Source: Perna viridis (taxonomy: Eukaryota). From it: a stretch of DNA of 64,000 nucleotides. The stretch is taken from assembly GCA_037379345.1 (NCBI GenBank), contig CM074521.1, positions 32,264,704 to 32,328,703 of the forward strand, read 5' to 3'. The notes under the pieces were generated by a model. That model ran no database searches. It had not been told where the DNA came from and saw only the letters and a program-made list of their open reading frames with translations. A program made the translations under genes and the position numbers. Numbering within the stretch: position 1 is the stretch's first letter; each line of letters begins with the position of its first letter. Shown one piece after another: positions 1 to 64,000 of this stretch.

Positions 1-364
1 AATTGTATATAAATCACAATCATATGAAAACAATTTTTTTTTAAATAAAAAATGTTAGGAGAATTTAAAAGAAAAGTTAATGTCAGTTTGTAAGAATTGC
101 GAAATATGTTGTACATGTTTCATATTCATTAAAGGGCACAAAAGTGTTTTTCTTTTTTCTTTTTCTTATTGTTTAATAAAAAGCAACAGCTCTACAAAAT
201 TCCACTTGTGTTCATACAATTTATTAATTTCGTAATGTTAACAAAGGATCGACGATTCAAATCGATGAGCAGCTGTCATTTTGTTTGTATTATACAAATG
301 TATATACCTATCACAATTCTCAATTACACTATTATTGCAATGACTAAAATATCTTTGCATGTCT

Positions 365-1160
365 TGTAGATTCCCTTGCAATAATCTTCCCATTTCCACA
401 TTCCAAACTGAATATTTCCATGTCTATTCCAAGATACATGTTACCAATTTCCCATGGAATTTCGAAACACCATAATCCCTTTCTTCAGAATATCTGTAAA
501 AACAATTCATCTTTTACTCTTTTCAACTAAATAATGCTTAAGCCTTTTCCAACAAAAAATAATGTATGTTACCCATTCTCTGCGTCTAAATAAAAAATAG
601 CTTCCCCCGAAGATATAGTATCTACCTATCCATATTACTCGATAGGAATTACTCGTATACTATAAGTTCCATTAACACTACGTACAGATTCTTTGAAAAC
701 ACTTCACTGATAGCCCATCCATATATAGTTGATATTCTTAAACCTAGTATTTCCATTCTTCATTCTTAAATTGGTGATACTCTTACATTCTCTTGATTTC
801 TAGAATCTTTGTTCTCTTGATTACTCTTAACCATAATATTTTCATAGTTCACCTTTTAATAGGTAATACGCATTTCTCGTAGATTCTTTGAAAATCATAT
901 ACTCATTCCAATCCTACAATAAATAAAATTCTTTTCCATTAGGTCACTGAACACTATCTTCCTCCTTTCTAAACTGATAGTACCCATTCCCCATAGACTC
1001 TTTGAACAGCATCTTCCCAATGCCCATTCCCATAGACCATCCACTTTTTAACCATTCCTTAGTAACTATTTCTCATTCCCTGTCCCAAAAGAATATATCA
1101 ATTTTCCATTGATTCCCGATTCTTATGTAACACTTCGTACCCCCATACTTTACTAAAAGG
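365..1160. repeat. Highly degenerate pyrimidine-rich tandem repeat
   Basis: Recurrent cccattcc / tagattctttgaa motifs. Confidence 0.4.
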
Positions 1161-1225
1161 TATTGTGATAATCATTACTCCGGTCAATACAACTTTTCAT
1201 ATCCAGGCATATGGCATATTAACGA

Positions 1226-1520
1226 AAGAGTAATCAAGGGAACCATGATAATAGTGGTAATCAAGAGAATGTAATCAAGGGACAAAGACCAGACATGGAA
1301 AACAGACATACACAACAAAGTACGTTAAGTAACTAAAATCATACATACAAAGTAACAAAAGCAAATGAGCAACTCGGACTCCACTAAAAACTGGGAGCAT
1401 GAACCAGGTGCACCGGTAGGGTAAGCGTCCTCTGCTTTTCTAGAGACACCCGCCGAGTTGCTCATAAGAAGTCAAGTCCGGGGTAGACAAACGAGAAAAG
1501 GAAAACTATGACCCGTTGAA
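1226..1520 (-). mobile_element. Penelope-derived non-coding repeat (family B)
   Basis: Near-identical reverse complement of 43212-43396 (gtaatcaagggacaaagaccagacatggaaaacagacata...gcaactcggactccactaaaaactgggagcatg). Confidence 0.7.
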
Positions 1521-1619
1521 TAAATCACGAAGGAGTGTGAAGACACTTTATTGCGGGAACGACAAACATAGACGTTAAACACCGAAAAAAGACAGTTTAG
1601 AGGACCTTGCCTAGACCAC

Positions 1620-2345
1620 TAACAAGTGATCAATGTGGCTAGAAGAAGCCGGTGGTGTACGTAGTTTCTGAAAGTCAGTGAAATACATGCCGTCAAATAA
1701 CTCAAGATATACATGACTACAATAATTCAGTGAATTATGTTCCTACTGAAAGCCATTGGTTTACACGACTACAAAGAACCAGTGATGTACATGGCTTCAA
1801 AAAATCAGCAATGCACGTGTCTTAATCGAACCAGTGATGTTCCATGGCGTCAAAGAACTAATGATGTAGGTGGCTGTAAGGAATCAGTGATGGACATGGC
1901 TCAGATAAACCAGTGTTGTACATAGCTACAAAAACAATTAGGACGTTGCTGCGAAGAACATGTGATGAACGTGGCGAATTAGAACCAGTGATGTACGTGT
2001 GTACAAAGAACCGATAATGCACGTTGATGTAAGGAACCGGTGACTTACATAGCTTCAGAACCAGTCATGTGCGTGCATACTGAGAAGAGTGATGCACATA
2101 GCTACTAAGAACCAGGGATGTACGTGGCTGCAAAATCCAGTGATGTACGTAGATACCAAAAATGAGATGTTTTTGTGGCTCCGTCGAACCATATATATCA
2201 TGGCTACTATGAGACAGTGGTGTATATGGCTACAAAGAACCAGTAATGTACATGGCTATAAAGAACCAATGATGGGACCAGTAATGTTCATTTATACCAT
2301 TAAGCAGTAATGAAGTTGGCTTTAAAGAACCAGTTTTGTACCTAG
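1620..2345. repeat. Degenerate minisatellite, about 26-bp unit (gaaccagtgatgtacatggctacaaa)
   Basis: Roughly 25-28 diverged tandem units. Confidence 0.8.
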
Positions 2346-3289
2346 TTACAAAAAGTGGTGTTCAATATATGAAACCAGTTAAAAATAAGCCAAAAAATTG
2401 TAAAATGGAAACGATTTGGTATGCGAAATTTGGTATGCGAGCGAACATTGCTCTTTAAATGTATAGATATTCGTGAAAAAAAATCATGATACTGACGACT
2501 AGAAAAAACGCTACATCGTAATCTATTGATGCCTTATATACTAGAAGACAAGGTTCTTCTATTTAATTGGAATGATTTGAACATTTCCAAATAAATTTAC
2601 TTCCAGATAATCAAGTCATCACTGAAAAAAATGCGAGTTCTATGTCGAACACGGGACCGTTTGGCCGATAATATCACAAATATTTGGAAAGGCCTTGGCG
2701 GTCCTCGCTGATGAAAATATTCTGGTCAATTCAGCCATATGTGGAAATGAAAAAAAAAGTTGACTTCACTACCTTATGCTTCGCTTACACTAAAGGTTAA
2801 TTTCTTCCTCATATTATACATTGTACTTCGGTCCAAAATAATAGCCAAAAAAGGGGAAAAATAATAGGAGGGTGCAGTCAATATACATGCCTGAAACCGC
2901 ACGTGACTTAGCTCCAATCCCAATATTTTATTGGACGTTCCCTTGATTACTCTACCAAACAGCCCGAGACTAATTATGGTTATGAACTTCAAATTGGATA
3001 ATTGGATAACATAGACCTGCAAGAGAACTAAAAACGAAAATGTACAAAATGTTCGTTAGATGTTGTTGGTGACGAATACCACTACCTTTTTGTTTGTAAC
3101 AACCAAGAAATAATAACATTACGAAATAGATATATCCCAAATTCTTATGTGCAAAACTGTAGTATTGTCAAAATGGCGGGTATGTTCTCTTTGTGTCACA
3201 CTAATCTTTTGAAAAATGTATCTTTATTTTTGAAAGGACTCGGAAAACTTTTTGCCTACAAGTGATTTACTCCTGTCCGCTATGTTTCT

Positions 3290-3424
3290 TTTCTTCCATA
3301 TATATATGTCACTTTGTCTTTGTCTTTGTATGTTTGATATGTTGTATGTTGTAACGTTTGTTTGCTCATGTTGCACACTGTGCCTGAGCTTTTCTAAATA
3401 AAATCTTGAATCTTGAATCTTGAA
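3290..3424 (+). mobile_element. Short LINE 3' tail remnant
   Basis: AATAAA followed by (TCTTGAA)3, the same tail type as the 43419-43437 LINE end. Confidence 0.5.
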
Positions 3425-4277
3425 CAACATATGTAAGCTTTTTAACTTCATCTTTTTGTTGTCTTTAATCAAATATTGTAATAACCAAAATATTGGTTTT
3501 TTAATTGAAATAATTGAGAAATGTTTTTAATGGGGATTTTTTAGGAATTTTAGAATCACATTGTGATTTAATTTAGTGCCTGTTATGTTATTATTTTCTA
3601 TATGATTAAAGAATATTATTATCTTCACCATAAATGCACAAGGAGTACATTTGAATTCTATACGGTTTGTGTACGCATTCAACGATCATTTTCGTTCATA
3701 TTGATGTAATTTAAGCGGGGTAGGATGTACACTGTTTCGCCTAAAAAGCCTGAGATAAGTTTAATTATTTATTACTTTGGCTTATTAGAATGCTATATAA
3801 ATGTGTTTAAATATACAAAAGCTTGTTTGATGTACGTTACTTGAACAAAATGCCAATTACAGGAGAAATGGAAGAAAATATGACATTCCAAGAAAATAAT
3901 TTTTTACGAATATTGTCACTTTGAAACTGTGAAATAAGCGCCAGATATGAGCAGGTGTATTGAATATATCGATAGATAAAACAATGGCTTCCCAGCATGT
4001 TTGTTTTACATCGTTTATTTGCTAAAAATTGACATTTTGTTTTCTTGTTGAGGTATTTTTTTTAAGGACTGTAATTTTTCACCTAATTTGACTCGAAAAA
4101 GTTCAAATATTTATTATTTTGGCTCATGTGTATCATTCAAAAGCTTGTTGGAACTACGACATTTTGAAATAAAAATGACACAACAGGTGGTATAGAAGAA
4201 AATATGATTTTTTTTTAAATTCCCCTTTTTATTTTTTATCACAGTTGTAACCCAAAATATGGGAAAGAAAATCCAAG

Positions 4278-4715
4278 ACCGAGATCAAGCACGTTGGACA
4301 TTCTATGTTTGATATTCGACATTCAAACTTTTCAGTATCAAACTGAATATCAAACGGTAAAATTTTACCGTTTGATATTCGTTTGATATTCATTTCTGGC
4401 TACTTTTAAGAATGTAAACTCTAAACGAATGTCAAATGAATATCGAACAGACAAAACTCCTGTTTGATATTCATTTTGATATTCAAATCCATTCTATATT
4501 CAATATATAAACCGGAAACGAATTTCAAAGGAATATCGAACAGAAAAAGATAACCGTTTGATATTCATTTAGAGTTTACATTCTTAAAAGTAGCGAGAAA
4601 TGAATATCAAACGAATATCAAACGGTACAATTTTACCATTTGATATTCAGTTTGTTATTGAAAAGTTTGAATGTCGAATATCGAACATGGAATGTCCAAC
4701 GTGCTTGATCTCGGT
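4278..4715. mobile_element. Palindromic MITE / fold-back element with inverted arms of about 150 bp
   Basis: accgagatcaagcacgttggacattc... at 4278 and ...gaatgtccaacgtgcttgatctcggt at 4715; repeated tttgatattc / gaatatc(a/g)aa motifs inside. Confidence 0.85.
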
Positions 4716-6417
4716 AAATTTAAGCCACTTAATTGATTTAATACATTGGATATATCATGTTAATCACGAATGTCTAATTATAAGTTTTACAGTGTAGGTA
4801 TGTTGTGAATGAGAATTTCCTTTGATTCTGAATTTAGTTGTCTAGGGGAAGGCTTAATATTTTAAACTTTGTTTTAAATTTAATTATCTATCGAATGATA
4901 CCAAATCTGAGACGTTTTGGATCAGCAATAACTTGTAGAGTCGTATTTGCGCGACTTTTATGAGAAAATCGAAAATCCCATTTTTTTGTATTTTTTTTTT
5001 TTATAAATAATGACTATGAAATCACCACAAGTAATCAGAAGAACCCAAGATGTATTGATTGTGCTAAAACTAAAAAAGAAAATACCAAATAAGTCATTTT
5101 TATTACACGAAGCAAACATAGAAGTAAATGTGTAAATTTAAGCGATTTTCCGGTGGGGTGGGGGTGGGGTACATAATTTGCATTTTACTCATTGCAAGTG
5201 TTTCCGCAACTTCTTTGGTACCATTTGAAAGCTGAGATACTTGACTGAGTGGTGATTTTACATATGCCAATTTACTATGCTTTGTAGTAAGTAGAAGTTA
5301 GAACTTTGCATCATCGAAGTATAAAAAAGTAAAAAAAAAACAAAAATTGCCTTGGTTTATTTTTTGGGGTCAATTCGATCCGTAAATGTGAGGTACAAAT
5401 GTATGAGTGTACATGAAAAGCATATTTTGGTTGATTAGTGGGTTACGAACCGTATTGCGAAATAAATACACATTTTCGTTTGTACCTACAAAGAAAGGTA
5501 ACTCTATCTGATCTGTGTGAATGGGTTCAGAAAAAGAAACCTAGCAACAACGTTAAAAAAAAACTTATGTCGGTAACAAATCTACAGAAGTCAGATATGG
5601 AAACCCCGGGATCGTGATTACCTTATCCCGGAATTTCCTAATACGGTTATTAAAAACTACAAAATATAATAATAAAATAACAAAATTTTAATCTGAAGCC
5701 GTTAACATTGATAGGCATACATATCCGGTTAAAGCTTCATACATGGTACATGTATGACTTGCAAATAAACGGATATAACATCGTTATAATCTACAATGGG
5801 GTCAACTGTTTGTATAGTTTATTTTGTTTTAAAAAAGACAATTTTAACATAAAAGTCTATTGGAAAATGTGTTTTGTTAAACCAAATCAAAAACCTTACC
5901 CTGTAATGAAAGAAAACGGAGCTAATTATGAAATTGTCAACGGTAAAAGAATCAAGAGCCAAACTCTAAAAAATTGCGTTCTTTTTTATCGGCACGAAGT
6001 TACGATTTTAAAGCGGAATTTCGTAAATTTAAAGTTTTCTTTCTAAAATTAAATTAGCACTTCAGCCTTAAGTAGAAGGTTCCGGCTTAATTTCAATACA
6101 TTCTTATCAAGTTCCTGCGTGAGTTGTTAAAACAATTAAAGATTGAACATTCCCCATATTTGATGACAAAATTCAAGATTATGGAATTCATAATATCCAT
6201 TGTAAATTTATTCACATGATTTCACTATCACAAGAAAAGCACAACTAAAAGAAATAAATTTTGATTTCTGGTTTTATTTTATTATTATTGTTTTCATAAC
6301 TAGGATTTAAAAAGATTGACATGCATTGTATCTAAATAGGACAAGAATCATGTCATCGGATTAACTTATCTGTTTGTATGAAATTAACACGGATACAGTC
6401 AAATAATATTTTTTTCT

Positions 6418-9400
6418 ATGGACTTCATCAAACTGTTTATATTTTGTGGATGTATTTCTTTTGTGAATGGCATTAGTAAGTAATTATGTCTGTATTAATA
6501 TCTTGAAATCCATTTCTGTCTTTTTGGCTAAAACGTGAGATTCCTATATATATATTTTACAAATATTTAAGTACTATTATATTTAAAACATTAAGCTATA
6601 TGTTTTGTATCTGCCTTAAACACTTCCTTTCAGAAAATATTGTCACTTTTTCTTGGGATTTATTATTCCTATTAGTTGTACCTTTCTTGTGATAGTGAAA
6701 TCATGTCAATCAATTTACAGTTGATATCGTTAAGTCCATAATCTTGAATTTTGTCATAAAATATAGGGAGTGTTCGATCTTTAATAGATATTAACTTGTT
6801 TTATGAATATTCTTTGCAAAATGTTCTTGTTGAAGAGGGGAAGACTTAATCATTAATCATTGTGAATATGTGCTAAGTTTGACTTGTTATATCAAATGTT
6901 AACCTCTTCCAACTAAAACCTTTCTGTTAATTTCTTGACAAAAAACGCACTAGGGCACAATGCAGCAAAGGGAGACAACTTATAGGTATTTACACAGAGA
7001 CACGTAGCACTACAAATTAAATTAGTTACGAACATTTTTGCTATCATTTCAACATTTTTCTAAAACAAATTACAATTGGGAAACCGTCATGTGCCACCCA
7101 CTAATATAATATACGGAACTGTACTTTATAGTTACAATCTAAAATATACGAAATAAGAAAAAAAAATGAATGAAATGGTTTACATGTTTATATAGAAGAC
7201 ATTCTTGTTAAAAAAAAAAACACCTACTATAAATCATACACGGAATTAAAAGGAACCATATAGTTGGAAACGTTTATGTGATAGAATACAAAACAAGATA
7301 GGCAAACAAGAGATTATAAAAATATCTAGACAAATTATAAATTTCTTCCGGCTAACTCAAAACTTGAATACTCGTATGTTTGTTTTTGTGGAATAGAGAA
7401 AAAAACATTTGACGTAAGGAGTAAACATAATCATGTTTATTGCTTTTGAATACGAACAAAACCTTAACGTTAAAAGGTGGTAAGACTGACAAATGATTGT
7501 TATACATTGGCAGATCCTAAGATGATGTTCCGGGGGTGCAAACCCTTTCCCTCTTTTCTGGAAAAAAATATTTTGTGCAAAAGTTTGGAAGTTGGACAAA
7601 AGATACATATACCCTGGAAGCTCCTTAAATAGATTTCTGAATTGGAAACTCCCCTTTTAATATAAATTTCTTGATCCCTTAGTTCTACCAGTACAGGGAC
7701 CTGTCTTTGCTATCGTGTGCTACAATGTATAAACGTACTATACTTTAGTAGATGAACGGTTCACTATTAAGCACTACGTGACTCTTCGTTTAATGATACA
7801 TGTATTTAAAATTTGCGTTCGAAAAAAAAAATAAAGCAAACAACAACAAATAAAAAGGCAAATAAACAAACAGAAATAAATTAGAAATATACAGTTATAA
7901 TGTCTAACATTCTAATGAAAAATATGTGCACAAATCTAGTGATGCAGAGCTCAAATAATGGTCTTTTCCATTAGAGAAAGCATCAACAGTTTAGATATCC
8001 AAAAACTAACGCGTCTAGACGACACCTATTATTCAGAATCTTCACAGTGAAACATTTTGGAGAATGTGTCTAAGTCGTTGTATAAAACTTGAGCTAACAG
8101 AAATGATTTCATCATTCATTTCAACTTGACTCATCTCAAACCATGTTCAAAGATCAAACGTTGTAATTGACTCTCCTACACAATGTTTACTTATTCCAAA
8201 CTAGAACATCTTACATAGACACAATGGTGACATTTATCTAGTGTATTTATTATTGTTTTTAAGACTTTGTTCGGTCAGTATGAAAGTATGAAGCTTACAT
8301 GCAGTACTAATATTTGAACAAAGACATTTGAAGTATGACTGTTTATTCTATTTTCAGGATATTCTGGTAAATTCACCACCGTTTTATCCACGTGGAGTAA
8401 CGCGCGACTTGCTAACAAATTGGTAGGATATGGTCTGAGCGGTAATTTGTCAGATATTCTAGTTACTGTAGAAGGAAATAGTTATACTTATGGATGGATA
8501 GAGGGGCTGTCAGCATATCAACCATGGTTTGAATACTTGGGTGGGTACACATTCAAATGTGCCTCATATGATTATCATATGGTGCTCGATTCATATGACA
8601 CTTTACATTTGGTAGTCATATGATTATCATAATGATTCTCATATGTTATTTTTTTCTGTAGTTTAAATGTTGGGCATATTGCCATTCTTTCAGCTTTTTT
8701 AATTCAGCCATTGAAGTTGCATACGTACATATAGAAAAAAGTTCATGGCTTTTTATTCGTTACAGGTTGTTATGTAATTAGTAATTCGAAAGTAAAAAGT
8801 ACATGGTCTGTCGACAAGGGAGATCAAGTGTTAGATTGTGTTAAGTCATGCAGTTCTACATGGTCATATTTTGGACTACAGGTATCTTAACTATTCAGAC
8901 AAATAGCGAGAAACTCTACAAATAAATATACACACAATCATTCATTTACATTGTAAACATCCAACAAACGAACAACATTAAATAGCCAAAATAAAAATTA
9001 AAAAGCCAAAATGAGATCGACTTTACACAAATTTGGGAATAGTAGATAGCAATGGCATCTTATCTTTTTAAACGCATCCATTGTGGCAAGACAAACAGAT
9101 TTAAAACATTCGACAAATGTCTTATGTCACAAGCAAACTGTTGATAATGTATACATGTTAATGTCGTGATTATAATTCAATAATAAAATAATGAATAATT
9201 AAATAATAAAACATAATTAATTAATAATAATGAATTAAATTAATAAAGGCAAATTAACAGGCAAACTATAGGCAATATTCAAAGGGAATAACCAAAAGAA
9301 GTCCATATAACAAATAACAATACCAAGGCAAAACCCGAAATGTTGGAAACAATCTTACAGTTATGGTCCTGACTTGGTACAGGCATTTCCGATTGAAATG

Positions 9401-12400
9401 TGGGGTTAAACCAGATTTTATAGAGAATTAAAGCTCAGGCTCCAAATTGTCACCGGGAAAATTGGGTAAAATCAGTAGCCAAAGCAGTACATAAGATATA
9501 CTGATGATGTTGTTAAATCCATCGTCATGACTGCAGGTTTTACTCATATCGTTCACATATACTCGCAGCTGCCAAATGCGATATTTAACAATTTCTAAGT
9601 TGTGGAGGATAAAAAACACAGATACACGGACAGTCAAGTTAGTGATTGTTGTTTTGGCTACTGTTTTTTTTTATAACAAAAGATTTCAGTTTATATGTAT
9701 TTAAAACTTACAATAGAATACTCCGAACTTACAATAAGATACACTTACCCAGCTGTTTTTTTTTTTCAGCAAAACAAATGTGTTTGCCTTGACATTATCG
9801 TACCCGATACCTCTGACGTTATCAGTCAATGTACAAGTAACTTCTGCACGGATGATACATATGCTTTTTGTGCTTCAGACAACCAGACTCTGCATCAATA
9901 TGCTGTGTATAAAAGAAGTAAGACAAACTATATACTCAAAGTAATGTGCATTCGATATGTTGATACCATTAGGGTCTACACGTAATTTATCATTCGACTT
10001 GCTAATGTAAAATGCTTGTTTCTGCGAAAAAAGATAACAAATTCAATCGGCAAAAAATAAACATGTTATGCAGGAAAATGAAACGTTAAATCACGACCAT
10101 AAAGATTTTATGCGTTCAAACGATTTTGTAATGCAAAAGAGCCAATTATCTCACCCAAATTACCGAAAACCCAAATGATTAGTCATGCAAATTGGAACCA
10201 AGATTCCAGGGGAAATCAAAGGAGTATAATCCAGGCATAAAAACTAGACAGTGAAAACAGACACACACAACAAAAAGTGTTAAAAAATTATAGTAACACA
10301 CATAAAAAAGAAGAAAAGTAAATGAGCATCTTGGACTTCACTAAAAACTTAAGAGTATGGTCCAGGTGCACTAGTATGAAAAGTGTCGTCTGCTTTTCTA
10401 GAAACATCCACATATAAAATGTCATGTCCGAGGTAGACGAAAGAGGAAAGGAAATTACGACACGATGAGCGAATCGGTTCTCATGGTGCAGATGGATATA
10501 CCATAACGATCCACGAGTTCATGATGACGACCATAAAACTTCTGTAGGGATGACTTCAATCTTGAAGCAACATAGACATGTTCAAGAAGACTAGAAGTAA
10601 GAAGCGGAATAATAGTGCGTTCTTGCCCCTTGTGCGACCTTGATTTTAGAAATAGACTATTTTTATCTTGTATCTTGCATATCAGAAATTGATAATACAA
10701 TTTACCATAATGCAAACAATGTTCTGATGTTATATATCATATTCATTATAATTTCAGGCCCGGAGGAAAGGTCCATCAGAAGCGGAGTTGGTGGATGCCT
10801 GGTTTTAACCATTAAAAGAAGCCAGTCACCCTCAGTCTACTACGAAACAGCGTCGTGTTCAACCGGACTGAGACCACTCTGTTTTAAAAATGGTATGTAT
10901 TTAAAATTAATGAACCGCACAAGGAAGACTAATCATACAGAGCAGATCTCGTAGGCTGGGTGCTTAGACTTGGCCCGTTACTCGTTTGCCCTAACTGAAG
11001 TTACATAGATATTATAACCAAATCTACTAAATTCTGACAATAAACCTCGAAAACAATGACTATATTGTCGTCTATCAACGGCGTGTGTTTTTGTTTTGTT
11101 TTTGGTTTTGTTGGTTTGTTTGTTTGTTTGTTTGGGTTTTTTTGCATTCATTGTGCATATTTTCGTTATTTCAGCAAGTTCTAGACACGCCTTATAGAAT
11201 ACGTCATGTCGCATATTTTCCCTATTAACCCCTCAATTCTTGGTAAAACCTTGACAAACACTGTCATATACTCATCTATTTAAAATGTATTTGTATTTAT
11301 AGGGAGAACGTACTACTATACTACTGGTACCAACTGGAACGGGGCAGTGGACATATGTAAATCAGCAAGCACTGTAATGGCCTCACCGTACATGATAGCA
11401 GGGTCTACTATTTCTACACCGGATGGGTCGTACTGGCTGGCACAAATACGGAAATCACAGTTTTATTTAATAAAAGGTATAAATGACAGGCCGTATTTTC
11501 GGATACAAAGACTAAGAAAGACTGAAACGAACGTGTTGTTATTTCATAGTTTACATTGAAAATGATTATTTACATTGTCCTTTCCTGGTTTTACGCAGTT
11601 TTTATTGAAAAAAATATGAATATTTATAAATATAAATTCTTGTATCCCATACATGTAACTACGATGACTGCAGAAATACACAACAAAGAATATAAAATAA
11701 CAAAAATAATACTTGCAATCAATACTGCTGTAGTGGTGACTTCAATCTTGTATGATAAACCCTGTACCAGAAGCCCAGTAAGAAGTCAAGCGCGATACAA
11801 AAAGTCTGCGTTGTTACGGCAAATATGCGTAGATACAGCAAGCTCAAGATTTACGTATGAGTTGTGACATGAAAACTCTATACGCGGGTACTGAAGGGAT
11901 GTTTTCACAGATGAAAAAAAGTTGGCACGGAATGAAAAGAAAGTCATCGCGTTTGTCGTACAATTTGGTGAATTGTTTTCCATAACCATCGATCTCTAAG
12001 TGCATGTCAAGATACTTCACAGTGTCTGTAGTATCCTTTATCTCAAGTTTTTGTATGTAGATGCGATGTATCAAATCCCCGATAATACGTCGCCTACATA
12101 GCGAAAACTGAGATAAAAGGATCTAGCTAAACAAAATAATTATTTTGGATCGCAAAAAAACGACCAATAATTTACTAGAATCCACCATTATCCACCATTC
12201 CAAAAATGACTGGATCCGCACCTTTAATTAAATAAGATTACTTGATTGATTGTTGGCATTAACGCCAAAGCAGCAATATTTCAGCTATATCCCGGAGATG
12301 AACATGAAATGGATGATAGAATGAACACGAGATGATGATGAAATAAAATATGGGGTGGGACACAAGGATAGTAGGGTCGACGAATTTTGATTACCACTGG

Positions 12401-15326
12401 AAATTGGGAGAGGGGATATAGTCAGGCAATTAAGCCTCCTGTAGCAAAACACAAAGGTTTTTACTCCTATCGAATACCACAGCTAGTTTCTTAAACGTGC
12501 GAGGAGTCTTTCCCAACACGGTGCACCACTATGGTTTGCAGTCAGGTTTTCCGTATTACGGCCTGACGACTCCAGCATGTAGCATGTAGCATGCCAGGGG
12601 TACTCCATTCGACCACTAGTAGCTCTGTGTGTACAGCACCCTAGCCCCCGGCCAGGGTTCTGAACACTGTTTAGTCGCCTTTTACGACAAAATTAGGACT
12701 GCTGTGGCTCTATTCTTTTGACACCCGGGCCCGCACGGGCTAATTGAATAAGTGTATGAAACATGCAAATATAATGTTCCCCTTCATCATCATATCAAAC
12801 TTTTGATCTTATAGATTTCATTACCGGATTTGAAAGTTTCTGCTTAGCCGCGCGTGTGAAATTAGATGGACATCTGGATATTATAGAACGATTTTGTGAT
12901 TCCACACTACCTGGACTATATTACACTAACATCATTGGTATGCCAGACCCTGGTGATCTTACAACTGCCCGATCTAACACTACAGCTGACTCCCGAGGTA
13001 CAGGAGTAAAGAAAGAGAAGCCTCCATTGTCTGAGGGTAGGTTGTATATTGCATAGAAATCTGTTTAATTAAACACCTTCAATAAATTGTTCTGTTTATT
13101 TGGGTGTTTTATTTACACAGGTTCAATCTGTCAGTTAATATTTACTAGTTATGTTGAATTAAGCAATTTGAAGTAAGTAAGCTATTAAGTGTCCATTATA
13201 ACGTGTTTATTTCAATACTGTTTCCACGCATGCTCATAAAGTATTTGAAATCTGGAAATAACGATTCCTTGCATGTTTATAACTCATAATACCATCCTTC
13301 GTTGACATGTAACAAACATTTGTCCATAAGTAGTTTGGGCAGAAAATTCCAACTCTTTATTTTCTCACTTTATGGGTTTTGTAACAGGACCAAATTATAA
13401 CTCGTACCTGATAATTATAATACATGTAGCTCATGGTTATCAATTATTATACAAAATGTAGTTCGTGGTTAACAATTATAGCTTGTGGTTAACAATTATA
13501 ATTCGTGGCTAACCATTATAGCTTGTGCTTAACAATTATAGCTTGTGCTTAACAATAATAGCTTGTGGTTAACAATTATAATTCGTGGATAACAATTATA
13601 GCTTGTGCTTAACAATTATAGCTTGTGGTTAACAAGTACAGTTCGTGGTTAACAGTTAATCTTGTCATCTTGAGTTCCTATTCTGCCTTCCTGTTACAGA
13701 TTTGTCCTTAGACAACCAACATTTTTGTAAATGGTTGCATGTGATCATCTGTTCTGTCTTTGCAGGTTTGATAGCCACAGTTGTATTTATACCATCTATG
13801 GTAGTTGTAAGCATTGTCGCAGTCGTTGGTTGGTTTGTCTACAGGTAGGTCAAATTATTTTATAAATATTGAGACATAAATAAAGGTTCCTATGCAGTGT
13901 TGTGTTCAAACGTGTCTTCCTAGTTCATTTATATTATCTCTGTTGTAAGACACTTTGTCTTATATAGATCTATCTGACGTATGACCTTATAGGTAATGAA
14001 AGTCGCTCTCAACCGCCATTCTTAAAAAATGCCGTTGACGTATGAGGGACAAATGCTTCTTTTACGAATTGCTCGTCATGAGTTAATAACACCAAGTATA
14101 GTAATACATGAATGTGTTTGATAAAGCGAGATGCTAATACCGGTATTCGGTGGGTCGTTGTCTTGGGTTAGGGAAAATTTAAGGGTGAGCAGCTGTGAAA
14201 TCAAGTACCCCTAGCTTCCTTTTTATATTCTGAGGATCATCAAAATACATATCTTATTTTATATATTGTTATACAAATAAGATCAATTATAACCGAACAG
14301 GCTTGCTGATGCTTGTTAAGTTATACTTCAATTTGATTACTTGTGCATTCATATATACCCAATCTTAATACATGTTCGTCAGCCTTACCAGACACTAATT
14401 TTAACTGACTTCCTATTGGTATCATATACAGATGTAATTTGAATGATTAAGACGTAAGCTCTTCCAGTGACCTATTCCTATCACATTGTATCTTGTATGT
14501 AACACCCCATTCTTTCCATGGTCGTTGACGTGCTTACGGATTAGCGGTAACTCAATCACACAAGTGTATTAAAAATTCTACATAAAATAAACCGGTAAAA
14601 CAGAAATTATCAACAGTTTATCATTGAAATATAGCTTAGCTTGAATGTTTTCGGTTCTATTTCAGGTGTGGCAAATGCTGTAATCAAAATCGAGAAAATA
14701 CCGGAAAGTTTGTTCATTTTGAGCCTACTTCGAGTTGCGAAGTTTCCGAAAAAGTCTCAGAAATGACGTCTAAAACTCTAAATGTCGAAAATGAATATTA
14801 TGAACCTGATGAAACATATTACGTCATCGGAAGTGACACGTATACAGAAGTAAAAGATTCATATTGCGACCCGAAAGTACTGCCTCTTAACAACGCTGTA
14901 GACAGAAGTTACGTTGGAGTGGACCAATATGCTGGTAGTAGTGAGTCAGACAATTACAACACGCTCACAAGAGATAAACATGCCTGTATAGATATGGAGG
15001 CTGTTAAATCGAACTCAAATCAGTACCATACGCTTACACGGGGTATTAACCTAGCAGACGCAACTCATGGTGAAAAGATATCGACTTACGACAGAATGTC
15101 CTCAATTAGAAGGGCAAAAAATAACACCGATACTTCTGGCAGTCTTGGTAGTTTAGATTCATTACACAATGCTTCTGGTATTTATGACACCGTAGTTCTT
15201 AACGAGGATAGTCGAAGTAATTCCAAAGAAAACCCAAGAAAAACGGATAATTATGATAATGTGCAGAACGACATCCAACCCCAGGACGAAGACGACCAAT
15301 ATGACCACTTGGATAATGCTATTTAA
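6418..15326 (+). CDS. Type-I transmembrane receptor, 591 aa: signal peptide, C-type-lectin-like halves flanking a WSC domain, second lectin-like unit, TM, Tyr-rich tail. Exons 6418-6475, 8358-8540, 8766-8881, 9770-9917, 10758-10892, 11303-11476, 12815-13036, 13766-13844, 14666-15326
   Basis: All 8 introns are GT-AG with matching phases (1,1,0,1,1,1,1,2); total 1776 nt = 592 codons including stop. Signal peptide MDFIKLFIFCGCISFVNG. WSC signature YLGCY...CVKSC...YFGLQ..KCVC...C...C...C...VY. TM LIATVVFIPSMVVVSIVAVVGWFVY. The last exon contains supplied ORF 14763-15326. Confidence 0.85.
10180..10640 (-). mobile_element. Penelope-like element fragment (RT C-terminus plus downstream non-coding part)
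   Basis: Minus frame RLKSSLQKFYGRHHELVDRY, followed by the non-coding block shared with 1226-1520, 43212-43396 and 61640-61745. Confidence 0.75.
11735..12075 (-). mobile_element. Penelope-like reverse transcriptase fragment
   Basis: IY..LEIKDTTDT..YLD.HLEID...TKLYDKRDDF..F...NIPSVPAY.VFMSQLIR, a characteristic PLE RT segment; frameshifted. Confidence 0.8.
12237..12740 (-). mobile_element. Short non-autonomous retroelement (family A), copy 1, in intron 6 of the receptor gene
   Basis: Homologous to 25521-25935 and 60244-60770. 12-bp TSD taattaaataag (12225-12236) / taattgaataag (12741-12752); (CAAT)n-like tail. Confidence 0.8.
13425..13655. repeat. 20-bp minisatellite (aacaattatagcttgtggtt) in receptor intron 7
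   Basis: About 11 tandem units. Confidence 0.9.
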
Positions 15327-16959
15327 ATGTTGGATTTAAAATTAAAATTTCATTTCTAAATTAAATATGCGGACCATATTAGGTACAGTCAAGAAATTTT
15401 TAAAGGGTATAAAGCTTTCAAATATATTATACTTATTGAAAAAAACAATGAACGTACTATGAACATCTCACTTTGACTCTTTGGTAAAAAACTGTCTATC
15501 ATAGAATTATAGATAAAACATATTGTTAACTTAAATACAATGTTTTACGTGTTTTGTTGAATACGCTGAAACGGCTTTAATTTGTGACAAGATCATAAAC
15601 GGTCGCCGTACTATACAGAAAAGAACCTATGCTATTTGTATAACAAAGATATTGTGAAGTTGTTACACTATAATTGGTTGTTTTACATGTTACATTTCAA
15701 TAGGGCGTGTAAGTCTCGTCACGTGACTTCAGAGAATAGGTCCCTAACTCGTGTCCGAAAGCCTGGATAGTGGTCGTGGAATAAAAAGTGCTCCTTGCTG
15801 CAATCTTATTTAAAAATCTCTTCTGCCAAAATAGGAGGATAAACATATAAGGCTAAACTATAACTATACAATAATAAGTTTGGTAATAATACAAAATAGA
15901 AAGTTATTATAACTTTTAATTACATGATGTACCGAAAGTAGCAATCTAGATATATTTGAATGCTGTAAACAGCAAAATTCCGGATAAAAATACATCGAGA
16001 AAAAGACTTACAAGCCCTATACAGCGAAACTGACACAAACACAATCAACGCATGACAGGAACCACAGTAAACTGCAAAACCGAAATCACATTTTAAATGC
16101 ATTGAAACACAAGAATGAAAACAACTTATTTTTACATTAAATTTTGTATGCGTGAAATAAATTTTAGCAAACAAAATAAACATAATCGAGAAAAGGACAC
16201 TTCAAGATTGCTGCACCGGATTCTTTGTGAGTAACTTTCTTGATCAAGCTGAAGTCGACGGATCCAAATACATTTTTCATTTACAAAAAAGGTATAGCGA
16301 TTCCGATAACCACGCTATCATTTTCTCTTTTCGACTAAATTCTACAAAGATTATAAAAGGGTGACCCAATGCCGATACCATTCTGAAGCATGTATCCTCC
16401 CCTTTTATGGTAGGTCATAAATGAACTGAAACAACAATCAAACACACCATAACATTTTCTCCTTGAAATACTTTTTAGTATGAAAATACCAACAAAACTA
16501 CCAGCATTAGAAATAATCGGTCTCAACATCATTCCCATTCGTGCATTGATTTTTCTTTTCTTTTTGGTCATTTGCATATTGTTAATTCAAATATTTTTAT
16601 CAATGGCGTATAGATTTTCTATGTATTATCCTCATTTGCACATTGCTGCTTCGGTTATTTGGACGGATAACTTTATCCAATCACGATTGGTCAACACAAC
16701 GCAAAATGGTACAAAATTATTTTGCAATGACTCCAATGCTGGATGGTCCAAATTGAGTGCAAATATTGAGAAAAAAAACTAGTAAAACTCCCCCATTGAT
16801 TTGAAGCAAATTAGCACTATAATAGTATGCAGATGCTAGTGAAGACCAGTTATTGTCCTATTGATCAGATGAATATAGTATACATTGTATATTCACTACT
16901 CTAAGTATAGAATTTATCGTTCTTGATGAAAGAACTATGATGGAATGGAATATCTTAAT

Positions 16960-17940
16960 TGACGTATATCCAGTACCTCACTACATCTGTCATGAAGAAC
17001 AAAATATCGTAACTCACGTATTCTGTACCTCACTAAACCTGTCCTGAGGAACAAAACATCGTAACTCAAGTATATTCTGTATCTCGCTACACCTGTCCAG
17101 GAGAACAAAATATCGTAACTCACGTATTCTTACCTCATTACATCTGTCCTGGGAGAAAATATCGTAATTCACGTATTCTGTACCTCACTACACCTGTCCT
17201 GATGAACCAAATATTGTAACTCACATATTCTGTACTGCACTACATCTGTCCTGAGGAACAACATATCGTAACACACGTATTCTGTACCTCACTACACCTG
17301 TCCTGAGGAACAAATACCGTAACTCCAGTATATTCTGTATCTCGCTACATCTGTCCAGGAGAACTAAATATCGTAGTTCACGTATTCCTTACCTTATTAC
17401 ATCTGTCCTGGGGTACAAAATATCGTAACTCACATATTCTGTACTGCACTACATTTGTCCTGAGGAACAAAATATCGTAACTCACGTACATGTATTCTGT
17501 ACTGCACTACATCTGTCATGAGAAACAAAATATCGTAACTCACGTATTCCTTACCTCATTACATCTGTCCTGTGGAACAAAATATCGTAACTAAAGTATT
17601 CTGTACTGCACTACATCTGTCCTGAGGAACGAAATATCGTACCTAACGTATTCTGTACTGCATTACATCTGTCCTGAGGAACAAAATATCGTAACTCGTG
17701 TATTCTGTATCTCACTGCACCTGCCATAAGGTACAAAATATCGTAACTGACATATTCTGTGTCTCATTACATCTGCCATGAGGAACAAAATAGCGTAACT
17801 CACGTATTCTTTAGTTTGCTACACCTGCCCCAAGGACACGTATTCAGTATATCACTTCACCTGTCCCGAGAAATCACATATTCTGTGCCTCACTACATCT
17901 GTCGTGAAGAACAGAATATCGTAACTCACATATTCTATAC
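16960..17940. repeat. Minisatellite, about 52-bp unit (tattctgtacctcactacatctgtcctgaggaacaaaatatcgtaactcacg)
   Basis: About 18-19 tandem units. Confidence 0.92.
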
Positions 17941-19420
17941 TTGGGTTTATGAAGATGGCGATCGTACCAAAAGGAGCATTCATAAACTTTTGTGATATAC
18001 ACGTTTTGCACTAGTGTGTATAACAAATCGCCTGCCCGGACAGGGTTGTGTGGGTTTCTTCAGACAATTAGATAAACTACTTATATTTTATCACTTTAAT
18101 GAATATTGTGTGTTTAGCTGTGTTAGTATAAGTAAATGTAGTGTTTTTAATTAGTGAAAAAAAAAGACCAAGAGATAAAAAAAAATAGTTCTTTATAGAA
18201 ATGATACATGTACGTGTTCACAAAGAAACAAAGTCATAGTTGATGCTGTATAAGAAATTGGTTCCAAAAAGGGTCAACCGTGATTATCATGTCAATACAA
18301 GACAATAGCTTAAGAGTTATACAAATTTATCTTGTAAAAAATTAAAAAGATGTATTAAAAAAAGGGTATTTGAGTTAAAAATTCTTAATCCATTGGTGTT
18401 GATGGAATACGTATAGTTTTTGTCATGTAAGTGATAAGAATAATTTTAGTGAACCCGTCTACAGCTTTTAGTTGGTTGATTAAAACGTGACCAGTGAAGA
18501 AATAGAAACAAGTTTTTTTATGTTGAAAAAAGAACATCCTGTTATGTTCAAGATTTGCATTTCCATAATTGTTTTTTCTCGATTTAATAGCAAACAAATC
18601 GGAAAACATTCATAACTTTAAATATTTACTAAACAAAATATTCCATTTAGCTTAATGCTAGTGCATGATATTGCAATATATACTGACCGCTACCTTTGAC
18701 CAATTTAAAAATCATATACATTAAATCCAGTGTAACATTTTCCCAAGTCTTTGCCATTGTCAACACTACATTTGATGAATTCCTAGTCAACACAATCTTA
18801 TGCAAGAACAAAAAAACAAATATTATAATCTACATTTTACGTGATTTTGTAAGCATGCCTGGGTCGATAGTTCAAAAAGTAGATCGATCTGAACTTTGTA
18901 TCCATCGTAGAAGGTATTAAAAACAATTTTGGTGTTAATCATATCTTAGGAAAACAAATGTGAATCTGTGTTGGTCATCATTTCATTATTCATCGACAAC
19001 ATCACTGTCAGATTTCTCAGAACAATTATTGCCTCCCGGCTAGTTAGCGACAACATCACAACAGTACTGTAGCTTTGCAGTAAACGTTTGCATATTCTAA
19101 ATACAGAGTTAAAACACGACAACTGACAGTTTGTACATGTATTCAAAAGATAAGTCCATTTAGTATTCTGGAAACAATTTTAAAGCCATTTAGCTAATCT
19201 GGTTATAAAACGTGCATTGTACATCTTTTGTTAAAATGTTTACTGTTTGTCAAAATCTTGGCTTTTCCTAGTTTGTCAAATGTTATTTTGTACATTAGGG
19301 TTAATTGTGTAGTTGCGGTACAATCTACAGCAACAAAATCGAACAAGCAACTGAACATAATGACGAATCACATTTCCATGTTGAACACGAATCTAAACCT
19401 TTCTTAAGTCCGGGATCCAG

Positions 19421-22400
19421 TTACTTGTAAAATTTGACTTCAGACTCCGATATGTCTTTGAAAAGATCTTGTACATCTCCCATACTACTGTCACTGAAGT
19501 TTTGTAGAAACTCTTGCATCTCCGAAATACAGTTTTGTTCTAACTGCTGCATTGTTGACAGTAACCGTTGGCCACCAGAATCATCGCTTTCCATCTTTGG
19601 CCGTGCATGCTCATGTGCAATATAAAGTGGATGTCTTCTGTCAGAATTCGTTTGGATACTGGCACGTGCTCTTTCACCACTAGATGGCGAAATTGTTGCT
19701 TTACCTATGTCGACTGACGGGCAAAAAACAAACGGCTTGAATACGGATACCACGGGATTTGGAGTCGCGGTAAACCAATGACAATGTGGAATATTGGACT
19801 CAAGTGACAATACTGAAATCTGACTTCCAGTGGTAAGTAAATCTCCCATGAAGTTTATGCCACAAACTTCATTCCGTAAAACTTCACGCATGCATTCCAT
19901 GTTAAATGAACCTACGAATATAAGAACAAAATCAATATAAATTGCTACTTTTATGGATAGTATTGAACGAAAAAGTAATACATAAAATATCATTCGGCTG
20001 TTGCACTTCCGGGATCAATTTTATTTAGATTTTTGTATGAAACTGGCACTCATCACTCTTGATTTGATTGGTTAAAGTGGTAGAGTTTCTTAAATATTGA
20101 ATATTGGAAGGAATGTAATTGTTACGTAAAAATATAACACAAAGACAAAAGAAGCTTTGTTTGTTCAGTGGGTTCTACACCATTAGTGTGATTTTTTTTC
20201 GGACTGCTACTTTTAAAAATCTTTAAAACTACAATCGTTTGTACCTACCATCTTGTGAGAAATTTTTCATCAACTTCTCGCCTTCAGCTTGTCTATGTTG
20301 AGGCTTTTGAATATCTGTCAGAGACAAACCATCAAATTCGTCGGAGAACGCTTGGCAAAAATTGAAATTGTCGCTCCCAGCTTTCCAGTACCCGGATTCT
20401 GTCGCTTTCTCGACGACACCTGGGGACAACTTATCGTAGTTATCCTCAATACGGAGACAACTCGAAATGTTATAAGATCCTTCTGTAATATATAATTGAG
20501 CATATTTTTAAAAACTTCTAGAAATAACTCACAATAGGATTTGGGGTAGTTTTTGTGCTTATTCGATGTAGCAGAGTTAAAAAGTGTGATTGCAATCAAC
20601 GCTCCAATTTGTATTTGCTTTGTTTCCTAATAAAGTAAAAACATAGGCAAGGTCTTATTTTAATAAACAATCTAAACTTATCTTTCTTAACGGTCATTTT
20701 CGATCTAAGCTTAAATGTCTTTATGGCATTCATATTATGAGATGCATGTAGAAAACAACCCGATTTCGTGTAGATATTAAAGGTAAGGAGCTTGGTTTGT
20801 CTACATGAACACAACGCATGAACCTACTAGTATAATCAATGTTTAAAATTAAAAAGAACGACTTGAAAACATGGGGGGTCAGAGGGGGAGGGTTTCCCCG
20901 TTTTATGCTTGAAAAGATTGATTGCTCTTTTTCAAATTTCATGAACCATCATTGTAAGCAAATTTAAATTTAGAAATTCCAAAAACAATTACTTACATGT
21001 ATCCCTTTTAAACACCTCCAATATATTACACTCATTGTACAAACTGTATACATTTGCGAAAACACAATGAAATCACCTTTGTATATACAAGATACGTGCC
21101 TGATATTCGTTTTGCGGCCCAAAAATCTCCTGCTGTTTCTAAAACCCAGGCCTCTGTTGTGTCTACAAATAGAAAGGTTGTATTATAAGACCACTGTCCA
21201 AAGTTATGGTCTTCACTAGTAAGCCCACACTGTCCGTGTTTACCAAGTAAATGTGTTACAGTATCAAGCGCCTCTTGAGCAGTGCAGCACCGTTCCAATC
21301 CTAACCTGAAAGAACAAAATAAATGTTCACTTACATAAATGATTAATACAACTTCAAAACCCAGCTAGCCCCGGATTCATTTAGGCTACAATGTCAAATG
21401 CAAGAAAAAAGACACTTACTGGATTTATTTGTAAAGGAAGTGGCAAAACGTGAGAATGGCCTTTTGAGCTATAAGTGTCGTTTCAACTGTTAAATGATCA
21501 TAATAAAAGCTAGTACATTATACTAATATCAAATGTCATCATTTCTTTTCTGCTTCTTTGAGGAAATTAATAAGAAAATATAGTATAATTATTTTCATGA
21601 TAAACGACAAAACAAGAATGTCCATATCAATATCTATATGAATACGAGTTTTACAATCCACTTAAATACTACTTGTACAGTTAGTATATATGGGTTACAA
21701 CGCTTGCTCGTTCACCAGAAATATACCTTACATAGTCAACGCCTAGCAACTTTTCACTGTGGTCCCCTTGGTGACAAAGCTTGGTCCATACTGCAGTACA
21801 TCCGATACAGAGCCCCTTATCGTTGGCTCCCATTTCTGCACCCCATGTCCATGCTGCCTTACTTAATATTACAGCATTGGTCTTTTCAACTTGGTCTATC
21901 TCCACGAGAGTGCACTGTGGATACGATACTGACACTTAGTTTTGTAAATATTTCATATCAACGAGAGACCATTGATGTAATCTTAATAATCATGTTGCAT
22001 TAATTAATGTATGTTAAAATGTTAAGAGAGCATGACCACATGATAAGGCCTACTTAATTAAGCACGTAAAGCAGGGCATTATCGATTAATTGATTGTCCT
22101 TGTGAAGTGTTACTGCCTTCAACATTGATATTTGCCCTCGCCTGCGACTCGTGTCATTATTGATCACGTGTTTTGATATCAAAGTTTCAGGCAATATTAC
22201 TTAAACAGTCAATTTATCGAAAATGTCCTCTTTATAAGCAACTATTGTATAACTATTGATAAATGTTACAACGAGATATATCTGAACGAAAACCATGTAG
22301 TTAATTAATGATGATCAATATTCCATCGAAAAATGTAGCAAAAAGAGAAGATTCTCTATCTCTATATTTTCACCAAACCCAGTATAAACTTATGGAAAAC

Positions 22401-23275
22401 TCGTACAAACTATGTTTCAGTTATAGAAACCAGAACAAGACATACATGTATTAATATAGCTAGATGTCAATCCTTCTTTATGGTCACATATTTAGGGTCA
22501 TTGCGTTTACATGTAGATTTGTGGGCGCCAAAGTGTATTGTAATTAAGTATACATTTCATGTCAATCAAATTATCTTAAGTCGTAGATGGAGCAAAACAT
22601 TTGCATCTGTTTGCTTAAAATAATTGTAAATTAGAAGATTGTACACATGAGTGACTGTTATATCTGCCTAATCAAAATAGGCTGGCTATGTTTTTATAAA
22701 AAAAAAAAGAAAAAGAAAAAAAAAACAGCACCTTGGTATTAGAATTTGTATACAGTAGTTACTCGATACACTATCAGTGACGGATACAGAGAAACATCTG
22801 AAGTGGAGGCACTAGAAGGTCCACAAAAAAATTCATGATTAATGCATTTTAATGCATGCATTTACTAAAACAATTACGATATTTTCATAAATTTTGCACA
22901 TTCATAAGGGGGTCCGAGCCCCCGCCTCTCTTAGATCCGTCTAAGATTCTATAGACCCTTTCGTGTAACTCCAGTGTGGTCAATGAGAATATATAGGGTC
23001 CGTTACAGACACTTACAAACTACATGTAACCTGAACAGCGATGACTTTGGAGTCAAATGGAAAGGGATACGCATAGTTTCATATCAAATAAAGTTTGCAT
23101 TTTTCGCAAAAAATTAAAGCATTCGAATACATACCATAACTTTTGTCCCCGGAGCATATTCATAGGAAGGATAATAGACTACTTCTTGAACTTCAGAAGG
23201 AGGCCGATCTGAATTCTTACCAAAGATCACACAACCAGAAGTAGATGGTGGAAAAGCTACAAATACGTCAGACAT
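19421..23275 (-). CDS. SCRN: Secernin-family protein (peptidase C69, Ntn-hydrolase fold), 419 aa. Exons 23275-23135, 21914-21727, 21305-21100, 20482-20249, 19911-19421
   Basis: Motifs [81 protein letters not shown] and C-terminal ESEVKFYK. Exons sum to 1260 nt; phases 0,2,1,1; intron 3 needs a GC donor. Confidence 0.92.
22073..22230. mobile_element. Degenerate palindromic MITE (Crypton-like non-autonomous element; family inferred) in secernin intron 1
   Basis: gggcattatcgattaattgattgt..gccttcaacattgatat pairs with atatcaaagtttcaggc..acagtcaatttatcgaaaatgtcc around a GC-rich centre. Confidence 0.55.
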
Positions 23276-25520
23276 TTTCTACAAAAAATGACAAAACAAC
23301 ATATATAAAATAAAAAAAAAATACTGTACCGATCATAAATATTGCAAATTTCGATATGCCGTACAAATGTTTCAAGGAGTAAACTCTCATCATCAGCATT
23401 AGAATCAAATACATGTATGTAGGAAGATTAATTATTATACTTGGGGTACTTAAAACCACAACCATCGAAATAGGAAGTCAAACTCGAATCATGATAGACC
23501 TTTATGTCAGATTCATTCATTGATGCCGTGGTGAAGTTTTTGGATCTTTGACATACCATACGTATTTTGGTTATATTTGCCATCATCCATCTGATATTAA
23601 CTGGTAAAAACACAATTAAGCCTAACACATCTTTTTATTATCTCTTGTTCATTTTGTTCATTTTGTTTCCACCTAGATCTGATTTCAACAATTTCCAAAG
23701 TACATAAGAATTGGTTACAAAGATAATTTGACTCCGAGTGTAATTTTTGTAATTTCAAAGGACAATTAACTACGAAATGTTTCTCAGCATCATTTGAGTT
23801 TGTAGAATGTGGTAAACATCATTGAAACCTTTCTTTATTATTTAATTGTATCTTTCATTCCTAATTCTAAGACCATGAACACTAGCTCTCATTTTACAAA
23901 TAGCTATCCTTTCACAAACTTTTTAAATTGATAAATAATTAAGCCCTCTTCACAACGTTAGCCTTGTGATACAAATAATATTTCCTTCCGATAAAATATC
24001 TGCTCTTGTGTAACCATAATGATTCATAACTTTCACAAAGCTTGCATTTTGCCAACTTACTACATCTTTAGAAGTAATTCTAGTGATATATCTATTTAGA
24101 CACACAGAAATCTATTATGTACAATTTAATATTAGAATCACTGTCTTATTACACTTCTCTATACCAGTAAATTTAACCCTGATAATGGTCACATCGATTG
24201 TAGCATACCAAAGGTTAGTAATTACACCACTGAAATGTTGTGTTGGCTATTGATTTTCATTGGAATGTTTTGAATGAGGAATACACATCCTACGATTCAT
24301 TACAAATAGTATAAAAACTGTTTTTTGCGATTTTTCAGTTTAATATCCTAAAATGCCATAACGAAGTATAAGCAACATATACGGTCGTATCTCCCCATCA
24401 TATGACAGTTTAGTGGAATAAACAGAAGTGTATCGTCACCTGTAGAAGTTGCAGTCACAATAAAGGCAAAGCAGGCCTCAGAAAATAGGGTCACATCAAA
24501 ATTTCAAAAACATTAGTACATCCCTTCCATTAAGACAATTAATTAGATCCCCTGCGAAGAGACGGACATTTAGTATACAAATTACGTGTATGTTGGCCCA
24601 AAATCAGAACCCCGATTGACTCTTACATTTACTGATATACATGTAATAGAAAGCAGCTTGTAAGAATTATATAATCCGGAATATCAACGGGCGATTCAAG
24701 GTTTAACAGAATGCAGGCTTTCACTATAATGATCAAGATCTGTATAGACTAACTGACTTCAATTATTTTATCTTCAATTACTTTTTCCTGTTCAATAATC
24801 GTTGAATAACTATTCAAAGAAAACTCGTTAGTTTCGAAGTTTTGTCGTTATTATCTTTTAACAAGATTGGGATGGGCGTAGCTTAGAAAGTGAATTTTGC
24901 GTATTTGTGGATTAACTCGGTTCCAGTTTAATTCTAATGCAACCTAGCTGTTTGAAAACTTTTAATGTCTTTTTTTTTCTAATTTTAATAATATTATTAA
25001 ACTTGTGATTTTAAAGACAGATTTTACACAGTATAAATTATATTCAAATATTGATGAAATAATCGGTTTCCAGAAATAACAATTGTGATGTTTTACTGTC
25101 TACGCAAAGGACAAGGATTGTGTGTAAAGTACTCAAAGTGTAAGTCTTTCTAAAAATCAGGCAAAATGGGAAAAATCAGAAATACAAAAACCCACCGAAC
25201 TGACAATATCATTTCACTCAAGGATGATCATCTATTTAAAAAAAAACACTATTTAGTCTCTGTATCACTGGATTTGTTAAGAAATATTTCAATAGAATGT
25301 TAGATCATGAAACTATAACTCAATTTACCACAATGATATGGAAAATCGTGTCTTTTTTCCTTGATTCTGATGGTGTAACTAGCCAAATAACTTTCATAAA
25401 TGTTGTTTTTTGTCTTACATGTACATATGTACCATGTCTCACTCACTGCCTGCTTCTTACAGAGAATGACACTTAATATGCAGACGAAATGACCCATGAT
25501 TGTATTCCCATTGAAGAACG

Positions 25521-25935
25521 TTGTTGTTTTGTTTGTTAGGGTTTAACGTCCGAGCAGCAATATTTCAGCTATATTCAGACGATGAACATGAAATGGATGA
25601 TAAAATGAACATGAAATGAAAAAAAAAAGGATGGGTCACAAGGATAATAGGGTCGACAAATTTTGATTGCCACTGGGAAAAGGGGGATGGGTAAGGTCGG
25701 GCAATTTAGCCTCCTGTGGCGGAGCGCAAAGGTTCCTACTCCTATCGAATGCCACAGCGGGGTTCTTTAACGTGCGAGGAACGTGGCATCTTTCCAAACA
25801 GGTGCACCACTATGGTTTGCGGTCAGGTTTTCCGTATTATAGCCTGATAGGTTTCTGAGCACTATTTAGTCGCCTTATACGACAAGCTTAGCGCTGCTGC
25901 AGGCCTATTCTTTTAACACCCGGACCTGCACGGGG
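25521..25935 (-). mobile_element. Family A short retroelement, copy 2 (internal deletion of about 100 bp)
   Basis: Perfect 13-bp TSD ccattgaagaacg at 25508-25520 and 25936-25948; (AAAC)n-type tail. Confidence 0.88.
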
Positions 25936-26699
25936 CCATTGAAGAACGAGTTGAGTCTGTAAGGCAGGGAGCGGGTATGTCACATTCTATGTATAGTAAC
26001 AATACATGTAGTTTCGTTTTACCTGACGTCATACACGATCAATATCAGTCGAAATAAGTGATTTGCAATTTAAGCTAAAATTAAACAAAAACCAATGGAG
26101 ATTTTTATGTTAATAACTAATACATGTATAAACATTTTGTGTTTTTAACATAATGCTACTTGGATCAGCTTTACATGAACGTTATACAGCTCATTACAAT
26201 TCTACTTGACCAACATAATTCATTCATACTTAAAGCTAAGACATCTTGTATTGGTGACTTCTGTAGAGTACTTACATATATAATGAATTGCGTAACGTAT
26301 TCCTAAAATAAGTGACAAAAAATTTTTAATATATTCATAATGGGCAAGCAATTTCCATCACCAAATCGGTAGATCTAATGCATAATGTAACATTAGCCCA
26401 AACAGTCCAAGCCTTGAAAACATCCCTATTCGGCAATACATGTATATATGGACATGCAAAATTATTCTGTATATAAAACAGCATACTAAGGGTACGATGG
26501 TTTCACAAAATATATCAAGTCATAATAAGCCGTCATCTTAAAGTATTCATGCAAAAAATCGATAAGTATACATTTAAATTGTTGAATACATGTACATGTA
26601 TTAAATAGGAAGCATCTCCATAATATTGCCATTTACGCAGCAACACATTTATTGTGACAAAATTCAAGATGAATCCCAACAAGAAACAATCTAGTCAAA

Positions 26700-26830
26700 A
26701 ATACTTACCTTTACTTATAATATTAATTATCTCTTATCATAAGGTTATTCTCCCTGTCACATTTTCTCTCCAGTTGACGTCTGCGCAGACGAACAAATCG
26801 ATGACGGTGTCTGTTGCTACATTGAACATG
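26700..26830 (-). promoter_or_regulatory. Candidate non-coding first exon / promoter of secernin
   Basis: Minus-strand AAG|GTAAGT donor at about 26708 and CRE-like TGACGT near 26774. The secernin ATG lies 3 nt after an AG acceptor (23279), so an upstream exon is expected. Confidence 0.3.
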
Positions 26831-27369
26831 TGTTATGCGTCTAACAATTACGCTTAGCTAACTGGGATGATGCCAGGATCGTTAAAAAGTTAAAAACAAT
26901 TGATTAAGTCATTCAAGATGCTTATTTCAGTTATCTTTTATCTATGTATTTTTTTTATCTTTATCTTTATTAATTATACGATGAGAGAGATAACACAATA
27001 ATCTTTGAAGTTAACAGGTTTGATTTATAATGTTCAATTTATTAGCAGCTGATAACATTTGCCAAATTTTGTCTTCGCAGTTGAAAAAAGATATCCGAGC
27101 TAGAATTTGATCCTTGTGTATAAAACCGTGACAGGCAATTCATTTTGAAAATATAAATTATAAATAAACAAAACAAAAAGTGTTGATATTTTTATTCAAT
27201 TCAATCGAACGACACTGCATATACTGACTTTCTGTCTACATTTTGTACCTCAAAGACGCTGTCAATTTCGACTTCCTCTAATTAAAATCGACTAGAAGGG
27301 CATTTCTATACTTAAATCTTGGCAGCAGTACATACTCATTATGACTGCATTCTTTCTTTAAAAAACCAT

Positions 27370-27660
27370 CTCGGCTCGGTGGTTTCTTGGTGTGACTCTG
27401 GAGGTCGTGGGCTCGATCCCCGTTCGGGTCACTCAGTAGTTGCTTTTCTCAAAGCACGTGACATTTTGGATAAGTATATTGACGATTGGTTGGATCGGAG
27501 TAACAATATTGTGTCTATGTGGGGTAACAGCTGCAGACCTTTCTGTTTATTCATAAAAATCCGACTCTGCGTGTCGAACTAATTCAAATTATTCAATTCA
27601 GTCAGGTCAGTTGATCAAACGTATTTGTCCTGAAATGAATGGAATATCTTCTACATGACA
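27370..27660 (+). mobile_element. Degraded tRNA-headed SINE (mollusc V-SINE/RUDI-like; family inferred)
   Basis: B-box-like ggtcgtgggctcgatccccg followed by a gattggttggatcggag..tgtgtc body. Confidence 0.5.
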
Positions 27661-29004
27661 TCGATTACTCTACATCTATATACAAGCAAGACTTTCAAAG
27701 CTCAGTTCTGAATTCCATAGAATATTATGTGTCTTATTATATAGTTGCATTTACAAATTGTCTTCATGATTGCAACAATTGAGTATCAAAACATAACTTA
27801 ATGTAAAAAATATTTCAAAAGTGATTTAAAACAGTCAAGCTAAAATCTTATAAAGGATTCGAAGTCAACTTGCATTAACATGCTAAATTGTAAAATAGTG
27901 CTCATATTCAATGTATACTTATATAATTCAATACTATAGCTCAACAAATAGACAGCAAGTTCGTTAATATTTAGCATCGTACATTTGCGCTTAACCCAAG
28001 CAAAATTTTGATGAACATTTTTCAAATTGCTTTCAGGAAAAATTTGGAGCCTCGGAATTTGACCCCTTTCCCCTTTAAACATCTCTGAAACCGTCACAAT
28101 CATGTGGTACTTCTCGTTTTTTGTGTGGGAAATGAGGTGGAGGTTGTTCATGTGAAAGCAACAACTATGTCAATTTTGAATCCTGTTTAAAATCATGTAA
28201 GGCCGGATCAATTTACTCTGAGAAAGAAGGGTGTCAACCGGAGTTCCTCAGAAAAAGGACATTATATGCCATTTTTGTCAATTTTACACATGAAAATGTC
28301 AAAGAAAAAGAAAAAAAAAGAAATGCAATGATAAAAGAAAAGAAATAAAAAATAATAATTAAAAATGACACAGCTTCCCGTTTGATATTATGTTATCGAT
28401 GTGCAAATCTATTCCCCCCTTCAAATAACGAAAAATAACAATTGAATCTCACCATTTACGAATATAAAAATTTATTCTCCTACAACTTCAAGGTAAACAT
28501 GACGTGCCATTTTATTGCCAAAAAAAATGTGTCCGTTAGTCTGTCTCTAAATGGTTTCCAGGTGACAACTGGACACAAGATTGATTAGCGAAAGTCAATA
28601 CTTAGAATACAGATCAAACTTCGATTTTCTGCACAATATATTTGTATCCCCACGTGTGTTGTTCTCGAGCTGTTGGAAATTAATTTCGCCACATCCGGCC
28701 GTTTAATGCTACAATAGCATAATAATTTTTAACTTCGAACAGATAAACAATATTTTTTAGCACCATTCCATCTATAGTTCCCCAGTTTTGCCATTTTCAA
28801 CCTTTGTCTCAGTAGTACTAGCATAGGAGCCTCAAATATTATCCGACTTGACTCCCTTTTTTATTCAAAAACATTGTTTGCTATTCAACATAAGGAAAAA
28901 TAAATTAAAAGTCTACTCGCATGGATTCATTAATAATCGTGACCACATTTGGAATAGTCGAATACATACACTTATGTACAGTATTTATTTATAGAAAATA
29001 AGAA

Positions 29005-29275
29005 GTCACGTGATGTGAACAGACCTGTATTATCGACCAAATATTAATAGTATTATCATAATGTGTGCGCAGCGATGAGCAGGATGTGACGCCGGTTAAA
29101 AATACACACGACCACAATGCACACGACATCTGTATATTTATGAACGATATTCTTTGCTGGTCATTTCCATATAATATTGTACAAGGTAAGATACATTGAG
29201 ATTCTTATTATTTATGACTGCATATTTCAATAATATTGAACATATTCTATGAGTCGTCCTCGCTGAGCAGGACGC
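29005..29275 (+). promoter_or_regulatory. Candidate promoter / non-coding first exon of the zinc-finger gene
   Basis: E-box GTCACGTGA at 29005-29013, local CpG enrichment, strong donor AAG|GTAAGA at 29185/29186, and an orphan acceptor at 33499 upstream of the CDS. Confidence 0.35.
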
Positions 29276-29940
29276 AAGGTGTACACAATTGTCTGACCTT
29301 GTTGATCGATTTATTCAGCCTTTTGATTTTTAAAATAATGTGAAATGGAATGTGAATGGACGACCTTATCCAATAAGCACCTTATTTTATCTAAATGTGT
29401 GAATTTTGCAAAAAATGGGGGGAGGGATTCTTTCTAATTGTTGACACCAACTGTTAAAATGGTTATCGATTTCTACTCAATCATTGTTATGGATAGGTTT
29501 ATGAATCATATTATGTTTGGAAGTATTGAAAAGTGAGAAATGCATGTACGTAAAGTTAACTCACCGATAACAAAATGATCTTGAAAAAAGATCTTAATTA
29601 AAAGGGGTCTATTTCCCCTTAACAATTTTTAGAAAAGTGAATACGCACCTTATCCCCACCCCTTCTACCCCGGCTGTTCTCAACTCCTTATCACAGGGAA
29701 AATAATTATCTGCTAAGTCATGTTTCTCTCTTAATTATGTTTGAAAATCATGTGGATACAAAAATATGAAGGAGTAGAGGATCGGAAATGTTGGTTTGAG
29801 AGAATACTTAATTATACGTTTTGAAAAAATCAAATTCATGTATGAATTAAAAAGACTTATGTTTACTATACATAGTTTTTATACGCATGTGTTTTTAAGA
29901 ATTATTTATTCGAAAGAAAATCATGTTTGGCATGACTGTC

Positions 29941-30099
29941 NNNNNNNNNNNNNNNNNNNNNNNNNNNNNNNNNNNNNNNNNNNNNNNNNNNNNNNNNNNN
30001 NNNNNNNNNNNNNNNNNNNNNNNNNNNNNNNNNNNNNNNNNNNNNNNNNNNNNNNNNNNNNNNNNNNNNNNNNNNNNNNNNNNNNNNNNNNNNNNNNNN
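29941..30099. other. Assembly gap (159 N)
   Basis: Run of N. Confidence 1.
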
Positions 30100-30159
30100 C
30101 ATAATGCATTCCATTCTTACAACAAATGATTTGATATGATAAGAATAGAATACCCACTT

Positions 30160-30850
30160 AGGAAACCCACATGTACTTAAGGCACTCACATGTTCTTTTA
30201 TCACCCGCATATACCCACATGCATTAAGAGCACCCACATGTACTTAGATCACCCACATTTACTTTGGACACACTCATGTATAAGGACACCTTCATGTATA
30301 AGGCCACGCACATGTACTTAAAGCACACATATGTGATAAGAGTACTCACCTGTACTTAGAACACTCATATGTACTTAAAGCACATACATGTATTAGGACA
30401 CCCTCAAGTACTAACATGTACTTAGAGCATCCACATGTAGTTAGGACACCCACATGTACTTAGTGCCCCACATGTACTAAGGGCAACCATGTGTACATAG
30501 AGCACCCGCATGTACTTAGGACACCAACATGTACTTAGGACACTCACATGTACTTAGTGCACCCAAATGTACGTATAGGACACCAAAATGTACTTAGGAC
30601 ACCCCACATGTACTTAGATCACCAACTTGTATTAAAACACCCCCATGTACCTAGAGCACCCACATGAGCTTAGGACACTCACATGTACTTGGAACACCTA
30701 CGTGTGCTTAGAACACCCACATGAGCTTAGGACACCCACATGTACTTTCAGCACCCACATGAACTTACAGTACCCATATGTACTTGTACTTGCAGCACCC
30801 ACATGTACTTAGGAAACTAATATATACTTAGAGCACCCACATGTACTTTA
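30160..30850. repeat. Minisatellite, about 20-bp unit (cacccacatgtacttagga/gag)
   Basis: More than 30 degenerate units just right of the gap. Confidence 0.9.
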
Positions 30851-31354
30851 AGTCGGTCTTTCAACCGAAACCTTTGTTATCATTTTTATTTGGGTACAGG
30901 GGCGGATCAAGATTTTGAAAGGAATCCAGAAAAAGGGCGTTCAAGGCTGTATATTATTTGCTTTTATCCCAAATTTTGCACGAAATTTACAAAAAAAAAA
31001 ATTCTGAAAGATGGATGGGGTGCCGCCATTATGACGTCCATCTTATAAATGTTCGCTTGATAGTTAAACCTTTCATCTCAGCAAAAAAGATTAAAGGTAA
31101 TAATGCCTTATTCTCTTTAAGAAAATTGTGTACTCAAAAAATGAATAACCAGTTCCGCAATAAGTGCATAATACACCCGTCCCCACTTTTGTGCAAACTG
31201 AACAACCACCACACCTTGTAAACAAGAAAAAAAAGGATTTAGTTCATAAAGATGTACAGACATAGTGATCACCATAAATAACAAATCTGAAAAGTCTGAA
31301 GCATTTCAAATAAGGCATATACATGTACCAACCTATTTTATGTACAACTGCAAA

Positions 31355-33392
31355 TAAATGTGGTCGTATAGATAATGGTATTGTACTGTCGTTTGTCGTC
31401 GTCGTCCTTGTCGTCGTCATGGTCCGATGACACTTGATTTTCGTTCGATAACTTGAACATTAGTTGGTTTATCTTTTTAAAAATTCTTACAAGTTTTCAA
31501 TCCACAAAAGGACGTTGAGTATTGATTTTGGGGATATGGTTTCAACAGATTTAAAAGAAAGGACCAAAACGGGGGCAAACAAACACAGAAATCCAGATAA
31601 GAATGGATCAAATGAGTGAAATCGCCCTTCATTTCTCAATAATATGGGATGAAAACATATATTTTATTTTCTTGACTAAAATATCACTCCCTCAATATGA
31701 TATTAATTGAGTAATTGATAGTATGCAATTCATACAACTATTATAAGTTTTTTTTTTCATGTTAAGACATATGAAACACATTAAAATGCTATCAAATTAT
31801 CAAGGAACAAAAACAGACTAAGTAAAGCTCCTACCAAACACACTGTTGTTCCTTCGTCTTTAATCAAAAATTGCTTCCTTGAGCAATATTTTTACCCTTC
31901 AAATCTTTCTTAATGGTATTTCAATTTTTTTCTGTTGGATTTTAAGACTCATTTGATGATCAAACATAGGATTTTTGCCCATTTTAATTGAGTAATTGCT
32001 CTCTGGAGCTCTGCAAAAATACGCATTGGATAGGATTTAACTAAATAACTCCAGTAAAGTAAGGGATGTTTTACATGTATGATATTGTTCTATAAACAAA
32101 GTCTTGTTTGAACTAGGATTTTTTTTGGAATTAAGTAAATACGTAAGAAATAAAGTATGAAATTTAACCTTCCAATGGGGGTTAGTCATAGTTATGACTA
32201 AGGGGGTGGAGATAGTAAGTTTTCCATACTTTTTGTTATCCAACTAAGGGGTTCGTTTCAGAAATTATTTAAGTCAATTTCAATTCCAAATTCAAATAAA
32301 ACAGTGTTCGTACCACAATGGACAGACTGGTTTTTAATTTGGGAGTTTTGACTTGAACATGTTAAACAAGCCTTTTCCTTACATGTATTACATGCATGTA
32401 TAGACAACAGCAATGGATCCCTTTGAAATTGTATTGCAAGGTGCCATACGGCCAACGGGTAAGGTTGATTTTAGTGGTTAAGACTTGAACCTTTTTGGAA
32501 TTACGGGCCAAAAGGGGGCCTAAAACAAGCATTTTCGTGTGTCCAGACAATGGCTTGAGTAAAAGTGAATGTATCGGTTTAAAATTGCATTACAATGTGT
32601 CATATCATTAAAGGAAGACTGTTATTTTTTTAAGGGTTATGAGTAGTACAGAATAAGAATAAGGGTCCAGAAACAAATTTCAAGTTTGAATGTGCGTCCA
32701 TACCTACTCCAATTCCTCAGGGTAAGACCTCTGTGGTCGTATCGAGCTGCGCTCTGTGAAGTATTTTATGGACGTTTAAAGAAAAATAGTTACAGGTCCT
32801 TAGGTTAGTATAATAAATTATAGTTTAAAATTTGAAACAGTTCAGGTAAGGTAAGCTTTCTTTATGACCCCCCCCCCCCCTTAGTTCAAAAACTAAGAAG
32901 TCCTATTCTATATATTGGCCAAAAAGGATTATGCATGTCAGATCATAATAGTTACAATGTAACAACTTTGTAAATTTTCAAGGAAATAAATGAGTGTTCT
33001 CAAGGTATGGTGCGACATGTGATAACTACTATTTTTAACATTCAATGGTAACTCCAGAGAAGGAAATCAAAATGTCACCCACAATTAACAACACCTTCGA
33101 GCAAGAAGGAAAGCAAATGTGTGGAGTAGGCGTTTTAAAGATATGGCGCGACATGTAAAATCTTGATTCTTGCTTTAGACTAAGTCCGATCTCTGAAACT
33201 TAACATTGAATTTTCTCAAGAAGCATACAGATCATTAGACCAGCATTACTAAATATGTGTAAAGGTTTATTGAACAAGGCTTTCTCAAGTTCCATTGCAA
33301 ACGTCGGCTGGACGGACGGACAGACATACAAACGGACATGTTCATACCATTATAAACACGACCCGATCCTTCTTTGACCGTCGTATAAAAAG
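31355..33392. mobile_element. Cluster of Helentron/HINE-like non-autonomous repeats upstream of the zinc-finger CDS
   Basis: (GTC)n microsatellite head at 31390-31420; (GGAC)n microsatellite, short hairpin and gtataaaaa end at 33308-33392; degenerate internal repeats. Boundaries approximate. Confidence 0.5.
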
Positions 33393-33529
33393 GCAAATAT
33401 CAGATTTTTTAAACTTTGTGCTATGAATTCACATGCTGGCAAATATGCATGGTTAACTAAACCACTTCACAACTTTTTAAATTAGAATATTGCTTCCAGG
33501 TTCTGTCTAGTTTCATACTGCTGACAAAC

Positions 33530-35673
33530 ATGGCTGGAGGAGGCAATGAGTGTCGCATGTACATTCAAGACAATACGTGTTGCCAGGACGCCGGTAAACA
33601 AAATTGTCATTATTTCAATGGACAGAAGATAAACCATGATCCGCCATTCGTAAAAGAAGAACCAACGGACCAATATCCTACGGAACCTGGTGAGACAAGC
33701 GATGACAGTACAGAAATGACAAATGGTGGACAAAATAGCATCTACGACAACCTGTTCTTAACACCAACAGTTGATGAAAGTCAGGAGGGAGATAAAACCG
33801 TTTCTGGTGGAATATTATTGAATAAAATGATTGAAAGAATGTGGGAGAGTGTCTTGTCTAGAGATAACTGTACGAATGAACACCATTTGGATTACACGTC
33901 TCCAGAGAAAGGGACAATTAACCAATCAGAACTAGCCTGTGACAATGATTATTCATACGATACGATGGAGTTGGATAAGCCGGAACAAACAATTAACAAA
34001 CTGGTCATCAAAGTTCCATCTCCGAATAAAATATATAGGAAGCAAAATTCACAGCAGCGATCTCAGACTGGTCCGGACCCTAAGTATGAATACTTTAATA
34101 AAAATATTGAGATTTTCAAATCGAATGGGCCTATGAAGATTAAACCGAGGAAACCAAAACTGAAAAATCTACCGACGGGAAACGAATTAGAGAAAATGTT
34201 GTTTGTTGAAAATGACGATTACGTCAAAGAAACAGAACAACAGGAAAAAGACGAATACACAAAAAAGGGATACGCCAAGCCGTATAAATGTGATATTTGT
34301 AAGAAACTGTTCAGCCAAACTGGCCACCTGAATCGTCATATGCGAATCCATACAGGAGAGAAACCCTACAAGTGTGATGTATGTGGGAAAGAGTTCAGTC
34401 AGAGTGGAGATAAAGCGAGACATGAACGTACTCACTCAACATACCGACCATACCAGTGCTTCATCTGTGACCGAGAATTCAACCAGACGGGTCATTTACA
34501 GCGCCATTTGGTTATACATACAGAGCATATTGTGTACAGAAATGACGGAGAATTCGACGAGGGACTTTCTCGACAGAAATATATGGAGGCAAAAGAGGCT
34601 GCGCTCGATAAAACCCAAACTTGCCCGTTGTGTGGAAAAGTATTTGTGAAGAAGTATCTTTTCGAACGCCATGTTCGTTCCCATACCGGAGAAACCCCAT
34701 ACAGATGTGAAGAATGTGGCAAGGCATTCACCCGTAAAGACCGTCTTTATATTCACAAACGGATACACTCAGGAGAAAAACCTTATACTTGTAAGGAATG
34801 TGGAAAAGGGTTCAATCAAGGCAGCCATCTCAAATCTCATCTTCGAACACACACAGGTACATGCACGTTCAACCTATTGTTTTGAAAGTTTATTGGTTTA
34901 TTTATAGAAAAAATGTAGATCATGCATATGTTATTCATATTGATAAATTATATCACTTCTAACATTTGTTGCATAGGCAGTCAGAAAACAAACTTTTCTC
35001 AATGTATGGAAACAAGTAAAGGGCATAGCATAAGTGCTGACTTGTGGTTCAATAGACCAAATTACGTGTATGTGACTCTGATTTTTGCTTTTAAACACAC
35101 TTTAAGAAATTAATGATCTCATTCATTGTGATCGACATTTGCACTAATATACATGTACAGACAGTTCAGTAGTTCGTTGAGATACAAACCTATATATACT
35201 TAACGATACCAAATTACACACCCATCATGGCTTATATGTGCTTAGTTTTTGTTTACTTACATTTTCTCTCGTTTTCCTCAGGTGATAAGCCGTACGCGTG
35301 TAACCATTGTGGGAAAAGATTCGCACAGTCATGTGACAGGAAGAAACATGAGCGTATTCATACAGGTGAAAGACCATACGCATGCCCATTATGCGACAAA
35401 GCTTTCAACGAGAGTCAGCAATTATGGAAGCATTCACGCTATCATGACGAAGTAAAAGAGAAAGGTCAAAACTTTAAATGTCGGACATGTGATAGCCAGT
35501 TTGAGTTTTGTGCACAGTTTATTCATCATATCCGGGAGCACGAGAAAGAAAGATGCTCTGAAGTTTTCCAAGTTGGTGATCCGGGAAAGCTTCACAGCGA
35601 TGTAGTGGATCATCTAACATTAGAGAAACGGACAGACGGAGAGTCGGAAAACTTTGAAGTAGGTGCTGGATGA
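33530..35673 (+). CDS. C2H2 zinc-finger protein, about 572 aa, 9 fingers. Exons 33530-34856 and 35282-35673
   Basis: Nine CxxC-x12-HxxxH units with TGEKPY-type linkers. A phase-1 GT-AG intron splits HTG|DKPY. An acceptor at 33499 has 10 open in-frame codons before the ATG, so an upstream exon is likely. Confidence 0.9.
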
Positions 35674-36369
35674 TGTATGACGAACTTCGGTGATGTTTAA
35701 ATGGCATACGTGCATGGTGCTGCCACGGGGGAATTTATAAAATATTGTTTCTAACATACATAACACATAGCTAAAGGTTTTATGTAGTAGTGATTATAGA
35801 CAAGAAAAAATCGAGCGAACTGATTGGCCCCTAAAAACAAATGATTATTATGTTTTTATTTTATTATTGTACATATATTGTATGTATGAATAGAGTGGTA
35901 CTGATAGCAATGAATATTTTTCTTGTGCTGAAGTAGTTTAAATTTTCCTAAATTTTCTATTTACAAACAAAATCCTTGTGGATGGAAAATCTTTGAAAGT
36001 ACACTTAAGATACTAAAATTATTGCAATTTTAGATTTTTCCTGACATCCTATTTAAGACTTGTAAAGGAGTCATCCTCTGGTAAGAATAATGGTTTATAG
36101 AGACATAAAAATCTTCCATACAAATTAGACTCGTGTAGTTTGCTTTGTGCAATTTTTTCTCTCCCATGGAAAAATTTGAGATTTACCCAAGCGTAAAATT
36201 ATGTTTTTCAGCAGGGTAAAATTTTATTTAAAAATCTATATTGGTTAGAATTTGAGTCCATGGCTGAGTTACAACAATGATCAAATTGGAAATTAATATT
36301 TCACCCTAAACCATTTAAAAAAAGCAAATTTACCAAACGATGGTTTCTTTGCAAGTATTGACAAGGATA

Positions 36370-36890
36370 TCAAAGACGAGACTATGGTATTGTGTTTCCA
36401 GCGTCCACGTTAAGAGTTTTCAGATTAAGTTTTCTGATAAGATAAAGGTAACAGATATGGTGAAACGCAACAAATGCACCATCGTATAATTCCTATAAAG
36501 TAATAAATACAGAGATCGGGAAAAGGTCAGTTTGATATGAACCATGCACTTATGCTATGTCAATCATATTTGCAATACAGTTGCTTTAGCATCACTCTAC
36601 CAAATATTTATTATTTATCTATTTTGGAGCATATGCCCCGCAATTACGGTCTATTAACTTGAAATTTTATACATCACATTACGATTTTCACGTTAAGTTT
36701 TCTGATAAGGTCAGTCTGAAATGCATCACTTATGCTAGGTCAATCATATTTGTTATGCAGTTGCATAAAAATCACTCCACGACAGTTCTGTATCCATTTC
36801 GTGCATATGCCCCCGCAATCACGTCTATTAACTTCTGAGATATTATCACTTAGTCACAATTCCATATAATAAGCAAAATTTAAACTATAA
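36370..36890. mobile_element. HINE-like repeat with internal direct repeats, apparently interrupted by the LINE (may continue at about 41660-41820)
   Basis: Two copies of ttaagttttctgataag..aggtcagt..cacttatgcta.gtcaatcatatttg..gcatatgccccgcaat.ac..tctattaactt. Confidence 0.5.
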
Positions 36891-37107
36891 TATGAATGAA
36901 TAATGAATGAATGAATGAATAAATAATTTATTAACGTGCAACCTGAATTTTTCATGTTCAAATATATAGATTACAGATATATTTTCAGCCAGCCAGATAG
37001 GCTTACGAAGCACAGTCATATGTACACATTAAGTTAAGTAGAAAATGAGGGTTCTATGAATTTAACATCATTTGTTATAGGTAAAATAAGTTTGAATAAG
37101 CAAGTTT

Positions 37108-40100
37108 TTATATAACACCACGTCGTATATCTAAACAGTCTATGATATAGTTTGCAACAATTTTGGAATTATTCGTCAGCAGTTCTTTCAGCGCATCTAA
37201 AGGAGAGTCAAAATTTATGGAAGATATTTGTTGTGTAAGTTCATTTCGCATAATTGCGTAACCCGAGCACAAAAGTAGGAAGTAGTTTTCGTCTTCAATG
37301 AGGTTAGAGTTACATACTTTGCAGAATCTACGGTCTAACGGAATATTGCGATAGCGGCCTTGTTCCACTCCCGCACCGTATTCTGGCAATAACTGATCGC
37401 TGTTTCCTCGATAAACAGTTTTTCACATACGCTTCAGTACTAAAATCGGTCTTAAATAGCTTATATGTTCTAAGTTTTGGCATGTCTTGAACTTTTGTAT
37501 TCCACTCGATTTTGAAATTGTCTATAAGTGTAGTCTACTGAGTCAATAATGTACTTTGTCGATATCAAGTCTTGATTGTCTGTATGATTAAGTAAATTTG
37601 CCAGACCACTATTGTTCAAAATTGTTTTAACACTATTAAACCATGTATTTTTGTATCGTGCCGAAATCTCAACATCCCAACTAAACACTTTTCGACAAAT
37701 TCTGGATTCCGGTAAGTTCATAAGTCTACACCACAATCTAATTGCGTTACACTGATTGTTTATATGTACTGGAGTCCATCCAATATTACCCGTTATTGCT
37801 GGAATCGGTGAGGTTTTCCCAACACCTAAGAAAGTACGAATAGCCCGATACTGAAGTCTTTCTAATACATCATATCGTTTCAAACCCCAAACGCCTGACG
37901 CATAGTCCATTACGGGGATGACAGTATTTTCGTATATCTTTGCGAATGTAGCATAGTCCATGTTACCCATATGAAGATTAGCGAGGAGGTTAACGATCCA
38001 AGTGCCCTGCTAGCCGCAACCGAGAGTTCTTTTACAGATATGTTGTAGTCTATATTTTCAGAGACTGTTAAACCAAGATGGCGATATCTATCAACGAAGT
38101 CAATTGCTGTGTTACCAAGCATAAACGTGAAATCACATATGTCAGTTGTTGTTTTACGAACATGCATAATCTTTGTTTTATCAATATTCACATGTAAACA
38201 GTTTAATTTTGTCCACTCATGTAAGACGTCAAGTTGGCGTTGCAGACTATCAGAGATAAACACAATATCATCCGCATAAAGTAAGCAGCTTATCATATCC
38301 TTTCCAACTTGAACGCCGCATGATAAATTGTTAATTTGTGGTACTAAACAGTCAATGAATAACGCAAAGAGCGTCGGAGCAAGATTATCGCCTTGGCGTA
38401 CTCCTGTATCAACTGAGAACCAATCGGTGAGTATCCCGGGAGACAAGCGGACAGCAGTTTTCAGTTTCGAATAAAGACATCTAATAGTATTGAACATATT
38501 TCCATGTATACCTGAACTTAAAAAGTTTATTCCATAAAATAGTATGGTTGACCGAGTCGAAGGCTTTGCTAAAGTCTACGAAACACAAGAAAGTATCACA
38601 GTTCATTAGTTTTCTATTACGCAAAATTGTACATAAGGAATAAATATGATCCAGACATGATCTGAGACACCTAAATCCGTTTTGCTCTTCACTCAATAGA
38701 TTATTGTTCTCAAGATATCTAACAAGTCTTTCATTCATTATTTGACTAAATACAATAGCGACAGTTGACATAAGACTAATTCCTCTGTATCCTAATGGAT
38801 CACGGTAGTCCTTTCCATACTTTAAAATCGGACAGATGATACTTTGGCACCACATATCAGGTACTATTCCATGTGAAAAACAAACATTATATAGTTCATG
38901 AAGAATGTTGGTTAGTTTGTCACTTTTCAAAATTTCATTTGGAACATTGTCGACTCCGACTGCTTTACCATTCTTTAGACCATGTACCACACGTTTAACC
39001 TCTTCAATCGATATAGGATCGTTTATACTTTGTTGTTCAGTATCAATCGTTTCATTTGTATGGTTCAAACTTTCAAATTCTTGTTCTAACTGTGAGTTTA
39101 ATTGTTCTAATTGTTCAATAAAATCATTGTCCACATTCTGAATATCACCAGAAAAAAGCTTCGCGTATTCCTGTTTCCATCTAGACAGAATATCGTTTGG
39201 GTTATGAGAAACACTACCGTCACCCATTATCACGCTATCAATTGTTTTTGTATCTTTCCCGGGTCCAAGTTTGTTTACTTCCAGCCAAAATTCTTTCGGG
39301 TTCTTCTGGTTAAACGTTTTAATATTATCAAGTCTTTGAGCCACATATTTACGTTCTTCTTGTCGTAGACGTTTATCAAATTGTCTTCTCTTTATTTTAA
39401 ACGTGTTTTTCAGTTCATTTTTAATCCGTCTGTCTCCTTTAGATTGTAAGTATTTTATCTCAGCTTTGTTTGTTTCTATCAATAAGTCTCGTAAATCATT
39501 GTTCCAGTATGTTCCATCGTTTACGTTTGTTCGAACTTGGTGTATAGTCTTTGTAGTCAACCTTGTTGTCCATTTCATGATGAATAGCTTCAATGAATGA
39601 TTCGTATATAGTGTTAATTCTATCGTCAATATTGCGGATATCGAGTAAAGAGTCGATAACATTTTCGAGACATCGCATGCATCGTTCACTGGTAAATAAG
39701 TCTTGCGGTATGTTTGAAACATTATATTTACGTGTTGATTGATATTTTATATTCGTAGTATCAGTGACGTTTTCGGTTGTATCTAATATGTTCTTGTTGA
39801 GTTGATCATATTCTGAGATTCTAAATGAACAGTTAAGTATAGAGTGATCCGGTAATCGTGCATTCGTCGAAAGTTGAACACCATTTTCAATTATCAGAGA
39901 CGAAATCAGTTTTACTTCAAAGTTACAAACATTCGGAAGTACTGTATATGGGACAATCAGATAGTCAACTACTGATTTCCCGATGGGTGAAAAAAAACGT
40001 AAAATTGTCTTTCGAGTAATCCCCACGTCCGTTTAGCATACAGCAGTTAGAGTCCTTCAAAAAGTCTAGCAAATAGTCACCAAATGCGTTTCTTGTTTCG

Positions 40101-40677
40101 TCAATAGGAATACGTTTTGGCAAATAGTCTAATGAATCATTAAAATCTTGGAGATTTCCAACTCGTCCATTGAAATCACCGCAAATGAAAATCGGACAAC
40201 CCGTACTATAAAGATACATCTGAGATAAAAGACAGTCATAGAATTCTTGAGCAATGTTACCTCTACTCGATCGCTCGGGTTGTAGATAACACACGCATAA
40301 ATATAAAATTAGCTCTGGGCCATCTTTGTTTTTTAAATAAATCCATAAAATGTCATCTCTACTATCGTCTAGAATGTTTACTTCAAAATTGTCATATAGC
40401 GAGTTTTTAATTAAAAACCAATACCTCCACTACCACGCCATGCGTTGTTCGAAATTTGTTTTCTATTGTTTCCAATACAATGATAACCTTCCAAATTAAT
40501 AGTCTGATCATTTCTCAAGTGACTTTCGCAAAGTCCAACTATATCGTACTTTAATGCAGTTAAAATACTTTCTCATAATTCCCTACTATCATCGTTTTGT
40601 CGTGTCACATACCAACCATTACAATTCCAACAAGCCAGTCTTAATTCGGCATCGTAACTATTTGACTGGTTGAACTG
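37108..40677 (-). pseudogene. LINE ORF2 (APE endonuclease + reverse transcriptase + C-terminal zinc-knuckle-like motif), disrupted
   Basis: Spread over supplied ORFs 39965-40294, 39496-40026, 38481-39722, 37910-38497, 37470-37970 and 37108-37389. Several frameshifts, an in-frame TGA near 40574, and His changed to Tyr in the knuckle. Confidence 0.9.
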
Positions 40678-41532
40678 TTAATTTTGCTTCACGGTTACAC
40701 GCCCGCCTCGAAATTGAAGTTCTGGAATTGATTTGATTATCTGTTTCATATTAGCGTCGTTGATGCGTTCTTGTCGTGTACGATCTGTTTCTATGTAGAT
40801 ATTTTTGTAATCATTTATGTCTTTTAGTTTTCGTTTGTTCTTAAGGACATCAACACGTTGATTTTCGTCTGCGAAAGTAACAAGAACTGGTTTCGGACGT
40901 TGTGTATTGTTTACTCTTGCGTTATTCGGATTACCGATCTGCTGAGCGCTAACTACACTAAACTCTAATCCAATTGATCTTAGTATTCCGTTAACATACG
41001 TCTCCAGGCTATCAGTATTTAATCCTTCAGATTTAATGTTTTTAAATACAAGTTTTGGCTGAACATTTTTCATACTAACAGATGGTAGATCATTGTTTAT
41101 TTCTTGTTGTTTACTTTCATAATTTGACATTTTAGTTTCCAGTTCCTTTATTTTGTTGTCAACTTGAGCAAATTCTAAAGTCATTTCATCTTTTAGTGTT
41201 TTCATGCTCATCTTTATTTCGTTTGTAAATTTTGTCTCTAAATTTGAAATTCTCTGTTCGAGTGACGTTCTCAGGGAATCTTGATTTTGTTTTACTGTCA
41301 ACATTAGTTTATAAAGGTCAGCAGTGGAAACAGTTTGATCCGACTGGGTAGATGTTGTATCGGATGTTGTCGACATTGTTAAATTAATAGGCTTAGGACA
41401 GGAATATGAGTAAGATTTAGTGTTCATTCGTTTTGGTGTAGGCCCATAATAATCACTATCTGAATCTGATGTACTGTACCTAGGCCTTTGATTGGGCTGA
41501 TTTTTGTGTCTCGGCATAACTAATCGGTGCAA
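40678..41532 (-). CDS. LINE ORF1 protein (coiled coil plus RRM-like region)
   Basis: Intact 284-codon frame with heptad-rich LEQRISNLE..IKELETKM, followed by RPKPVLVTF..VLKNKRKLK..IYIETDRTRQER, which is typical of LINE ORF1p. Confidence 0.8.
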   Translation of the reverse strand: MHRLVMPRHKNQPNQRPRYSTSDSDSDYYGPTPKRMNTKSYSYSCPKPINLTMSTTSDTTSTQSDQTVSTADLYKLMLTVKQNQDSLRTSLEQRISNLETKFTNEIKMSMKTLKDEMTLEFAQVDNKIKELETKMSNYESKQQEINNDLPSVSMKNVQPKLVFKNIKSEGLNTDSLETYVNGILRSIGLEFSVVSAQQIGNPNNARVNNTQRPKPVLVTFADENQRVDVLKNKRKLKDINDYKNIYIETDRTRQERINDANMKQIIKSIPELQFRGGRVTVKQN

Positions 41533-42599
41533 ATATACCTTTCAATTCTTCTGATATTTTCTTTTATCACAATAAAAGTCTAGATGTTATAATAAATCCA
41601 TGTTTACACTATAAATTTTCACCGAGTAAAAACAAACGTCCATCTTGTTGAGCCTCAATTCACCCCTTCATAATACATGAGGAACGTGTCCACGTTAGTG
41701 TTGTCAGATGCTTGTTGAATTGAAAGTATATTGTCCATAATACAATTATGAACTTAGTAACACTCACCATCCAAGGTCCAGGCGGTACATATCTCTGTGA
41801 TAATAGTTTATTTCATTGTTTTTTTGTTTTTTTTTTTAAATAATCCTAAGCCCCTCAGTAGAACAAAAAATAAACAAACGCAAACAAAATTAAAAGCAAA
41901 AAAAAAAAAAAAAAAAAACAGCTTGCGTCTTTATGTGTGCATGATGTTCAGTTGGTATGCAATAATATATTAATGATAATAAAAACAAACAAATAAAGAA
42001 AAAAAAGAAAATAAACGTTCATTAGTGACCTGTAGGTTTACTGCCAGAGGTGTTGCGCCCGACACTTAAAAATTTTGGACATTTGATTTTATGAGCTCAT
42101 GATGGACATATTGTTTGTTTTGTCCATCTGTTTCCTTTGTTTTGTTGTGTATTTGGACATGTCCCGGTTCCACCTTGCACTGGAAAACAAAACTATCGAC
42201 TTATCCTCCATCGGAAATACAAAGAGAACTGCAAAGTATGTACATGTAACTATTATACACACGTTACCAACTTAATATTCTATCAAGTTCACACTATATA
42301 CAATATTCCTCTCAAATACGCATATTCCATTAAGACATGCAAAAATGGCAATTTTGCGTTTCAAAACCGTTTCACATTTACAAATTTAGAATTGCATGAA
42401 ACAAAAAGGGGTTGTAAATTTGGTCATTGAATCATAAAAAACCTATAGTCAGGTACATTTTAGCATTAAAAACAAGCTTATCTTTTAAATATTCACTCAC
42501 TGTGGACCTAACTTAATTAATTATATACCGGAAGTAAAATTCTGTATAAGGACCAATTAATAAAAATCCATATATAAATAGAATATTGTTACGAAGTAA

Positions 42600-43437
42600 T
42601 GGTAGTAAACTACGAATTTATATATTATATAAAACAATCTATTGTTGAGTCGTATCTAACACAAAATATGTCCAAAAATGTACAGAAGTGCACTTGCAAA
42701 ATTTAGATGTGATGTTGCTCCTTTAAAAATAGAAACTGGACGTTATGAATAGAAACCAGTATCTGAGAGCATTTGTTTCAATTGTAAAGATATTATCGAA
42801 GATGAAAAACATGTTTTAATTTTTTGTCCATTATATGAACATCTTGGTAATCTATTATTTTAAGAAGCCTGTAAATATAATGAATTGTTTTATACATTGT
42901 CTGATAACGATAAATTTATTTATACAAAATGTATTTTTAAGTGTGAAGAATTGTGTCAATTAGCTGCTAAAACCTGCTATAATATTTTATATAGAATGAC
43001 TAGTTTTTATATGAGTAATTAACTTTTTATAAATGTGCTGTATATTTCTTCTTGTATTTTATTTTGCATGTGTACATATATGAATATATCTTTATAGTCT
43101 CTCATAATTCTTAATAGAATGGCACTTGTAGACTGCTTTTCATACTTTTATGTCTTTTTTTTTTGTTGACTTCTAAGCATAAGTATGTTGTATAACTTAT
43201 GGTATTTTATATGTCCTGACCCATGCTCCCAGTTTTTAGTGGAGTCCGAGTTGCGCATTTGCTTTTGTTACTTTGTATGTATGATTTTAGTTACTTTATG
43301 TTCTTTGTTGTATATGTCTGTTTTCCATGTCTGGTCTTTGTCCCTGGATTACATTCTTTTGATTACTGCTAGAACCTTGGTTCCCTTGATTACTCTTGTA
43401 CAAGTGGTGAGATTTTAATAAAATTGAATCTTGAATC
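42600..43437 (+). mobile_element. 5'-truncated 3' fragment of a related LINE, interrupted by a Penelope-derived repeat
   Basis: Translates RSALAKFRCDVAPLKIETGRYE*KPVSESICFNCKDIIEDEKHVLIFCPLY and ends aataaaattgaatcttgaatc. Confidence 0.8.
43212..43396 (+). mobile_element. Penelope-derived repeat (family B) nested in a LINE 3' UTR
   Basis: Reverse complement of 1226-1405; splits the LINE 3' UTR from its tail. Confidence 0.72.
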
Positions 43438-44189
43438 CATATTTAGTGGTCTAATGCGAATATTTTATTTATTTGACTAATATATGTATGTGCCTTTATA
43501 CAGTATACACGTTAATTAATAAAGGTGTAATTAAATATGTATTTTCATATTAAACCTGTATACAGTCCTCGTACAGTCGTATTGCACCTCGGGTCAGTAG
43601 TGGTGACCTCAACAAAATACGACCTATAACATAAAACTATTTTTATGCACATGATTAAATTTAATACATTGTATCCTCTAACAGAAGTGGATGTCTTTGA
43701 TATCATTCACATGTTTTTCAATATAATAATGAATGTATCATTGCTTTACATCTTCAAAACGCTTTTTATTTTGAGTTTAAGTAGTATACTCTGGTATTAT
43801 ACCGTACTTATCTAAAGAAAATGTTTTTAAAATAAATCCCATATTCGACGAATATCAAGATCTGGCCTAAATTAACATTGATAATTTTGATTAGAATCAT
43901 TTTATCAATTACTTGTAAATGTTGTGATTTCGTGTTAGTGCGTTATTTTAATTTTTATGAGAGTTATATGCCCTATTTTAATTTTTATCGCATGATTTAT
44001 TACATTGTGATATCAAGTTCAAATTCAAATTCCGGCGGTTTAAAACAAATGATTGATAATGATGTATGCTTTATGGTGATATTTTAATATGATTTTGTCA
44101 ATTTCGGATATTTTCCCTATATTATCAAGTTATCTAGTACGTCTACATCATGTTACGTAGTTGATATTAAGGATTTCGCCCTTGTTGCT

Positions 44190-44470
44190 AGATTATTACC
44201 GGATTATACTCACAGGCAATATAGCAAGTTTCGCTTGCGGAGCAGGATATGCTTACCCTTCGGGAGCATCTGATGTCACTTCGTTTTTTTTTATATTACT
44301 AGTGCTTTGTTTTTTTGTGTGACGTCTTCTATCCCGTAATACCTTCATTTTTTATGTGTAATATTTCATTTGGATATATGCATTGTGTATATAGAGTCTC
44401 TGTTTCATGTGTTCACGCTCAGACCATGTTTTGGGATTTTGACGTATCTGTATCACTCCTCTGCTGATGC
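44190..44470 (+). mobile_element. Penelope-derived non-coding repeat (family C); second copy at about 62650-62960
   Basis: Both copies share ggattatactcac...gcgga..agg..atgct.acccttc.gg.gcatctgatgtcacttc. Confidence 0.6.
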
Positions 44471-45299
44471 TTTAGTATTTGATGTCTAAATAAAAAAGAT
44501 ACCAATCAAATATTTGTTCATACAAGACATAAATTTCATCACAGATAAGTTCTCCAACTTTGCTATTCTTAATACTGAAAAAAAAATGTTTAGCTGATGT
44601 CATATGAAAATGCAATGAGGCTAAAATATTGGAGAAATATGATAACTACTGATTTATTTTTCAAATTTAAACACATTTCAGTATTGTATATTAAGCTTGT
44701 CCATAGGTAGTCAAGAGGTATTTTTCGATCTGCCTAACTACATGTATGTTCTTAAAGAATAAATAAGTACTTCAATTTTGTAGATCTGCAGGAGACATGC
44801 GAAGGAATGAAACGTTTTGATTCATAAAATGCACATCCTTAAGCACTGTCCCTTGATGATGTTCCCTGCGGGCAGACAATATAACCAACCAATCAGTAGA
44901 CAAAGATTTATACACTTAAAGTACGACTTGTCTTGTTGGTCTATATTGGACACAAAGAGGTATGCAATGATTTTCACGAATGATGTTAATCTAGAGTACC
45001 GTCCCTTGGTGCCCACTGTGGACCGACAATACTCAATGTCACAAACCTTTAACTGCCTATGTTTTTACGTGGTACTGTCACGAAGAAAATTATTCAAATT
45101 ATGTTTTAGACAAAAAATCGAGCGAACTTCTTACTCTAAAATAAATGATGCTTGTATATGATATATATAAAATTTGACCCTTCCGAGTGATGGATTGAGG
45201 TATAGTATGTATACAAACATTCGTAGAGCACGTTGGTCGCCAAAATTGACAAAATCCTCCTAATCCAAACATGGAACAACACATTTACAGGGCGCTAGA

Positions 45300-45425
45300 C
45301 TTTGCGCATGCGGTGTAGCCTTAGATGTCACAGCGGTTTGTGTTCAAGTCCCGCGGAGTGAACGACCAAAACTTTGCTTCGCAACTTTGACAGTTCTAAC
45401 ATCGTTGGGAGTTTTTCAGACCTTA
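45300..45425 (+). mobile_element. Degraded tRNA-headed SINE fragment
   Basis: A-box-like gcggtgtagc and B-box-like gtgttcaagtccc. Confidence 0.4.
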
Positions 45426-46128
45426 GTTGATTTCCGCTGGATTTCCCTTGATTACTTTTTCTATGCTTATGTTATCTTCCCTGCATCCATTTGATCCGAT
45501 GGAGCAGTGTATCGAATAATGTCGTCACATATTGAGATGTACGTGTAAAATTGACTTCTTGTATAAAATTGATTTGTTGTGAAATGTACCTTTCATTTGA
45601 TCTTCTATCCTACATAACAACACCTAGTTGTTGTCCAGTACTACCATACATCGTGTACTATGTTACAGTCCAAGATTTATCCTACGAAGAGGAATGACTT
45701 CCGTTCGATTTACGCATAACATAAACTGCTGCTTCCCGGTTTATAATGCACTTAAATCGAACCAAAGTGTTTTTTATACACGATAATATATTCAGATAAT
45801 AGTTACATTTCTTAAATGTAGTTTTTTGACATTATTTTACTTGACGCCTACACAGAAATTACACAATTTACGAAATCAGAGTTCGTTATAAAGATTAAGC
45901 AGTATGACTACATGTGTGTTGGATCTGATTCATTTATAAACCTTAAAAGTTTACAGAATTAGCTTTTTAATTTCACGATCTCATAATGGACACTGTGTTT
46001 GTTTTATCTGCTATGTTCTATAGTGTATTTGAACAGCTTTGGAAAAATCAGTGTTGTATTACTACCTATAATAGAACTATTGGCATATCTTCCTTCCATA
46101 GGTAACAAAAGTCTGTTACTATCTAATC

Positions 46129-46219
46129 ATTGCGTAAGGTTTTCCATAATGGCTTAGTTATTGGTCTATTGGCGATCACCGTACCAATAAATAAGCCAGT
46201 ATGGAAAATCTTACTCAAT
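46129..46219. repeat. Short palindromic element with 37-bp imperfect arms
   Basis: attgcgtaaggttttccataatggcttagttattggt versus accaataaataagccagtatggaaaatcttactcaat (4 mismatches). Confidence 0.7.
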
Positions 46220-46475
46220 TATAGTATTTTTGTTGCGTGATCTATTGTTTTGAGTTTTAAATATTTGCTTTTACAATTACCTATTGATTTCCCCGTTATT
46301 GTTTAGATTAATTTAACATTTAAAGGTCTATGGGCTCTTGATGATTTCATGTACTCATACAACCCGTGTTCACTCTCTCAGAGCTAACTTGTAAAGATTA
46401 TTCAGTGAGTGTTCTGTTCTTTTGTTATTTTTTATTTGTCATTTATTAGCACTTGTATAGCAGATTTCTGAAATA

Positions 46476-47010
46476 TCTTCATCTCCACGAACACCTGGGT
46501 CTGCCCTTGTCAAGAACTTCATCCTCACAAACACATGGGTCAGCCCTTATCAAGAACTTCATCTTCACAAACACATGGGTCAGCCCTTATCAAGAACTTC
46601 ATCTCCACCAACACCTGGGTCTGCCCTCATCAAGAACTTCATCTCCACGAACACCTGGGTCTGCCCTTATCAAGAACTTCATCTCCACAAACACATGGGT
46701 CTGCCTTTATCAAGAACTTTATGTCCACGAACATCTGGGTCACCCCTTATCAAGAACTTCATATCCACAAACACATGGGTCTGCCCTTATCAAGAACTTC
46801 ATCTCCACAAACACATGGGTCTGCCTGTATCCAAGAACTTCATCTCCTTAAACACGTGGTCTGCCCTTACAAAGAACTTCATCTTCACAAACACCTGGGT
46901 CAGCCCTTATCAAGAACTTCATCTCCACAAACACATGGGTCAGCCCTTATCAAGAACTTCATCTCCACAAACACATGGGTCTGCCCTTATCAAGAACTTC
47001 ATCTCCACTT
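46476..47010. repeat. 40-bp minisatellite (caagaacttcatctccacaaacacatgggtctgcccttat)
   Basis: About 13 units; produces the three overlapping spurious ORFs 46453-47093. Confidence 0.93.
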
Positions 47011-49696
47011 CACTTCGACGGGTTATAAGGTATAATTTAACAGTTTCTGTAGATGTGTATGTCTCACATGCTTTCACCGAAAAGATCTGCTAAAGTGCTC
47101 AGAGTTGTGTAACACGTTTCTACAACCAACAGTAGTATTCCTTGCGTTCTCATCGATGGTGGTCAAAATCAATCAATCAGTGGTTTAGTCCACGCAGTTT
47201 AGTACACGGGCTGAGGTAATCCCCCTCTTGCAACGACTAACTCCATTGTAATTTTTAGGTACCTTATTACCTGCCATTTATTAATTAAATTGGCACACAA
47301 AGCAAAAATAAATAAACTGAAGCATTTCTGTATTTTTTTGCAACTTTTTATTCCTCATGGAGGCAAATATTCAAAATCCATTTTGTTATTCTTCAACTTT
47401 CTTCTTGAAGTTTTTTTCTCTTCCAATCAGAATCATTATTTCAGGCAATGATATATTTTCCAGTTTTAGGTATGTGCATACATCTACTGTTTGAATAACA
47501 ATTTCACTATAAAAAGATTCAAGTTCTTCCTGCTCTGGTTCTAATGGAATATAACAACACATTTGATTAAATATTAACAAAAATAGAAAACCGAAAAATT
47601 TTTTTTATTATGGGATAGTTGGAATACGTCAAATCTAAAATCGTGGCCTGAAAGTGAGCGTTTGTTTCCTGTGTTTGATGTAAGTTTGCTAAAACGATAG
47701 TTTGAATAAATTCAAAACATTTGAATAGACATATGCATTTCGGAAATAACCATGGATAGATGAAACAAAACAAGAAATTAAATAAAAAAAAAACCAAAAA
47801 ACAAAAAAGCAAAAAACAAAAACAAACAAAAGCAAACAAACAAACAGAACAAAACAAACGAAAAAAAACATAAAATAAATACAGACACAGACAAAAAATG
47901 TACTTCGGTAATCCGGGCTTCAATACTACTTGAAACACGAGCATAGTGAGAGTATTTCATGCTCTTTGTGTATGATTATAACATTATTACAGAGCTAAGT
48001 CAAAAATATACTGTGATCTGTCACTTTTATAAACAAGGTGAAATAATGATTTTATCAACATGCCAAACTTAATTATTTGTTATACACGTCGATTTCATCA
48101 TCATTTGGAACAGATTAATACATGCGTATGAAAAATATGGTAAATCTCATCTATGTTTTATACTTAAACCATGTTCATTCAACATTTATTCGCGCATATA
48201 TCGCATCCTGAAGAATTCCTGGTACATGTACTTGCAAATGTATAGTGCTTGACAATTATTTTCAATTTAAATTCTTCTCACACTTACCGTGATTTATGGA
48301 ATATCCATCTGGGTCGAATAAATTTACAATAAAGATACATGAAGTAATGAATTATCGAATGTTCCTAATTTCGATAATTTAACTGTGAATAAACTCAGTA
48401 TTTAAATTCTCTGACTTTTCCCGCCAAAACGCTTATACCGAATATCAGCAAAAATCTGCAGCATACATAACGTAGACAAGTTAGCGCATAATCTATATAC
48501 ACATGCATGAACTACATGTATATAAATGAGCATACATGAATTGACACTCCGACTAAAACGTAAATAGGCCGTATAATTCTTCTACTTATGACAATTCTGA
48601 ACTCATCTTGAATCTAGATAAGGTTTAAAGGTTTCTTATTAGTATACATGTAATTCTTAATTGGAAGGAATGTGTAAATATTGAATGTGCATTTTAGATG
48701 AGATCACGTACATAGAAGAAAACCCTTAGATTTAAAAAAAAAAAAAACTAGAAAATAAGTAAATAGGCGTACTTTATATCACGGAAGTAAATATATAAAG
48801 TACATTGAGATATTGTTACATGTACCTAATACCTCGAAGATATTTGAGTAGAAACAAATAAGGGGGAGGGTTGTGATCACGCCAAAGTACTTTAACCTCC
48901 AACACTTTTTGCGAAAGTCACAAGTCAGGAATTCCTGTCCTCTGTATATCTTGTATCTTTTTCACCTTCAGCCTGCCCTGTGGCATAAGGGTTAAACATT
49001 CCTGGGCTTTCATTGAAGACCAATGGGTGGCCTTGGGCTAACATTTTCAACCCGGTGGGGTTATCTCTTTGGATATACACCACAAAGGCGGATCCAGAGG
49101 GATGCAAGAGTGGCACTCCTTTTTTTTTTGTTGGAAAAACAATCGAGATGTTTTAGTCAACTATCATATTAGGTTTGTATTTGTAACCAAACACATATAT
49201 AGAAATAAGGGAATTAAAAAAAAAACAAAAACAGAAAGCAAAAAGCAAACAACAAATGAATGACAAAACATATAGTGTACAGATGCGATCACTTCTAATC
49301 TCTCTTCGATCCTGTCAGGATTCTCTGTCATAGAACAGTTCTAAACTGTCAGAAACTGTTCTGACCGGCGACACACCTTGTCAGGGTCTGTCAGGGCTCT
49401 GGACAAGCTCTGTCATAATCTGTCATGGGTCCTGACACCCTCCTGTCAGGAACTGTTCTAGGTAGAACAGATATGTGGATTAGAAGAGTTCCTGACAGAT
49501 CCTGACAGTCATTAGCTCGAGAATATTTCCCTGACTGAATTACATACAGTACATGTACGTGATTCCGAAAAAAAGGCGTAGCACCCGAGTTCCGATTCGT
49601 ACGACGGGAAGGAAGCCTTGCTATGTTTAAACTTGATTTTTTAAAAAATTTTTACCCGACTTTTATGTATGGCATGCAGTACCAACAAAAAGTATT

Positions 49697-50058
49697 GTCT
49701 GCTGTACCTGCTACGCCCCTGACTTTAAAGATATTAGCCTGAATTCTTTTGGTTGCAGATCTAGATACCGGTAAGATAAAGATTACCTATATATATTGAC
49801 AATTTCAAACAGTTTATACAGAAATTTTAGACCTTTATGGAACTTCAAAGTGTTCACATTCATACACTTTGAAAGAAGTCTGCTGTACCTGCTACGCCCC
49901 TGACTTTAAAGATATTAGCCTGAATTCTTTTGGTTGCAGATCTAGATACCGGTAAGATAAAGATTACCTATATATATTGACAATTTCAAACAGTTTATAC
50001 AGAAATTTTAGACCTTTATGGAACTTCAAAGTGTTCACATTCATACACTTTGAAAGAA
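49697..50058. repeat. Apparently exact 181-bp tandem duplication (49697-49877 / 49878-50058)
   Basis: Both copies run gtctgctgtacctgctacgcccc...catacactttgaaagaa with no difference visible by eye. Confidence 0.9.
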
Positions 50059-50830
50059 TATGACATTTTTGAAGAATTTTGACTTATGTATATACATACC
50101 TTTTTGAAGAATTTTGACTGAAATATATAAGTCGCAGTCACCACATAGTAGTAATATTACAAAAAATAGCATTTTAGTAAATAATTTTAGAATCTCATGG
50201 AAATCAAAAGTGCTGGCACTCATACATTTTGCAAGAATATGACATTTGTAATGAATTTTGACTAAATCTAATGTGTCGCAGCCACCACATGATAGTTATA
50301 TTGAAAAAATTAGCATTTTAGTCATTAATTTTAGACCCTCACGGAAAGAAAAATTGCTCGCACTTATACATTTTACAAGTATATGACATTTATAAAGAAT
50401 TTTGACTCAAACTAATATGTCGTAGCCACCATATAATGTTATATTGAAAAAATTAGCATTTTAGTCATTAATTTTAGACCCTCATGGAAAGAAAAATTGC
50501 TCGCACTCATACATTTTGCAAGAATATGACATATTTGAAGAATTTTGACTCAAATTATTGTGTCACAGCCACCACATCATATTTAAATTGAAAAATGTGG
50601 CATTTTAGTCATTAATTTTAGACCCTCATGGAAATTAAAATTGCTGGCACTCATACATTTTGCAAGAATATGACATTTTTGAAGAATTATGACTCAAATT
50701 AATATGTAACAGCCACTATATGATAGTTATATTGAAATAATTAACATTTTAGTCATTAATTTTAGACCACCATGGAAATTAAAAGTGTAGGCACTCATAC
50801 ATTTTGGAGAAGTTTAAAATTTTTTACTTA
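50040..50830. repeat. Tandem array, about 144-bp unit, about 5 units
   Basis: (c/t)atacatttt recurs at about 50221, 50365, 50508, 50652 and 50796. Confidence 0.85.
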
Positions 50831-51625
50831 AACAGAGGTGTCACAGTCCCTAATATGAAACAACATAATGATTTCTACATTTTCCACGTATAAAACCATG
50901 TAGGTAAATATGAAAGGTTCACACTTATATTCGTTGCTAAAAGTGGCATTTCGAAGAATTTGGACCGAAATATTAAGGTATCAGTCATCCATTTACTGCT
51001 AAAATTGTCAATTGTAACATTTTTTAGAATGATTTGTGACCCTAATTTCATTAAAAGTAGCTTCCACTCAAAAAGTACTCTGTCAATCTTGAACTGAAAG
51101 TTATCGGTAACCACTTTTACACTTAAAACGGAACCAAAGACCTTTAATTTTATAATTAAATAATTGAATTTAACCAATATCATATGTGTACGACAGAATG
51201 TAAAAGAAAATATACATGTAAACAATGCAGATTTTTGAACGATGATCGAGCGACTGGACCGTGATCGACGAAAATTTGAACGAATAATTGTGGAATGATG
51301 ATCATGACGAGCTCTATATAAAATGTACATGATATATTTAATTGGAAATTCAAAGTAAATTTTGAAATCAAGATTTTTTCCTAATCAGATTAGGCTATTT
51401 AGATTAGTCACTCAGTTTCATTTATTAATCGCGAACTTCCTGTTCTAAATTACGTCACAGAATAAAAATATTTGGTGTCTGGTGCTGTCCAGGGGTATGA
51501 CAGTTTAGAACAGCTTTTCGTATTTTCTTTGTCACGACCCAGGACAGTTTCTGTCAGGGAATAGGGCAAAATGTGTCCTGACCCAGGACAGCCTCTGTCA
51601 GACCCTGTCAGGATCTGTCAGGATT

Positions 51626-53085
51626 TCAAACCACATGCTCATGTATTCACGTTCAAATCACATGCTCATATATTCACGTTCAAACCATGTGCTCATGTAT
51701 TTACGTACAAACCATGTGCTTATGTATTTACGCACAAATAATGTGCGCATGTATTCACGTTCAAATCACGTGCTCATATATTCACATTCAAACCATGTGC
51801 TCATGTATTTACGTACAAACCACGTGCTCATGTATTCACGTTCAAATCATGTGCTCATGCATTTACGTACAAACCATGTGCTCATGTATTCACGTTAAAA
51901 TCACGTGCTCGTGTATTCACGTTAAAACCATGTGCTCATGCATTTACGTTAAAACCACATGCTCATGTATTCACGTTCAATCCATGTGCTCATGCATTCA
52001 CGTTCAAACCATGTGCTTATGTATTTACGTACAAATCATGTACTCATGTATTCACGTTAAAATAACGTGCTCGTGTATTCACGTTAAAACCATGTGCTCA
52101 TGCATTTACGTTAAAACCACATGCTCATGTATTCACGTTCAATCCATGTGCTCATGCATTCACGTTCAAACCATGTGCTTATGTATTTACGTACAAATCA
52201 TGTACTCATGTATTCACGTTAAAATAACGTGCTCGTGTATTCACGTTAAAACCATGTGCTCATGCATTTACGTACAAACCACGTGCTCATGTATTCACGT
52301 TCAAATCATGTGCTCATGCATTTACGTACAAACCATGTGCTCATGTATTCACGTTAAAATCACGTGCTCGTGTATTCACGTTAAAACCATGTGCTCATGC
52401 ATTTACGTTAAAACCACATGCTCATGTATTCAGGTTCAATCCATGTGCTCATGCATTCACGTTCAAACCATGTGCTCATGTATTTACGTACAAACCATGT
52501 GCTTATGTATTTACGTACAAATCATGTGCTCATGTATTCACGTTAAAATAACGTGCTCGTGTATTCACGTTAAAACCATGTGCTCATGCATTTACGTACA
52601 AACCATGTGCTCATGTATTCACGTTAAAATCACGTGCTCGTGTATTTACGTACAAACCATGTGCTCATGTATTCACGTTAAAATCACGTGCTCGTGTATT
52701 CACATTCAAACCATGTGCTCATGTATTCACGTTAAAATCACGTGCTCGTGTATTCACATTCAAACCATGTGCTCATGTGTTCACGTTAAAATCACGTGCT
52801 CGTGTATTCACATTCAAACCATGTGCTCATGTATTTACGTACAAACCACGTGCTCATGTATGCACGTTCAAACCATGTGCTCATGTATGCACGTTCAAAC
52901 CATGTGCTCATGCATTTACGTTCAAATCATGTGCTCATGTATTCACGTTAAAATCACATGCTCGCGTATTCACGTTAAAACCATGTGCTCATGCATTTAC
53001 GTTAAAACCACATGCTCATGTATTCACGTTCAATCCATGTGCTCATGCATTTACGTTCAAACTATGTGCTCATGTGTTCATCTGC
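51626..53085. repeat. 27-bp minisatellite (accatgtgctcatgtattcacgttcaa), about 54 units, with a 6-unit higher-order repeat
   Basis: 9-codon periodicity in ORF 51687-53114; a 162-bp block of variants repeats. Confidence 0.95.
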
Positions 53086-54555
53086 ATAAAAACGAAATTT
53101 TATTTTTTATATAAAGGGATAATCTAAAACACCAGAGGTTTTTTTCCCTTTGTTTCGATAATGCCGATATGACAGACATGTGGTATTATAGTATCACTTT
53201 TCTAGTATCATGGATTTACTTTTCTTTTTGCACATGTCAATGGAAAAAGAACGGATATAGTGATAAACAACAAGTGCACCAGCTTATACCTTAAATCCAA
53301 AAACATTAAACACCTTCAAAGGTTACTATAAGGTCTTCTACAAGTTTGAGCACATATTTAAGTAAGTTTGAAAGGCCCTTGCGACACGAGTAATAGATCT
53401 ACGGCAACATATCTTTTACGCTGCAGGTCAGGTGGAACGACAAGAAGCATAAGTAAGTTTACCAGTGTTTTTCATTAATTTGCTTATAAAATTTATGTTA
53501 TGCACAGTATAAGAGATAAATAAATGTAATCAATGAAGACAGCATATGTAAAGTTGCAGTGTGGAATTTAAGATTGGGTAGCAGGTTTTTTTATTAATGA
53601 AAAGTCATTAATTTCTGCTTTTATTTCAACTTCAATTTAGAGTTGTTAAGATAATGAAACAAATTGTTTTGTTTAATGGGTATATAAATCTTTCTGTCAG
53701 TGTATCTGTCCTCTATTTTTACATATCCGCTAAGCGCTTTTACTACAGGATCTTTTTCTCTAAAAAATAGAGAAACAAAAAGGTTGAGGTTCATGTGCAT
53801 GTGCGTGTAGTAGCTGTTGATGAACTCTGTAAAGGGTGACAAAGCATCTTAAAAATAATAGGCATGAACATTTGGTTATTTCAAAGCGCCAAATAATATT
53901 TGATTTAAGGTTATAAATAATAAAAAATGTGCAAAGAGAACCTAACGTGTTTACATAAATTTTAATTTTCGATGGTTACTGTATTTGTGTGTAACGTAAG
54001 TTCATGACAAGCATTCAAAATTGTGTAACTATCAGTGAAATAGTGTCTGAGAGATTATCAAATTTATCATATTCAAGGTCAGATAAAGTGTCCAGGTCAT
54101 TTGTACGTGTAAGGTAATCTCAGTCAAATGGTCAAATGTTTGTAGCTTGCACCGACAAAATTGCAGTTAGTAAAGAATGTTTTATGGCTTCGAATGCCAT
54201 GCTCTGGTTTGCTTTAACACTTCTAAATGTATTTTTCATTTAGTTAATTTTATATTTAAGTATTGGACTGTCAGATTATTTATATTGCATTTTCGAAGCT
54301 ATTTTACATATATTTTTAAAAATTACTTTTTTTTAAATACACAAGAAAATATCAAATATGTATCTGTCATAAGTTGCTGTTATAAGTAAACATTACATTC
54401 ATTTGCGAGAACTTAATCAAAAGCTGTTATCAATATTAAAGATAAAACCATGTGATCGAAATGTGATAAATTGTTATTTATTCACATTCCGTAATAATGA
54501 TATATTAGGAATTTTAAAATCTCATATTTTCATCGTTCGGATATATAAAATAACA

Positions 54556-57500
54556 ATGGGCCCATTGTTAGTTTTGTCCGGATGTCTGTTGTGTTTTGTT
54601 GGTATATTTGGGCAAGATCCACCATGCACCGGAAGAGATCAGTGTTCCTGTGTTACTGCTGACAACAAAGTTATAGACCTATCCTCTGTTGGAAACAATG
54701 ATGGATCATCAAAGTAGGTACTGTTGAAATAGTTCTATAAAGGAAAATTTGCTTTAAATGTTGTATTCAAATGTTTGTGTTTAAAATTTGTAAGTTTGAT
54801 TTTTTGACGGTTAGAATTAGGGATCATCTTTTCGTCGATTCATTTGATAAGTATTATTTTACTTATTCTTATATCAAACAATGTCATACATACAGTATAT
54901 CATAGCTGAACATCTTTGACCTAATTACAACAGTAAGTTTACCGTAATTGACCATATTACATGTTACAACGCTTACTTCTTCTGTTATAATCCCTTTTTG
55001 TTTTTCTTTTTGTTTTAAATGTTTTTTTTTATTTCTCTTTATTTTGCGTCTTCATCATTTTCATCCCTAGAGTTTTGAAGATTTGAACACGGCTTTGTTT
55101 TGTTTTTCGTGACGAGATTCCAAATTTTATTTGTGATAGATTTACGGACATACAGGCAGCTGATGGTTACATGTATTCATACAACCCGTGTTATCCTTTC
55201 TCAGAACTGGCTTGCAATGATCAGTCGGTGAGTATACTATACAATCCTTAGGATGAGACCAACATTTTTTCTCTTTGGATTGGGTTGGTGTGTGACCATA
55301 AAACTTTTGGTTAGTGAGAAAAAAATGCATTTAACGCTAGCACCGCTGGAGTTGTATTATTTGAAATTGTTAACTAATGGGGAAATTATTGAATCATACT
55401 TTGTTCTTTTTAAGGGTAAAGATTGTTCTTTTTAAGGGTAAAGAAAACTTATTTTATCAAGCCAAACTCCACTCGCTGATGAAATCATTGTTGTTTTTAT
55501 CACTTATCATTTATTTTGTTTTCAGTGAAGGACTTTTACTGTACTTATGTAATGTGTATGAACAGTGATGTGTACATTATTACTACGCGAAATCAAGGTT
55601 TTGTTACATCAGAGTCTACTGTTTATATATTTATATTTACTTTCAAGGTATAATTCATGTACATAGATCATAATGCAGATTATTTCCTGTTTTTAACTTT
55701 CATATAAAGTGCAATGTTGATCATTTTTTTTATATTTTACATGATAAGTTGTCGATAACATAAATAAACTGTTAGATCTACAAAAAAACCCGGACAAGTA
55801 CACTACGTGCAAGACGCTACCTCAGTCGTGTTTCTAACGACGACATAAATTTTAGTGTGCAAACAGAGCACTAAAGGTTACAAGGTATAGTACCATTTCT
55901 AATTGTCAGGTTTGTCAGATCCCAACAGATAGATCAACATCTTATCAGGCTGGAGATGCCAACTCAGCTGTGTTTTCCAACGACGGAATAAATAACCACG
56001 TCCTCTACTCGTCAACAGGGCCTGATGGAGGTACAAGGTACGGTTACTTCACCACTATATGACCCACTGATGTCCTTTTATAGGTTTTAACTGGTCTATT
56101 GCTGACATTTCAGTTAGTTAATCGCTTATAATCAGTTTAGTCATTTCTGTGTTAACAAGGGACCAAGATCTTTTTGAACAATATTTTTCGTGTGTTTGAT
56201 TAGGTGTATTTTTTTCCACAGTTGCCACATTGCAGATAGGGTATGATTTGTACCCCTGCCACATTTTTACGCCTATCCCAAATCATGAATTTATAGCTTC
56301 CGTATGTTTTGTTTCGTTCAACTTACTCTTTGCTGTTATGTTGCTGGAGTTAAAATGAACTATGTTTTCGTAGCTTTGCATAATGATGTGTTTGGACCAG
56401 CTGTAGCATGCCTTACGGTGTGAGGGTTTCTTCGTCGTTGACTGAAGAGCCATGGATGGCTCTGAGCTGGCATTGTTCATCCCGGTTGGGTTATTGTCTC
56501 TTACATATTCACCATTCACGGTTTATGCTATCGTCATTTTAAACCGGTTATGTCTATCCATTTATAGTAACTATTGATATAGTAAATAATCATATTGTTC
56601 ATTACCCAAGGCTCTACCAGATATTTGGTTTTCTTTCAGGTGATGAAAGTGCAATTCTTTCTCAATTCCACTTGTGTAATAATTTCACGAGTGTCCTCAC
56701 TGTCGTTGTGTCTGCAAAGTGCACAGTAAAAATCCTTACTAATTTACTCACAGCAGTGAAGGGTGAACCCGTGAATAACTGTTACAAACTATTTTGTTGT
56801 TGTTCATTTCATAGCTATTCTTTTGCACAGAATAATGCATATTCCAATCAACGTTTTAATAATAATATCATTGCTTTTGATAAATAATGGTTAAAATTAT
56901 TTTTCATTGTGCAGAAATCAAAATATAAAAAAAAAAAAAAAAAATTGTGATACGGTATAGGTCTTTGGACCAAACGATGTAGTTTCCAAGTATCCTAAGA
57001 TTGAGTAGGATTTTTGTTTCCTTTCATTGTAGATCCACCGATGTAACCCTTGTGTGTGACCAAAGAGCCTCAACACCGTCTTTCCAAGCTCTAGGGGAAC
57101 AGAGCGCGGGTACATATGTTAGTACTTATGCACAAACAGTTAGATGAATTCGAGTACATATTCTTGATAAATAGCAGTGAAAAACGCAAAGCTAATAAAA
57201 TTTGTGTAAAGTAGGCTATTAAAATTCGAGTTGATGAGTTCATTCCGTGGAATTAGTTTTATATGACAGTTAAAGTAAATAGAAATTATCATCATCGGAA
57301 TATTTTTAAATTACAAAAATGTAAAAAGATAAAAGAAGGATACAACATTCGAGAGGTAAAAAACGGATTTGAAGAAATGTTGTTCTTTGTGGGTTTGGTC
57401 AGAAAGCTTACGGACGTAAATACGTGAACGATACATTCAGGTGAACATAAATATCCGCAAAAATAAGATACTCATTTCAACTGATTGCTTTGCAGTATTT

Positions 57501-59622
57501 AACATTAACGACAAAGTGCGCATGCCCAGATGGATGCGTTGGTGTTGGACCAGGGCAAGGAGATAAAAGTAGTGACGGTGGTCTTAGTATCGGATCAATT
57601 CTTGTCATAGTGTAAGTCAATCAAATTGTATATGCTGATTTCTATCAATTTGTCTTGACGTGCAGTTCTTTTTTTTTTCTTGAATGAGGAAAAAAAGATT
57701 TCCGATGTTACACAACTTTGCACGTTTGTCCATATCAGTCATACTTAATTCAACAAAGTTGTTATAAATACTTAACAGTGACAGCTTTTTCATGTATTTT
57801 ATCCTGAAATGTTAGTACCTGTAAATATAGTGTAAAATCGTTATTGTTATTTGTACAATACGACCGTACTTTTTAAAGGACACAATAACGGACTTCAATA
57901 CTTACCCGTATTGTTCCCCATTATTAGCAGTTAAAAGTGGTGGAACTACATTAATGCACGTGACACACATATTAAATTTCTATTAAGCTTGTTGTATAAT
58001 TTGTGACTTCTAATGCTATTCATAGAAAAAAATTTTATATTCTCAATTAAATTGGGACATATGTGGCTCAGTCTACGTGCTTTCAAGTATATTAGGTAGG
58101 CATAGCAGATTGGCAAATATTACATGAAATAGGACACATATATGTTGAACCATGATATTCGGTACATTCATCATATATACTGAAAAATCTAAATAAAAAA
58201 TTGTATACAAGAAGTACTTGAATTCAAGTATATTCAATAAAAATGATTTTTAAGAGTACAGTTCATATTTGCGAACTATTAATGTGAAATATCATAACAC
58301 CTTTGTGCCTATCGGTCGTTTGGGGCCTTATATTTGGAAATCTAAAATATTTTGGTTATTTCGTCTCAGTGTCAAAGCTTTATGGAAACTATATTATACA
58401 TATTTTACCTTCATTCATTCGTACTTGTGAAAATAAAGTAGTTTATACTACAGAGTGATAATTGATCGTGTTCTATTGATACTAAAATTGACAGCATATA
58501 TAGAATAAGAACAAATACTAAATATACTTCTTAAATCGCATTGCAAGAAAAACAATGCAGAAATTATGTTCCTTAATCAAAGTATTTGGTTTATCGTATT
58601 TTTTTTTTGTTATTTCAAGCTATTCAATCCAATAAGTCGAAATATGAAGAACGGTTTGACGTTAGAAATCAGTCATTTCCGTTTGACGTTAGAAATCAGT
58701 CAACTCCGTTTTATTCTAAAGCCGAAAACTGGAATATTTATTCAATAATGAAATCATATTAATATTACAATTCCTTGAACAGTTAGAGTGTTATGTAAAA
58801 ATAATTATTGATCAATTCACAAGGCCCCCGTTACTTTTATAACGATATTTTACAGGGTTGTCTCCACTGGTGGTGTCTACTTTACTGGCGGAGTTGTTTT
58901 TATGATGTTAGTTAAAAAAGCCCGTGGAAAAGATGCCATACCAAACAGTGGATTTTGGGTATCTGTACCAGGAAATGTCAGGGTATTTGTCATTATCGTT
59001 ACTGGGTTTCCTATTACTGTAATTATACAGACTTAATGTGTTAATTGATTCTGTCGGTATGTACAATAACTTGTCATTCGTCCCTAGTACACTAAACGAT
59101 AAAAATTATAAAAAGAAATACGTGTATAACGCTTTGAAGTATATGCAGATGTTGACTGTCATTGTTTGGCGGTATTTTACAATATACATGGTTACAAAAT
59201 TGAGTGATTTATACCATTACGGTAGCCATTACCAGTTTCTTAGGTATCAGAACGAGTTCCAATACGCACAACTATCATTTTTATTATATTTTGTTTTGTT
59301 CTGCAGTCTAATTGTATATCGGCTGTCATTTGCACATAGAATAAAGTTTGCTTTTTAAGGTTTGTGTAAACTGGATTTCAATAATCTGTAAGATTTATAT
59401 TTCTATATGAAAAAAAAGAATGCTATATATCCTTAGTACGATTAAAAAAAGTTCTTAATATGGAAGAAAAAAGTACAAATTGCCTAGTATATAATATATG
59501 AATAAAAAAAATGTTCATCCAAATTTGACCTAAATCTGGGCTTACTTTAATTTCAGAATGGTTTCACGTTTGTGTACTGTAAAATCAGAGGACAACAATT
59601 TACTGCATATTCATCTGTATAA
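54556..59622 (+). CDS. Cation-dependent mannose-6-phosphate receptor-like / Atg27-like sorting receptor, 255 aa. Exons 54556-54713, 55140-55227, 55910-56037, 57033-57117, 57496-57611, 58856-58982, 59557-59622
   Basis: Signal peptide; MRH-domain motifs IDLSS, YSYNPC, VCQ, RSTDVTLVC, YYLTLTTKCAC; GLSIGSILVIV..VYF.GG TM; G.DAIPN..FW...P..V.NGF tail; C-terminal YSSV. All introns GT-AG; 768 nt = 256 codons. Confidence 0.88.
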
Positions 59623-60243
59623 CATAACATAAAATACGTGATTCTTAGGATTGATATATAACCAATTAATTCTCGTATGTAAAAACTTCTGTTCTTCAAG
59701 TTTAATGAATTTGCTTTTAAAATATGAGAATAGACACTTGTGACTAGCTAGACTGAAAGTGACAAATAAAAATCTTATCCTTAAGAATTTTATGCTGTAG
59801 GTCTGTGTATTATCTACAGAATCAAATAACGTGAGGTTTTCTAAAATCCCATTTTTAACCTTACGAATAGCTTCAGCTATATCATTTTTAAGTTTTATCT
59901 GGTCTAATTCATTATACGTTCGAAGTCCGGAAAGTTCTTTGTATATGGCGGAAATATTTTACACATAACTTGTGAAGTAAATAAATCCATATTAAACCGA
60001 AAATTCAAAATCTAATCAACAGGCAGCTTTGTAGAAATTCCAAAAGGGATTGCCTTTCCTACATTATAAGAAAATTTCTGATTCGAATAGAATAACACAA
60101 ACAAATCTATTCTTTTCCAAGGCGGATTAGCAAGTGTAATATCGGATGGAGAAATATGCGTATGTACCTTGCAACTTTTCCTTAACATTTCCATGACTAT
60201 ATTGTATGAAGCAGGAAAAAAAAGCGAAACAAAATACATTTGA

Positions 60244-60770
60244 TGTTTGTTTGTTTGTTTGTTTGTTAGGGTTTAACGTCCGAGCAGCAATATTTCAGCT
60301 ATATTCAGACGATGAACATGAAATTGATGATAATATGAACATGAAATAATGATGAAATGAAAAAGGGATGGGACACAAGGACAATTGGGTCGACAAATTT
60401 TGATTGCCACTGGAAATAGGGAGAGGTGGGTAGGTTCGGGTAATTTAGCCTCCTGTGGCGGAGCCCTTTGGTTCCTACTCCGGGAGAATACCACAGTAGG
60501 GTTCTTTAACGTGCAAGGAACGTGGCATCTTTCCCAACACGGTGCACCACTATGGTTTTCGGCCAGGTTTTCCGTATTATAGCCTGACAACCCCAGCATG
60601 TAACACGCAAGGGGTACCCTATTCAACCACCTGGGGCACACACCCCAGTTGCTCTGTGGGCAAAGCGCCCTAGCCCCCGGCTAGGGTTCTGAGCACTATT
60701 TAGTCGCCTTTTACGACAAGCTTAGCGCTGCTGCAGGCCTATTCTTTTAACACCCGGACCTGCACGGGGC
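60244..60770 (-). mobile_element. Family A short retroelement, copy 3 (most complete)
   Basis: 12-bp TSD aaatacatttga at 60232-60243 and 60771-60782; (AAAC)n tail; internal GCACGTTAAAGAACCC motif resembling the MetaSINE Meta domain. Confidence 0.88.
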
Positions 60771-60859
60771 AAATACATTTGAAATGTGTGTATATTTTTC
60801 AATGATAAATATTATTGTTAATATATTTTCATTTATTTAACCCAATAAGTATAGAAATA

Positions 60860-61170
60860 TTGGATGTGGTATGATTGCCAATGAGACAGACATCCACTAA
60901 ATACCACATAACGGACAATCAAAATTCTACAGGTCACCACACGGTCTCCAATGATAAGCAAAACCCATACCTTAAAGCGATCTGTAAAGGCCCCAAAACA
61001 TATGAAGTGAAATTATTCGTGAAAGAAGAAAATTGACCTTATCTATAAAAAACAACAATGATCATAAAAAAACCACGACAACCACTGGACTACAAGTTCC
61101 AGGCTTGGGGCAGGCACATAAAGTATGTGGCGAGGTCAAACATGTTCGTGTGCGCTCAACCCCACCACCA
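60860..61170. repeat. Dispersed repeat (Helitron/HINE-like); related fragments near 9360-9430, 48885-49050, 56235-56520 and 63798-63825
   Basis: gatgtggtatgattgccaatgagaca..ggtcacc..cc(tg/ag)(a/g)cttgg..caggca..gg(tt/tc)aaac motifs recur across these loci. Confidence 0.45.
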
Positions 61171-61563
61171 TAATATGGGATTATTTGGTTGAAATGCAAA
61201 GGTAAAACGTACTATAAAAATCTGTCGAATATGGATTTAACGCTTGAGATCGCTACAGACTGCAAACACCTTAACAAATAGGACAAAGGACAACAAGCTC
61301 CTCTACCTACCTCAATAGAGTGTTCTTTAAAACTCAAGAGCAACAGATAAGTGTACCCAGTATACTCAAAAGTATTCATGGAACTCGTCAATATGGTTTA
61401 GTGAAAAAAAATATCATGAAATATCTAAGGAAAACAAGGTCTGCGTGCAAATGCCTTGATACAAAGCATTGACGTCCACATGGCACATTAACACAATTAC
61501 GTCACGCGGGATTCGTTAATCTTGAACTTTATGAAAGTGTAATTTTGTTTATTTTCTTCCTGT

Positions 61564-61850
61564 ATTGCTGTAGAACGTCCCTAATAAGTATACTTTTAAT
61601 AGGTCTGTACCAGTTCAAATGCAAATGCGAGTGTTTGTAGAAAAAGCAGAGGTAGCTTACCCTACTGGCGTATCTGATCCATGATCCCAGTTGTTAGTGG
61701 AGTCCGAGTTGCTCATTTACTTTTGTTACTTTGTATGTATTATGTTTTTTTTAATATAACATCTAGTTATAGTTATAATTATCAGTTAAAGTGCAGAACA
61801 AGTTTCGATAGAATGCACAAGCGTACTTATTAGGGACGTTCTACAGCAAT
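61564..61850. mobile_element. MITE with perfect 27-bp TIRs carrying a nested Penelope-derived fragment (about 61640-61745)
   Basis: attgctgtagaacgtccctaataagta (61564-61590) and its exact reverse complement (61824-61850). Confidence 0.75.
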
Positions 61851-62019
61851 TATCATTCTATACTTGTTCAATTATTCCAATGCCCTGAAAACAACATTTG
61901 TGAGTTTGTAAACAAATGAATTATTTCTGTAAAACAAAACACATACACCCGCATAATGACATTACAAAAACGTTTGGGAACACGGACCAGATTTAACGAT
62001 TGTGTAAGCATTTTGTGGA

Positions 62020-62275
62020 ACAAATCAGTTATGATGCAGATGGATATACCGTTGCGATATTACGATACACGCGTTTTTGATGGCGACCATAAAACGTATG
62101 TAGTGATGACCTCAATCTTATAGTAAATAACCGTGTTTCAGAAGCCTAAATGTAAGAAGTCTTGCGCGATTCAAAAAGTCTCTGTAGTTACGGCAAGTTC
62201 TGGCATAACGTATGTGTTGTGATAAAAACTCCACACGCGGGTGCTGAAGGGATGTTGCCACAAATGATGATATTT
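62020..62275 (-). mobile_element. Degraded Penelope-like RT fragment
   Basis: Minus frame FICGNIPSAPACGVFI, with nucleotide similarity to 10480-10570 and 11790-11915. Confidence 0.65.
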
Positions 62276-62649
62276 TGGTTATTCATTTTTGTCCAAACAA
62301 AAATCGAAAATGTATTACCAACAGAAAGAGGTGTGCAGACAAAATATCTCAAAGTAATTGACTTCAGTTTAAGCTTAATTCAAAATGTTCACTGGTATCA
62401 CCGAAAGAATATAAATGAGTACGATAATAAAGCAAATCAGCCACCTTGAACACACATCTCTCTTTGGTGTATCTAATAGGTAAAGGGTATGGTCTATTGC
62501 CAAAATAGTGTGTTACCATTTCATAGTAGAAAAAAATTGTATTTTAAAATTCTTAAATCGATATTTGAAAAGACAAATTTGATATCGGCCTAATATGGAT
62601 ACTTTTGAAGAGAACCTTGTGACTCGTGTCGAAAATCAGCACTATTGCT

Positions 62650-62960
62650 GCCAGACTATTACAGGATTATACTCACTTGCAATATAACTGATTCCACTGG
62701 CGGAAAAGGCAATGCTAACCCTTCAGGGGCATCTGATGTCACTTCCAGATTTTGTCAGAGTTCAAAGTGCTACTGTTTTAATTTTTAAGTCTTGTTTCCC
62801 TTATCAGCTTTTATGAGCAATGTACACAAGTATATTATTAGGTTCCCTTCATTGTGTTAACAAATCATCTTGGTTTCATTTTGTGATCTCGTTCCGGCCA
62901 TGTTTTATGATTTTGACATATTTGGATTATTCCACAACTTACGCTTTGGTATTTCTTGCC
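62650..62960 (+). mobile_element. Penelope-derived non-coding repeat (family C), second copy
   Basis: Homology to 44190-44470. Confidence 0.55.
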
Positions 62961-63334
62961 GATAATTGCAAAATAAATCTTTGTCGTTTCCTTATATGTA
63001 GTCAATATAATATTGTCAAAATTCTAAAAATAGACCAAGAGTAATAATAGCATATGTTATTTACAATTAATTGCTACACATATAGAATGCAAATCAGTGT
63101 AAGATACGATGTACTTGTTGAATTTGAATGGTTATATCTTACATACTTACACAAAAACAAACATGAACTGATTAGTATTGTCCTAGCTATCGGCCATGTA
63201 GACAATAGATATCTGAAGTACTGGTTGAATTATTGCAAACGTCATTTTTTCAATATATTTAACAATATGTATCTATTTACAACCATATAATTCCTTCTGC
63301 ATGTACTTTTTAATTATTTTTTTTTAAATTTTAG

Positions 63335-63648
63335 ACTGAAACAGCAAAGGTTCCTGCTCCGATCGAATACCACAGCAGTATTCTTTAACGTGCGAGGAAC
63401 ATGGCATATTTCCCCAACACGGTGAACCACTATGGTTTGCGGTCAGGTTTTCCGTTTTAAGCCTGACAATCCCAGCATGTAACACGCAAGGCGTACCCAA
63501 TTCCACCATCTATGGCACACAACCCAGTTGTTTTGTGGGCAGAGCGCCCTAGCCCTCGGTTAGGATTCTAAGCTCTAGTTAGTCGCAATTTACGATAAGC
63601 TTAGCGCTGCTGCGGGCATATTCTTTTGGCACACGGACCCGCACAGTG
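63335..63648 (-). mobile_element. Family A short retroelement, copy 4 (3' part missing, diverged)
   Basis: Clear homology to 60465-60769. Confidence 0.8.
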
Positions 63649-64000
63649 CAATTGACATAATTGTAAATGAGAAAGTCAAAGGAGCAAGGTCATGATTCAC
63701 TATGTTGTTTTCTCAACTACATTTATTATAACACTACCATTATGTGGGGCGGTCAAATTATACGGAGATATATTTATTTTCTTTTGAAATCTTTAAATCT
63801 GGGTTAAACCAGGTTTTATAGCAAGGTTAACATTTTGCTTCCATTCTCCAGTTTATTATATTATACACGGGCAAAAAAAATTGTCACCACAAACTTAACA
63901 CCTCGTATTCTATCTTAATTTGGTTAAAATAAGAAGATTGAGCCTTATGTGTAGGTGTGTATGAAGGAGTATTATAGTTCAGTGATATCTGGAAGCGGTT

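What the first reader, a model, noticed from the sequence alone, without database searches (positions are those of the whole stretch)
8358..13036. Receptor ectodomain with a WSC domain set into split C-type-lectin-like halves; complementary Cys loss suggests a nested or circularly permuted lectin fold
Seen: exon 2 looks like a CTLD N-half (TWSNAR..., GWIEG) but lacks the first conserved Cys (N where W-x2-A-x3-C is expected). Exons 3-4 are a full WSC domain. Exon 5 is a CTLD C-half with all three Cys (GGCL..ASC..PLC). Exon 6 is a second N-half with its Cys (NWNGAVDIC..YWL). Exon 7 is a C-half lacking the last Cys (FCL..FC..LPGLY). Known: canonical CTLDs have a C1-C4 disulfide linking helix 1 to the last strand. 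Inference: the two Cys-less halves (exons 2 and 7) may form one domain, and exons 5 and 6 a circularly permuted, disulfide-closed CTLD. That would give an interlocked lectin pair carrying a WSC carbohydrate-binding module, an unusual candidate glycan-recognition architecture.
Basis: partly seen in the sequence, partly recalled or inferred. Interest (0 to 1): 0.8.

Follow-up and report, generated by a model that had tools for sequence, protein, structure and literature searches.

The report
Lectin-like receptor with nested WSC domain
This is a real, expressed gene for a cell-surface receptor in which a complete WSC sugar-binding domain sits inside the first of two small C-type-lectin-like domains. 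The unusual missing-cysteine pattern is real, but the proposed interlocked fold could not be tested and the gene family's make-up leans against it.

Summary
Exons 2-7 have AG/GT borders and compatible phases. Spliced RNA-like contigs from three studies join e2-e3-e4, e5-e6 and e6-e7-e8. The 591-codon model runs signal peptide, ectodomain, membrane span, tail.

Exon-family profiles support a tandem pair of compact C-type-lectin-like domains:
- The e6 family matches canonical lectin domains of the same genome (hhalign E 6.6e-6).
- e2 resembles e6, and e5 resembles e7.
- e2 and e6 end at the phase-1 intron in the Gly codon of WxWxDG, as canonical lectin genes here do.

Exons 3-4 are a standard two-exon, phase 1-1 WSC cassette, placed where the long loop of domain 1 would be. 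A paralogue on contig 8 repeats the whole layout, and contigs from other samples repeat its first two exons.

The cysteine pattern is real and unique to this gene. Four relatives have Cys where e2 has Asn. Ten other e7-type exons have Cys where e7 has Tyr.

Two family genes have e6-type and e7-type exons adjacent and no e2- or e5-type exon was detected near them, which favours colinear pairing.

Other readers of this scan flagged similar WSC-plus-lectin-half genes elsewhere in this genome.

The parts
6418..6475 (+). Exon 1: ATG and a 19-residue hydrophobic signal peptide, ending in phase 1
   Evidence: Read from the sequence. Donor A|GTAAGT. The phase fits e2.
8358..8540 (+). Exon 2: N-half of lectin-like domain 1 (strand 1, helix 1, helix 2, W-I-E-G-L strand). 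Asn at 8414-8416 stands where relatives have Cys C1.
   Evidence: e2 family vs canonical lectin domains hhalign E 0.0012, and vs the e6 family E 0.0031. All 10 PDB profile hits are Link or C-type lectin domains, but weak. Ends in the split Gly codon, phase 1, as canonical lectin genes do.
8766..8881 (+). Exon 3: first half of the WSC domain (Cys 1-3, Y-F-G-L-Q), phase 1 in and phase 0 out
   Evidence: e3-like exons follow e2-like exons in L011, L012 and the contig-8 paralogue.
9770..9917 (+). Exon 4: second half of the WSC domain (Cys 4-8), phase 0 in and phase 1 out after V-Y-K-R
   Evidence: Home-made WSC profile E 0.005 at profile positions 52-85. Same cassette structure as the contig-5 WSC array.
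10758..10892 (+). Exon 5: C-half of lectin-like domain 1 with Cys C2, C3 and C4 (10796, 10856, 10880). No EPN/QPD or WND motif.
   Evidence: e5 family vs e7 family hhalign E 0.0011 with the three Cys in register. The only other e5-type exon is in the contig-8 paralogue.
11303..11476 (+). Exon 6: N-half of lectin-like domain 2 with Cys C1 (11356-11358) and a Y-W-L strand. Ends in a split Gly codon, phase 1.
   Evidence: e6 family vs 13 canonical lectin domains hhalign probability 85%, E 6.6e-6. Best PDB profile hit is DEC-205, E 0.056.
12815..13036 (+). Exon 7: C-half of lectin-like domain 2 (Cys C2 12841, C3 12895; Tyr 12919-12921 in place of C4), then a Thr/Ser/Pro-rich stalk
   Evidence: Alignment of 11 e7-type exons, all others with Cys at this column.
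13766..13844 (+). Exon 8: membrane span
   Evidence: The RNA contigs join 13036 to 13766, not to the possible acceptor at 13700. The stretch is hydrophobic.
14666..15326 (+). Exon 9: cytoplasmic tail of about 220 residues, rich in Tyr, ending in stop TAA
   Evidence: No Pfam family. The same exon is the subject of the neighbouring note s1-776438.

Best explanation
The gene encodes a type I membrane receptor. Its ectodomain is a tandem pair of compact C-type-lectin-like domains, both lacking the long loop that carries the calcium and sugar site. Domain 1 is e2+e5 and domain 2 is e6+e7. A complete WSC domain (e3+e4) is nested in domain 1 at the point where the long loop would leave and re-enter the core. 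The likely origin is exon shuffling: a two-exon WSC cassette with phase 1-1 borders landed in the conserved phase-1 intron that splits lectin genes of this genome after WxWxDG. Inferred function: the lectin-like cores act as scaffolds and the WSC domain supplies glycan binding at the usual lectin binding face, with the signal passed through a tyrosine-rich tail. In this gene's lineage the Cys of helix 1 in domain 1 and the last-strand Cys of domain 2 were both lost. That leaves one unpaired Cys in e5 and one in e6, 25 residues apart. Whether they stay free, bond to each other or bond between molecules is open.
For: Shown: exon borders and phases, and spliced RNA-like contigs from three studies. 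The e6 family is a lectin N-half (hhalign probability 85%, E 6.6e-6). The e2 family matches canonical lectin domains at E 0.0012. e2 resembles e6 (E 0.0031, 53 columns) and e5 resembles e7 (E 0.0011, Cys in register), while cross-comparisons give nothing. PDB profile hits for e2 are all Link or DC-SIGN domains and for e6 DEC-205, each weak. e2 and e6 end in a phase-1 split Gly codon at the same place as canonical lectin genes on contig 12. e3-e4 share intron position and phases with the WSC cassettes of contig 5, and the eight-Cys spacing of WSC domains. The e2-then-WSC order recurs in contigs from two other samples. The whole layout recurs in a paralogue on contig 8 that keeps all eight lectin cysteines. 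Two contig-4 genes have e6-type and e7-type exons adjacent, followed by a membrane span. Whole-genome profiles find no e2- or e5-type exon near them. So e6+e7 looks like a self-sufficient unit. Inferred: the exon-shuffling origin, WSC as the binding element, and signalling through the tail.
Against: No structure of the joined protein was computed, so the pairing of halves is inferred. Colinear pairing means two different conserved disulfides each lost one partner in the same gene, while no other family member lost any. That is unusual and unexplained. The link from C4 of e5 to strand 1 of e6 is about 6 residues, against about 20 in tandem lectin domains of the same genome, and it contains an Asn-Gly turn, which would suit a hairpin between the two. 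Single exons give no Pfam hit. e5 and e7 alone do not match canonical lectin profiles significantly (E 0.35 and 0.25). I could not read upstream of the contig-4 genes, so their single-domain status rests on absence of profile hits.
Confidence: 0.6

Rival explanations
1. Nested, swapped pairing. e5+e6 fold as a circularly permuted lectin-like domain closed by the e5 C4 to e6 C1 disulfide across a tight hairpin. e2+e7 fold as an outer, disulfide-poor lectin-like domain that carries both the WSC domain and the permuted domain in its long-loop position.
For: The Cys losses are exactly complementary and unique to this gene, as expected if one disulfide was lost as a pair. The total ectodomain Cys count is even (14). 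The e5-e6 link is very short and has an Asn-Gly turn. In the lectin fold the first and last strands pair and the termini lie together, and the long loop enters and leaves at one place (PMC7618208), so the permutation is geometrically possible.
Against: e6-type and e7-type exons occur adjacent, before a membrane span, in genes where no e2- or e5-type exon was detected. The paralogue with all eight Cys needs no swap. The tandem-repeat similarity of the halves fits ordinary duplication. There is no structural evidence: searches were uninformative.
Confidence: 0.15
2. Relaxed constraint. The gene is a drifting member of an expanded receptor family, and the two Cys losses are simply damage to both lectin-like domains, with no new structural arrangement.
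For: It is the only family member with lost Cys. A partial copy about 1 Mb away has already decayed: stops in e3', loss of e4-e6, and tandem triplication. That copy shares the Asn.
Against: The 591-codon frame is intact with clean splice sites. Spliced transcripts appear in runs of at least three studies. The Asn is older than the roughly 76%-identical duplication, yet the frame has stayed open.
Confidence: 0.1
3. Not a lectin fold. The e2/e5 and e6/e7 modules are lineage-specific cysteine modules that only mimic lectin motifs.
For: No Pfam hit on single exons. The profile matches of e5 and e7 to canonical lectin domains are not significant. The fold of e2 alone had low confidence.
Against: The e6 family matches at E 6.6e-6 over helix 1 to the WIGL strand. 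The lectin intron position and phase are shared. All PDB profile hits of the e2 family belong to the lectin superfamily. The Cys spacing C2-x18/20-C3-x7-C4 is in register.
Confidence: 0.08

Closest known systems
Type I membrane receptors with C-type lectin-like domains (layilin, CD302, chondrolectin; the multi-domain mannose receptor / DEC-205 family)
   Same: Signal peptide, lectin-like ectodomain, single membrane span and cytoplasmic tail with tyrosine motifs. DEC-205 is the best PDB profile hit of the e6 family.
   Different: Both domains here are compact, with no long loop, no EPN/QPD or WND calcium-site motifs and no strand-0 hairpin. The inter-domain link is about 14 residues shorter than in tandem lectin domains of the same genome. 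A WSC domain is nested inside domain 1.
Compact lectin-like domains without a long loop (Link modules such as LYVE-1 and CD44; bacterial intimin/invasin domains)
   Same: About 100 residues, with the long loop replaced by a short connection. LYVE-1 is the best PDB profile hit of the e2 family, E 0.081.
   Different: The hit is not significant. No Link-module signature was tested. Here the loop position of domain 1 holds a whole extra domain.
Proteins that combine WSC and C-type lectin domains side by side (polycystin-1; bivalve-specific lectin-domain proteins with WSC noted in PMC10140915)
   Same: WSC and a lectin-like domain in one extracellular region. The paper reports WSC among the extra domains of bivalve lectin-domain proteins.
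   Different: In those, as far as described, the domains follow one another. Here WSC interrupts the lectin-like domain. I found no description of such nesting in two literature searches. That is a limited search, not proof of absence.
Loop-swapped dimers of snake-venom C-type lectin-like proteins (factor IX/X-binding protein type); from my own knowledge, not checked here
   Same: They show that the long-loop region of this fold can be exchanged between two lectin-like units. This is the nearest precedent for the swapped reading.
   Different: There the swap is between two chains and involves only the loop. The reading here would be a swap of whole halves within one chain.

Membership tests
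C-type lectin-like domain (Pfam PF00059 / CTLD fold) | Significant match to a lectin-domain profile | tested here: inconclusive
   Pfam on single exons found nothing. A profile of 13 canonical lectin domains of the same genome matches the e6 family at hhalign probability 85%, E 6.6e-6, the e2 family at E 0.0012, e5 at 0.35 and e7 at 0.25. The joined domains were not searched.
C-type lectin-like domain (Pfam PF00059 / CTLD fold) | Four conserved cysteines: C1 in helix 1 bonded to C4 in the last strand, and C2 bonded to C3 | tested here: not met
   Domain 1 has C2, C3 and C4 but Asn at C1. Domain 2 has C1, C2 and C3 but Tyr at C4. The contig-8 paralogue meets the feature in both domains. Actual bonding was not tested.
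C-type lectin-like domain (Pfam PF00059 / CTLD fold) | WIGL-type core strand after two helices | tested here: met
   e2 has G-W-I-E-G-L and e6 has Y-W-L-A-Q-I. In the hhalign alignment the e6 strand aligns to the WIGL column of canonical domains.
C-type lectin-like domain (Pfam PF00059 / CTLD fold) | Double-loop three-dimensional fold | not testable with these tools
   It needs the joined exons, which have no reference. e6 and e7 as two chains gave no answer. e2 alone had pLDDT 46.
C-type lectin-like domain (Pfam PF00059 / CTLD fold) | Calcium and sugar site motifs in the long loop (EPN/QPD, WND) | tested here: not met
   These motifs are absent from e5 and e7 as read. The connection from the second strand to C2 is 13 residues (plus the WSC domain) in domain 1 and 9 in domain 2, against about 30 in a canonical gene.
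C-type lectin-like domain (Pfam PF00059 / CTLD fold) | Gene structure shared with canonical lectin genes of the genome | tested here: met
   There is a phase-1 intron in the Gly codon after WxWxDG in the contig-12 genes (L032, L036). The profile continues in the next exon from the same position. e2 and e6 end the same way.
WSC domain (Pfam PF01822) | Significant match to the WSC profile | tested here: inconclusive
   Pfam on the two half-domain exons found nothing, and the whole-genome PF01822 scan does not list them. A home-made profile of 7 WSC domains of this genome ranks e4 (E 0.005, positions 52-85) and e3 (E 0.03) first among the nine exons, each on its proper half.
WSC domain (Pfam PF01822) | Eight cysteines with the family spacing and the aromatic-x-G-L motif before the C-x-C pair | tested here: met
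   C-x22-C-x3-C-x13-C-x-C-x14-C-x4-C-x7-C with Y-F-G-L-Q, read against the alignment of WSC domains of this genome. One spacing is x4 where they have x3.
WSC domain (Pfam PF01822) | Two-exon cassette structure seen in this genome | tested here: met
   The contig-5 cassettes enter in phase 1, split in phase 0 after y-a-G-v-E, and leave in phase 1 just after V-Y-K-S. e3-e4 do the same.
   This needs a fold of the joined chain or disulfide mapping. The indirect family evidence leans against it.

The most novel reading that the evidence does not exclude
The ectodomain is a nested, half-swapped lectin pair. e5+e6 form a naturally circularly permuted C-type-lectin-like domain, closed by a hairpin and by the only remaining C1-C4-type disulfide. 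That domain sits, together with a WSC domain, inside the long-loop position of an outer domain made of e2+e7. The clean loss of the outer domain's disulfide in this gene would be the footprint of that pairing.
Probability: 0.15. Interest if true: 0.8.

Novelty: new variant of a known kind. Interest (0 to 1): 0.5.

Why it matters
The long loop of the C-type lectin fold is where calcium and sugar bind, and it is the part that varies most between family members. Here a whole, independently folding carbohydrate-binding domain appears to have replaced that loop, through insertion of a phase-compatible exon cassette into a conserved intron. This would be a clear natural case of domain-in-domain evolution at a binding site. 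The layout has been kept in a paralogue, and its first two exons in at least two other samples. It gives a small, tractable receptor family for two questions: can a lectin core serve as a mere scaffold, and how are lost structural disulfides tolerated or rewired? If the swapped pairing were true, it would be a natural circular permutation of a very well studied fold.

Tried and rejected
- Pfam on each exon separately found nothing, even at E 10.
- phmmer of e6 and e2 against PDB sequences gave only a weak SIGNR1 lectin hit for e6, E 0.22.
- BLASTP of e2 vs e6 and of e5 vs e7 as single sequences gave no alignment. The relation showed only with family profiles.
- The representative-library search with e2 gave two exon-sized fragments only and no full-length annotated relative.
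- The word search with e7 had no candidates. With the e9 open frame it returned only this gene's own 187-aa ORF.
- The metagenome scan with the e2 alignment gave one 1-kb contig.
- The ESM Atlas search with e6 gave no usable hit.
- Complex prediction with e6 and the folded part of e7 as two chains returned 'no answer' (score 0.01). This is not evidence either way.
- AlphaFold2 of e2 alone with six aligned rows gave pLDDT 46, which is unusable, and it was not sent to a fold search.
- No signal-peptide exon could be placed upstream of the contig-4 genes within the 1 kb held.
As a result the paralogues at C8:9.68-9.70, 9.75-9.78 and 9.80 Mb, C4:31.68-31.72 Mb, C1:56.87 Mb and C13:14.27 Mb are known only from single exons.
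I redid the step by coordinates.
- The joined, spliced protein was never searched or folded.

Full report
**The gene**

The window is AT-rich animal DNA (GC about 0.34) from contig 11 of a 723-Mb assembly. I did not check that.

With three further exons the model is:
- e1 6418-6475: ATG and a 19-residue hydrophobic leader
- e2 8358-8540
- e3 8766-8881
- e4 9770-9917
- e5 10758-10892
- e6 11303-11476
- e7 12815-13036
- e8 13766-13844: membrane span
- e9 14666-15326: tail and stop

Every border from e1 to e8 is phase 1, except the e3|e4 border, which is phase 0.

**Expression and splicing**

Twelve runs of organism A hold 5-17% of the sampled words of the 9.1-kb gene, about its exon share. When four runs from four studies were laid on 8200-13900, contigs from three of them carried spliced joints:
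- e2-e3-e4 (X1 record 1)
- e3-e4 (X6 record 19)
- e5-e6 (X6 record 21)
- e6-e7-e8 (X1 record 4, X5 record 18)

The joints fall at the predicted borders. The membrane exon starts at 13766, not at the possible acceptor at 13700. The e4-e5 joint was not among the rows shown, and no joint skipping e3-e4 was listed. Very deep contigs in introns 4 and 6 are repeats expressed from elsewhere.

**What could not be done**

Single exons, each half a domain, give no Pfam hit.

**Relatives outside this genome**

An exhaustive HMMER search of 1.84 billion representatives with e2 found only two exon-sized fragments, at 42% and 39% identity. Their contigs are a Logan assembly and a JGI sample labelled 'Abe'. 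Both carry an e3-like first WSC half downstream of the e2-like exon. A third short contig is a near copy of the first. The order lectin N-half then WSC is therefore conserved at about 40% identity. All three contigs have Cys where e2 has Asn 19.

**Relatives inside this genome**

- A decayed partial copy lies about 1 Mb away, at C11:33.298-33.313 Mb on the minus strand. It has three tandem 4.69-kb units of e2'-e3'-e7' with stops in e3', no e4-e6, then single e8' and e9'. DNA identity is about 76%. Its e2' also has Asn at the C1 position.
- A profile of e2 relatives found a full paralogue on contig 8, at about 9,659,570-9,670,421 on the minus strand. It has the same six exons in the same order and with compatible phases. 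It keeps all eight lectin-type cysteines.
- A profile of e7-type exons found nine more such exons (contigs 8, 4, 1, 13 and 7). Each has Cys at the column where this gene has Tyr 35. Seven of the eight examined are followed within about 0.1-1.1 kb by a hydrophobic membrane-like frame.
- In two contig-4 genes an e6-type exon lies 0.3 kb before the e7-type exon.
- e5-type exons exist only here and in the contig-8 paralogue.
- e2-type exons exist here, in the decayed copy and in the paralogue. There are also weak hits 28 kb and 6 kb upstream of two other e7-type exons.

**Are these lectin halves?**

I used 13 single-exon canonical lectin domains of the same genome as a profile. The hhalign results are:

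| Comparison | Result |
|---|---|
| e6 family vs canonical profile | probability 85%, E 6.6e-6, helix 1 to the WIGL strand |
| e2 family vs canonical profile | E 0.0012, helix 1 with the C1 column in register |
| e2 family vs e6 family | E 0.0031 over 53 columns |
| e5 family vs e7 family | E 0.0011, all three Cys columns in register |
| e2 vs e7, and e5 vs e6 | no match |
| e5 and e7 vs canonical profile | right end of the profile, not significant |

Profile searches of PDB sequences give only lectin-superfamily proteins for the e2 family (LYVE-1 Link module, then nine DC-SIGN entries). For the e6 family DEC-205 comes first. All of these hits are weak.

Gene structure agrees. Canonical lectin genes on contig 12 have a phase-1 intron inside the Gly codon that ends WxWxDG, and the profile resumes at that Gly in the next exon. 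e2 and e6 end in just such a split Gly codon.

Both domains lack the long loop and its EPN/QPD and WND motifs.

**Is e3+e4 a WSC domain?**

- The eight cysteines and the Y-F-G-L-Q motif fit the spacing of WSC domains of this genome.
- A home-made profile ranks e4 and e3 first among the nine exons, each on its proper half (E 0.005 and 0.03).
- The cassette structure is that of the contig-5 WSC array: phase 1 in, phase 0 split after the G-[LV]-[QE] motif three residues before C-x-C, and phase 1 out just after V-Y-K.

So a standard 1-1 WSC cassette sits in the lectin intron at the long-loop position. Exon shuffling is the natural explanation, but it is an inference.

**The cysteine puzzle and the pairing of halves**

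This gene alone lacks C1 in e2 and C4 in e7, leaving one orphan Cys in e5 and one in e6, 25 residues apart.

Three things are in favour of the swapped reading:
- A disulfide is normally lost as a pair.
- The link from the e5 Cys to strand 1 of e6 is about 6 residues with an Asn-Gly turn, against about 20 in tandem lectin domains here.
- In this fold the first and last strands pair, and the long loop leaves and returns at one point (PMC7618208). The permutation is therefore geometrically possible.

Three things are against it:
- The halves look like an ordinary tandem duplication.
- The paralogue with all cysteines needs no swap.
- e6-type plus e7-type exons occur as neighbours in genes where no e2- or e5-type exon was detected, so e6+e7 behaves as a unit of its own.

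The only structural attempts were uninformative. My odds are colinear domains with a nested WSC about 0.6, the swapped nest about 0.15, decay about 0.1, and not a lectin fold about 0.08.

**Comparison with what is known**

WSC and lectin domains are known side by side, in polycystin-1 and in bivalve-specific architectures (PMC10140915). Compact lectin-like domains without a long loop are also known (Link modules). Two literature searches found no description of a WSC, or any other domain, nested in the long-loop position, and none of a permuted lectin domain. That is limited evidence.

Other first-stage notes flag similar WSC-plus-lectin-half genes on other pieces of this genome. The architecture has therefore been seen before in this scan.

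I rate it a new variant of a known kind, of moderate interest.

Noticed in passing
G000:C5:46,698,000-46,847,000 (not in the window): A very large tandem array of two-exon WSC cassettes with a period of about 2.77 kb. The PF01822 scan lists more than a hundred near-identical half-domain hits, so it may be one giant WSC-repeat gene.
   Followed up: partly
G000:C11:33,298,000-33,313,000, minus strand (about 1 Mb from the window): A decayed partial copy of this gene. It has three tandem 4.69-kb units of e2'-e3'-e7' with stop codons in e3', no e4-e6, then single e8' and e9'. DNA identity is about 76%.
   Followed up: yes
window 13465-13658: A 20-bp minisatellite in intron 7, 9.7 copies with 82% matches. 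A related array lies at the matching place in the decayed copy.
   Followed up: partly
window 10110-10680 and 11640-12780; also L068 720-1180 and L071 770-1180: Repeat fragments in introns 4 and 6 with very high RNA-contig depth. A minus-strand frame at 11844-12074 has relatives just upstream of e7-type exons in two contig-8 paralogues. It has no Pfam family and is probably a common mobile element.
   Followed up: no
G000:C12:19,971,000-20,032,000: A cluster of at least seven canonical lectin N-half exons on both strands. All stop at the same phase-1 Gly codon after WxWxDG.
   Followed up: partly
window 14666-15326: The tail has many tyrosines, including Y-x-x-[ILV] motifs and two Y-x-T-L motifs 21 residues apart. 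It has no Pfam family. It is the subject of the neighbouring note s1-776438.
   Followed up: no
window 29941-30099: A run of 159 N (assembly gap or masked).
   Followed up: no
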